The notes: generated by a model not told the origin, from the sequence alone. Shown: positions 1 through 64,000, numbered from the stretch's first letter. The stretch: DNA of 64,000 nucleotides from Trichosphaerium sp. ATCC 40318 (GCA_038496445.1 JALMLS010000589.1:124001-188000); one strand, 5' to 3'. Numbers and translations: made by a program.

Positions 1-149
1 CGTTTCCAAGTTCTCACAATTTCAAAATGTACACCAAATCAATCCATGTAAGTATAAGATATTGCCAAACGAAGACCTACATGCTCGAAATGATGACCGA
101 TATCAAGTTTTTCAGGTGAATAGCGTATTGGAATGCACTTACTAGTTGA

Positions 150-340
150 TTGCTGTCATCACTATGTGGACTCATACTCTTCATATTCAACTATTCGAAT
201 ACCATGGATTTTAACATTGCCTCAGTCACTTTTGTATTTATAGCTCTCAGTATGAATACCTTTCAATACTATTATCCCATCATCACTAGCAGAGGTTTCA
301 TTAACACACCTCAGAGTTAGCACCCACCTTTGTTTGATAA
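150..340 (-). pseudogene. possible decayed LRR remnant of the GVHTI-repeat family
   Basis: Minus strand reads GGTATTCATACT-GAGAGCTATAAATACAAAAGTGACTGAGG, resembling 59161 GGGGTTCATACTATTGAGCTAAGGAATACTGAAGTAACTAATGAAGG (GVHTIEL.NT.VT.E), but frameshifted. Confidence 0.3.
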
Positions 341-351
341 AACATTACTTA

Positions 352-402
352 GTCATGAATACATTTTGCTTTAACTGTCATGAATACATTTTGCTATTAA
401 CT
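352..402. repeat. two-copy tandem duplication of about 25 bp
   Basis: gtcatgaatacattttgct(a)ttaact occurs twice head to tail. Confidence 0.8.
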
Positions 403-509
403 GAGTCCAATTGAGCTCTAGTCAAGTTGATTATTTGTTTTCATACTAAACTCTTATCTTCATATTCTTGCAGGAACAATCACATTCCACTAATAGACAT
501 ACATTTCAG

Positions 510-895
510 CTACACAAACTGTAGTGTTGTGTTAGTCTTTTGGCTTGGTTTTATCTGTGCCACCTTCATCTTCTAATTCCATCGATAAAAAGGATTCTAT
601 ATCATTTATCAAGGTGTTAAACTCCTAAATAAAAAGAAAGGTTAGAATCATAATAAATGCTCTATTTTACCTCTAAGTCTATAGTGTCTACTGGCTCCAT
701 AATAAGTTCATTCATATCAAAACTATTAGGACTGAGTGCACGCTCGAGGGCCACCAGTTGTTCCTTGTAAAACTTTCTACGTTTGACCTTAAAATATATT
801 TTTTGCTTTACATTGGTTCTAAATGAACAACGACACATGCCACTAATAAATTCAAGCATAGTTTCTATTTCATCATTTATATCAGTTATCTTCAT
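510..895 (-). CDS. hypothetical spliced protein (5' end uncertain)
   Basis: ORF 662..895 joins in phase 0 through a GT(670)..AG(625) intron to an exon EFNTLINDIESFLSMELEDE...FV* with stop at 510-512. No family recognised. Confidence 0.35.
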
Positions 896-1811
896 TTCTA
901 TATGTTGGGCACGTGTCTCAATCTATACTGAACTTAAAAAAAGGAAAAAGAAGAATTATTTTTGAAAAGCTTTCTTCAAGATGCAAAGACATGAATAAAT
1001 AAGTTCGGAAAAGGCGGTTTGCGGGTTGTCCTTATTTGTAAAACACGCCATAGTTTAATCAGTTTTTGGTAAGAGGGCACGTGGAGCTGAGTGGTATAAA
1101 CGAAAATATTTGAAGAATTTGTTCGCATAACTACAGGATTTGAAGCTAGCGCACTGAGGCGTTGTGGAATGTCATGTTTAAATGCTGTGGCTCGTTCACA
1201 AAGCAAAAAGTGGTGACTTTGCGGTCTAACTGTTCCAAAATGCAGTTTTAAAGAGAAAAGCTGTATAGATTGTTGAATTTAGGTGTTTTGTGCGTACTTG
1301 TTTATGTATCTGCGAAAGTGATGAATTAGGAGTGTTCCCTTTGTCTCTTTGAAATAACCGATTCATGGTGAATGTCTGTTTTTTTTTTTACGATACAATA
1401 CTTGCTGAACTCCTTTGACCAAATTAATGTTAGATCCCTATCATCCATTGGCCTACAAACACAAATACACCTGATTGGAGGAAACCCATCTTGTGGCTTG
1501 ACCGTTTGGTCGCAAATCCTGAGACCCTGTTTTATTAAAAGTTGCAAGTACATTGTAATCATTGCGTTGCCTTAGTTTCAGACATCCGTAAACCTGGTTT
1601 GTACATACATCAGACTTGTTATTTGCGATAAGCTTTTTAGCTGGTGTACCAGTTATCATTGTCAAAAGCAATAGTTACACTAATCATGTGTTCACTTTTC
1701 TTTTTGTAAAACGAAGGAAAAAGAAGAGACCCATTCAACGAATTTAGGCTTAAGTGGTAGTAATGTACAGTAATATCATAGAGTAGAGCATTGTTACAAG
1801 TGTTAGACACT

Positions 1812-3001
1812 ATGGAAGAAAAAACGCAACCTGAAGGCGATTATACCATCGTAGACTTTCCCATGGAGGTATGTATACTGGTAATTACAAGATTAACGTA
1901 TTTTAGATAATACTCCACTTATTAGCGTTTGTTGATGATATTGAAGACCTTTGCGCTTGTATGCAGGTTAATAAACTCCTTTGTAGCTGTTGTAGCGATA
2001 ACAAGGTAATAACAGATGTATTTCAGCCGTTTTGTCGATCGTTTTTAACATTGCTGTCGTTGTTCGTCAGATATGGAAAGCCCAGTTGGTTATGCTCGTT
2101 GGGGCTGCGCCGCCAAATGGTAAAAACTATAAAAACATATACAAAGGGTTAATTAAAAGCTCAGCATATGCAAAAGTACGATACAGTTTCATCAAAAACT
2201 TTTCTTCATTTTTTCTTCACTGAACTTCTGACAGTTTTCAGGCTATATTTGAAGAGAAGCAATATGCTAGATCTAAGGATGATAAATCATGGGGAACATA
2301 TATTAATACATCTACTCACATTATTGGATTAAGTTTCAGAGGAGAATACAATGCATTGGTTGAAAAAGTTGGTGAGATTGAAATAAATACTCGATCTCTT
2401 TATCGTTCTTATAACTACCATGGAAACTACTCATCTCCATACCAAGTACATGAATAAACTAGTTCATCACATAAGTATTAAACCCATTTCTCTAGGGCAG
2501 GATCGCTTTTCAGAACGGTAACATAAAACTCTAGAAAAGTTTACACTACTTTTTTTTTTGTACTTCCGTTGTATTGATTGAGACTTTAGGTATATTCTTT
2601 CCAACAGAGATTCCAACAGGTCGCCGTGGGGGTGGGAGAGTAATTAGGGAAAACCAAGATTGTGCAGGTATTGTTTTATTTCAAATAGTCACAAGACACG
2701 TGTCAAAACATTGTTTGATGAAAGCTTTATTTATTATTGATACAGGAACACCTTTGCATTGGGCTTGTATTTGTGGGCATATAAAAGTTGTCAAGTTCTT
2801 TCTTGAAGCTTTCGCTGATGAAATTGATGTTGATATTAAAGTTGAAAGGTTCAATGCTACTGCTATAAAAAGTATGCAACAAACAAACAACTGTTTGTTA
2901 AAGGATGTCGTTGTTTCTTTCTAACTTTTTTATTAGTTGCTCAAAGAAATGGTCACTTTAAAGTTGCAAAGTTGATACGAGAATTTAAAAGCCAATTATA
3001 A
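1812..3001 (+). CDS. F-box plus ankyrin-repeat protein (multi-exon)
   Basis: Spliced N-terminus IVDFPMEIILHLLAFVDDIEDLCACMQVNKLL...IWK is F-box-like; C-terminal GTPLHWACICGHIKVVKFFLE and AQRNGHFKVAKLI are ankyrin-like. Confidence 0.8.
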
Positions 3002-3450
3002 AACATTACACAAATGAAAAGAACACGTGCTTCAATAGTCAACACGTCAAATAAAAACAGTTTTCCGAAAGGATTATTTTCACGACGTTGGTATTATGGT
3101 TGCTGGTTGTTCTCATTACCTTAGTTTCTAATCAAACTAACGTTTGTTATCTTCACACTTACCTAGAGCAAAACGAATTTGTTGAGTGCCTAGTTTGAAT
3201 GGGCTGCCTTGAAACAATACCTTTATCATTCTGCTTTTGGTAGTCCTAACAATTTACCATTCATGTGCCATCGAACTTCATTATTCACAATAACATACTG
3301 TGTTAGTGCCGCACCTTGGATTCATCGCTCCCATGAAGTTGTTCTTTATTATCATTGTTGTGCTGGTTAAGTGAACGTCTCATGTTTGTTCTTAAAAAGT
3401 CCATTTTATTGTGTTATGTGTGGAATCAAAAAAAAAGTTAGATTACAAAT

Positions 3451-6400
3451 TTACAATGCACATCTGCATGAACAATGTGCTGATACTCTGTTATTTACTC
3501 TTCTTGATGAAGTGCATGATATAATTGCTGACTGGCCAGTGTATCTAATAGCAACACAACACCTAAAGAGGAAAAAAGTAAGAAAGACAATACATTACAG
3601 CTGTAGCCTTCGTACCCTTGGCAATCATTTTCTGCTTTTGTTAATGCTTCCCTAGTTGCTTCATCATCGTCTTCAATCGTTGATTGTCCAAAACCAAGCA
3701 AAACAGGACGCTACATATGTAAGTCAAAGAGTCTTTAGTAATTTTTTGTACCCTAACAGAAGAAGGCGCTGAAGTTACTGGTGCAGGCGTAGCAGGTTCA
3801 AACGTTGGTGATTCAACAGGTGCTTGTACTGGTGGAGAAGTGATTGGAGCATCAGATGGAGCGGTACTAATAGGAGTATCGCTTGGTGGAGAAACGGTAA
3901 CGGGAGTGTCAACTGGAGCGACTGTGACTGGCGCCTCAGTAGGTGTTTCAGCAGGAGCATCAGTAGGAGAATCAGTAGGAGTATCACTTGGAGGAGACAT
4001 GGTTACAGGAATGTCAACTGGAGCGGCTGTGAATGGCGCCTCAGTAGGAGTTTCAGCAGGAGCATCACTAGGGGCATCAGTGGGGGTGTCAGTCGGTGCC
4101 TCTACGGGTGGTTCTAAATCCTCATTAATTCGTCAAGTATTGTACTATGTTTATACCAGATGGTTGTAATGTTGGTGCTTCCGTAGAAGTTGATGGTGTT
4201 AGGTTTGCAGGAGAAAGTGTTGGTGGTGTAGATGATGGTTCATCAATGGGTGGTTGTGACATTGTTGGTTCAACTGTTGGTGCATCTTAGAGTGTTAATA
4301 ACGCTGTTAAAATATAAGATATTTCTTGTACCTGTTGCAGTAGGAGAAGCAGTAGTTGGTATCACAACAGGAGCTGACGTTGGTGTAGGTGTAGGGGAAG
4401 CAGTAGTTGGTATAACAACTGGAGGTAGAGTTGTGGGTGTTGTTGTTGGTGGTTCTGTTGTAGGTGTTGTAGTTGGTATAACAACTGGAGGAAGAGTTGT
4501 GGGTGTTGTTGGTGTTGGCTCAACTGTGGGAGGAATGGTGGTAGGTACGGTGGTAGGTGGTGGCGTTTGATCCGTAGGAGCTATTGATGGCTCATCTGTA
4601 GGCGCTGTAGTTGTAGGTACAATAGTAGGTGGTGACGTTGGTATAGGTGTAGGGGAAGCTGTAGTTGGTATAACAACTGGAGGAAGAGTTGTGGGTGTTG
4701 TTGTTGGTGGTTCTGTTGTAGGTGTTGTAGTTGGCGCCCTTGTTGGAGGTTGAGTTGTGGGAGACGCCGTTGGCGGTTCTGTTGTGGGAGCGAGTGTTGG
4801 TGCTGCGGTTGGTTCAACTGTAGGAGGAACGGTGGTAGGTACAGTGGTAGGTGGTGACGTCGGTATAGGCGTGGGGGAAGCAGTAGTTGGTACAACAACT
4901 GGAGGTAGAGTTGTTGGAGGCATTGTTGGAGGTTGAGTTGTAGGAGGCTCTGTTGGGGCTGGTGTAGGAATTGGAGTTGGTGCGTCCGTTGGCGTCATTG
5001 TTGGGGGAACTGTTGTTGGTTCTCTTGTTGTAGGAGCTACTGTGGTTGGGGATCTAGTTGTTGGTTCTCTTGTCGTAGGTGCTACTGTAGTAGGAGCACG
5101 TGTTGGAACTTGAGTAGGTGGTAGTGTTGTAGGACTACGTGTAGGTGCTAGAGTTGGAGCCACGGTGGTTGGCGAGCTGGTTGTTGGTGGAAGTGTAGTA
5201 GGAACACGTGTAGGAGCTAGAGTTGGTGCCCTTGTTGGAGGAATGGTTGTTGGTTCTCTTGTTGTAGGAGCTGCAGTCGTAGGTGGAAGTGTGGTAGGAG
5301 TTAGTGTAGGAGGGAGAGTGGGAGGGAGAGTTGGTGCTCTTGTCGGAGCTGCTGTGGTTGGAGATCTAGTAGTTGGTTCTCTTGTCGTAGGTGCTACTGT
5401 AGTAGGAGCACGTGTGGGAGCTACTGTGGTTGGAGATCTAGTTGTTGGTTCTCTTGTAGTAGGTGCTACTGTAGTAGGAGCACGTGTGGGGGCTGGAGTT
5501 GGTGCCCTTGTAGGTGATGCGGTGGTAGGAGGTCTAGTTGTTGGCATTAATGTTGGTGGACTTGTAGGAGTTCTTGTTGGAGGTGCGGTAGTCGGAGGTG
5601 GTGGTGGCGTGGTTGTCGGTACACTCCCTGCTGTAGGATTTTGTGCTACCTGTATACATGTGAGTACAGTGAAGCGGATTTAGTGACTGTACTGGTGATA
5701 TTTGAATATTGAGATACGTGTTACTAGCTTGAGAACCAGATCTGATTGCCATTCCTGATAGTCTTCTATTTGAAGGGAAAGATGGTACAACACATTCCTA
5801 TAACGTAATCTAAGAACATAAAGTTGCAATCATTCATTAAAATTTGATGTGGTTTTGAAGTACTAAAAGGGTTTGCACAATTTCTATGTCCATCAGATGG
5901 ATAAAAGTAGATTACAGTTGTTTGGTAAAAAAACCCTGAAACGTACGACATATGAAGGGGTAATCAGCCTTGGGATTCCTGTGATTCCAGAATCACCGCC
6001 AAATAAACATAACACTTCTTCAAGAAAGTAATATCCACGCACACCTATAGTATCACCGATTGTTGCAAAATCCCTGTCAGTGTATGAAACATATGGACAT
6101 GGAAGTCCATTTGCTAAATTATTTTTGTTATTCGGCTGGTAATGTATTTACAACGAAGACCTCAGTTACATACCGTTAATAAACCATCCAAGGGTATTGA
6201 TGACATGTATATCTTCTGGAGTAATGGTAAGAATCGATTCTGGAGTAATATCATCCAATGGAGCAATAATACCTTAAGAAGTGAGTTTTAGCTTTTTTGT
6301 TACTTAGATGCATACCAACGCTCTCATCTTTCCAGTTATCTTGTTGTCCACGTATAGTTGAATACTCAGAAGTAGGTTGTCTTGTTAAAGCACTTATAAA

Positions 6401-8133
6401 GAAAGCAGGAGAATCTATACGATGTTAGGAATTAAAAGAAAATTAGAAAAAAAAAAGGATGATCTTAAGGTTTTCTTTATCCTTTTGTAGTTAAAAAGGT
6501 ATGTACCTAACTCTAATGTACGTGATCTAAAGACGCTTGTATCAGGTGTAGGAAATCGGAAAAAATCTAAAATTGTTGGCTGAACACCAAAAGGTATAGC
6601 AGAAGGATTATTGGCAAAATTAGTAACTAGCAAGTTATAAGTTATCAAATAATTTATGTTTTGTGATGCCTACTTCTCCCAATATCACTTGTAAATCCAA
6701 AAACACGTGCTAATTCGTGAACCAATATAGCATGGCCATCAAGGAAGCCCTGTGTAAAACAAATATTGCGTCAACATTGAGCTTAAATAAATAAACCTCG
6801 AAAGTGAGATATACTTAGAAAAAAAAACACTCACTGGAGTTAAGCCATCAGTTATATCCCAGTCAATATTTCTTCTATTTGATACTGTGATTGTAGCATC
6901 ACGAGTACCATAGGGACCATCAAACATATCAGTATTTTGAAAAATATTCTTTGCAGGTATTAGTGGCGTCATCTTTTCGTCTGATAGCAAAAAAAAAATC
7001 TCGTTTCGGAACTTCACATTCTTCTTTTTTTGGAACTATTTAAATCGAGACTTCTCACCTTTAGCATTGATTTCAGAGGGCCATGATCAACTACTGGAGA
7101 AAATCCTTCTGGAAGAATGTACTCAGGTCGCTCGAAGAGTATACCAAAAAATCCAATAGTTGTACCCAGTTTGAATGTAAGTTGCGTGCTAAAAAAAAAA
7201 AATCTGTGTTAAACAAAATAACCAATAGCATCACTTACGTAAATCTCGGTGTCAAAAAATTATTTACCCTAACAACATCTGTAACTGCAAGCTCTGGTAT
7301 TGTACCAACATCTAAATGGATCTCCAATGTTGTTGCATCAACAATATATGCTTTCTTCAAGAATCACGTGAGCGAAACGGCATTTTGAATAGACCTATTT
7401 TCAATCTACAAAAAAAAGTAGTACCCAAACATCAAGAGCTCTATCGAAAGCATCCATAATATCTGCACGCTAGGAACATCAATGAGATAGAACTTTGAAG
7501 TCTTCAAAAATAACAAAAAGAACGAAAAAGAAATTTCGGGAAACGTTGTTTTGTTCTACTATTGTTTCCACGTGAGCAAACACGTGTTTACACCGAAAAT
7601 GATGTGCGAAAATATATAACCAAGATATTATGATTTTACGTACTTGCTGAGCTGCTGGAGTAGTAACTATGTTTAAAATCAATTGGGATACTTCAATATC
7701 TGCTCTAAACACAATAAAAATCCAACTTAAAACTGAACCAAAACTGCGACACTCCACAAATTTTTCTTTGTAGCGTTTTAACTGAATACATACCTCTTGC
7801 TGCTATGTACATCAGCAGAATGACGCGTAAAATTGCTGAAATCTATCTTCTTCGCATCATGCCATGTGTATGTCACTCTGGTGTGATTGGACACTGAACA
7901 AGTGTTTAGACAAAGTGCCAAAATGACTTTGATAAAGAAATAAACTTTCACAACAAGTGCCGGCAACAAACAGCGTATAAAGCGATCAAGCACGAAGATC
8001 TATAATCTTGACGCTAGTGCGTAAGCTATACTGTTGGTTATATGTACATACGAGGTATCCTTGTGGCGTCAGCTTGAAAATAAGAGAATAGCGCTAGTAA
8101 TGTAATAGCATAGATCAGCGCTGTATGAGCCAT
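3451..8133 (-). CDS. secreted protein: degenerate zinc-metalloprotease-like domain, IPT/TIG-like domain, long Pro/Thr mucin stalk, Cys-rich C-terminus
   Basis: Signal peptide MAHTALIYAITLLALFSYFQADA at 8133. Spliced motifs DWDITDGLTPGFLDGHAILVHELARVFGFTSDIG, PTILDFFRF, DNWKDE and ITPEDIHVINTLGW; PT repeats 3760-5620; ends CCVAIRY...HCSCRCAL*. Confidence 0.75.
3760..5620 (-). repeat. coding Pro/Thr-rich tandem repeats (PTTVAPTTREP, PTTLPPVVIPTTASP, PSDTPTEAP)
   Basis: Visible in ORFs 4270..5547 and 3641..4000; the DNA units are near-identical. Confidence 0.95.
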
Positions 8134-8470
8134 GTCTACGTGAGAGTATGTACGAAGTAGTACTTTGCTCTGCTTATAACGGAGATATATCTATGGTTGT
8201 GAACCAGATATCGTTTGACTTTCACAAAAGGAAAAAAGAGAACGATAGCAAAAACCAAGTTGCTTCTGAGGTCTTACTCATACTATAACATAGTCGGTTA
8301 GATATTCTTGTCTTTATCAGCGTTTACAACATAAAAATTTTTCTAGAGTCACGTGACACCTAAGTGTTCATTCATTTAAACTCTGGAAAAACCCAAGACC
8401 ATAACTCACTTAGGCTCAATTTAAACTAACCAGACTAGTAATTGACTTACAAGTGTCGTATATAAACAGT

Positions 8471-8762
8471 TTATTTTGAAAGGTGAAGTATTGCTGGTCT
8501 AAGCGCAACACAAGCAGTACTGGTGCATCTAAATCCTGCTGGGCAACAGTTCATTCCATCAGAGCAGCAAAAACCGTGATCAAACCCACAACATCCGTAA
8601 CCACCTACATTATACATCAATATAATTATATCGTGCGGTTGTACCTGTTCGCAGTGGGCAGCAAGTATCTTGAGGAGGACACGCGTATTGAGGGCATACA
8701 AGATCCTTACAGCTCACGACCATAATCAATACGGCGATAGCAAAAAAGACATTCATTTTCAT
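8471..8762 (-). CDS. secreted single-domain granulin
   Basis: Signal MKMNVFFAIAVLIMVVSC; removing a 40-nt intron (8605-8644) gives the 12-Cys granulin pattern CPQYACPPQDTCCPLRTGGYGCCGFDHGFCCSDGMNCCPAGFRCTSTAC. Confidence 0.9.
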
Positions 8763-8906
8763 TGTAACGTGTGCTAGGAATAATAAAAAACGTAAACAAG
8801 TCAACTGTTGTAGTTTCTTAGAACGTTTTTTTTTCTCATTTACACGTGCGCCTTGGCCACCCCTTCGTTTTTCAAGAGAACTTAAGTACATTTACAAGGA
8901 TGATAT

Positions 8907-11900
8907 TTATTGAATAATTATATTAGCTACGTCCACCTCATGTTTACTATGACATAGATAAACAGTAGTATTCTCATAATTTTCTTTTTCTCCTCCGAAA
9001 TTAGTGAACACATGAACATGTACTATTATTGGTCTTTCAAGTTTTTCAGGTATACTATGGAACAGCTTTGTTTTAACTGTATATGTTCCTCTAGGCGCTT
9101 CGGCTATAGTATACTCTACAGGTCCATACCCTATGAAGAATTTAGTATTTCAAGAAATCTTTAGAAAAATGAATGAGATGTACCTTTAACATCATCGGAG
9201 AGTACACCACCGCTCATCGTATTGTTTTTTAATGGTTGACATATTTCACCTGTAGGTTCAACAACATGTAACTCTACATTTGATAGTGGACAATTCCATG
9301 TAATAACAACCCTAAAAAAACAACGCTAAGCGAAAAGTAGAAAAAAAAAAAGTCGCTGTAATTGTACCTGATGTCGTAGTTAACTTGACGGCTTGATATA
9401 GAAGATAAGTGTGCATTATGTTCTTTGACCCAATGATCTAATTCAACAAGTTGTTTATACTTGTCTGTACGAATCAATTTCTGCCGAAGTGCCAAGTAAT
9501 CATTCAATGCAATCATAGAAATAGAATGAGCGAATCGCGCATCCCAAGCGTCAGTAAGAATCTTAATTAAGTTCTTTCCTGCTTCGACATAATCTGAAGA
9601 AGACAGAAAAACACCCAAGTCCCTAACAAGTATAAGATAAGCTAAGAAAACGCAATAGTACGAAAAGAAAAACCAGACTTTCGACTTACCAAAATACGAG
9701 CGGTTGCTCTTGACGCATCTCTGTGAGCTTACTATATAAATACCCAGTAATTTTTTTGGTATTCACATCGTTGCATGAGTGTAGTTTCCATGTAAGTGCA
9801 CGGTATTTCTTGTCATTATCTATATCGTCTTCAACAAGCTTTGAAATCACATTGATCGCTTGCTGAAAGCAACCATCACTTTTGTATTCATCAAATTTAG
9901 CCTGGAATTAACACACAAGAAGTTAGCGTTACAAAAAAAAAGGATTAACAAATCACGTGACTGTGCTACTTGAAAAAAAAGCGGAAAAGGTTTGAAAGGA
10001 AAAGATCGTACGAGTGTGTTGTTGATGACTTGTTGTTGATCATTGTTAAGATTTTGTTGTAATATCGTTATATACTTATCCGCATTTGTAAGAGACATGC
10101 AAGACATATCGCTTGACAAATCTATGTCATTTTCCATGATTTCATCAGCAAGTTCTTCGTCCTGTTCTTCATCCATTTTAGTAACTAGACTTGTACTTAC
10201 TTTTCTTCTCTTCTTTCGTTTTCTTTCTGGTTTGTTGCGTTTACTTTCATCCTTCTTTTCCCAATTCAATGGACTCGCTCTAGGTTTATCTATGGCATGG
10301 CTTAGGTTTAACATTGGTGATAGTGTTACTGGAGTACCTATAGATACAGGCGCCGACAGGTATACAGGAGAGTATGTTGGTGAGGCTGGTGAGTATGAAG
10401 GAGACGCTGGTGAGTATCCTGGTGACGTTGGTGAATAAGATGGCGAAACCGGTGAGTAATTAGGTGATGTTGGTGAGTATCCTGGTGACGTTGGTGAATA
10501 AGATGGCGAAACCGGTGAGTATTTAGGTGATGTTGGTGAGTACGATGGTGATACTGGTGAGTATGATGGTGACGCTGGAGAGTATCCTGGTGATGTTGGT
10601 GAATATGATGGTGAAGCCGGTGTGTAATTAGGTGATGTAGGAGCATAAGATAGCCTTGTTGGTGAGTATGGTGGTGCATTATAAGCTGCGGTAACAAATC
10701 CAGTAGCTTTACCTGCCTTCTTTTTCTTCACTTTTTTCTTTTTCGATTTCTTTGTACTTGATGCTGACGTCTTTTTAGGAGGCTTTACATCTGTTTCATC
10801 CGTATCAAAGGTAAATCCTTTGCTACTAAATCCACGACGTTCGTTTGGAGGAGCTAAAACAATTAAGTTAGGTCTAGAATTTGTAAATATTGCTTACCTA
10901 TAGAACCAAAACCGGGTGTCTTTAGCTTAAAAGCGCTGCTTTGGTTACCAAAGCCTGTATTACTTCCAAAAGTTCCTCCTTGGCTTTGTTGTGAATCACC
11001 AAAGCTGAAGCCTGCGCTACTGCCAAAGCCTCCAACACTTTGCCGCTGACCAAACCCACTGGTATTTTTACTCTCACAGTTCTCACCAAAGCCTTGGCGT
11101 TCTGAACTACCAAACCCAGATGTGAGTCTGCTGTTGTTACTGGACCCAGAACCAAACCCAACTGTGCTTGGTGGGTTATTACTTGCTGTGGCCAAGCCCA
11201 GAAACCTTCGTGGTATGCCACGCGCTTTTTTTAGATTTCTCTTGGGTGTTTGGGTTTGTGAAGCTAAGAGACTTGAAAGGCTCTCAGGTGTATCTGACTC
11301 GGTGCCATGGATTTCAGCTAATCTAGCAGCGCCGTAATTACGTCTGTTGCCATAATTTCCACCTCGACCTCTTCCTCTGCCTCGGCCACCTCGACCACCA
11401 CCTCGACCACCACCTCGGCCACCTCCTCGGCCACCTCCTCGGCCACCTCCTCGGCCACCATGTCTACTTCTGTCTCTGCCAATCCAATTGTTTTGTCTTC
11501 CTCCTCTAGAACCGCCCCAGCTTTCTTGGCTTGGATAAATTCCTTCCTTCTCTTTGTTGTATTCAACAGAACGCAAACTAGGTATGTTAACGTGTTGCAA
11601 ATAAAATGAAACAAATAACATACTCCTTAGCTCTTTCAGCTGATCTTGACCTAGATCGTGACTTAGACTGAGCAATTGACATGCGCTTTCGTAAATGTGA
11701 GCGAGATCTACTTCTGCTATTTCTGTCTCGCCTTCGTAACCTTCGCGAACGAGACCGCTGTGGTGATATACTCATAGGAGAAGGTGATCTCCTTCTACCG
11801 TATGTACTATGTTGCTCTGTGTTGGCATAAGTGCCTCCTTCTTCTTCACCGTCAGAGCTATCATGATGTGAATATCTCGAATCTTGCCAGCTATCACGAC

Positions 11901-14900
11901 GGCTGCATCTTTCACTCCTTCTGTAGCTTGTATTTCTATCTCTAGCTCTATCTCTATTTCTTCTTCGGCGCCTATTGGATGGTGCAGAGAGTTCTCGTTG
12001 GGCTTCTTTGTACTTTTTTTCCATCTCATTAACTTTTTTCATATCCAGGTGGTTTAGCGCCTCCTCTTGATTAGCATCTCCAAAGATATCAGTGCGTTGA
12101 GCTGAAAAGGTTTTAAGTGATGTGACCAGCTGAGATAGAGCTTCTTCTTCTATTTGTGGTGATGGCTGATTGCTTGATAAACGTATAAGAAGGTGTTGCA
12201 TTTCACTACCTATTACTGGCCATTCTACTTGGGAACATTCTTCATTTTTTCTTTTGCGATTAAGACGAAGAGATTCCTTTGTTATCTCATAATCAGCTTG
12301 ATTTTCATAAAATGTATCATTGAATCTATCATTTTGTTCTAAGCTAAAATGAAGCATCTTGAAAGAAAGTCAGGTAATCTTCCGGAAGGAAAAAAAAGAC
12401 CTTTTTCTTCAAAAATTACAATGGTGGACAGTTCGTATCATATTTAAGTGCAGTGAAATGTCTTTGTCAAAAGCCATTTACTACAATGTCAAGGATACAA
12501 CATTGAGATAAAAAACAGTGTACGTACTTGTTTTGCACTTCTAGACATAGATGAGAAGCTACTGCTAGAACCACCAAATCTTTTTTCAAATAACGATAAA
12601 ATAACATTCATTTTCTCTTTTTGCTCATCCAATTCTTTCTCCTTGATAGCGTCTTCTAACTGAAAGTATTCATGCCTATCATAAGGAGTTAAATAACGAC
12701 AAACAGAATCACGTGAAAAGCACGTGCTAGTCCAAAAATAAGACGAACCTCATATTAACTAAAGATTTAGGCGGAGGTACTCTGTGTTTGACGTATTGAT
12801 CAAGAGATTCAAGAACAATCATAGAAGTCAAAGAAGTAACAACGTTGAATTTCTTACTAAGTGAAATAACTTCAGCCTAAAGTAAAGAAGTACAGTAAGT
12901 AAAAAGAGAAACAAAAATGAGATGTGATATTTCTTACTTTCTTCTTTTCATCTTGATCGCTGATTTGTAGTTCCTCAATACGTTTCTGCGCCCAAGTCCT
13001 TTTAAGCGCATCGTTTATTTCACATGGAACCAATTCTTCTAATAAGCACGTCGTTGTATGCTTAACAATACCAGAGACACCATAACTAATCTTAATAGAA
13101 GCATCTACTGGCATTGAACTATCATTAACATTCGTCAACTCTATTTTCCCGGATACAATCATACTATCACCCTCAACAGGAGTACATAAACGCGGTACTA
13201 CTAAAAACACAGTTAGTAAAACAACTAGAAAAAGAGATTATCCACAGTACCGTTAAACAACCTTCCTTGATCGCATTGAATATCCATAATACTGAGAGGT
13301 TTTGTTTTGTTTGAAATTGCATTGTACAACTCATTTACACCGTTGGATGCCGTTGATGTGATAAGCGATCCTCCGCTCTTTTTAGCCCATGTTTTTAATA
13401 AAGTATCATTCACCCTAGCTCCAGTACTGCATATATACGCTGTACGAGCAAACGAAGGAATATAATTGGCTGAACCAAGAGTATTTATACCATCAGTACA
13501 AATGAGAAAAGATGTGTACTTTGTTTTAGTGTCAGAAAGTAACGGCTCAAGGCATTCAAGACATGTTCCTCCCTCGCATGGTTTCGATAAATACTAAGCA
13601 AAGTAAGTAACAATGAAGAAATATAAAGAACACTTGAGGGTGGTTGCTCAACTCCTTTGAAAGCAAAAAAAAAAGATGAAACCCTTTCTCGTACGTTTAG
13701 GACTTCATCGCTGCCACTACATATATGCTTTGCAGATAGTGATGCATTGAATGTATAAACATCAATGTCTCGTAATCCAAGGCGATCTAGGGCAACAGAA
13801 ATAATGCAAAGATCTTTTTCTGTATTGCTTCTACTTCCGGAGTTATCCCAAATTATCGCCAAGTTCATATCTGAATTTTGCATGGAGGTTGATCCTTGTG
13901 ATTTAAATTTGCTTGGTATAAGGTCTTGTATACAGAAATAAAACGATTCATCATTGTTTTCAGCGCTTGCTAACTTAGTACTTTGAAGGGGAACTATGTC
14001 TTTTGTAGAAAGCGAGATATCAATATTGCAACCAGTTAAATCAATGTTTTCCTTTGTATACGCATAAGCTTGCTTATCATCTCCTTGTTTAGAAAACTGT
14101 GACGTTATTTTATCTCTCTTAGAGGTAAAAGAGATACGTGGATGCTTCTTGGTCAAAGGGATGTGGAATAGTGTAGCAGACAAGTTAAACTTTGGTACAA
14201 TACCAGAAATAGGGATTGGTAACGACCATGTCGCTTTATATTTCTTTGTACCTACATAACGCATTAGTATAGTACTATACTATTGTAATTAGACGTCATT
14301 AAAAAAAATCAGAAAGTAGTAAGAACGGAAAGTTACAATCAACAAAATTCAATGAAAAAAACGTTTCCAAAATTTTTCTGACACCAACAATTACAACGTA
14401 CTCTCTTTGTATCCCACGGTATTTGATATTGTCAATTGTATTGTACGTTCTGCACGTGCTTTTGTTTTATTGATTTTAGTCTTAAAAACGTTACCCACTA
14501 CCTTGTCAACAAGTGCAGCTTGAGTTTTGTTGAAAGAATGTGTTTCGGTTTCAAATGCCTTTCGCGCTTTCTCTTTTTCTACTACTACAGCATCTACGAG
14601 GGTACCGTTTATATCCACGGCGTATCTGACCACTTCTGCACCTGTTGTTGAAGCGTTAACGACAAATGGTGTAAAACGTATCTATTGCTTGTAAATGTAG
14701 TCACATACCTACAACTAGCGGAAATTCGAGCTCTGCTTCAACAATTGGCTCGTTACTGTCGTTAATAAAAACAAGTTCAACGTTCGTTTCTAAAACGCTC
14801 GTCAGAAGTATAACTACGTACAAATAGCGTTACCAGCCAAGAATGAGTCTATTGTAACTTGTACAGAACACGACACGCATTTGAGTTTGCGTGTTGTACT

Positions 14901-14927
14901 ACAACAAACCAAAGAGACGTTGCTCAT
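8907..14927 (-). CDS. VIT + vWA-like + RS/RGG/FG/CTD-heptad disordered region + TPR-like + DUF2135 (YfaP-like) protein
   Basis: VIT: [26 protein letters not shown]...GNVFKTKI. vWA-like: [11 protein letters not shown]. Post-vWA helix: [11 protein letters not shown]...[26 protein letters not shown]-terminus: [16 protein letters not shown]...[25 protein letters not shown]...[26 protein letters not shown]. The join across 12358-12527 is the least certain part. Confidence 0.8.
10354..10668 (-). repeat. 15 in-register RNA Pol II CTD-like heptads (YSPxSPx)
   Basis: [105 protein letters not shown] in ORF 9847..10731. Confidence 0.97.
11360..11460 (-). repeat. RGG box encoded by a 12-nt tandem repeat
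   Basis: ccacctcctcgg / ccacctcgacca units translate to [34 protein letters not shown]. Confidence 0.95.
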
Positions 14928-15334
14928 ATGGTATGTGACACTTGTACTGACTAAATGAACGGAAAGTGCTTCGAAAATTCGGCTTAAGTTACTCGCTTAA
15001 CTCAACGTGTCGCTTCGTTGTATTACCTAATAGCAGCTTCCTTGCTTCGGTTTCTGTGATTAACGCTTGTTTTAAGGTGCCTAAAACCCGTGGGGTTAAC
15101 GCAAGTGTAGAGTTTTGATAGGATAGCGGTTAGTGACTCCCAGAGCGTATTAATCGCGTTTTTAAGCGTTAAACTGAACACATGCCAAATATATTAAGTT
15201 TGTGCGTATATTCTCGATGAGAAAAGACGTAAAAGCGTAACGAACGCTCACATCGCCTGAACCAAGAATGCCAAAAGGGTTTTGTCAAGTCATTCTAATT
15301 CTAGCAATTTAATCATTTTTGCTCAATCTGCGCA

Positions 15335-17151
15335 ATGAGCGTTTTGCGTGAGCGGATCCCGAACGCACAAGACAGTGACGGCGATATTGAGGCCGTTGAG
15401 ATACAAAAGCAGGCTCCAGTTAGCAGGTAAACAGTTTTGTGTTTATTAGTACTAATATTACTTAGAGATGATCTCAAGAGATTTGTAGCATTGTTCTTAG
15501 GCTTTATAGTCATTGTAATTGTAATAGCACGGATATGGCCTCTTAGCGCAGCCGAACCTGTAGAAATAGCCAAAGAAACAATGATAGATAACGAGATTGT
15601 TGTTGGGATACTTACTGGTGGAAGGTACAATTGCAACGTTGACATTAATATTCATGCGTAAATAAGGTTATTTCCTAAGCGTAAGGACCTTTTAAAAAAT
15701 ACGTGGATGCGTCATTGGCCTCAAAGCTCAGTAGTAGTTGTAAGGTACGTAAAAACAACAAAGACCATAATATAGACGCCTGGAGATACAATTCCGCGCT
15801 TTTAGAGCGTAATAAAAACGATCATCATTAATTCTTTTCCACAGTGACGGTTTTCCGCACGGTGAGGACCTAGAAGATATAGATTATGTTGTAGCTACAG
15901 ACGACAATGGAAAACCATGGTAAGAGAGAGTCTCACGTTGCAATATTCCTTTATTACAAACCAATGTTTTGACACTTTTGAACGACTGTTTGTAACTCTT
16001 CAACGGCGTCAAAACTAAATTTAATACAGTGGTGATCGTAAAGGAGATCTTTGCTGTAAAGATATATGGCTTTATAAGCATTACTATGAAGATCCAAAGT
16101 ATAAGAATGCGTGAGTCTCTTTTCCTTTCTTATTGTCGTTACAGTCAAGTTATCAAAATTTTTTGCTCCCTTCCGGCGCTTTCATGTAGTGTGGTGTGTA
16201 TTGGAGCAGTCTAAGCAAAAAAATAACCGGTAAAATAGCTAGGGATAATCATTTTGATAACTTGAGTGCAACGGACAATTTTAAACCCCAAAAATTCTTG
16301 GTTGTATATTGATTTTTCTCTTTGTTAGAAAATGGTTTCTTCGTGTTGTAGATGATACCTGGGTGTTTAAACCAAACCTTATAAAATTCTTGGAGTCTAA
16401 GGATCCAAATGAAGTCCATTATATTGGTACGAATCGAAGTTCAATTGCTAATTTTATTTATTTTTTTCCTGCTTACTTATGAGTTTTAAAAAGGACAGCG
16501 TATGTGTTGGGAGTATGAAAGAGGTACAGCCAAACTAGGTAAATACCATCGAGAACCAGTTGATATGAAGAATGAGACATGGGAACTCGTTTGCTATGCT
16601 GATGGCGGTGCTGGTTAGTTTTTATTTTGTTCATTTTTTTCGAAGAAGAAAAGTTTGGTCGTGTTAAACTAATTGTAGTATTGTTTAGGTTGGATCATTA
16701 GCCGTAAGGTGCTTGAAGATATTAATAACAATTGGGAGAAATTCCATTATGTATGCAAACTACGTACTTGGGATGATGTCGTGTTTGGTAAGTGGCCAGA
16801 ATGTACTCAGTATACTTTTCTGGGGTTTTTTTTTGCAACTTAACTAATGCGATTACTCACGTTTTGTGTATAGGATGGCTTATGCAATTATTGTATAATG
16901 ATGATATAAGACTATGTGAATACCCTGGTCAAATGGCAATTACACAAAACGCACCAGATTTGAAACAGTGGAAGAAACCTCAGTACTTTTGTGCAAATAG
17001 GGATAAACCACTTTTATGGCATCACCCTCATCAAGGACAGAATAAGCGTCCAAAGCATGATATGGTTGAGACTGAGGCGCTATTTCATGATGAAGAAATG
17101 TATAATCATTGTAAGACATTAGATCGAGCAAGAGGCAAAAAATCAGCTTAG
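15335..17151 (+). CDS. type II membrane GT31 (fringe / core-1 beta-1,3-galactosyltransferase-like) glycosyltransferase
   Basis: TM FVALFLGFIVIVIVIA; spliced motifs KNTW, KWFLRVVDDTWVFKPNLIKFLESKDPNEVHYIG, YADGGAGWIISR, DDVVFG. Confidence 0.85.
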
Positions 17152-17572
17152 ATCACGTGGTACCAACTGAAAACCGTTTTTTTGGTTGCTACAAATAACA
17201 AAAAGAAAAAAAGTCAATAAAAATCTTTAAATTACAAAAATCGACAGTTTCGCTATTTAAGGATTATAAGGCAGTTTTTCAAGGTGTTGTGTTAGTGTAC
17301 GATGTGTTTTTTTGTTTGTTTATTACGTTTATGTGTTTTCTGATGTTATTTGTAGTGTTTTTATGTCACAATACGATTTAAATGCTTCTAGTATAATCAA
17401 CTTACCTGTATTGGCTTTAACCGCCATATTTTCTTTTTTACCAGCTCGTGATGCGTATGAGTGCGTTTTCGTTTGTAAATGTGCGTTATATTACCAAACC
17501 GAGTCGATTTAGTCGTTTTGGCAGCTATTAAAACATAATAGCTTGGAGCTGGCTTGCTGATGATAACAGCGT

Positions 17573-19163
17573 ATGGAAACAAATATACGCAGCGGAAATA
17601 GGCTTTGCAGACCCTTTGCTGTCTTACCAGCTCACCACAAACCCAGGTCGGTTCAAAAAAGTAAAAGCAATCAACGACTTACTTTTGCACTACAGAGTCA
17701 CAACGGTGGGCAGAGTTAACACAACGATCAGTTTGTAAGCGTTTATAATATTTTTACTGACACGTCGCGATGAAAGAATAATTTGTTTTATAGCCACCAG
17801 AGATGCTTGGTGTAAAGTATGGACTGATGGAAAGAGAGCTCGCTCAGAGCCTCTCCCTTCGTTGAAATTCGAAACTGTTTATCCATGCTCTGGATATGAC
17901 AATAAAGGATTGATCTATGTTGTTGGTGGTAGAACAACAGCGACTAGTACGTGATACTAATTTTTGAAAAAAAAATGTTGTCAATTATTTGACGTTTGCT
18001 AACACGTGAATTTTTGTAGCTCATCCGCGTCCGCTTTTTCAAGTATATGATACGAATACTGGGCAATTACTGTCACGTACAATAAATGAACTTATAGAGG
18101 GGAAATGAAGTTAACATACCTTTAGGCAATCCAAAGGAATTTGCACCTGTTTGTGTCTATGCAGGTGTTAATTGTGTCTCTTTGCCTCATAAGCGAAAGT
18201 TGCTTTTTATTGGTGGTCAAGACTTATCACGTGGGCCTCATAAGTTATCTAATGATGTATATATGTTTGATACAGATAATTGGACATGGACGACTATACA
18301 AACCAACGGAGACACATTTAAACATAGGTATGCGTTTAACCTTCTTTTTGCTAAATCCTTGACTTTCATCCAAGAGCATGGTCTTCCTCGACATTAGTTG
18401 GTAATGAAGTCTGGGTATTTGGAGGAGGTATGCTATGTTACTTGAATGTGCTTTAAACGAATATTAGGTGGATTCTCTCCTGACTGGAATCAACAGTGCT
18501 TGTACAACGAACTATCCGTGCTTAATTTAGACACTATGACTTGGAGAATTATTGAAACAAAGTACGTTTTGCGTCACTCCTTTCAACCTCTTCACTATCT
18601 GACACCATTTTTTAATTATAGAGGAGATCCACCTGCACCAAGAGCTGGTCATACAGCAGGATTTGATGGTGTTGAGAATCTTATAATCTGTGCTGGAGGA
18701 AATCTAGGAGGTTCAGAAATCTGGAGTAATACTTATTATTTCAACACGCGAACATTGACGTGGAAGAAAGTAGTTATACCTTCTGTATCTTATAATCCTC
18801 CTGCAGTTGGTAGCGCAGGTGGTCACGTGTTTCCAGGTGGTTACTATGTAACACTATGCGGGTGGCTTGGTCTTGGTAATTTGGGGAATTATGGTCTTCA
18901 TCCTCGTATGGAGGTATTTGATATGCGTAATAATCAATGGAAAGCATGTATAGGACCATTGGAGGAACCAATGTACGCTTTTTTTAAAACACGTGATTTT
19001 TTTGAAAGAGTTAATTTGGTTCGTTTCTCGAAGGCTTTTTTTCGCTTATAGTATTATTAGGAGTTCTTTTACGTCTTGCCTTTACCGGGGACGATGGTAT
19101 GTATTTGGAGGATCTACTGATTGCGAACAGCTTTCTCGTTTTGCGTGTTATTTAACACCATAG
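17573..19163 (+). CDS. kelch-repeat beta-propeller protein
   Basis: Repeats IYVVGG, LLFIGG...NDVYMFDTDNWTW, VWVFGG...LNLDTMTW, GDPPAPRAGHTA...FNTRTLTW, WYVFGG. Confidence 0.9.
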
Positions 19164-19404
19164 CTACGTAAACATATTTTCTTTGTACATAAAAAAAAAG
19201 TTACATTACATATTTTTTTTTGTCTTTTTCGCTTTGTTTTGGTGTTGATAATCAAAAGGTTTTATTTGTTTTTTATCTTGGTATATTTTATATATCAGGA
19301 GAAAATATAGGTAGATGGCAGTTTATTTTGTTATTTTGGGGTATGTACATTCTTTTTTTTTCAAACAAACTGCGTTACTAAAAATACAACTTGGTTTTTT
19401 TTTC

Positions 19405-20430
19405 TTATCCTTGAGATTCTCCTTCTTCTATGGTAAGCAAACGACGTTGTTTTCCAATTAAAATATCGAAATGTTCTAGAGTATCTCTTCTGGATAGTTC
19501 CTGTTGAATACCTTCAGGCCAAGAGCCTTCAAGGCTATCTACAAACTCAGGGAATATTTCATACTGAAGTTGTTTTTTAACTTCTGCACGTGCTTCTAAA
19601 AAAAAAAAAGTAAATACCGCGTTCAGGAATTTACATAAATTCAAAAGGAAAGTTTCGTACCATCGAAAAGATCCTTATCAAAGCTGTTAGAACTTGTTGG
19701 TGATGCTATTTTTTCTATTATTGCCTAATAATAGCGTCAAAAAGATGAAAAAATTTATATATCCAAAACGTACCTCTCTTGCTAATCCTGTTATATTTAC
19801 AACACAACCGTCGTCTTCAGGAGCTATATACAATGACAATATGCGTTCCGCTCGTAATTGACGGGCTCTTGAGCTATCTGTTTTTCTGTACAGTTCTATA
19901 ACAAAAACGTAAGTTTGGAGTCAAAAAATTTTGAATTTGAAAACTCTATTATAACTGCAACACGTGTTGCTGTTGTGGCAACGCAAACGGTCAAAAAAAA
20001 AAGCCCAAAACTAATTAAGAGTATCGTACCTGCTTCAACTAGGAACGAGAGACTTTCGCTAACGTATCGTTTATAGCAGAAATCGCGAAATCCAACAAAA
20101 ACTGTATCATCTTCTCCGCCAAAAACATCTTCCCACTCAGGGTCTCCAACCTTATTCTTTAGGCCAATGGTGATAGCAGCAGGCGCGGAGCTAACAAAAA
20201 TAAGCAACTGGATAAAAACTTTGTAGAGGTAAAAAAAGATCCGTACAGTCGCCTGACTTTCTTCAATTGTACATTATCCTCTCGTAGAGACTGGTAAGGT
20301 TTATTACGACCTCGAGCACTCTTTCTTCTAGCTCTCTTTGAAATAGAACCTAATAACAATGGTCAACAGGAGGAGAACTATTACAACTAATAAAAAGTGT
20401 ATGCTCACGTGCTATTTTTCCCAGCTTCAT
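19405..20430 (-). CDS. RGS-domain protein (regulator of G-protein signalling)
   Basis: Spliced GFRDFCYKRYVSESLSFLVEAELYR...AERILSLYI...VVNIT...DLFDEARAEVKKQLQYEIFPEF; start codon is tentative. Confidence 0.85.
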
Positions 20431-21938
20431 TGCGTGTTTATGTCGTTTGTTGATGTTATAATGATTTATTAACGTGCCGCTAAACCGGAGATTATTGTGC
20501 AGTTTTTGTTACATAGAGTAATAACACAAACACACGTGTGTACGTCTGATTCCTGCGATCCCGAAACGCCTGTTATCATAACGAATTAGCTAAAAACTAG
20601 CAAAATTCTCCGTTTTGAATTCCTTGGGGTATGAGTCTTAGGTTCCTTGGCATTTTTTCTATTGTAAAAGTCTTTTTGAGGTTTGGTTTAAAATCAGACT
20701 TGATGTCTCGGATTCTGCAGTGTAATTCTTCTGACGTATGTGACACCCGTCTTTAAGATGTTTTAAATCGAGGACGTAAGCGGAAAAAATAATTGCGGAC
20801 ACGTGCGCAGAAAGTTAGTTTTAGAAATAGAACTGTAAAAGTTTATTACGAGACATATCACAAAACAATTGGAATAATATACCACCCTGTGTGAACGATT
20901 TTGAATATTTACAATAAACTAATTGCTTTGTTCTGTCAGTAACAAAAGAAAACTGCTAATTGTCCGTTTCGGATAGTTGTGTTGGAGACATTCAATATTT
21001 GTTGTGTAGTTTTTAATAAATAAGCTCTAAAAGTCTCCCGGCATGAACTACTAGCTAGTAAACTGGATTCTACCCAAGTTATGATTAGAGAAGTGATAAT
21101 TTCTTCGAAGTATATTGCTGGTAGTCCTCCATTGGTTACGGTTTGCTTCAAAGCAAACTCAGGATGGTTTATCCGAGTTGTTCAGAATTTGAAACTGTAA
21201 ATTGTTTACTATGCTATGTATATCATCAAATGTTGTGCAAACCTATGAGCAGCACTCACAGCATTATAGCATGTTAACATCCATGTGAGCCTTGAAGTTG
21301 GCCATTGTGTCTGGAAACAACAGCCTCAATTTAATATTTAACCTGTTCGAAACCTAGACAGTGACAGCACATTGAACAGGAATTGGAGATAAAATTTCAC
21401 AAAGCTTCGACAATCTATGTTACATCCGTTAACAGTAACGCAAAGGTAAATTGAAATATCTATGATGCTAGTTGAGCTTTTCCGAGGAGTACTTTTGGAC
21501 TTTAATACGAGAACTAATTACGCTTTGATCTTGTATTTCTTTCCATAATACCTTTTGAAAATTAAACGCAAGTCCACGTTACATTCACACTTAGTGTTCA
21601 AAGAAACTGGTTGCTGTTGAGGCCTCCTTGGCAGATACTAAACTCTCTATGTTGGATAACCAGACATTCTACTTAATAAGAGCCGACTACTGGCTCAGAG
21701 CCACGAGTTCAGAAAGGAATTGTAACAGTTGCTAAATATTATCAGAAAAATACTTGCTTTTGTAATGGTACTCATCTAATGAACCAAAATACCCTACATA
21801 CTACACGGAATAGGTAGTTTGTAAACACATTTTAAGCACACGTGACCCAGCTTTAAGTGTCAAAGTGAAACTGTAATTCAAGGTTGTTTTTTTTTTCGGA
21901 TTTCAGAAAAGTTCTAAACTGTTTTCAAACAAGGTAAA

Positions 21939-22895
21939 ATGACAACTAAGCGCATCACACGTGTTAACACTCTTATCTCGGAAGCCAAAGAGTTGTTTTC
22001 GCTGCCTATAGAGATACTACAGAGTATTATCGTCAATAACGGCCTTTCATGGCAAGATTTAGCTTCTCTACAACAATCAAACCATTTTATGGATGATGTG
22101 ATACGACACGACTCAGATTACATTTATCGACAATTGTACCATCAGAAATGGGGAACTGACGCCGAAGAAATAGAGTCTACTGTCCACCAACATGTTGTGA
22201 GAGATTTCCAATATCAACAGTCCATTGTCCCCAGTTACATGCTAGTAAGTAATCAAATGATGCCATCAACAATGTACAATGTTAAACCAGTCACGTGGAA
22301 AGAGAAGTATCAAAACAAACTTGTTCCAAACGTCATCGCAGAGTTAAGTTGTGACACGAAACATGTTTACAAAGGACAAACAGTAACATTCACACTAACA
22401 CTTGAGAATATTGGTAAAACAGAAGAGATGGTATACCTTGGTAGTGCACCAAGTGTTGATGAATATCATTTTATTGAAGGTGGTGGTGCTGTTTATATTT
22501 GGAAACCTCTTGTCAGCAATCCAGATGGGTTGCTCAACAATTACAAGATCAAACACTACCTACCTGGATCTTTTGATGCGGAAACACTTGACTTTAATCA
22601 TAAACTGAAACCAGGAGATAGACATACTTTTCAAATACCATTACTGTTTGACAAATATAAGCCAAGAGGATATGGATATCCTCAGGCATCTTATGGTACA
22701 CTATCTCTTCAGGGCAAAACCTCTGAAGTTTACGTTGCTTGCAATGAAACACCAGATGTGTTTCCTCTTCAAGTATTTGTAAATGTCTTTACTTTGAGGG
22801 AGCCACAAAAAGGTCCTTTTGGTACTATTTTTGGACATTGTTCAGTAGTTACAAGCAATGTTGTAAACCTTACAATGTACAAGACATCAAAATAA
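21939..22895 (+). CDS. intronless F-box protein with an uncharacterised beta-rich C-terminal domain (family A)
   Basis: LFSLPIEILQSIIVNNGLSWQDLASLQQSNHF...TWKEKY; clear paralog of 48922..49770. Confidence 0.85.
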   Translation: MTTKRITRVNTLISEAKELFSLPIEILQSIIVNNGLSWQDLASLQQSNHFMDDVIRHDSDYIYRQLYHQKWGTDAEEIESTVHQHVVRDFQYQQSIVPSYMLVSNQMMPSTMYNVKPVTWKEKYQNKLVPNVIAELSCDTKHVYKGQTVTFTLTLENIGKTEEMVYLGSAPSVDEYHFIEGGGAVYIWKPLVSNPDGLLNNYKIKHYLPGSFDAETLDFNHKLKPGDRHTFQIPLLFDKYKPRGYGYPQASYGTLSLQGKTSEVYVACNETPDVFPLQVFVNVFTLREPQKGPFGTIFGHCSVVTSNVVNLTMYKTSK

Positions 22896-22984
22896 ATGTT
22901 TTTCAACCGTTACAACAATACTGGCTTTGAATGTTGTACAAACGTTCCAAAGACCTTACTGGCTCTTCAGTAACATGAAAGCAT

Positions 22985-23065
22985 AGCTCTGAAAGGTGTT
23001 GAAGTCGTATTGACCTCTATGCCGTGAATGCACTAGATGAAGGTATTAAAGCATTTCAAGGGTAA
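22985..23065 (+). pseudogene. decayed LRR remnant
   Basis: CTGAAAGGTGTT...ATTGACCTC...GATGAAGGTATTAAAGCATTTCAAGGG matches LKGV..IDL...DEGIKA..G of the LRR family. Confidence 0.45.
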
Positions 23066-23156
23066 AAATCGTGAGGCACACTGAAGTTAAGTCTCAGTAG
23101 TATTCTGACTTATTACATTCCTAATTTGCTTATTCCGCAAGTACACACAACCAAAT

Positions 23157-24564
23157 ATGGCAATACTTCAAAAAAAGCATGGTTCTTTACCTATAATACT
23201 AGTTGCCATACTGTTTAGCACAGGTGTGCTGAGCCAAGTAAACTACGCAGACGCTCTACAAAATTGCACAGATCGGTACTAGCGCTTTCATTACTCGATA
23301 ATACGCGTTGATATTGCTTCTAGAGGGCTTGTATTACCGTCAGCAAGGACAGTTCAGCAGTACAACGAATTATTCGCTGCAGCGAGGTCCAATAAGGTAT
23401 GGCTGTTCGCAGAGCGTATAGGTAGCGCGAATTACCCACAAGGAGGATGTGATTCGTGTAAACAAGGTGGGGACTGTACAATATGCCAACAAGCCTTATC
23501 AGACTTTGTATGGCTAGCAAACAATCAGAGTATACTCGAAACACAGCTGTTTCTTGAAGGGGCAAGTGGAAACTTGACGCTTTTTTTACTTTCGTATTTC
23601 GCGTCTAGCGAGCCTTCCCTACAATTTGTTGGAATACAAGAAACGTGTCTTGAACTATGGGGTTCAGGTAAGCGAGCTACAAGCTCACCACAAGGATTTT
23701 GATTGACTTTTCTTTGCCAATTTTCCAAGCTCAAATGTTTCTTTGGTAGGGTTTAATGACATAAGATGTACGATAGATGATGCTGTTCCTTTATGTGAAC
23801 CTTTACCGCCTACTACCATACCACCTACTACTTTACCGCCTACTACCACACCACCTACAACTAGTTCACCTACACCAGCACCTAGTACTTTAGCACCAGT
23901 TACAAATGGAACTACAGTAATTATTGGTACCTTTGAAGTTATCGGGCCAACGGTTATTACAACAGGTGAACGTGAAAAAAAGTGTAAGAAAAGTTTGTAC
24001 TTACCTATTTCTTGCAGATGTTGTGTTCGTGAATACGACTTTAAGTTTTGTTGGTATCAACTCTACTATTTCAATCCAAGGATGTCCATCGTTTGGTGAT
24101 AACGTCACCATAAATATCACACAAGCAGCGGAGGTACCAAATAAAAATAAAAAAAACAAGGCACGTGTCAGCTAACACTTCTTTAGAAAACACTTGAAAT
24201 TTTACAATTCCCAGAATCTTGTAGTGTCAATGTAGAAACTATTACACTCTCCGAACCATCTGCATGTTTAAAAACAGGTGAGCCATTCTTAATAGTTAAC
24301 TAGCTAGAAGGTGGCGTGGCACTAATCCTGATTTTAGATACGCCAGGGAAACTTATAGTTCTTGTTGGAGCAAGTTGTGTTCTTGATGCAAACAACAACA
24401 GAAGCTTTCCAATTATTCCAGTAGTTGTTGCAGGAGTGGTGCTACTGGTAATATTACTTCTTGTAATCACAGCCATCATTCCACCTCTACGTAGAGCAGT
24501 TTTTCCTTACCACTGTTGTTCAACAAACAAACGAGTCTTTGCATATCAACAAGAAGACAATTAA
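23157..24564 (+). CDS. type I membrane protein with C-type lectin-like domain and short PT stalk
   Basis: Signal peptide; NYADALQNCTDRGLVLPSAR...KVWLFAER...FVWL...FASSEPS...ETCLELWGSGFNDIRC...PLCE; PPTT stalk; TM IIPVVVAGVVLLVILLLVITAII. The lectin exon is absent from the ORF track and was translated by hand. Confidence 0.75.
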
Positions 24565-24707
24565 AATTGTAACGTTGTTTGAGTGTACTCTAAACAATTT
24601 CAGATAATTCTTGCCTCACAATAGAGAAAGAAAAAAATGTAAAAACCAGGTCATTTAATAAATTGTCGAAAAGAAAAAACAAAGGAATTTATTGCTGCTA
24701 CAAGGTT

Positions 24708-25886
24708 TCACTTCAGAGCTTCATCGAGCATAGCATCCAGATCGTCCATTGTTACCTTGGACGCATCTATGTCTAAATCACCAAGAGACCCTGATAAGCT
24801 GTCATCATCACCGTCAGAGGAGCTAAAGGACAAATCAAGATCATCATCATCTTCAACATTCTTTGTTTCTTTTTTTTCTTGTATGACTTCTTTCTGTTTT
24901 TTTTCCTTAATCTCATCGTCTTGTTTCTTACTTTCTTCCTCTTGTTTTCTTTGACTAGCTTGTCGTTTCTCATACTCCTCTTCAGATTCTGCCTTGATAT
25001 AAAAATCACGTTCATAAGGACCACCATTCTTATCATACGCCTTGTAACATCTAGGAAAATGATGCTTAATCAACCTCATAAACCTTCCATCATTTGTTCT
25101 TGAGTACACATTGTAATTGTATACTCTCACAGTCAAAGGTCTAACATTATTGAAATCCTCTCTATTCCAGCAATCCTTGTAAGTCAACATAGCCTCACCT
25201 ACATCGCGCTCATGACGGACTTCTAGTTTACCTTTGTAAAGCCGATAATAGCATCCTAATCCCCATGCATAGTACGGTACAATCTCATACGCTTTGAGCT
25301 CTTTATCGTTCTTTACGTTTGAAGGAATATAAAGGTAAAGTCTCCCAAAGTGTTTGTTGTTTATCTTGACATGTAGAATATCAGTTGCACTACTCACACA
25401 ATGCGCTTCAAATTCCGGTCCTTTCGATTTAAGGAAGTAATGAGTTTCTTCTCCTTTCTTTGCGTCCAAATTTCTTATTATAAAGTCTTGATTCCACTCT
25501 CGGTACCACTTCTTTGATTTCCTGTCTTGTTCTTTTAGATCCTTCATGTGTTGCCTGTGGGACACCATTACATCACTATAGTAACCAGTCCATACATTGT
25601 TGCTTCCACTATTGGTTTTGGCCGCTCTTTGGGTGGTTTTGGCGCGATTGGTCGTAGGGCGTTTACCAGGTATCATATAAGGTTTGCCGCCTTTAATCTC
25701 CACTGAGTCACCGCTGTAAGGTACTTTTACTGATTTTCCGTTTACTTCAACAGTAGTGTTGTTTTTCTTTATAGCGTTCATGAGAGTTTGACCACGCGTA
25801 ATAGAACGCGAAGAAGTCGATCCGCACTTTATTTTAATCTGGTACGTCTTTTGATCGCAATTTTTAATATGGCCGGTTTTAGACAT
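24708..25886 (-). CDS. intronless 392-aa hypothetical protein with charged/acidic C-terminus
   Basis: Long uninterrupted ATG-initiated ORF with K/E coiled-coil-like and D/S-rich tail; no family recognised. Confidence 0.75.
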   Translation of the reverse strand: MSKTGHIKNCDQKTYQIKIKCGSTSSRSITRGQTLMNAIKKNNTTVEVNGKSVKVPYSGDSVEIKGGKPYMIPGKRPTTNRAKTTQRAAKTNSGSNNVWTGYYSDVMVSHRQHMKDLKEQDRKSKKWYREWNQDFIIRNLDAKKGEETHYFLKSKGPEFEAHCVSSATDILHVKINNKHFGRLYLYIPSNVKNDKELKAYEIVPYYAWGLGCYYRLYKGKLEVRHERDVGEAMLTYKDCWNREDFNNVRPLTVRVYNYNVYSRTNDGRFMRLIKHHFPRCYKAYDKNGGPYERDFYIKAESEEEYEKRQASQRKQEEESKKQDDEIKEKKQKEVIQEKKETKNVEDDDDLDLSFSSSDGDDDSLSGSLGDLDIDASKVTMDDLDAMLDEALK

Positions 25887-26184
25887 TATGAGGTGTTGTA
25901 GTACGTTGTGACAGTTTCTTAATTACTAATAGGAGTTGCGACAAAGTCTCATGAACGTAGACAAAATTTTTAGCTAACCCAAAGTAGTTCATACAAATTT
26001 CAGGAGTTGTGATATTAGCCATGATTTGTAATGTAGAACGCAAGAAAAAGACATAGATAAGGGATTGCAGGGAGGCATCTTTAGTCAAAACGTTGGTTGG
26101 GTAATAAAATACGAGAGTGCGTTTCCTTAAAAGCATCACATTTACAAATCTTAAGTCCAAATTTCCCTCTAATACACAACCAGT

Positions 26185-26258
26185 GCTCGGGTGGCTCAGT
26201 TGGTTAGAGCGTCAGTCTCATAATCTGAAGGTCGTGGGTTCGACCCCCACCCTGAGCA
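26185..26258 (+). tRNA. tRNA-Met(CAT), elongator type
   Basis: Acceptor stem GCTCGGG/CCTGAGC-A; D arm GCTC..GAGC; anticodon arm TCAGT-CTCATAA-TCTGA with U31-U39; GTTCGA T loop; followed by a T-run. Confidence 0.97.
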
Positions 26259-26395
26259 TGTAACCTTTTTCCTTTTTTTACAACCTTATGTTGCTTTACG
26301 TATGCTATGTCATCAACGTTTGAGTACATTGCGCTATTGTTTTGGAGACAAAATTGATGCTTGGATACGTTAGATTATTTTATTGCTTGGTTTAA

Positions 26396-28187
26396 TTACA
26401 GGAAGTTATATTCCTTGTTCTCGCTGCTTTGAGAATAATCAAATACGCTATACAGTGGTTTATCGCTAAATTGTACCATACCACTTGAGATGTAGCCTCC
26501 AGCGCCTCCAGGAAACGTGGAGTCATGCCATGTTCTTCCACCATCATGTGTATATTTTGGTGTAGCATCAAAACCTGCTACATCTGATACTATACCGTAT
26601 GTACTATTGTAGAAGAAAAAAGAAGGATGGACAACGCTATCTCACAATGTTAGCTAGGCAGAGAAACGGTAATAAAACTTCAATAAAAGAACATAAATCT
26701 AGAAACCGTACATAGATCTTAGCCAAATCCACGTTTCTTCTTTCCAATTATTACCTCCATCAGTTGTTGTATAGTACGAGTCATACATCACCAAGAATCC
26801 ACGTGTTTTGTTAGCAAATCCTATGCCGATACATTGCTGAGTGTTGTTGGGCAGAGGCCTAGTATTTTCTTAGACAACAAAGTCACAAAAGGTGCAATCA
26901 GGCATACGGAAGCAGTGACCAAGTTTTTCCTGCGTCCATTGTCTTTATTGCAACTGACTTTGTAGATGATAGTAATAAATCATTAGTAGCACATGCGTAA
27001 GCGGTATCATCATCAACCCATTGCCAGGCGAATGGCGTATTACCAAAGTCACCATGTTCTAAGTTCGCTTCCCATCTATTCAAAACAATCAAAAAAATCA
27101 ACATTCGAATGTCTCCTCATACGTAATTTGCCATGTTTTACCACCGTCTGATGTAACCTCTATACCCTTTGGAGTTACCATTATACCGTTTTCCCAATCC
27201 TTAAACTTAATTCTACTTATAGCGTTCGGTTGAACATCAAGTACTTGAGTCCAAGTTCTACCACCTTGAAACAAGTCAGTACTAACCAACAGATAATAAC
27301 ATCGTATTTACCATTCGTGGTACTATAGATACCCCAAGGTCTGTACTTGTAGCATCTGTTACCAAGAGCATAACCTTACAAGTAGTTATTAAATAAGCGC
27401 CTTGAAAGGAAATTATAAAGGTAAGTACCATGTGTTTTGTTTATGAATGAAGCTTCGTTAGCAATACCCCAGTTTGATGTGCAAAAAGAATAGTCAGGAT
27501 TTATCATAGTCCACTTGCAACACCCTAAGATGATACTGATTGAGTAACTTTGACTTTACCAAATAACAACGCTGTACCGGTTGCGTTCCTGTACGAGCAA
27601 TCTATATTGTACATTGTTGTTTGCTCTGGTCCGCCGACAGCGATGCCTGAAAGTGAGTTATTTATAGTACACACGTGACATAACCCATTGTTCACATGTG
27701 AAAATACAGTACCTTTTGTTGGTGAAAACATTTGTAGTGTAGATCCAGATGCTGTCAATGGACCTTTTGTAGTTTGTAAGTTTATCAAATATCACGTGCT
27801 TGTTTTTGAAAAAAAAAGCTAAAAATACCTTCTGGCTGCTCACACATCGTTGTGAAATTAACACCGTAGTTAGTGCTTGATGTAAATTAGGGGTGGAGCG
27901 ATTATGCATTACTTTAAAGACGTTGGTGCGGCGTAATTCGTTTCAAAAAATGAAAGTAATCAAAAAGTTTTTGTTCTTCCAAGTTTTACTCGTTAACGCG
28001 TTGTATGATTGCCGTACCTTATTAGAACCCACCCATAAAACCGTCTAGCGCCGATAAAACTTGAAAAAGTGTTAATCAAACCATTTGGAGGATTTATAAG
28101 CGAAAACGAAGATAATTCGTACGTTGTAGGTATACACACGGCGGTTACACATAGACACGCTAGAAACACCCAGTATTGTGCCCTCAT
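26396..28187 (-). CDS. secreted BNR/Asp-box beta-propeller protein (Ycf48/sialidase-like fold)
   Basis: Signal MRAQYWVFLACLCVTAVC; repeated motifs TTNGGRTW, TSDGGKTW, TMDAGKTW, TTDGGNNW, THDGGRTW. Confidence 0.85.
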
Positions 28188-28351
28188 ACCTACCTTCAAC
28201 GGTTTAGAGCTCAGTTATTTTAAAATACCGCCAATAGCTCTTACCATACGTATAACACTGCGAAATAGTTGAAACAGGAGACAAATGTCAGTGTGAATTG
28301 TGTCGTGACTTTTCAACGTATAATTTAGGATCTGTACCTAGCTGGCAGCTC

Positions 28352-31300
28352 ATGTTGCGCAAGTGCCTTTTACTTGTATGGTACGTATTCCAGTCTCGTT
28401 GTCAAACATTCTTGATGCTGGATTAACTTTAAACAGCGTTCTACACGTTATTTGTGCGTCAGGGAGTACTAAAGGATCACTATTTTGGACAGAGAATGAT
28501 CGTATTGTAAAAGCGACTCTAACCGGTGACATTGAGCATTCAATATCAAAAACACAAGGAAACATACACGTACGCTATTAAAAAACGTTTAAAAACGTCG
28601 AAACGAATATCCGTTTAACATTACGCACAAAAAAATTGTCAACTCTAAAATATCTCAGGCCCTCGTTTATGATTGGGTCAGATCTACTGCTTATTACCTT
28701 ACAGATGATGGCTTGTATAGTACAAAAGTATCTGGACATGATTCTCCAGTGGCGTTACACGCCACGGGATTAACAAGTGAAAAGAGTTCGGGTACAATAC
28801 AGAAAATCTGAGAAAAAAAAGAAACTGAATGTTCTTCTCTAGATGATGCCTTTGCTATGGCTCTTGATTATGTACATAATATAGTGTACTGGAGTGATTC
28901 TAGGACAGGTTCTATTAATGCGTACAACGTGATTCAAAGGACGAATAACGTTGTATTTCATTCGAAAGGTAGTCTTAAACAAGTTAAGCTAGTTGTCTAA
29001 TCCTAATTTTTTCTTTTTCTTTTCTAGCTCTTGGACTAGCTGTCAATGGCTTTAATAACACCTTATATTTATCTGATGGTGTCACTATAACACAAATATC
29101 TATTGATAAGAATGGAATAGTATCAGATGAGTCCACAGTGTTCTTTGAAGGCGAAAACATTAAAGGTTCCAAAACGCACTCGAACCTTTATAAAATTAAA
29201 GTTTTTTTTCAGATATTGCTGTTGGCGTCAACCCTCAAGTACTCTATGTACTTGACTCTCACGGTATACGTAAGATATTTTAATAACAGTAATAGATATT
29301 AATTCATTACTACGCTTTATAGACTCCGTGGAGGATAAAGCAGTCACGTTTTTGTTGTCATTAAAAGACTGTGAGCACATAACTTTTGATGAGTTCCAAA
29401 AGAAAATCTACTTTCAAAGAACGTCTACAGGAGATATTCAATACCTTAGTACCATCGATAAGAAAGTTACAACAGTTTTAAGAAAGGCTGGAACAAAGGT
29501 TAAGATAGATATTGCTTCTTTACCAAAACGTGCGAAGCATTTGTCAATACTTTCTTTCTTTTATTTTTTTTGAATACTGGGAATATTTACTCATTTCCTA
29601 CATAGCGGGTCCTCGTTGTGTATCACCAGGCCCAGTACCAATCCATTGTGGAAAGTTTGGAGATGAAAACGTACACTCTGTAGGTAAGAGCTAGTGCACT
29701 TCGAAAGCGTAGTTGTAAAAGGCATTCTAATGTTAACATTTTTTTTTACAGATGTTGTGTGGATGACGCATCTTGATATGGGTTATACATCAAGTATCCA
29801 ACATGCGTGTGATAAGTGGACAACTTTTCTAATACCTAAAGCTGTTGAGCTTATAAATAAACTGGAAGCTAACGAATACGTGTATACAACACATCCTTGG
29901 ATGCTACAAGGTTCAAAAGCTATTGTTCTCATTGTTTTGCTTACTTAATTGACCCTAGAGCTTATTAACGGTACTGCTGATTGTGCAACGACAAGACCTA
30001 CTCAAGATGTAATTGATGCTGTCATTGAAGCTATAAAACAGCGAAGAATAAGATGGCATTGGAACCCGTTCAAGTACAACCCTTTTTTTTTGAGTTAGTT
30101 GGAGGCAGAGCTTTGTTTACTGACGTTTTATTTAGTTTGATGGGACCTATACAGCCTTCTCACTATAAGTGGAGTCTAGATATAGCACTAAAGCTTAGTG
30201 AAACCTTCAATGTACCACCACCTGTTTGGGCAAAGGCAAGCGATGTGACTGGAATGTCTAAAAATGCTATTGACATGCTTACTAATGTTGGAGCCAAAGT
30301 ACGTCCTTTTGTACTTCAAAAAACACTTCTGTTGGGAACCCAACAACCTAAACTTCTTCTCTACAATATATAGAAGCAAATACAGCAACAACATTTAGCC
30401 ATGTTTTTGTGCCTTCCAAAACGAAACTTACTTTTTTAGCTCAAAGCGTTTTTGTTTATCTTTGTTTTTTTCTTAGTTTGTACACATGGGTTACGGTGTC
30501 AATTGTAATAATGATTTACCTCTAATACCAACACCTTCCATGGATGCTGGTGCTTATGATTGCCCACATGTCAATACATCTAAAGGATACTTTAATAGAA
30601 CATTTAGTAGAGTTGGCAGACTTGGTTATGGAACTTATGATGAAGGTACGGAATACAACCACTTTCACGTGATAAAAGCACAAATTTCAAATGTTAAACA
30701 CGTGAAATTCTTTACCCAGAAACTATTTTGATTCATACTTCAAGTACTTGAATTGATGAAGTCCAATTTGGTTGTTTTCTTTGTTTGATTTCAGATTTTG
30801 TTCATTTGTTTACTGAGTTTTTGTTTAGACTTGTGCGAAACTGGTGCAATGTTTAACTGGGAGAACAATAACAATAATGTTTTTGCTGCTACAGTGATTG
30901 GCTATGGTGGTGGCGGATATACTGCTACTCCAATTTATGTTAATGTCCAGAACGAATGGTTAGTGATAGACGTAAATCCATAGCTGATTTACCTTTTTCA
31001 GGCAATACTGTGGGCGGATATACTCGATAAAGGCAAACGGAAGAGCCCTTGTATTCTTATACAGTCAAGACTCAGAACTATGTCCTAATCCTATATCAAT
31101 GTCTCCACAAGAATGCGCAATGGACGCAGAAGAACTGGTACTTTTTTAAGTGGTAAACACTTTGTTTTAACAACTTAACTTTCAAGGGATATTGCCCTCC
31201 ACTCTTGGCTAGTATTGGCGCCCCATGTTGTTGCAAAGGTGGTCCAACAGGTGGGATGCCGAATGATAAATTTGTGAAGTTTCAGTTGTCTACACTTTCT

Positions 31301-33766
31301 TGCATGTTCCCTAGAGCCGCTTCTTTAGGACAGATTCGTGCTGACTTGGGTAATACTTTAACCTTAGATAAACTTTTGTTTTCACTGCTTTTTTTCGCGC
31401 ACGTGATAAAAACGTGAAAATACACGATTATTCTTTTATGAAAAAACGGGGACATGCACTGACGATTCTTTAGGTATGGATGCGTGGGTAGATAATGTAT
31501 ATGATGTGAAAACGTCATTTCCAACAGTGAAAAAGGAGTTAGGAGAACAATGGGGTTACGCAGTTGCCAGTGATCCTTATCGTATGGCTGCTTACAGAGA
31601 CTTTATTAAACTGTTAGATAATTTTGAGAGGGATAATGATTTATCTCCGTGCTCTGCAGGTGAGCTTTATACGTCCCTTATTTTTTTTCTTCTTCTCGAA
31701 AAAAAGGAAATACAAGGCGAACTCCATCACACTTGTGTATCAGTGTATGTTTAAACTTATTGTGCTAGGTCTTGATAATATTTACAAGTGGAAAACAAGG
31801 CTATTGAAAATACCAGGTAGTATTTTACGGAGCATTAGCGAAAACAATCGGAATAGGTTTTATTACCTTTGTTTGTAAATTTGGATTGTTTTTTCCCTTA
31901 GTTTTTTGGTACTGTTGTTGACTTTATACTAGAACATACATGGGGTCCTGGTAGTGGTGTATTTTGGGCAACTTCTGAGACTACAAATAATTGTACAAAT
32001 TGGTCTAATGAAGCACTAAGCGAACTTATCGAAAATGATAATCAAGTTCAAGACTTAATCACAAACTGGAACTACCAAAGAGATTACTTATTTCCTTCAT
32101 CACCTTTATCTTCAGGAGAGACTGACAAATATTGTATTGATAAAATGGATCAACTAGAGAAAGAAAAGAACAATATAATGACGTCACTGGTGCCTCAACC
32201 TTTGGTACGAAGAAAAAAACAAAAAAAAAGTTGTGAACAACAAAAACTTACTTGTCTCTTCCTAGAATCATATTGGGATATTAAAACCTCCTAATGATAA
32301 TTACACTTGCTCAAACTATACTATAAGTTTTGACCAGAATAATGGTCAAATAACGAAACTAGTACTTAATGGTGAAGGCGGTAAAAAACTTATTCTTGCG
32401 AACTCTCAAAACCGTCTTGGAGTTTTACGATACAAATTGTATTCAGGTGCCTACTATCTCACATTGAACGAAAGCACCTGTTAAAAAATACTAATATGCT
32501 TACTTAGGCGATGAACAAAATGATTTCGCATCGGGTACTTGCCCTGGCTTTGGAAAACCAAGTCTTTGTTGCGCAGGTATGTTTTTTTGTTTATACAGTT
32601 CAAATTCAGTGCTGTGTACATGAGTATCACTTGGAACCCAATATGCTGTAGCAAACAAACACAATATGCGGTGTTACCATAGCATTTCCGCCAATGTTGT
32701 AACACACCTTGGTGTCCAACATGCGTCGTTAAAAATCTTTTGATTTACACTAAAAAACAATGTTGTTGGGTTGTTTCTCACGTTTTTCTTGTAGGTGACA
32801 AAAACGGTGCTTGCAGTTCTCAGTGTAAAGACTTAAATTCTGATTGTCCACTTGTTGATTATGCTGAACCTAAACTTGTTGGATTCAATGTTGAAAGCAC
32901 AACAACAGAGAATTGCTCTTTTGTTTTACAGTTTAAATTTCAAAATATTGAAATCAACAAAACTGGTCTTCCAGAAGACTTGGAGATACGATACACTATT
33001 GCAGTACGATAATTTTGGTTTCATATATACGTTGGTATAATTATTTTGCTGATCATCGCAAAAAGGGTGACACTATACATACTGAATTGTCTTGGTTTAA
33101 AAAATACAAAACGCGATACCCAGAAGCATTGTTTTTCGGTTTTGATCCAGTGATATCAGACCCTTCTACTGGTTGGATAGTAAATGTTATGAACGGTACA
33201 CTGGCACCTTATTCTAGCGAAATTATAGATGTACGCAATTAACAAACAAAAAGGTGTTAAGCAAGTGTTGAGGCTTAATCTTGGTATTTTTTTTTATTAT
33301 TTTAACTGGAATTCTTAGTTCGGTTTGATTCGTTGGCAATATGTCGATAAGTATATTGAATATAACTATGATTCTGGTGCATCAATACGTATAAATAGTG
33401 ATCATATACCTTTAGTAGTTCCAGAACATCCTGAGATATTTACTTCACCGTACGACTTTGATTTTTAAGACAAACTCTCGTGATTCTTTTGCGGCTTTTT
33501 TTTCACTTTTCTTCTCTAGAGATTATCCTAACCTTGATGTCATTAATGGTGGAATGCACTTTAATATATGGAATAACTTCTGGAATACAGCGTTCCCATT
33601 ATGGTCTCTTAATCACCCTAAACAAGTACGCTACATTCATTCTCAGTTTTTTCGGAGTTTTCATTTCTTGTTTGGTTTGTTGATATCTTTTGTTTTAAGG
33701 TACTTGATATTCTCAGAAATAGCACTGAACGTGCTACTGACTTTAAAGCAACCTTTGATATCATAG
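28352..33766 (+). CDS. secreted YWTD-type propeller fused to a DUF5054 / GH38-like glycoside hydrolase
   Basis: Signal MLRKCLLLVCVLHVICA; LFWTE, ALDYVHNIVYWSD, LYLSD, KKIYF repeats; then VVWMTHLDMGYT...IPKAV...YVYTTHPWML, ELGEQWGYAVASDPYR, KIPEHTWG, PEALFFGF, GMHFNIWNNFWNTAFPLW. Confidence 0.8.
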
Positions 33767-34324
33767 CGACATTTTAAAAAACGGTAAAAAGTCACCAAGA
33801 GACAGTATCTAATAAACTGTTCATAATAAAACAACTTTAATTGAAAAAAAAACCAGTAAAGCAGTAATCCAAAAGCTTCAAAAAAAACAGACACAGCGCC
33901 TATTGATAAAAACCTACCGCGAATTTCAAAACCTTCAATGAACGAAAAGTAGCGCATAGACATCAGATCGTTCATCCATTGTAGGCTGGAATCTTCTACC
34001 GTTGACTTTGTTGTACTGTAGCTTTTTGCTTAATTTTCGTTGCAAATCCTTGTACTTAACAACTCAAGAGGTTTTTACGTACATCACACAACAATTCGGT
34101 ATGTACCAGTGCTTTTACTGTTAACTAGTTTTTGATGAAACAGCAAAAAAGCAATAAAACAAAAAATCTTGTAATAGGTCAAACGCAGAGGCTGTAGGAT
34201 TAATTTTGCTGAGTTTCGGGTTACAAATATAGAGTGTCGCTAGAAACATATGATACAATTTTCCTTGAGTTTTCAAGTACAAACCAAACACATGAGCTTA
34301 AGTAGTTTTTATTTGTTGCTAGAT

Positions 34325-37300
34325 CTACTTTACTCTCCAGTATCGCACAACTGGTCCATCAACTGCTTTACCTTCAGGAGTCTCAAACTTCACAATAAAG
34401 TCAACATAATCTCTACCATCAGGGAAAGCTACTAATTTGCTCATTCTGTACAAAAACAGTTAAACAATGCAAATAATGGATTGATTTGGGAAAAAAAATA
34501 GTATGACATACTTTTTAGGCATTCGCGATTTATGAGATTTAAACATTGTAGAGAATACCAAGTCTGTGTTAGATGCAATATCATTAACAGTGAGACCATA
34601 TGTAGACTAAAAACAAGGTGAGAAGGGGACAGAAAAATGTACAAGCTTACCTTGAAGTGACGGATAAATTGACCTAAAGCAATATCACCTTTTTTAACTT
34701 CCCATCTATCCCAAGCAGTGATGGAAACAGTATCAGTCAACTTGGTTTTCTTTGCAGGAGCAGGTTCTGAGAACATTAAAGCAGGTAAAGCGAGGTTCAT
34801 CCAAGCATTCTTAAAGTCCTCGAGATTATCAGCGCCCTTAACAATCTTAACTAGTTCCAAGCTAACCTAAAAAACAAAAACAGTAAGTCCTCCAGTTTAA
34901 ACAAGAAACTGTTGACTAAAAAATTGAAACCAAAGACCCCCAAGCAGGCAAATTTACTCAAAGAACATATAAAGAATCCATTTCACTTTGTAGTCTAACA
35001 AGAAGAGACACGTGAACTGAAAAAAAAAACGAATTGAAAATATTCCTTAACGTACCAAACCGGCAATTGCGGCAGTAGATGTAGCCATAGCAGGAATAAT
35101 CTTACCAGCTATTTTCTTGGTCTTAAGGCGATCAGCTTGCTGTATACCATACTGACCAGCACGAATGTTAGAGGCAGCAGTGATAAAATCGATATGATGA
35201 TTTGAATCAACATCTTTTTCGAAATCTTCAAAACCAAGCTAAAAAAGAAACATCAGTACGTTCCTTCCTAAAACAAATATGTTGTTAATGATTCCATATA
35301 CGTACCTTACGACCCATAGCATTCTTTGCTACTTCGCATAATTTCAGTACAATACCTTCATACTCCTCTTCAGAAATTTCTTTTTGTTCTTCAGGTTCTT
35401 GGCTGCTCTAAAAAAATAGGCATTAGTTATGTTTACATTCAAATAACTCATTGCGTTCACGTGCTATCAATGTGTATTTTCCGTACCTTGGCTTCTTCAT
35501 CAGCTTCAATGTATTTATCCTTCTTGACTTGCCATTCTGGTAAGACAATACTCTGAAAAGAAAGTAAACAAATGTACTTTGTTTTCACATTAGTTAGACA
35601 AACCTTCAAACTTGCTTTAATAGCCTCCATATTGTTATGAGCCTTAATCTTGAACACACTGGCATATAGACACGCAGTATGGTAAACAAAACTGAAGTGC
35701 ATTTCATTCTCTGGGTCAAATTGTTCAACCTTTGGAGGTCGTCTAGGTAACTGCCAGAACAAACCTGGAAAAAAAAAAGTTAAAAACCCAAAAGTACATT
35801 TCTACTCTACCACGTACTTCCATCATCGTTCTTTTTGTCAATCGGGAAGTTATATAATAGCTGCTTAGTACTATTTGCAAAGTACGTTTCAAACTTCTTT
35901 CTAGCTTGTTTTATGCAGCTCTCAAAGTCTGGTAAATTAAGTTGGAGTAACTTAATAGAATGCTCAAGATCTTGAGCTTTAGAGTGCTTTCGCCTCACTT
36001 TCTACAACAGACGTATTAACCACTACACTAACTAAGAACAACTCTTTTTACGTACTTCAAGGAAGTCAGGGTCATCGATACTCTTTAGAAGCTGTATAGT
36101 CTCCTGAGGCTTTAGAGCAAACAATGTTTCGAATTTATCTCTTGCCCATTGAATAGTATGATCAATCTTACTTGGGAAAGATTTTAATGTACAGAACGGG
36201 AAACCAACATCAGGAGGGTCACGGGTTGATCCATAATTACTCGTCTTATGTGGTAATATAACCTTAAAAGGGGTATTCATTAGTACAAAAGCGCACTAGA
36301 GTATAACTGTGCATAGAAACAAATGGATAGATCCAAAGCCAAATCAAGAAAAAAATAGGATTTGTTGTTGCTAAAACTTAGCATACCTGAACGTGTCCTT
36401 TTGTTCCCATTGTTCCTGATTCAAGCAACGCTTTTCCATTTTTAACACATTGAGAATCTACGTATAACCTCGCTTCAATATTATCCAAGGCATTAACAAT
36501 AAAGTCTTGGCCTTGCCAAAAAGTTGGAGGATAAACATCTTCGTTATCTTCACCGACCTTATGAGTCTGTGCGTTAATACGGATGCTAGAATTCATATTT
36601 TTAGCTGCTCCTGATGCAGCAGTACTCTTTGAATGCTATAACGAAAATCAGGGATAAAGCGAGAAGCATCAATACAAGTTATAAAAGCGTACTCCAATAT
36701 CTTTGGTTCTGAACAGAAATTGACGGTTCAAGTTACTCTTTTCAATAAGATCATTATCAGTAACTGTAATCAACCCATCATCAGATGTTGATACGCCAAG
36801 CATAGCATAGTTCTTGATCATCTCACATCCTATAGCACCAGCACCAATCTAACCAAAACAATCAATCCAATAAATCCACGAAAATAACTCAAAAAAAATA
36901 GTACCATAAACAACTTGACATCACCAAGTTTATCGCAAATATCCTTTCCTAAGCATATACGCTGACCATCTAAGCGATCATTCTGACGTTCAAATGTAGT
37001 AGCATCTGTATCCAAAGGAGGAAGAACTTCAACAGCATCAATGTATAGCTAAGCATGTTAGAATAAAATCTTCTGAACTTCACTGAATAAAACAAACGTA
37101 CGAACTGCTTTAGTGGCGTGAACTTGCCAGAAAGGCTCTTTAGTATCTCTTGAGCTACGAAACCTCCCAAAAACGCTGTAAGACCAACAATAGATCCTTG
37201 TGACGTAAAAGCCATAGCTTTAAACAGTTTCTCATCCACTTCAACCTTTTCTCATTTAAACGGAGTTTTAATCAGTCGCTTGGTACCTTTGCATCACCCT

Positions 37301-38948
37301 TAGCTTCATTCATAGTATTAACAATAGCCAAGAAAGCAGTAGCTTCTTCTGCATCCCAAGGATTTGGAAAATGGCCTTTCTCTTCAGCAAACTTATGCAA
37401 CGCTTGGAAACCAAGATGAAGCTGTGCTGGAGCGGCAAATTTAGCGAGATCCACGAGCTCTACATCAGGTGCTTCTTGTGCTTCTTTAAGACTTTTCTAA
37501 AAGTAGAAGGTAAGTACAAAGAACGGTAGCAAAGTACTTCAACCAAAAAAAGAAAGGCGTTTAATAACTTACGTATGTAACTTTAACACCTTGCTTTACT
37601 TGCGTGGATATACCTCCATGTGTATACTCATCGAAAGATGAAGTGTCACATTTAATCTCGAAATTAAAACCGTCAATAACCTAATTATAATTATAAGAAT
37701 TAATACAAGCTTGCTTATTGTGTTTTGGCGTAAATGTACACCGCGGAATAGAATAATAATTGCATGGAAAGCATACCTTAATTTCGTATTGATTGCCATT
37801 TAATTGTGTCATGCCTCCAACTTCACTATAGATAAATGAGCTAGTAAGACAAAAGAAAGAAATATTGGAAAGTTTTTTTCCCATTGAGTTTAAACAACAA
37901 GCCTGGTTTTTCTGCTCTTGTCAGTGATGACATACGTGAACTTAACAATATGTCCATCTTCTAGGCCATGTCTGTTCTTATCAACACAAGTCACAACAGC
38001 AGGATTCGCCTAAATCAACATTTTTAGCGAAAAAAAGATAAAAAGTGACTTTAAACGACCACAAGAAGCTTTCTTCTTGTTCCAATACCTTTGTAATATT
38101 TTTAAGCATAACCTCTGTTGGTTCCTCTCCATTTGTGTCATTTATAACAAAATCCTCGCCAAAATCAACAAAAATTTTTCCAAAAACACCTCTGATTTCA
38201 GAACCAATAAAGCATACACCATTAGCGTGACAGTACTCATTGACACGTAATTGTAATGCCAATGGAGCGTTAACAAGTATGACGCACTAAATAGGAGTAT
38301 TAGGACACCAGTAACCGCGTTGAAACTACTTTATGATCGAAATGGTGTTTTTTTTGAAAAAAACTTATTTTTGTTTTCCTTGCACTGAAAAGCCCTAAAC
38401 GGTCTCGGGGTAGCGGTTGTACCTTGAACTGCTTAAAGAAATCAAGTGGGACGGTATCTAGCTGTTCTGTGTTGGTTTCAACTGGTACATAAGGATTAAG
38501 CTCATCAAGTTTGCTTGCACAAGCTTCTGCTCTAGTTTTAACGCGTTAGGATGCGTTTTTAGAAAAATTTAAAGCTAAACGAACCTATTTTTGCCGATAT
38601 CGTCTGTACCGACGAAAAACTGTGTTGATAAATCGTCCCATGTAACTTTAGCGTCATCATGAAGCGTTAACGATTTTATTCCAGCCAACACAATATTTTT
38701 AGCTAAAGCGTTTGTTCATTAGTACGGCAGTGTATCTATGCTAGAGTACCTATTTCTACACCTAAACCGTTTAGGCCAGATAAAAATACAGAAGACTGTG
38801 CCATCTTCTTCATAGCTTGCTCTCCGAGCACATACAACTGCCGGCTGTATAGATTTTCGTCAATACGCTCCTGTGTCATCCTGTGATGTGTCAGAGTGTT
38901 TCGAGGTGGTGTGGTGTCGTACTTTTGCCGTTTTCTCGCTGGTTCCAT
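34325..38948 (-). CDS. UBA6: ubiquitin-activating enzyme E1, UBA6-like (about 20 introns)
   Basis: [14 protein letters not shown]; [12 protein letters not shown]; [17 protein letters not shown]; [10 protein letters not shown]; catalytic PFCTLKSFP...[11 protein letters not shown] (Cys codon 36191-36193); [13 protein letters not shown]; UFD tail GPVVRYW. All junctions resolve as in-frame GT-AG. Confidence 0.9.
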
Positions 38949-39239
38949 GGTTTCTTAACAAGTTAAGTAAGACAGCCGCAAGCTGGATGTTAGGTGCGCT
39001 GTGCCGAGTATGTCTGTTCTCTGGGGTGCTGAAACAAGAAATTTAACGATAAAAACAATAAAATGTCTACCTCACCTCTAAATTCGCGTGGGTTTCAGAA
39101 AATGCAGCAATTTGTCGATAGTCGTGGTTTTTTTGACACGAGGAACTTGGTGACAGTTGCTGTAAGCGAGAAAATTTTTTCGTACTGATTACTCATCAGA
39201 CTTAACTGCACTCTCAATTGAGAAAAACACGCTCTTGTG

Positions 39240-42044
39240 ATGGCCCAAGCTAATCAACCCAATGGCGGAGGCTCACCACTTATATTTCGCATACTTTTGA
39301 TGGCAGCTGCGTACTATTTCTTCTTTGGCAACCCATTTCGGTCTAGAACGCCACCAGACCCAACGAAGGCTCACTCAATGTACACAAATCCAAATAGTAA
39401 ATTTGTACGTGCCACGTAGGATAAACTTGTCATCACTCGCGTTGAATGTCACCACAGTGCCATAAATTCTTACATGCGTAGGATTTGCGCGTATACTTGT
39501 CAGACAGCGATTCAAGAATTAAGGATTTTAACAACGATGAATCCCTTGTGTGGGAAGAAAAACGCATGCATTTCAATGATTGGAATGAGAAAAGGGTGAA
39601 ATCCTTTTCGTTTCCAACAACAGAGGTATTTAACCCGCGAACCGCTACAAAACAAGCGCTGTAAGCCTAATATTAATTTTAAATAGGCAATACAAAACAA
39701 TGGGACTTTATACGCTCATATCTTCCTCTACCCTGCCGGAGCAACCCCAAATCCTAAAGAAAAAAACTACAAACGCGTCAGCACCTTTTATCGCGTTTAT
39801 CGTACGACAAGTCGTCCTACAATTTCACTTTTTTTTTCATTTTATTTTTCTTCTTTTCTCAGTTTTTCACAAAAACAAACAAAAAAAAGGCGTAACAGCT
39901 AACCCTTGCGTAGAACTTACAAAATTCCTTACAATTCGTGCTCATGGACATAAAAAGCATCTTATGTCTGGTGAACTAGACGCAAAATACGTTGAGCAAA
40001 GGGTACGTTCGGAGTAAATGTTTAAAAGTAAAAGTTAATCGCACGTGATGTGAAAAGCTTTATTAAAAAACTTTATGTAGGAGAATAACATCACTGAAGA
40101 CATCATATCTTCTCATTGGCAAAGTAACCTTACTATTAGTTTCGTTGTTGATTACACAACTTATAGTCAAGGAACAATACCTAAGCCTATTCTTCCTTGT
40201 ATCCTTTTTTTTCATCAAACTTTTTTTCTATTTAAAGGTTCACCGCCTTGTTTGTTGCACCTTGACTTTCCATTGATTTCCACTTTGTAAACCAACCTGT
40301 GCGTCAGCCTAGTGTTTGCAACAAAGAGTATCCACCTGCAATGGAACCAGCAGGTCCTTACTTGCCAATCGTTTACTGTAACGACTTTTGGATAATGAAA
40401 GAAAACTTGATGCCGATCAACAAAACAGTACGGGATTTTCGCTTTTTTGAAGGTTTACAAGCGTCATTATTAACAAAATACTATCTAGGTTAAAGAGTTG
40501 ACACTACACCTCAAGTATGAGCCTATTTCATTATTCCAGTGGAGTATGATGGTACAAATGGAGAGTTCGCTCAACATGCAAAAGAATATGTTAGGTGCAG
40601 AAGAAGGAGAAATTGATGATTTTAAGGCATGCTACGTTGCTCTTTAGTTTCTAAAATTCTACCTACATCTCAATGAGATGTGCTTTTAATTCGTTTAATA
40701 ACTCGTGTGTAGCGTATTCTTCTTGATAATGATCCTTGGCTTCTTGTATTGACATTTGTTGTTTCAATTTTACATATGATATTCGATTTTCTTGCGTTCA
40801 AGAATGGTACGTTTATTATATTCCTTGTGGCTTTTCTTTGTTATCACTTGAAGGAAGTGTTGTGTGTTTACTCATCCTCATGTATTATGCTTTAGATATC
40901 AAATTTTGGAATACAAGAAAGTCTATGGAAGGTCTTTCTGTTAGAACTATTTTTTTGAATCTATTTTGTCAAGTTGTCATCTTCCTCTATTTACTTGATA
41001 ATGATACATCTTGGATGATCTGCATTTCTGCTGGTATTGGGTTACTCATTGAGGGATGGAAAATCACAAAAGTATCAGATGTCAGCGTATGTCACGTTCT
41101 TAAAATATTCTTTTTCAAAAACCGCACTAAAATTACACATCAAAAAAAAAGAATATTGTGTTCAGTATCAGCGGGGTGTAGATTGTGTCTTTAAATTATG
41201 GCTTTGTATTCGTTGCTTGTACTAACAAATTACTTAGATCACATGGTCTGGTGGTATCCCAAAGCTTAATATTAAAGACAGGGCAACATACGCTTCTAAA
41301 ACAAAAGAATTTGATAAACAAGCAATGACATACCTCTCTTACGCATTGTTTCCACTCGTTTTTGGTTACGCTATATACTCACTATACAATGATGTATACA
41401 AGAGTTGGTACGGTATTTTTATCTAACAACCAATCGCTGAACATTGAATTGAATTGAAACAAACTATTTGGCTGTTGATTTTTTGTTATTGTTTTTTAAA
41501 CTTTTTCCTTTAGGTACAGTTGGGTTATTGGTAGTCTCGCTGGTGCTGTATATACTTTTGGATTTATCATGATGACACCACAGCTGTTTATTAAGTACGT
41601 ACATCCTAGTAAAGCTTCGTTTTTTCTCCTTCTTGGGCACTCACAATGACTTGCTAGCTACAAACTCAAGTCTGTCGCTCATCTACCTTGGCGTGTATTT
41701 GTATACAAAGCAATCAATACATTCATTGATGATTTGTTTGCTTTCATTATCCGCATGCCAACAGTACATCGCGTAGCTTGCTTCCGTGATGGTACGTTTC
41801 TCAAACATGCTTATATAATAGCAACCAATTCCTTCTAACACATTATCAAGATTTGGTATTCTTCGTTTACTTGTATCAAAGATGGGTTTACCCTGTTGAT
41901 CTCACAAGAGTTAACGAGTATGGTCAATCAGGAGAAGATCATGTCAACCCTGATTCAAAAGGTGAAGCACCGGCATCAGGAAATGATGATGGCGCAGGAA
42001 AGGAGTCACCAACAGTTGGTGAAGGAAGACCAAAGGAAGAGTGA
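39240..42044 (+). CDS. CLPTM1: CLPTM1-family multipass ER membrane protein (lipid scramblase family)
   Basis: HWQSNLTI, YLPIVYCNDFW, FDFLAFKNDIKFW..RKSMEGLSVR, GFIMMTPQLFINYKLKSVAHLPW, KAINTFIDDLFAFIIRMP, YLYQRWVYPVD..RVNEYG. Confidence 0.95.
40199..40275 (+). other. candidate U12-type (minor spliceosome) intron with a non-canonical GT-TG end
   Basis: Donor GTATCCTTT at 40199; branch CCTTGAC at 40260-40266; an acceptor after ..CATTG (40275) restores the frame (PKPILPYFHFVNQP). Confidence 0.65.
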
Positions 42045-42433
42045 TTTATTAATCAATCAACTTTGTTGACAAAAAAAAAAAGTGTTATCGTACGCTTTAA
42101 TCAAAATAAAATCAAGCATGAGTGATACACGGCACGTGTAAACCTCTATGCAATGTGTTTATACCCAAGCTTTAATCATGTTCTATCTAGCACTCGCTTA
42201 TTTTCTAGTGTATTGAAACTTTCTTGCTATTTCTTGCAGTAAAACACTTTTCGTGCCACGTGGATCTTATTACCAATAGCGATACTAACCTACTTTATAT
42301 TTAATATATATCAGTTCACAAAGGCGGATTGTTGACAAGGACGACTAATAGAACAACAGGACGTTTCTGTGAAGGTATCACTTTTATTAATGCTTTAGTT
42401 ACATTCAAGCTAAGAGCAATCATAGCCCCTTTA

Positions 42434-43153
42434 CTAAATATATTTAATAGGCTTTCTCAGGTTGACAGATTGCCACAAACAATTCAACATAGTCTTGCAG
42501 TTGGGTTCAGTAAAGGTACCAGGACTGTGAACCCCGTTGCTTGCTAAGCTGTCTCGCAGACCCTTTGACGTATGCGTCCACAATTTAGATAATGCGTATA
42601 CAATATCAGTTGATTTGCCACAAGAAATGTGGTAACCCTCGCCTCGATCGTTCTCGAGCCAATACAATCCGATCAAGTTAGTTTCAGCCAAGGCACCAGT
42701 ATTTATAACCCCGGTAACATCGTAACGCTTCACATCTTTCAAATTTGTGCCTGATAAGCTAGCATTGTGCATTAGATAAAGAGCTTCCCTGGCGTTGTGC
42801 TTTGCTTTCAAAGCGTCTAACTGCAATACGAGGGAGTATGGAAGACACGAACTGCGTCTATGGTCTATTTTGGAGTCTGCTATCATGTGTATACACATGT
42901 TCGTCAAACTGCGAATCTTTTTCGAAGAAGTCTTGTTGTTGGTGGTTTTTTGCTTCTTTAAAGGAGGTTCATTATCGCCTTCTTCATCACATGTCTGTTC
43001 CTCGGATACATTCTCGTACGTGAACGTATTTATTTCGCAATTAATGTACTTTATGGCGGCTTGAATAATTTGGAGCATTAAATACGCGAAACCGGTGTAC
43101 GAAGATACGTGACAATCATGTGTTGTGCCTACAACTTCCCAATAGTAACCCAT
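42434..43153 (-). CDS. intronless 239-aa hypothetical protein with NLS-like PPLKKQK
   Basis: Uninterrupted ATG-initiated ORF divergent from the tRNA; no family recognised. Confidence 0.55.
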   Translation of the reverse strand: MGYYWEVVGTTHDCHVSSYTGFAYLMLQIIQAAIKYINCEINTFTYENVSEEQTCDEEGDNEPPLKKQKTTNNKTSSKKIRSLTNMCIHMIADSKIDHRRSSCLPYSLVLQLDALKAKHNAREALYLMHNASLSGTNLKDVKRYDVTGVINTGALAETNLIGLYWLENDRGEGYHISCGKSTDIVYALSKLWTHTSKGLRDSLASNGVHSPGTFTEPNCKTMLNCLWQSVNLRKPIKYI

Positions 43154-43285
43154 GAGAAGTGATGCGATATTGATGATAATAATAAAATCTATTGGTTTGC
43201 GTCAATCAACTAAAGGTCAGAGGCTTGATTGATATTCGAATTTTACAAACTGGTAGGCCCAATTTCGCCTAGTTTCACAACCAGT

Positions 43286-43359
43286 GCTCGGGTGGCTCAG
43301 TTGGTTAGAGCGTCAGTCTCATAATCTGAAGGTCGTGGGTTCGACCCCCACCCTGAGCA
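43286..43359 (+). tRNA. tRNA-Met(CAT), identical second copy
   Basis: Identical to 26185..26258, sharing flanks cacaaccagt and tgtaacctttt. Confidence 0.97.
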
Positions 43360-43601
43360 TGTAACCTTTTTTGTATTTTGCCTTGTAACATGCGTTGTTT
43401 TTATGTCGGTTGTGCTTCTTTTTGTTTTGGATTATGACCTACATTTGAGCTTTACACTTCTGTTTCCTTGTAACCATGTACGTTGCTTGTGGCATTTTCC
43501 GATAAAATTTGCTTGCAAAAGTTTGTGGTATTACCTGAACCCCAAAAATCTTAAACATTATTTCAAATCATCTTAGCAACGAAACGTATAATAGCGTTAA
43601 C

Positions 43602-44261
43602 ATGTCGGCGCTTATATTGTTACCAGTGGAGCTACAGTATGCGCTTTACATGTACGATGCACAACTATACAAAAAATGGCCTGCGCTTTGCTATCAAACG
43701 TCAGTAACATCACGGTTTAACTCTTTTCAAGAAAAAGAGGGCGTTTGGCGAAAAACGTTAAAAACGGGTAAACTGGTTCAAACAACCTTTAAAAACGATG
43801 AACGGGATGGAAAACATACAGAGAGCATTAATGGACGCTTAATATTTAGTGCCGAGTACAAGGAGGGCAAACTTGACGGAATAACCGAAAATTGGAATAA
43901 AAACGGAATTCTAATCAAACGATTGAGGTACTATAAGGGAGAGCTTGATGGTGAGCAGACTACATGGAACGACAAAGGAGAGCTTGAAGAACGTAAGAAC
44001 TACAGTAACGGCACGTTACACGGCACTTGGGAGGTATGGAAGAACGGGAAAAGACTGTTTGAAAAAACTTTTAAAAACGGGAGGATTCATGGACCTTTCA
44101 AGTGTTATTATGATGGTAAGCTTTTAAAAAAGGGAAACAAGATTAAAGGGAAACTACATGGTGCTTATAGAGAATGGGATACCGATGGAAACTTGATAGG
44201 ATTCTGTCAGTTCAACAAAGGATTAGTCTCGAATGAAAAGAGATCCCTTGATGTTTTTTGA
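43602..44261 (+). CDS. intronless MORN2 (YwqK-like) repeat protein with F-box-like N-terminus
   Basis: LILLPVELQYALY N-terminus; repeats YKEGKLDGITENWNKNG, YYKGELDGEQTTW, GKLHGAYREWDTDG. Confidence 0.85.
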   Translation: MSALILLPVELQYALYMYDAQLYKKWPALCYQTSVTSRFNSFQEKEGVWRKTLKTGKLVQTTFKNDERDGKHTESINGRLIFSAEYKEGKLDGITENWNKNGILIKRLRYYKGELDGEQTTWNDKGELEERKNYSNGTLHGTWEVWKNGKRLFEKTFKNGRIHGPFKCYYDGKLLKKGNKIKGKLHGAYREWDTDGNLIGFCQFNKGLVSNEKRSLDVF

Positions 44262-44512
44262 TTGAACAAAAAAAGCTTGTAAATAGTACTACTTACTTGT
44301 TTATACTCCAACGTTAATGTGTTTCTTATATCAACTCAGGTTTTTCGTCTTGTTATTATCTGCACTATCGGATACGAATCCATAGTACACTCTGAATGCT
44401 ATGCGTATGTTTTACATGAATCAACGCTTAAAATATGTTTGAATTGTTAGAGCTCTTGAGCGATTTTGGTACACAGCCAAATGGGCTCCATTGCTTATAG
44501 CTGAACTTACTC

Positions 44513-44708
44513 GTTCTGGTTGTTTACCAATATTTTCAATTGTAAGCTTGACTGTTATTGTATCGCCTTTGTGAACATGTGTCTAGTCACAACTCAACTC
44601 TGCAATGATGGTTTGATGTTGAAACGAAACCAAATCTTGCCATGTCATGCTGTTTCTCACGATAATACTCAAAAGTATCTCAACAGATAACGAAAATACG
44701 TGAGTCAT
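44513..44708 (-). pseudogene. truncated, internally deleted copy of F-box family A gene 48922..49770
   Basis: Near-identical DNA to 49365-49461 and 49669-49770, joined across a deletion of about 210 nt; premature stop. Confidence 0.9.
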
Positions 44709-44799
44709 GTACACGAAAACAACTTTGTCGTATTTGTTGGCAGCCACACTACAGCTAAAAAAATTCCATTTGACAAAATTTGTACTTGCAACCAAGTAC

Positions 44800-44920
44800 A
44801 GGCATACATCTTTAAAGTTTAGTCAAAAGTCTAGTATAGTGTAAGCGCCACATAATGCTTTAATACCCTCAGATGTAATTCCAAAACAATCAATAAGGTA
44901 GATAGTATGTACACCTGACT
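44800..44920 (-). pseudogene. LRR remnant
   Basis: Translates SGVHTIYLIDCFGITSEGIKALCGAYTI, the same unit as 52461..53567. Confidence 0.7.
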
Positions 44921-45235
44921 TCCGACCAATGGTTGAACTCTTTTTGTATCAATCAGTAGTAACTCATGAGGGTAATCTCTACGCTATCACTATATCTCTC
45001 AAGTGGGTTTGCACTACTTTTCGCGAAATTGATTAGAGCCACGATTGACTTAATAACACTGTTTTATGCGAAACTGTAAATGCGTTCGGTTGTATCAGTT
45101 TACTCTTCAGTGAACTAAAAACCGACCCACAGCAGAAAACATTCTATCATTTGCTAAAGCCACATCTCAAACAAGACATTAATCCACGTGTCATTTCAAG
45201 CCAATAGTAAAGCGCTACGTGGCCACGACCACATA

Positions 45236-46551
45236 ATGAGTTCTCCTTCTCACCAGGTAATAGGAGCCAACAAAGTGTTGCTTTCTAATAACAACTTAAG
45301 GTTTCCGAAACATTGAAGCACTGCTACCTACTAAACAGCCTTCCCTCTGAGATTAAACTAGATATCATTGATTTAGACCCTGAAGTGTATTTAAAGTGGC
45401 CTATCTTATCAAAACATACAGCGCTGACAACAAGATTCGATGATGACATGAAGAGACATGGTAAGTGGCGGAAGTATAGAGTGATTACAAAAAAAGAAAT
45501 CAATGTAATGGTAACCAAAACCCTGCTCATAAAACAGCAATATTGGAAGCACGGTGAAAAAGAAGGAGAATGCAAGAGGTGGCATTTTAACGGACAATTA
45601 CACGAGAAGTATTACTTTGTCAATGGGAATAAAGAAGGAGAGTTCAAGAGCTGGACCAGAAAAGGTCAAATAATGGAACAGTACTATTTAGTAAATGGTA
45701 AACGAACAGGAGAATGTAAATCTTGGCATGATAATGGTCAATTAGAGGATCTTTGCTATTACACAGATGACAAGCTTGATGGAGAAAACACTTATTGGTC
45801 TAGAAATGGCCAAGTAACCTTGAGATGTAACTATTTAAATGACGAATTTGAAGGACAGTACAAAGCTTGGTATGAAAATGGCCAATTGAAGCAGCAGTTG
45901 TTTTATGTTAATGGTAAAAGAGAAGGAGATTACTTAAGTTGGCATAAAAATGGGGTCCTGTGGGAGAAATTTGTGTTTGTGGGTGATAAAGAAGAAGGCA
46001 CTGGTACTGAGTGGTATGAAAATGGGCAGATAAGACGACAGTGCTATTACGCTAATGGTAAAAGAGAAGGAGAGTTTAAAGGTTGGTACGATAGTGGCGA
46101 ATTAGAGCATTGCCTTTACTATGTAAATGGTAAACTTGAAGGAGATTATAAGCGTTGGTACAAGAATGGACAATTGTCAGAGCTACATCACTACATCAAT
46201 GGTAAACGAGAAGGAGAAATGAAGAATTGGTTTGCCAATGGGCAACTAAGCGTGCAATGTTTCTACAAGAATGGCAACAATGTAGGTGAGTTCAAGTGTT
46301 GGCTCAACAATGGACAGTTGTCAGAGCTACATTATCACGTGGATGGTAAAATAGACGGAGAGATGAAGAAATGGCACGAAAATGGGCAAATACGCTTGCA
46401 ATGCTATCACAAGAATGGTGTACCTGAAGGAGAGTGCAAGGAATGGTATGAGAATGGCCAAATGTGCGAGCATGTTGTTTATGTCAGTGGTACTATTGTT
46501 AAACAATCACACTGGGATATGGATGGTAATTTGTTGGAATCAACGCCTTAA
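45236..46551 (+). CDS. MORN2 repeat protein with F-box-like N-terminus
   Basis: ATG 45236 plus a 44-nt GT-AG intron (45257-45300) joins in frame to ORF 45313..46551; LLNSLPSEIKLDII; about 13 repeats of the type YxNGKREGExKxWYxNGQ. Confidence 0.9.
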
Positions 46552-46944
46552 AGAACAAAAACAAAGTAGCACTTCTTTCCTCTATTGGGTATAACATTCA
46601 GAGAGAAGCAAGCCAGCTGTAGTTAATAAATAAACAGATTTGATAAGTATGGTACAATGATATATCAACACGAATAAGATAAGGCAAACACGCTTAATGA
46701 AACGGGCGTTTGGAGATGCTACGCAGATACAAAACTAAGTTTTCTTTCATGTGGCAGCTTTCCTAAAAACGTCAGAAGCTAGCGGATCGTATCTCCTTAT
46801 TAAAATAGAAGTCACGTGCTTTGACGAGACGTACCCTTTGTGGAAATTTTGGCGAGAAAAACAAATCACAATTGACTTTGTAGTTATTCTTTTTTTGTGC
46901 TGATTGCTCGCTGACACGTGTTCTTTATATTTACCTTGTATTTG

Positions 46945-48429
46945 ATGGCTTGTGATACGTTTTGGCCTTTGCACCTTGAATGTAGCGGAAGAGGAAGCTG
47001 CGTTAATGCTACATGCGTATGCAATCCAGGGTACGCGTAAATTAGAATTGTAATAAACAACAAGCGGAAATAGCTTTATTATTGTTAAAATCGCCTAGAT
47101 GGTCTGGTGACGGTATAATGATGAGGTTAATAGACGATCAAGGACGTGATTTGGCTTGTTACTCAAATAAATACGCTGTGCTCGTAGTATACATTTTAGC
47201 GCTTCTGACTGGCACAGTGACGCTGATTTTATCATTATGGAAGCTGTTATCAGTTATAAAGAAGTTTCAATGGGTGGATATTTATAACATTGATAAGGAC
47301 CTTTGCGTTTATATTTTTATCATTTTAAACAGCGTAGGTACAAACCGACTACCTTCCCGAAACCACGTTTTTTTCAGTTTTTTTTTTTGATTCTTCGGGT
47401 GATCACGTGTTTTCACCAAGTTTCATTATTATAACATACACTACGTAAATCACGAAGTATGGACTTCGATTGGTTTCATTAAGCCTGCAAATAATATCAT
47501 TCTTCTTTTCCTCGTTTTTTACTTTCCGAAAGATTCGTGTCATCTCTGAACTTAATGTGTTTGTTTGTAGGAGGTATTGGTATGGCAGGAATCATTGTTG
47601 GTGGTTTTAAGCTTACAACAAATATAACATTATTAATCCTAGCAATATTGGTTACTCTTGCTAATAATGCAATAGTGACTATAATGTCTTTGCGACTCAC
47701 AAGGTAATTGTAAACAAAAAACAGAAATAGACACTCACTGCTATTACGTGTTTTGTGTTAATTTTTGCACCTCATAAATTGTTAATATTAACTTGTTCTT
47801 TATCACGTGATTACTAATATTTTTGGCAAATAGAGTCATTGAAAGAGGACCTCATGTTTCTAATTTTAGTAATACAATGATTTGGATTAAAATAACGCAG
47901 TACATCAGCAGTTTTCTATTTATTGTTGGTATTTGGTGTATTCCATTATTAGCTTTCTTTTCAGATGGATCATCATTCAGGTGTACGTCATAACATTGAT
48001 CAACGTTATTTCTTGTTTTGGAATTCATCTTTACTTCTCCTTTGTTGATGTACTTCTTTAGTTCGTTTGCTCTATGCTACTATTATACTGTTCTTTGTTG
48101 CATTTTTGCCACAGACTACCCTATATCTTGTGTTTATAACAAGGATACTTCATGGATTAGATAAAGGAATAGCTATGTCTGGAAATGAAGAATTTATCAA
48201 GCCAACTGTTAGGAGATTGAAAGAATTAAGGTTATCTCTTACTATACCATCACTAGTTATCTTGTCTCTTGGATTCACTACTTTTTTCTTTATTGCTTTA
48301 ATGGATTATACAATATTCATTGCTTTCATTGCACATAATGCTGGTATGATAAGAATCATATGGACTGTACTTAAAGAAAAGAATAATATTTCATCCAAAG
48401 AACTCACACCTGATGGCGCTGTGCAATAA
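46945..48429 (+). CDS. EGF-like domain followed by a multipass (about 7 TM) membrane domain, receptor-like
   Basis: ECSGRGSCVNATCVCNPGWSGDG, then several long hydrophobic segments over several exons. Confidence 0.7.
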
Positions 48430-48921
48430 AATCTGTGAAGCACTTATTTATTTTACCTTTTTTGAAATAACTTGTATTCTCCATTGAGTAGCAGACTCAT
48501 AGCGTGGCGTTTATGGACAATTTGAATATTGAACAAAATCAAAGGAATATTGCCCATGGGGTACAAATGTTATGTTGTACGCTTCCCCTTTCACAATACC
48601 TTTCTGTTATGTTGAAGGATGTAACTATGTGATTTTGCGCTCGTGAGGTTGTGTCACAAACCTACAAATAAATCATTTGTAATGGAGTTTCAGGTTTAGC
48701 ACAAAATACTTCCAAAGTAAATGTTGGGTACGACCTTGGAAGTTGTGTTTCAAACTATCACGTGATCAGAAATCATGACACATAACAAAACCAACCAATA
48801 GCGAGACTGGTTATCATACAGTAATAATACTAGCTACAGAGGTTTATCAAGTAAAGCATTCTATACCTCTTAAGGGTGTCCTTAAACAGTTTCTATAAAG
48901 CAGCATAGCCTAAATATTTGT

Positions 48922-49770
48922 TTATTCTTCTTTTTTATGCTTGTACATGACAAGATTTACAAAGCTGCTGAGGACTTGTAAACAGTGTTCGTCAATGCTT
49001 CCATGATCCTTCTTTATTCTTAATGTTGCTAGTAGTGTAAGAGGAAACACATCAGGTGTCTTAGTATTAGCAACATAAATATCTGTATATTTACTTTGAA
49101 GAAAAAAGATATCTGACAGAACAACGTATTGCCAAAGTGATGGATTTAGTTTGAATGTGTCAAACACGAAATGTACTTCATATGTTTGTATGTCACCTGG
49201 ACTCAATGTAATTGTAGGGCTCTTAAACGGTTGTTTAGGATAGTGCTTCCTATTTTTGAGAAACTTATGATTTGCTTTGATTTTAGGCTTCCAAATAAAT
49301 ATAGTACTATCAAAGTTAATGCCTTCAATTGTTGTAGAACCAAAACTACAGCCGAAACAAACTTGTTCTGGTTGTTTACCAATATTTTCAATTGTAAGCT
49401 TGACTGTAATTGTATCGCCTTTATGAACATGTGTCTTGTCACAACTCAACTCTGCAATGATGTTTGGAACAAGTTTGTTTCTATATTTTTCTTTCCACGT
49501 GATTGGCTCAATATTGTAGATCGTTGGTGAGCTTAGATCTATCGGTAATCTCGGTTCTATATCTAGGTGGACGGCAGACTCTGCTTCTTCAGCGCCTTTA
49601 CCCCATTTACGATGGTATAAACCTCGATAAATGTAATCTGAGTTGTTTCGTATCATATCGTCCAGAAAATGGTTTGATTGTTGAAGCGAAGCCAAATCTT
49701 GCCATGTCATGTTGTTTCTCACGATAATACTCAAAAATATCTCAACAGGTAACGAAAATATGTCAGTCAT
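48922..49770 (-). CDS. intronless F-box protein, family A
   Basis: IFSLPVEIFLSIIVRNNMTWQDLASLQQSNHF; paralog of 21939..22895. Confidence 0.85.
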   Translation of the reverse strand: MTDIFSLPVEIFLSIIVRNNMTWQDLASLQQSNHFLDDMIRNNSDYIYRGLYHRKWGKGAEEAESAVHLDIEPRLPIDLSSPTIYNIEPITWKEKYRNKLVPNIIAELSCDKTHVHKGDTITVKLTIENIGKQPEQVCFGCSFGSTTIEGINFDSTIFIWKPKIKANHKFLKNRKHYPKQPFKSPTITLSPGDIQTYEVHFVFDTFKLNPSLWQYVVLSDIFFLQSKYTDIYVANTKTPDVFPLTLLATLRIKKDHGSIDEHCLQVLSSFVNLVMYKHKKEE

Positions 49771-49869
49771 ACTGGTGGTTAAACAGCCAAAAGAAACAGC
49801 AACGGGTTTGCTTAATGAAAAAAGAGTAAGCGAACTTTCAGAAGAAATTATCTCGCAATTTCTGATTTA

Positions 49870-51773
49870 GTCAGCGTCCTATTTTTCCGGACCGCCCTAT
49901 TTTTTCCGGGTAAAAATCAAAAATTTCAGTACAAAACAATAAGTTTCTCCCTTCAAACATAAGTAAGATATTCCGAATTCTAGTATAAGGAATACACGAT
50001 ATTAGGCACGCGGTATAGGTACTCAGATATGCTGTTACTTGTTAGCTTACACGCATTTCTCACTATTTTTGCCTCTGATATACGCTTTCATCTCGCACTA
50101 CTTACACGCCATCTACTAGACATATTTTACTTATAGTACCTCTCATAAGAAACGTACAAGTCATGTTTGGAGTTTACAGAGGGCTGATTTGGTATTTTTT
50201 TATGTAACGTTGTTTTTAATTTTGCTTTTCTAGCTTTCATTGTAACTTTTTTTTTGCAAATTTGGGATGCACAGGTTTTGTTACCAGTTGAGAACAAGTG
50301 CTGTTTCTCAGGTAGACTGAAAATTATTTCTATGTTTGATCTTTATCAAACTCTATTGCACTTATAGAATTAACATCATACTCTTAGTCACCGTCACCCA
50401 AACGCAGATGGGTATACAGCTTAATATCAAAGGCTTGTTATATTAACTATAACTCATTTATACTTTCATCGATGTTTTGTCAATGACTTCAGGTCAGACA
50501 AATCATGTTGGCACATCAGTTTTTTCAGTTTTTTTCCACAATCTATATTTTTCTGTAGGCCAACACCAGCGTATACCTATTGTGACATTAACAGTCCAAC
50601 TTTAGAGTATTAATATGTTTGCTTTGAACTACAGCTTTATATAAAATTACATACCATATTATGATGTCAATATTGAGTTTAACTATCGCCACACAAACAT
50701 ACACAACAAGTAAGAATTGATGTGAAATGAGCATCTCCCATAATTTAAATGCAATCTTATATAATGAGCGTCTAAAACATAGTGTTGGTGCTTGTATACA
50801 AACATCAAGTAGCCTTTGGAATATAGGGATGGGGACTGAGAATGTTCAAATAAGAAGCAAATTGTGAATTTTTTGAGAAAGGATAGTCTCCGTTTACCAC
50901 TCACGAAAAAAATTTGCACCACTTCTACTACTATGATTTCCTTCCTCATTATACATGTAGTGCTGGTGATATGCAGCTGTAGCACAAACGCTTCTCTGAG
51001 CATAGAAATATACCACCTTTTACGCTGTACATGAGGATGCCACAAGTGTAATAAACACAGTATTAACGCCTTTCCTGGATATATTCATTGCAAACGTCAA
51101 CTTGCCCATTATCTCACTTGTCATAAATGATTTTTGCTGAATTGGGACACATTTTGAATCATGGGATACAAACTTATGGAGTCAACTCCAAATACAACCA
51201 CAAAAAACTAAAAATGTGATCAACAATTTTGGTGACATCACATTCTCAGAGTGTAAAACCTGAATGTTGCAGACTGGCTCACTATATTTCCTAATGACTC
51301 AGGTATAGCAAGAAATATAGCACATATGTACATCTTTGATTTTGTGGCCCAGTTTTAATGCTAATGTTCACACCCGAATCTTAAATCACTGTTTACGGCT
51401 TTGTGAATTTTAACAAACAATTATTTGATACTCTCGACAACCTCTCCTCTGTGTTAAATTTCGTATACTAAGTGGCCCAAAAAGTTGCGACACTTTTTTT
51501 TTTCGGTGATTTGTTGAAAATTGTATGTTGAAATTATTTTTCTTTTTGTTCTCACTTCATGTCATAGGCAGCTTGAGTTCTGTTTTAGCCTGATTGTTGT
51601 TTAGCCGTGTAGCGCCCAGCTATTTCGGTTGGAAATGTAACGCTTGGCAATGCTAAAAGCTTGGAATTTTATGAAAACTAAGAAAGTGCGTTTCGCGACC
51701 CCGTTTCTGTACATTAATACGCACTTTCAAAAGCGGAAAAAATAGGGCAACCCGGAAAGAATAGGACCGTGAC
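49870..51773 (-). mobile_element. decayed TIR DNA transposon (about 1.9 kb), possibly with Mutator-like transposase remnants
   Basis: Imperfect inverted repeats of about 40 bp: GTCAGCGTCCTATTTTTCCGGACCGCCCTATTTTTTCCG and the reverse complement of 51734-51773, flanked by TA on both sides. Broken internal minus-strand fragments YPGKALILCLLHLW and WTVNV...CQH. Confidence 0.65.
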
Positions 51774-51952
51774 TAATTGTCTTCACTGTTCCTAATCGGT
51801 ACTAGAAGTTTGGTCTGGTGTACAACAGATCTCATTAGTAAAAACAAAGTGTAGGTATTCTTTGCCTTATCCTAGGAGGTGCTGTGGGATCGTTGTCGGC
51901 GAAAGGATTTTTAAAGGCAAGTCTGTATCAAAACTCGTACAGTATCAGATCC

Positions 51953-52021
51953 AGCATGCTTAGTACTGTTAACGGTCCGACTCAACTCAAGACTAAAGTC
52001 ATTAACAGTACTAAGCATGCT
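51953..52021. repeat. perfect 20-bp inverted repeat (hairpin, 29-nt loop)
   Basis: AGCATGCTTAGTACTGTTAA (51953-51972) and TTAACAGTACTAAGCATGCT (52002-52021). Confidence 0.9.
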
Positions 52022-52460
52022 ATCCCACATACTGTTTTAATGTAACATTTGCAAAAACCCAATGACAACATTATTAGAGCCAGGTAAAGAAGCGATGGAA
52101 CGTTTACTAGCACAAAACTTTGCTATGGTGACTTTTGTTTTTGGCAACTAAACTAGTTTATCGACTTAACTGGTGAAAAGGAATAGTTTCGTATCGGGAA
52201 TATATTTGGCTACTATATAGCCATCAGAAAGAGGGATGCGTACTTGACAAACAAATGTTGAGTAAGTCACTGAGCAATACAATTCTGCATTTTGTATGTT
52301 TGAGTTCTAGGTGGGCGTACTGGTGGTAATGCTTTATCTTCTACTATAAAACTGCTCAACATTTCTCAGTGACTGTAAAACTATAACAAATTTATGTGTT
52401 TGGGTACTTCGCTTATGCCTTTATTGTTTAACATATTGTATGATTCTAAAACAATATTCA

Positions 52461-53567
52461 TTACCTAGGATCACACTGTAGATTGTCTATAACTTCCTGT
52501 ACACCAATCAATGATTTAATACCCTCATCTGTTATCCCATCACAAAAACTAATGCTGATAGTATGTACTCCTACTAATACCTTGATACCGTTATCTGTAA
52601 TGGATTCACAACCAACAAAACTGATAGTATGTACACCCGCCAACGCTTTTAAACATTCATCTGTTACTTTTGTACATGATAGATCAATGCTATGTACACC
52701 AGCCAAAAGCTTCACACCCTTATCAGTTATATTTAAACATTGTTGTAAGCTGATAGTATGGACACCTATCAACGCTTCCAATCCTTTGTCTGTCACGCAA
52801 GTAGATGCTAACTCAATATGATGTACTCCTTTTAATGCTTTGATTCCCTTGTCTGTTATCTTGTAACAACTATTTAAACCGATAGTATGTACACCTGCAA
52901 AAGCTTGCAGGCATTTATCTGTTATGTTTGAGCATCCTAAATCAATCTCGTGTACTCCAGCCAAAAGCTGTATGCCCTTATTTGTTATTTGAGTACAGTT
53001 ATACAAGTTGATAGTGTGTACACCAACCAATGCCTTCAACCCTTCGTCTGTCACGTTGGTTTGGCAAAGATTAATGTTATGGACACCACCCAATACTTTG
53101 ACCCCTTCATCTGTTACTGAAGTGTTTGCAAGAGAGATTGTATGAACACCAGCCAACAATTTAATAGCTTCATCCTTAGCTAGTGTATACGAAATGTCAA
53201 TAGTATGGATACCAGATAATTCTTTAATGCACTCGTATGATAGATCACGACACATACTATTGATATAAACAGCTTCTGAAAGGTACATCTTAACGTGTTT
53301 TGGTTTCAATACACACAGCAGCTGGATTTCGACTTTTGGTATAAGTAAGGGACATGACTTAAATAGCTTCCGAAGTCGTTTTTTGTTTCTTATTATAACT
53401 TTGCGTCTGATTTTTGTGTTGTATTTCATGTAATCTTGTACTATACGAGCGAATAGAGTACATGTTTCGCTTACAGGTTGTATACAGCTCGTACAAACGA
53501 AATTAAGTATTAAAACCCATACCTCGATAGGTACAGCATCAACGATATGATTAGATCCTTTATCCAT
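52461..53567 (-). CDS. intronless F-box + LRR protein (GVHTIxL..T.VTDEG.K.L repeats)
   Basis: DAVPIEVWVLILNFV...VSETCTLF F-box followed by about 11 regular 22-23 aa LRRs. Confidence 0.9.
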   Translation of the reverse strand: MDKGSNHIVDAVPIEVWVLILNFVCTSCIQPVSETCTLFARIVQDYMKYNTKIRRKVIIRNKKRLRKLFKSCPLLIPKVEIQLLCVLKPKHVKMYLSEAVYINSMCRDLSYECIKELSGIHTIDISYTLAKDEAIKLLAGVHTISLANTSVTDEGVKVLGGVHNINLCQTNVTDEGLKALVGVHTINLYNCTQITNKGIQLLAGVHEIDLGCSNITDKCLQAFAGVHTIGLNSCYKITDKGIKALKGVHHIELASTCVTDKGLEALIGVHTISLQQCLNITDKGVKLLAGVHSIDLSCTKVTDECLKALAGVHTISFVGCESITDNGIKVLVGVHTISISFCDGITDEGIKSLIGVQEVIDNLQCDPR

Positions 53568-53828
53568 TGGTGAATTAGCGGTTATTGTTAATGAACGTGG
53601 TGTGAACAGTGCTGATCAAAAACGGTTGATCAAGACTTAACAAGTCAATCGAAAGTCAAGAAAAGCACATTTTGTACACATCTACAGAGAAGGCTCGAGA
53701 AACGCACTGCTAGGATTGGTTTCGGCTCAACTTGTTTAATATGACGTAGTATACAATTGAAGCGAGTTGTACACTATCACTACCAATACGTTCATTAAGC
53801 CTTGTTTACAATGAATAAGGATATTTAT

Positions 53829-56222
53829 TTATTTACCAAAATGGAACATATTTTTAAAAGGATTAGGATTAGCCTTTATACTATGTGTTAAGCTCTCAAC
53901 TCCTTGCCATAAACCAATAATACTACCAAGTACTCCAAACAATATACAAAGTATATGAAGTACCCAACGCCACCATGTCATGTCCTCACGGCAAATCATA
54001 ATATGAAAGAGTGGAGGTAAAATCTGAGTTGAAAAAAAAGTTAAGTTTGGAGATCAAGTGTTTAAGTTAATTATTACGTACATATACACTTCCTGAAACA
54101 GATAACGCAGTTATAATAGATATTAAATCAAGGAAATAAGGTAGCTACAAGAAATTATGAGTAGATGAAGGCGCAAACTAACTGTTTTTGTTACAAACAA
54201 ACTGCAACTTAATATAAAGTGTTATATTGCTTTTTTTCTTGCGTGAACACACGTACAGCCAGAGCAATGACGATGAGTGCTATCATAAGTAAAGGCCTTA
54301 CAGTCAAGCGCTGAAAGAAGCCTCCATAACCCATATAAGGTTCAGTTGCATTTTCCACCTTCAAAGCAATTAAAAAAATATGTTCAAAGAACAGTTCGCT
54401 AATAATAGAGAATAAACACGTACAACACTACACAGAGCTGTGGCAACAATTGGTATAGCACATATAAGATGTACTACGATTATAGCGTTTGCGGTAAGTA
54501 CCACAGGCTTAAAGGAAACATTAGAAAAAGTGTTCAAACAATAAAACACAAGTTTAGACATGTTTTACCTTTACATCAGAAAAAGCAAGCAGGGCATCTA
54601 ATATATTGCTCACACCAGGGGTTCCCAGGTAAGAGCCATATACTAAGTATCCAATAACACTCATTGGTACATACATGACTAGAGGACGAAATGAGTTGGT
54701 TTTAAAAGCCGTTGTGGAAAAAATGCTTTATACTCTATACAATTGCAATAACATAACATACCTGAAACTAGAGCATATGCAAGCCAAAGAGAGCTATTCC
54801 ACTCTCTTTTATTCTTCATCTCACTCCAGTAATTGGGAAACTAAATAAAAGGTAAGTACTACTAAACTTCGAAAAAAGTGAGTAACACGTGTTTACATTT
54901 CAAACTAGATTTGAATGAACTGTAACAGTTTTTGCTTTCGGTTGTTAATATTTTTGTACCAATGACGTAGATCCATAGCTGAATGTAATTATATTAAAAG
55001 CTTGAGCTATTTTTTTGAGGTTGACGTCCTTATGCGTAATATTATTGTCAGCGACAATAATATGGTAATTGTCAGAACCATAAAGAATGAAAGATTCAGC
55101 GATAGCAATGATCACAACCACTTAATAACATTAAAAACACTGTAAAAGCCATTGAATAAACTGTACCTAACGTTGCTGCAACCGCCAGATAACTGCAAAG
55201 TGCGTAAGCAACAAAAATTTTCATACACTGTCAAAAAAAAACCCTTTAACGTACGCTGTCCACGATACTTCACCGTACGACTTTAAAAGAACCAACAAAG
55301 GTATCAAAGCTATTCCAAATACAAGTGTCCAGAACGCGTGAGGTACTGTAGGTACAATACCATTCATTAAAAGGCCTATAAGCGTGTTAACGAGCGGATA
55401 CAATTTGTTATTTCAAAAACAAACTCACCCAACAAAATCAAGAAAATTATCGTAATCCCTGCCATCGTAACATAAACCAACAGCTCTGTTATTAACCTGC
55501 CCCAAAAACCAAAAGCTTCTTGACCAATTTCAGAGTAACAGAGAAGTAGTCAAGGAGAAGAGAGACAAGCAAATCTTTGAGTTTTGAAGCAAACCAAAAC
55601 CCAAAAAAACCAAAAAAAGAAAAACTCTTTATCACGTGGTTTGACAAAAAAACAAAAAAGGTATTTTCTCGATTATTTAGGATACTTATGTACTTTGATC
55701 GTCATAGCGGACATCGCGTATCCCAACTGTCTTGCCGCGTAATTAGCAGCGAAAACACAAACAAAAAGTAAACCGATTCCAATCCAACCAGATTCATTAA
55801 TACCAGAAGGTAGAGATAGCTTTGAAACAAAGTGTCAACCACAAAGTTTTTTCTCAAAATCTCAAAATGTTGCGAGATATAAAACGTACGACGCCTCCAC
55901 CCGCCATACCGCCCACTATTAGAGCCGCTGTGCCAATCCTAAGCGGCAATTAAAACAAAAATGACGATTCGGGCAAAAAACGATTTACGTTAAAAATCAG
56001 CTGTAGACCCTTAATTATAAGGACCATAGCGCTGTAAGCTAAAATTAAGCGTTTTTGCTTTGAATACGTCATCAGCACGCGGTTTTTAGCTATAAACGCT
56101 CTGAAACGTTATGTTGATGCTCTCCTACGCTTTACATATACGTACCAACCATTCTTTTTATTCTCTATAACTTCTACGTCTTTTCGCATTAGAGCAACGC
56201 CAGTACCATCGTTAATACTCAT
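53829..56222 (-). CDS. amino acid permease (AAAP / Aa_trans family), multi-exon
   Basis: IVGGMAGGGVLSLPSGINESGWIGIGL, YSEIGQEAFGFWGR, FPNYWSEMKNK, LGYPYLIIITALSVSGSV(Y)ILPPLFH-like TM blocks. Confidence 0.85.
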
Positions 56223-56817
56223 ATCAACAAAGTTAGAGGTATATTTTACGATTTATAACCTTAACGTCTGGGCTCTTGAGTTGGAAATAACAAAAAATTG
56301 ATTCGCAAAGTAGGTAGAAACTTCTTCAAATCCTGTTTTAGTAGTCCACGGGTTTTTACTATGGTGGTGTCGTTGGTACTAGCATATTCAGTGGCGATAC
56401 AGTCATTTGTGACACAATAAATTAACGAATTCGTCTGTTTTGCCTTTCTATTTAAGGAATATTCGTCTTGGCTGGAGGCCCTCCGTTCCATGTACAAATT
56501 GATCTGTATGTAGATTGGATTAACATAAGTGGTTGCCAAGAAAACATAAAGGGAGCTGTGTTTCTATATCCACCATTTTTCTCATAATACCATAACTTAA
56601 GAGCGTAGAAAAGCTTTAGTGGCAATTTTCAACCGGTTGAAGTTAATTATGGTTGCTATGGATGGCAATTTTTCTAAAGTGCAAAGTCGAATTTTTTTTC
56701 GACACCTTGCATCGACTACATCTACTACAGTCGACAATCAACTATTTGCCTACCCAAGTGGAACTTGAATGTAGTTGACAAACTACTTTTGCTACAGTTT
56801 GCCCTTGTCCAAAGGGA

Positions 56818-57450
56818 ATGAATAACAACATGTCAACATGCAGTCACGTGTTTCAGTTGCCAGTCGAGATACAACTAGAAAATATTGACTTGGATGAAGT
56901 GTATGTAAAATGGCCACTGCTATCAAAATATAATACCTGCATGACAACGAGGTTTGAGTCTGACATGAACAAACACGGGAAATGGAAAAAATATCAAGAA
57001 TCGTCAACATTGAGAATACAAAGAATGGAATGGGACGGCCAATTGGAGAAGAAGTGTAGTTACATCAATGGTAAATGGTAAACGCAGAGATTATTACAAC
57101 AACAATGGAACGGGTTACCAATTGCATTGTACTTACAAAGATAGTAAACTTCATGATATTGGCAATCTACATGGGGAGTACTTATAATGGCTGCGAAATG
57201 GTGTATTGTCTAAAAAGTGTAGCTATAATAATGGCAATCTACACATGGGGAGTATTTAGAATGGAGTTCATACGATTGGTCATGTGGCAGATTATCAAAG
57301 TGTTATTACGTAGATGGTAAATAAACTTGAAGGAGAATATGCAAAGATATGAACAGGATTGGGATGAGCAGGATGAAGAATATTAGTATACATATCATGA
57401 TGATGGCTCTATTCGAACAATGCAAATACACTCACGGTAAGAAGAAGTAT
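56818..57450 (+). pseudogene. frameshifted MORN2 / F-box-like paralog
   Basis: VFQLPVEIQLENIDLDEVYVKWPLLSK...TTRFESDMNKHGKWKKY matches the 45313 N-terminus; downstream repeats are split over several frames. Confidence 0.85.
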
Positions 57451-57469
57451 AAAGTTATTTGTACTGGTT

Positions 57470-57535
57470 TCCACCAAGTTTATTTGGTACTTCTCTTTCC
57501 ACGTGATTGGATTCAGATTATAAAGTTGATGACTT
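57470..57535 (-). pseudogene. remnant of F-box family A
   Basis: Minus strand YNLNPITWKEKYQ versus YNIEPITWKEKYR / YNVKPVTWKEKYQ in the intact paralogs. Confidence 0.65.
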
Positions 57536-57904
57536 TTCTTCAGTTATTATCTCAGTTACTGTCTGTTTTTGAAGTACCTTACTGTTGTTTTGTGTGAAGA
57601 TTAGTTTAACGGATCGTAAGTATCATTGATGCTCAGCCAGATATCCATAAGTTTCCACAAACCAAGAGCTAAAAACCACCTTAAGTGAGAAGTTGGTTGT
57701 CACTTTCAATTAAGACATGTACCCCACCATTGACATTGATACTAAACTCATAGCGGGATCTGTTATCCCCGCATACATCAAAGAATATAAGATACGAGAG
57801 AGAAAAAACAACTACTTTCTCTGGCAACACAATCAATGATCAATTTAGGACAGAAACATGTTGACGATATTCTGTTGTCATACTACCAAAGTAATCTTGT
57901 ATTA

Positions 57905-58971
57905 ATGTCCGTGGCACAGGTTACCACACTTCAAAGATTGCCATCAGAGATACTCACGCTCATTCTCCGGTTTCTTGGCAAAAAGCAGCGCATTCTGGCT
58001 TGTTTAGTGTCACAGCGAATTAGAGCTGTTATTCGCAATAATTGGCTTTCAAAGTAAAAACTGAAATCTGCATCCGATTTCAGCGTTCTCAAAGGTAATC
58101 CATTGCTATCAAACACCGAAATCGTCTGTAGAGGTTTACGAATGTCAGAAAACGACATAGCTAGCCTTTGTGGTGTTCGTACAATAGATGTACGAAGTAC
58201 AACGATTACTGATGAACATATTCTCAAATTAGTTGATGGAGGCAAACACACCATTCATAACATTAATCTAAGTCATACTCGTATAACAGATGTATCACTT
58301 ACAGCACTAAAAGGTGTTCATACTATTGATCTGGAAGCATGCAAAGGACAGACGAGGGTATCAAAGCACTCAAAGGCGTTCATACTATTTCCCTTGGTCT
58401 CACAAACGTTACAGATGCAAGCTTAAAAGTACTAAATGAAGTACATTCTATTTCTCTTTATCATTGCAAATACCCAACAGATGAAGGTTTAAAAGCACTA
58501 AGAGGTGTTCATACTGTAGATATTCATGGTTGCTCTAATATTACAGATGAAGGCCTTAAATCGCTTGTGAAAGCGCACATAATTACAATTGGTCAATGTC
58601 CACGTGTTACCATTGAAGGAATGAAGATATTAAAAGATATTCATAAAATAGTTCTCAGTTTGTCAACAGATGAAAAAATCAAGCAATTATCTAATGTACA
58701 CACTATTTGTACTTCTGGGATGGGTGTTACAGATGATGGCATTAACTCATTGATAAATCTAAAGCACTTAAGGTTAGTTTATTGCGCTGTTACAAACTCA
58801 GGTCTTAAACCTTTGGTCAATCTTGAACACTTAGAGTGCTATGGGTGTCCCAAGATTACTAATGATTGTTTACAATACTTGACATCCGTCAACAGCATCA
58901 GTATTGGTGGTAAACGCTCCATTACACAAGAAGCTGTTGAGGCCATGTGTATTCAATATTTTGAGCTGTAG
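57905..58971 (+). pseudogene. F-box + LRR gene disrupted by an in-frame TAA (58055-58057) and a frameshift (about 58345)
   Basis: LQRLPSEILTLILRFL F-box; GVHTI LRRs continue across three ORFs of the track. Confidence 0.8.
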
Positions 58972-59089
58972 AACACGTGATAAATTGACAATAAAGTCCT
59001 ATCTTTGTTTTTAGTGGCCGGTTTTTTTAGCATGTTGCTAGTCAACTTCAAAGGTGCAGAATGTTTGATGACAATTCAATTTGTCCAAG

Positions 59090-59244
59090 TGATTGTTGGA
59101 GTTCATACTATTGACCTCAATTACACCAAAGTAATAGATGAAGGTGTCAAAGCACTTGCTGGGGTTCATACTATTGAGCTAAGGAATACTGAAGTAACTA
59201 ATGAAGGCGTAACAGCACTAAAGGATGTATTGGGCTTTCCTTAA
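59090..59244 (+). pseudogene. LRR fragment (two repeats)
   Basis: VGVHTIDLNYTKVIDEGVKALAGVHTIELRNTEVTNEGVTAL with no credible start. Confidence 0.75.
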
Positions 59245-59459
59245 ATAGTAACACGATTGTACAAGATACTCAAAGTGCAATAAAATTTACATCAGTCAAC
59301 TACAGGTTTTTTAGTACATTAACAGCCTGTTTATTCTTGTTTTTATTATTGCATAGTGCCAACAATAGTACAGATATATTATAGTAATGTATGAGTTTGT
59401 ATGAGAGATAAACATAGCTGAGAGTGAGGAAATGGTGAACGAGGTTTTTTTTTTTGACA

Positions 59460-62008
59460 TTATTTGAAAGGTATATAAAACGGAATAGTACTATTCACAG
59501 TTTGTGGATCACAGGTACGTTTCCTGTAAGATGCAAATGCTCTATTCAATGTAGTAAGCAGTTTAATAACGAATTGATACGTTGTTGTCGTTGGAGCAAA
59601 AGCGAGCTCAGGTGCAGTTGTATTGTAAGGCGGTAATGCAAAATATGAAGCATCCTAAAATAAGAAAAAAATAAGATAAACAAAAAACACTTTGTGTTTC
59701 AAAGAAAAACGTGCATAGCGTTCAACCAAAGGTAAATTTTTTAAAAAATATTATATAGCTAATCGGTATATAAATACTTTTACAAAAAATTGTAACAGAA
59801 CTGAGCAGCATACACCCCAAGGGAGTAGGGTTTTTTGGAAAAAAAAAAACAGACGTACAGTACATGATAACATATCTAGCCTGTACCCATGTTTATTCCA
59901 AGACCAATTCTGAATGTTATACTTCTGACAATAATGAAGAGCTTGGTAAGTTTCTAAGAACCTAGTTTTAGGATCATTCGGATGTGACAAGTCAAGGTAG
60001 TATCGAATTTCATGAGGAAGATCAAGCTCAATAGCTGCAACTTGATACGCATTCATATCACACGTATATCCTCCTCTATCTATTTCGGAATAAAATAAGT
60101 AAGATAATATCCCATAAGGTAATTAGAAACACGTGTAGTGCATTTCCAAGAAAGAAATCTCAAAACTTGAAAACAGCACATTTTTTTTTCAAATACGAGA
60201 AAAAAGTGAATGTTGTTGAGGTGATGGTTTAACACTATAAAAAAAAAGTGCGTACTGAATCCAGGTGTCAAATCTTTTCTGTAAGCTATAGTTGTTTCCA
60301 TCCACACTCGAGATAACTCAGCCATATCATCCTAAACGAACACATAAAATTAAAAAGAGACAATCAAGTATAGGGCGCGTTCATACAAACAAAAAAAAGA
60401 AAAAGACTTAAAACCCAAAGACATACCCTGTGTGCGATGTACATATGTCCTAATTCATACGGCTTCCAATTAAACGTATTATTTTTACCCTTCTCATTAC
60501 ATGAAGGACAGTGCTTTGCCCAGTGTGGATGACCTCTCCTAAGAAAAAAAAATACGTCAACAAACAATTCGAGTTGATTCCTACTTACCAACCATGTGTT
60601 GGGAAACCATAACCTCCTATAGGTTTACCCTTTTCAACACCTCGGATATCATAAGGAGACATCATCAAAAAATCAGGGTCAGTGACAATCACAATGTCTT
60701 CTGGGAAGTCAACTTCCGTCACCTTAAAAAAAAAACAACGATTAATCTTAACCACCATAAACAAACGAGATCATAGAATGCTAGAGCGATTAAACAAACT
60801 GTGATACGTACAAACTGGTATACTGAACTAGGTTTATTCAAAGGTTTGAATCTATCTTTTGGATCATTATAAAAGCGTTCGTAAGACGGCAATTGAATGA
60901 AGTTAACCTACAAAAAAGGAAAACAACTAAGTAAATGCTTTGCTCAGTATTTTTTGGTATTCAACTAACAATGCACTCGGAATGGTTGTTAAAGGGTTGT
61001 GTGATATAAGTAACCAAATACGAGGTTGGTTGTAAAATGACAGTACGTACTTCCGGATAAGCTTTGATCATTTCTTTGATTCTTGGTGATAACACACCAT
61101 CACAACTCATCAATCTGCTCAAATTAAATGGTTTACCATTATCCAACCTAATGCAATAATGTTAATAACGATCTATGATTGTATACAATCATTTTAGAAA
61201 TGACTTTGCGTACCAAGATTGTATAACACCCATAGTCTGCCTTAAGAACAAATGTCAAACAACAATCAAAAAAAAATACAAAAAAGTTAATTAAACTATA
61301 TATCGAACAAATACAGCAAAAATAGAGTACCAAAGCTTGTGATCGATAAAACTGGAAAAGAATTATCTCATAATAAACAAATTTCTTCAAATCAGATAGC
61401 GTAGCTGGAGCAATTTCTTCCAAAAAAAAAAAAAAAATACAAAAACAGTACCAGTTATGATAATCACTACAATCAGTTGAGAAAATATAGTGAGCAGGAT
61501 AGAATGTTTTCTGAGTACTAAGAGGTTCTATAATAGACTCTTCTGAAACTTTACTAATATTTTGAGAATGTCTTGTAAGCATAAAAACGCCGATATTAAT
61601 TATTGAGACAACTACAACGAATAGTACACCAATAGTTTTTACGTCTAGACAGCAACAAAACGCTTTTTTTGTTTGGTTCTGAAATCAATGTAAGTACGTT
61701 GTAAGTTGATAATAGAGGTTTGAAGTCAGGTTTTCTGCGTTTAGAAGGAAATTGCAACGTTTAAAGACTTGTTGCAACTCGCGGAGTTTTTTTTTTGTAA
61801 AACGCGCTACTGAGTGCGTGGATATTACAATAGGCGTAGGGTAAGTTAATAATGGCCTACCGATAGCTTTTGATAAAATTTGACTCGTATAAACGTTTAT
61901 AGTGCACACATACCGCACAAAACGATTGGTTTTCGACATAGTACGCTTGTTGCAAAATATACGTACATTACCAGTCAACAAACCCCTCACGGTGCTGTTG
62001 TTCTCCAT
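59460..62008 (-). CDS. type II membrane glycosyltransferase, HPAT / peptidyl-serine galactosyltransferase (GT95/GT96)-like
   Basis: TM TIGVLFVVVVSIINIGVFML; HYIFSTDCSDYHNWQTMGVIQSW, LSRLMSC, KPLNKPSSV, VIVTDPDFLMM, CDMNAYQVAA, LHYCQ..WSWNKH. The 3' end is approximate. Confidence 0.75.
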
Positions 62009-62410
62009 GTTGAATAAATGCAAAGCGCCTACGTTGCTTGCAAACAAGTAAAATAGCTACTCGCAGAGATAGTCAAATTCGGTCACGTAATCATATTCGG
62101 AATAATTATTGCCATTCGTTCAAGATATTTTCCAAACACAAAGTTTCCTTGTACTCCGCTGCTCTCTAAGTGCGTACATCATTATGTGCAGAGGTTTTGT
62201 AGCTCCTGAGGGTAAACTTATCTCTGTACGTACGTCTTACTGGCCCCACTGGGAAAAAGTGCATGTGTATGGTCGCAATGGCTCCAAACCATTGTCAGTA
62301 AGCTAATCTACAAGTAAAAAAAAGTTGTGCAGTTAAGGCACGTGTAAACAATGCAAAAATAACGAGCTTGGCACCTTTTTTATTTTTTTCGGCTGAAACC
62401 GAATAATGTA

Positions 62411-64000
62411 TTACATAACCTCAGCTTCAAGAGCTTCCCAGTTATCCCCTTCCTTTTTGCTTAGTAATACTTCAATCTTTGTAGATAGAACGGCGAATTT
62501 CGATTTTTCAGGTACTACTTCAAGATACAGGTCGAATTTCCTGTTCCACACGCGTCCATCTTGAAATGCGACTGCTACCTCAAGCTAACGGCGAAGTTAG
62601 TTTCACAAAGATGCTCGAGAGTAAAAAACTATTCGTACACAACGCTCAGTGATGTTTATGACTGTTTTCTCCTTGTCAACCTTCTTTGCGTAGATATTCA
62701 ATGTTACTCGGATGTTAGACTGATAAAAATCATAGCGACATTGTACGCTTGATTGTTTTTTGAGTTCGCGCTTTTAAACTGTCAGCAAACAAATTGACAA
62801 GGTGTATTCAATGAAATAAACACTTTTTCTTTCTGAGCAAAAAACTTCTAAATGGAAACGTACAGTTGTTTTTACGAATCTGCATTTGCCTTCTGTACAA
62901 CCTGGAAGTGCTAGGCATGTTGTAAAATCAGCGCTACGCTTTTTACAGCACGTCCAACCTTAGGAAAATGTCAAACAAAGTTTACAAAAAACTGCTTAGA
63001 ACAAACGTACTTTTAAGACCTTCATGAAACAATGGCACACCCCAGTGATAGATACACGGTTTTTCATACGAAGAAGCGTCCTCATAAACAATATTGCATC
63101 CATTCCTCAAGCAAGGAGTTCCTACTGGTATTACAGCAGCCTCAGGATCTTCTAACTAGTATTCAATGTTATTTGTAGATTAAAAAAACATGGATTTAAG
63201 GCATTCATACTTCACGTTCATCTTCGATTTGTACTTGTTTTATTTTTGGTTTAGCCTTTGCTACGACTTTCCTGATGGTTGCTGAAACTGGAGAAGCAGA
63301 GCTCATATTTTTCTAAAAAGTGTAATAAGAACAAAAGCCAAAGAATCTAAAAAGCTTCTCCTTCGCCTAGCTACACTACGTACACCATCCCAGATACTTT
63401 TGTTTTTAATTCCTGATACTTGTTGAATCCAAGTATGCTTACCCCTAACGCATCCGGGGATCTTCTCAAAGTCGTCAAATGAGTATGTCTTCCTTCCACA
63501 ACATTGCCAAGTCTAAAAATCAAACAGTTACATTTTTTTGGTGTTTTAGATTATCAACGAACCTGACGACCTTCGTGAAACGTCGCTGGTCCCTTATGGT
63601 ATAAACAAGACCCCTCGGTATTTTCTACAATAGTTTACGTCAAAAAAAAGCCGAGAAACCTGTCACATTACCATCTTCTCTAAAAGACTCAAAGCAACCA
63701 AGCCTGCTACAACGGAATAGTATTTTCTACACTATTTTAGATTTTGCGTGTATTTGAAAGAAATTAACTGCTTTTTTTATGTACCACGTAAATATCCTCT
63801 TTATCCGATACGGTGGCGCTCACTTTAGCGGTTGGGTCGTGTGTTTTTCCGCTAGAACAGTGTTACGAAAAAAAACAATAAAAGAAGTAATAACACCTAC
63901 CTTTCGTTTTCAAACGATACCCCTCGTTTCTCCGCAGGTACAGTTGTTTTACTCCTGTATTTCTGAACGAAAATCTACTAGACACTTACTCCTGCACGTA
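62411..64000 (-). CDS. CHORDC1: CHORD-CHORD-CS protein (CHORDC1/melusin-like HSP90 co-chaperone), 5' end outside the window
   Basis: CSRLGC...CLYHKGPATFHEGRQTWQCC...FEKIPGCVRGKH; CLRNGC...[20 protein letters not shown]...PGCTEGKC; CS domain CRYDFYQS...TKIEVLLSK...WEALE. Confidence 0.9.

Follow-up and report, generated by a model that had tools for sequence, protein, structure and literature searches.

A predicted 15-exon gene of Trichosphaerium sp. that joins bacterial-type VIT/vWA/TPR/DUF2135 ends to a long insert with Pol II CTD-type heptads

In a 64,000-nucleotide stretch of DNA from Trichosphaerium sp. ATCC 40318 (the whole of which we call the window), we identified a gene whose product very probably consists of two folded ends of a bacterial-type VIT / vWA / TPR / DUF2135 family and, between them, a composite low-complexity insert that includes 15 heptads of the RNA polymerase II C-terminal domain (CTD) type. 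The motifs of the insert are consistent with a nuclear scaffold, a reading that we offer tentatively and with some doubt. As a whole, a single spliced gene of a microbial eukaryote with this nuclear-scaffold reading is the explanation that we modestly favor.

Gene model

We built the gene model by joining minus-strand open frames via GT-AG introns. Joined across 14 introns of 44-170 nt, it has no in-frame stop and gives a single 1642-aa reading frame, from an ATG at 14927 to a stop at 8907-8909 on the minus strand. This model has exactly the span that a first-pass annotation of the same DNA had given to the gene. Its features are as follows, with the evidence for each in brackets.

8907..14927, minus: whole gene model, 15 exons, 14 GT-AG introns, 1642 aa (splice joining; a 420-bit match with the bacterial profile over exon junctions of both folded halves)
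14402..14927, minus: exons 1-3, N-terminus without a signal peptide and VIT, residues ~11-135 (Pfam VIT; profile start node 32; hydrophobicity 1.63)
13251..13889, minus: vWA with intact MIDAS (D-x-S-x-S, Thr, Asp), residues ~260-438, exons 4-5 (family alignment; structure match of the family N-module)
12528..13200, minus: exons 6-8, last part of the conserved N-module (beta region, 'TS.IVLE..DY....PPP' motif, helix), then a Ser-rich tail (family profile)
12358..12527, minus: intron 8, 170 nt, the sole junction linking the N-module to the insert (splice matrix scores; CTGAC branch-like motif)
11624..12357, minus: exon 9, helical acidic head of ~125 residues (619-745), then RS/RD tract (746-862; nt 11626-11976) (composition; AlphaFold2)
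10898..11577, minus: exon 10, RGG box (8 RGG; nt ~11357-11520) and FG repeats (9 FG, 7 GFG; nt 10907-11159) (motif counts)
10708..10776, minus: Lys-rich NLS-like tract, residues 1116-1138 (KKKK runs at residues 1127 and 1132)
10354..10668, minus: 15 in-register Pol II CTD-type heptads, 12 perfect Y[ST]PxSPx and 3 degenerate (Pfam PF05001; counts; DNA pattern)
10087..10236, minus: Arg/Lys-rich NLS-like tract, residues 1296-1307, then acidic patch ~1316-1345 (RKRKKRRK at residue 1300)
9368..9901, minus: exons 12-13, TPR-like helical repeats of the C-module (profile domain 2, starting at residue 1381, node 729)
8910..9311, minus: exons 14-15, DUF2135 beta-sandwich, split by intron 14 (Pfam below cut-off, tblastn, profile)

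The folded ends belong to a bacterial-type family

Aligned to a profile of 122 bacterial VIT / vWA / TPR / DUF2135 proteins, residues 11-603 and 1381-1640 of the spliced model matched with their order kept and a score of 420 bits. The match, to full-length bacterial relatives, crosses ten exon junctions and lends support to all four modules, to the TPR-like repeats only tentatively. By blastp, an Aureibacter protein gave two matches in identical order (E 2e-35 for residues 4-575; E 2e-19 for residues 1374-1639), and tblastn with the last exon found the C-termini of bacterial 'VIT domain-containing proteins' (E 9e-5). Pfam finds VIT, TPR and DUF2135 in two of three such tblastn proteins, one of which also has a weak VWA_2 match, and VIT only in the third. 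Among the 120 matches listed from the family search, nearly all carry VIT and DUF2135 in one chain of 893-1217 aa, and all the named ones are bacterial-type except one labelled archaeon. The tblastn matches, the Pfam domains of the relatives and the family search place both halves in one bacterial-type family, as the first-pass annotation had proposed.

Searches with single exons recovered that annotation's domain list in part. Pfam VIT (PF08487) scored 41.3 bits on exon 3, above its cut-off of 26.5, and 14.6 bits on exon 2, and this region aligned to nodes 32-150 of the family profile. No Pfam vWA match was found on the exons, and the Pfam vWA match is weak in bacterial members too. In the alignment with the 122 members, however, 59 of the 93 near-invariant family columns are retained, including all MIDAS residues (D269, S271, S273, T339 and D361), and the N-module of the family matches the VIT+vWA structures of ITIH4 and ITIH1. 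The helix after the PPP motif was detected at residues 568-601. At the other end, the C-module (profile domain 2) scored 136.8 bits. The TPR-like region, residues 1381-1480, aligns to the corresponding part of the profile, with no Pfam TPR match on the exons; the bacterial counterpart of this region is predicted to fold as eight helices and matches TPR structures. Because intron 14 splits the DUF2135 domain, the last exon by itself scored below the Pfam cut-off (18.1 bits against 22); the bacterial counterpart of this domain was modelled as an 8-strand sandwich. The conserved start of the bacterial C-module, 'W.PD.PYL', was undetectable in the gene model, which counts against our preferred explanation.

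The product lacks a signal-peptide-like N-terminus in this model, as had been noted from the sequence. The strongest 10-residue hydrophobic stretch in its first 35 residues scores 1.63; the same measure is at least 2.0 in 111 of the 122 bacterial members. A signal peptide is typical of the family, although not universal. The profile alignment starts only at node 32, and there may be an upstream exon ahead of the ATG at 14927.

No bacterial member shares more than 28% identity with the gene product, whose branch is the longest of the tree (2.07; median 0.16). The bacterial ancestry proposed earlier is upheld in that the folded halves are bacterial-type, but a transfer cannot be placed at this divergence. 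We found no close relative, and no ortholog that would show the insert to be conserved, in searches that were inadequate as a test for other eukaryotic members; this counts against our preferred explanation.

A composite insert at a variable linker

Between the folded ends, exons 9-11 encode 752 codons with no bacterial counterpart. Their motifs run in the order RS/RD, RGG, FG, Lys-rich tract, 15 CTD-type heptads, Arg/Lys-rich tract and acidic patch (net charge of residues 1307-1345, -10). The composite of RS/RD, RGG box, FG, Lys-rich and heptad tracts that the first-pass annotation had described was located in full, within the protein and close to where it had been placed. The earlier reading is also overstated in that the insert occupies the position of a variable linker that in bacterial members has 57-348 residues (median 95) and here ~770, and the bacterial linker at exactly this site is of low complexity and sometimes accepts inserted domains.

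We assessed the motifs against 2000 shuffles of the insert sequence. Counts of heptads, RGG and GFG each exceeded those in all 2000. The RGG box (residues 884-945) holds 8 RGG and 12 RG, and the FG repeats (residues 1003-1087) hold 9 FG in 85 residues with Ser/Asn/Gln spacers; 7 of these are GFG. The RS signature survived in part. Residues 746-862 are indeed rich in Arg (30%) and Ser (21%), but the number of RS dipeptides was reached by 979 of the 2000 shuffles, so the tract is a feature of composition and not an ordered repeat. Exon 9 has no Pfam family; AlphaFold2 run on its single sequence gave low-confidence helices, with pLDDT < 50 in the RS part and a pTM of 0.20.

The heptads themselves match Pfam RNA_pol_Rpb1_R (PF05001) in 10 stretches with 63.8 bits (cut-off 20.3). 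The 12 perfect units span residues 1166-1249 and the degenerate ones lie at 1152, 1159 and 1250, which together give the 15 YSPxSPx units counted at first. A degenerate DNA pattern for the heptad had 13 matches in the window, all of them here, against 0.04 expected. At the invariant positions, heptad copies differ by 1.83 per pair at the third codon position, against 0.17 at the first and 0.0 at the second. As the copies differ almost solely at third positions, the motif appears constrained at the protein level, and the heptads look maintained as protein.

This pattern bears on the possibility that the insert is neutral filler, produced by replication slippage in a tolerant linker, with motifs that are merely common low-complexity types and folded ends that function in the cytoplasm or elsewhere. 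We consider this unlikely, although several observations speak for it. The RGG-encoding DNA is a 12-nt unit in 6.2 copies that match at 95%, and the heptad DNA a 63-nt (three-heptad) unit in 3.6 copies that match at 84%; both look like recent slippage, which weighs against our preferred explanation. The bacterial linker already varies at this site, the RS count is no higher than composition predicts, and a 425-aa Pro/Thr-rich repeat ORF is present in the same window. Against filler, nearly all the changes among heptad copies at Y1, S2, P3, S5 and P6 are synonymous, the exact CTD consensus occurs 12 times, the array has a strong basic tract on either side, and the insert comprises five distinct motif classes and not a single runaway repeat.

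Continuity of the gene

Intron 8 carries the connection between the N-module and the insert. In a leave-one-out splice matrix its donor ranked in the 99th percentile and its acceptor in the 90th, a branch-like CTGAC lies 12 nt upstream, and both of its ends are in phase 0. The splice sites of introns 8-11 scored within the range of homology-validated introns, and unspliced read-through at their four donors leads to an early stop after junk-like sequence. This splice logic suggests a single transcript with all 15 exons.

It is very unlikely, by comparison, that gene fission has left two genes here, with exons 1-8 coding for a separate VIT-vWA protein, terminated after read-through at ~12489, and a second gene, from an ATG at 12357, that encodes the insert and TPR-DUF2135. 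That ATG does follow directly on the AG of intron 8, and the gap of ~130 nt would be similar to the actual 145 nt that precede the downstream granulin gene; the 170-nt intron is itself about as long as this genuine intergenic gap, and this and the ATG count against our preferred explanation. However, the strong sites of intron 8 and its phase argue for splicing, read-through would append 12 junk-like residues, and the one-chain arrangement of VIT and DUF2135 in almost all of the 120 bacterial relatives listed argues for a single gene.

Exons 9-11 have phase 0 at both ends and a combined length of 2256 nt, or exactly 752 codons. Skipping them keeps the frame and, as a point against our preferred explanation, could yield a bacterial-like isoform of 890 aa that lacks the insert. 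Its length is near the 893-1217 aa of the bacterial relatives listed. That this is the main product, exon 8 being joined to exon 12, and that exons 9-11 are an optional cassette used in some transcripts or a separate nested gene, seems to us more improbable again. It would need a 2.6-kb intron where all others have 44-170 nt; a separate gene would end in 54 junk-like residues past an unused donor at 10011; and the internal introns 9 and 10 are normal.

An assembly or contamination artefact, such as a piece of an RPB1 tail or a bacterial contig wrongly joined, is scarcely credible: nothing specific favors it beyond an exact-sequence look-up of two long window ORFs (one from this gene) that gave no record, and against it stand the 14 spliceosomal-type introns, a GC content of 0.36-0.44 within the range of the remaining window, heptads that lie in frame within a single exon with unique sequence on either side, and eukaryotic neighbors (granulin with an intron; Kelch-, LRR- and MORN-type ORFs).

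Proposed role

Under the single-gene explanation, the product would be an intracellular member of an otherwise bacterial, mostly exported family, in which three exons would have expanded the naturally variable inter-module linker to ~770 disordered residues. The two basic tracts, perhaps aided by the RS and RGG tracts, might take the protein into the nucleus, and the multivalent disordered region could let it enter bodies of transcription or RNA processing. CTD kinases and phosphatases may act on the heptads, to which CTD readers may also dock. With its MIDAS-vWA and TPR/DUF2135 ends binding one or more partners, the protein would act as an adaptor or scaffold. The readings of the first-pass annotation, a scaffold repurposed for the nucleus and a CTD decoy or a docking platform, are suggestions drawn from motif resemblance. 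Quite unlikely, in our view, is the fully specified form, a nuclear adaptor with internal heptads that the Pol II CTD machinery would read and write (kinases, phosphatases, capping enzyme, CID and WW readers); it would act as decoy, buffer or docking platform, be placed in RNA-processing condensates by its RS/RGG/FG tracts and recruit a partner through its MIDAS-vWA and TPR/DUF2135 ends.

Comparison with known systems

The bacterial VIT/DUF2135 proteins, for example the uncharacterised Aureibacter tunicatorum WP_309942093.1 (1007 aa), share with this protein the order VIT, MIDAS-vWA, beta/'PPP' region, variable linker, TPR and DUF2135. Unlike them, the gene described here has 14 introns, its product lacks the signal-peptide-like N-terminus, and its linker is far longer than the bacterial median and bears eukaryotic nuclear-type motifs; the DUF2135 motif D-x-D-x-W of the bacterial family reads N-x-E-x-H. 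The family N-module matches inter-alpha-trypsin inhibitor (ITIH) heavy chains (ITIH4, E 4e-19, and ITIH1) over VIT+vWA and PARP4 over VIT, but this protein has neither the ITIH C-terminal region nor a PARP catalytic domain, and its TPR + DUF2135 end is the bacterial arrangement.

The insert has tracts that resemble those of several classes of proteins. By Pfam, its R/S-rich tract comes without the RRM of SR splicing factors, its 8 RGG without an RRM, KH or other RNA-binding domain (RGG/GAR proteins have an RNA-binding or enzymatic domain next to the box), and its FG repeats without any known nucleoporin domain. With the RPB1 CTD it shares tandem in-register YSPxSPx units that keep Y1, S2, P3, S5 and P6 and vary at positions 4 and 7. 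The heptads here are, however, internal and not C-terminal, 7 of the 12 perfect units have Ala or Val at position 4, Pfam found no Rpb1 core domain on any exon, and what lies upstream is the FG and Lys-rich tracts.

Here the first-pass annotation had gone too far, as this protein is not the only one to carry such heptads outside RPB1. YSPTSPx-like arrays also occur in unrelated database proteins, namely Mytilus MATH-domain proteins labelled 'USP7' (P0182/P0211), BTB proteins (P0232/P0239), a Chytriomyces hypothetical protein (P0246) and a protein with a hydrophobic N-terminal stretch (P0281). These have nothing in common with this protein beyond the heptads, and none adds RS, RGG, FG or VIT/DUF2135. 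To our knowledge, none of them has had its function studied. The yeast proteins Trf4 and Sen1 carry short CTD mimics (Nrd1-interacting motifs) that were tested experimentally (PMC4186968, PMC7110113), a precedent for a non-polymerase protein that presents a CTD-like peptide to a CTD-interaction domain; theirs are single short motifs, whereas ours is a canonical tandem array.

Gene model and its surroundings

The window looks eukaryotic in its GC content, which lies between 0.34 and 0.40 in nearly every 2-kb bin (two bins are at 0.44 and 0.48), and in its coding sequence, which runs as short, interrupted open frames on one strand. We built a model of the studied gene by joining minus-strand frames from 14927 to 8907 via GT-AG introns. 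The result was a single frame of 1642 amino acids with one terminal stop, carried by 15 exons and separated by 14 introns of 44–170 nt; its start and stop coincide with the limits (8907–14927) proposed in the first-pass annotation. The downstream neighbor, a granulin-domain gene, starts just 145 nt past the stop, showing that tandem genes here can be very closely packed.

Other genes in the window (position, strand, description)
8474–8762, minus: small granulin-domain gene (39.7 bits for Pfam Granulin), predicted secreted, with a hydrophobic N-terminus and a single short intron
4270–5547, minus: Pro/Thr-rich, mucin-like ORF of 425 aa, almost wholly repeats, in the sole 2-kb stretch with GC 0.48 (GC skew 0.49)
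26184–26259 and 43285–43360, plus: two tRNA-Met (CAT) genes, 17 kb apart, with identical Rfam scores (69.1 bits)
43602–44261 and 45313–46551, plus: two adjacent MORN-like repeat ORFs, recognized by eye, with a similar N-terminal motif
21939–22895, plus, and 48922–49770, minus: two clearly paralogous ORFs, of 318 aa and 282 aa, whose one obvious domain feature is an F-box-like N-terminus
52461–53567, minus, and 58339–58971, plus: two RNI/FBXL-type leucine-rich repeat ORFs

The MORN-like pair looks like a local family expansion, and the second tRNA-Met gene (43285–43360) has a MORN-repeat ORF directly downstream. For the leucine-rich repeat ORF at 52461–53567, transcripts of marine microbial eukaryotes (MMETSP) were the best matches, at no more than 51% identity. 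Two long ORFs of the window, one of them belonging to the studied gene, had no exact-sequence record among called proteins.

The folded ends match a bacterial protein family

When single exons were searched against Pfam, VIT scored above threshold on exon 3 (41.3 bits) and DUF2135 below it on the last exon (18.1 bits vs a threshold of 22), the domain being divided by an intron. Neither vWA nor TPR matched on any single exon. Of the domains named in the first-pass annotation, VIT was thus recovered from single exons, DUF2135 stayed sub-threshold and vWA was missed, while the spliced model scored 420 bits against a profile of 122 family members that covered residues 11 to ~603 and 1381–1640. The profile alignments cross 10 of the 14 exon junctions uninterrupted, which validates those ten introns.

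The last exon also matched, in a tblastn search of plasmids, the C-termini of annotated ‘VIT domain-containing proteins’ of Aureibacter, Sphingomonas and Deinococcus. By Pfam, VIT, TPR and DUF2135 are all present in the Aureibacter and Deinococcus proteins; the Aureibacter protein also has a weak VWA_2 match, and the Sphingomonas protein shows VIT only. Residues 4–575 of the model align to residues 15–565 of the 1007-aa Aureibacter tunicatorum protein (WP_309942093.1; E 2e-35) and residues 1374–1639 to its residues 752–1000 (E 2e-19). The two blocks stand in the same order, which supports the architecture originally proposed, folded ends of bacterial type. A family search returned 153 proteins; among the 120 listed, lengths were 893–1217 aa, almost all had VIT and DUF2135, and the named ones were bacterial, mostly Bacteroidota, with one exception labeled archaeon.

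At 59 of the 93 columns conserved to 93% or more in the bacterial proteins, the model keeps the same residue; these include the complete set of metal-binding MIDAS residues of vWA. The D-x-D-x-W motif of bacterial DUF2135 reads N-x-E-x-H in the model. The N-module of the family, which includes VIT and vWA, matches the solved VIT+vWA structures of ITIH4 and ITIH1, and also the VIT domain of PARP4. Structure prediction of the family's bacterial C-module (TPR and DUF2135), at pLDDT 90, gave eight TPR-type helices and then a beta sandwich of eight strands. A fold search with this module found TPR matches only, plus a weak TerD-like match for the sandwich. A signal-like hydrophobic N-terminus is present in 111 of the 122 bacterial members and absent from the model, whose alignment starts at profile node 32, in agreement with the signal peptide having been called missing at the outset. 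The studied gene is a eukaryotic, intron-rich, signal-less member of this bacterial-type family with an intact MIDAS.

Relatives and origin

A phmmer search with exon 4 found no close ortholog among 1.84 billion representative proteins, and a scan with exon 5 found none in JGI metagenome contigs; the proposed survey of orthologs for the same insert therefore yielded no close ortholog in either collection. Exon 4 is a poor query for distant relatives. Its sole match was P0001, a 3822-aa database protein without a Pfam family, to which query residues 46–122, a beta region that lies between VIT and vWA, aligned seven times. The lone exon 5 match, in a high-GC bacterial contig, was spurious. No match was confirmed when bacterial and archaeal genomes were scanned with the back-translated last exon. 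Searching viral contigs with the family alignment gave DUF2135-only matches and nowhere the whole architecture; in seven IMG/VR contigs (L006–L012) the encoded segment is DUF2135-like (family positions ~880–990) and lacks VIT-vWA.

Identity of the model to any bacterial member is at most 28%. In a tree of 122 bacterial proteins and the model, the model's branch is the longest by far (2.07; median 0.16) and groups with other long ones, so the tree identifies no donor lineage. Of the bacterial ancestry first suggested, then, membership in a bacterial-type family holds and a donor does not emerge. The gene's origin could be either an old transfer or wider eukaryotic inheritance.

A composite insert at the inter-module linker

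Between the two modules lies an insert of exactly 752 codons (residues 619–1370, exons 9–11) that matched nothing in the bacterial family proteins. Its composite make-up of RS, RGG, FG, basic and heptad tracts, described in the first-pass annotation, was confirmed, with 15 heptads and nine FG counted.

Segments of the insert (residues, description)
619–745: helical, acidic head of ~125 residues
746–862: RS/RD tract (R 30%, S 21%)
884–945: RGG box (8 RGG, 12 RG)
1003–1087: FG region (9 FG, 7 of them GFG)
1116–1138: Lys-rich tract with two KKKK runs
1152–1256: CTD-type heptads, 15 in register (12 perfect, 3 degenerate)
1296–1307: Arg/Lys-rich tract with the run RKRKKRRK
~1316–1345: acidic patch (net charge –10 over residues 1307–1345)

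AlphaFold2, given exon 9 alone, modeled the head as helices at low confidence and left the RS part unstructured. Scans for the ‘W.PD.PYL’ start of the bacterial C-module at either end of the insert, with a sub-profile and a position matrix, gave negative scores throughout.

In bacteria the linker between the modules is 57–348 residues long (median 95), with Ser, Glu, Ala, Asp and Pro abundant. The three plasmid proteins have a poly-Pro or acidic linker, and some family members hold whole inserted domains there. Three bacterial members of the family (P0100, P0109 and P0152) have linkers of 279–348 residues with, by eye, folded beta-rich segments, so the site takes inserts in bacteria too. In the predicted protein, the insert occupies this permissive linker site.

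The main rival to a functional reading treats the insert as tolerated filler. The DNA of the RGG box is a 12-nt unit in 6.2 copies (95% identity) and that of the heptads includes a 63-nt, three-heptad unit in 3.6 copies (84%), repeats which indicate that slippage has acted. The RS dipeptide count did not exceed those of shuffled inserts, so the RS tract is a feature of composition. Counts of heptads, RGG and GFG were above those in all 2000 shuffles. The Pfam Rpb1 repeat model scored 63.8 bits on the heptads, and a degenerate DNA pattern for the heptad had 13 matches, all at the heptads and none elsewhere in the window, with 0.04 expected. At the five invariant residues of the 12 perfect heptads, differences per pair were 1.83 at the third codon position vs 0.17 at the first and 0.0 at the second, as would be predicted for a peptide motif that is being maintained in this reading frame. 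This codon pattern points to selection on the heptads at the protein level despite slippage. The insert is a composite, partly constrained disordered stretch at the family's linker.

One gene or more

Introns 8–11, which bound or lie inside the insert, fall outside the homology validation and were judged by a leave-one-out splice matrix derived from the ten introns that homology validates. Their donors scored in the 90th–99th percentile and their acceptors in the 52nd–99th, as the validated introns themselves do, and each has a branch-like CTRAY 9–21 nt upstream of the AG. Read-through at any of their donors leads to an early stop after junk-like sequence. On any sensible reading, therefore, splicing of intron 11 connects the heptad exon with the TPR-DUF2135 module.

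We consider one 15-exon transcript the probable arrangement, possibly with a skipped isoform beside it: joining exon 8 to exon 12 keeps the frame and would give an 890-aa bacterial-like protein lacking the insert. The weakest link of the single-gene model is intron 8 (12358–12527), where a second gene, separate from that of the N-module, could start at exon 9, as an ATG opens that exon directly after the acceptor and the intron's 170 nt are comparable to a real intergenic gap in the window.

Possible function and comparison with known heptad proteins

The nuclear repurposing first proposed, with the protein as a CTD decoy or docking platform, is plausible from its sequence features. The two basic tracts would direct nuclear import, the RS, RGG, FG and heptad tracts may partition the protein into RNA or transcription bodies, CTD kinases and readers could use the heptads, and the folded ends would bind partners.

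RS, RGG, FG and CTD heptad tracts are usually studied singly in condensate biology. If expressed as modeled, the gene is a natural experiment that places all four on one chain between two bacterial-type folded binding modules. It would allow us to ask whether a CTD array becomes phosphorylated and is read when it lies outside the polymerase, how it competes with the polymerase's own tail, and how a bacterial-type scaffold, imported or ancient, adapts to a eukaryotic cell (export signal lost, introns gained, permissive linker expanded). It would also offer a first eukaryotic handle on the uncharacterized VIT...DUF2135 family; our literature search found no mention of DUF2135. Were the insert neutral filler, the locus would still be a clean example of permissive linker growth.

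A search with exon 11 returned mostly C-terminal fragments of RPB1, the largest Pol II subunit, plus unrelated proteins with YSPTSPx arrays. Those without an RPB1 core domain include Mytilus MATH-domain proteins, BTB-domain proteins, hypothetical proteins (one from Chytriomyces) and one protein with a hydrophobic N-terminal stretch (database proteins P0182, P0211, P0232, P0239, P0246, P0281, P0192 and P0204). Such arrays are thus sporadic and not unique to this locus. Our literature search found no paper describing canonical heptad arrays outside RPB1; the known functional CTD mimics, in yeast Trf4 and Sen1, are single short motifs (PMC4186968, PMC7110113). Neither the RS, RGG and FG tracts nor a VIT...DUF2135 scaffold accompanies the heptads in any of these database examples.
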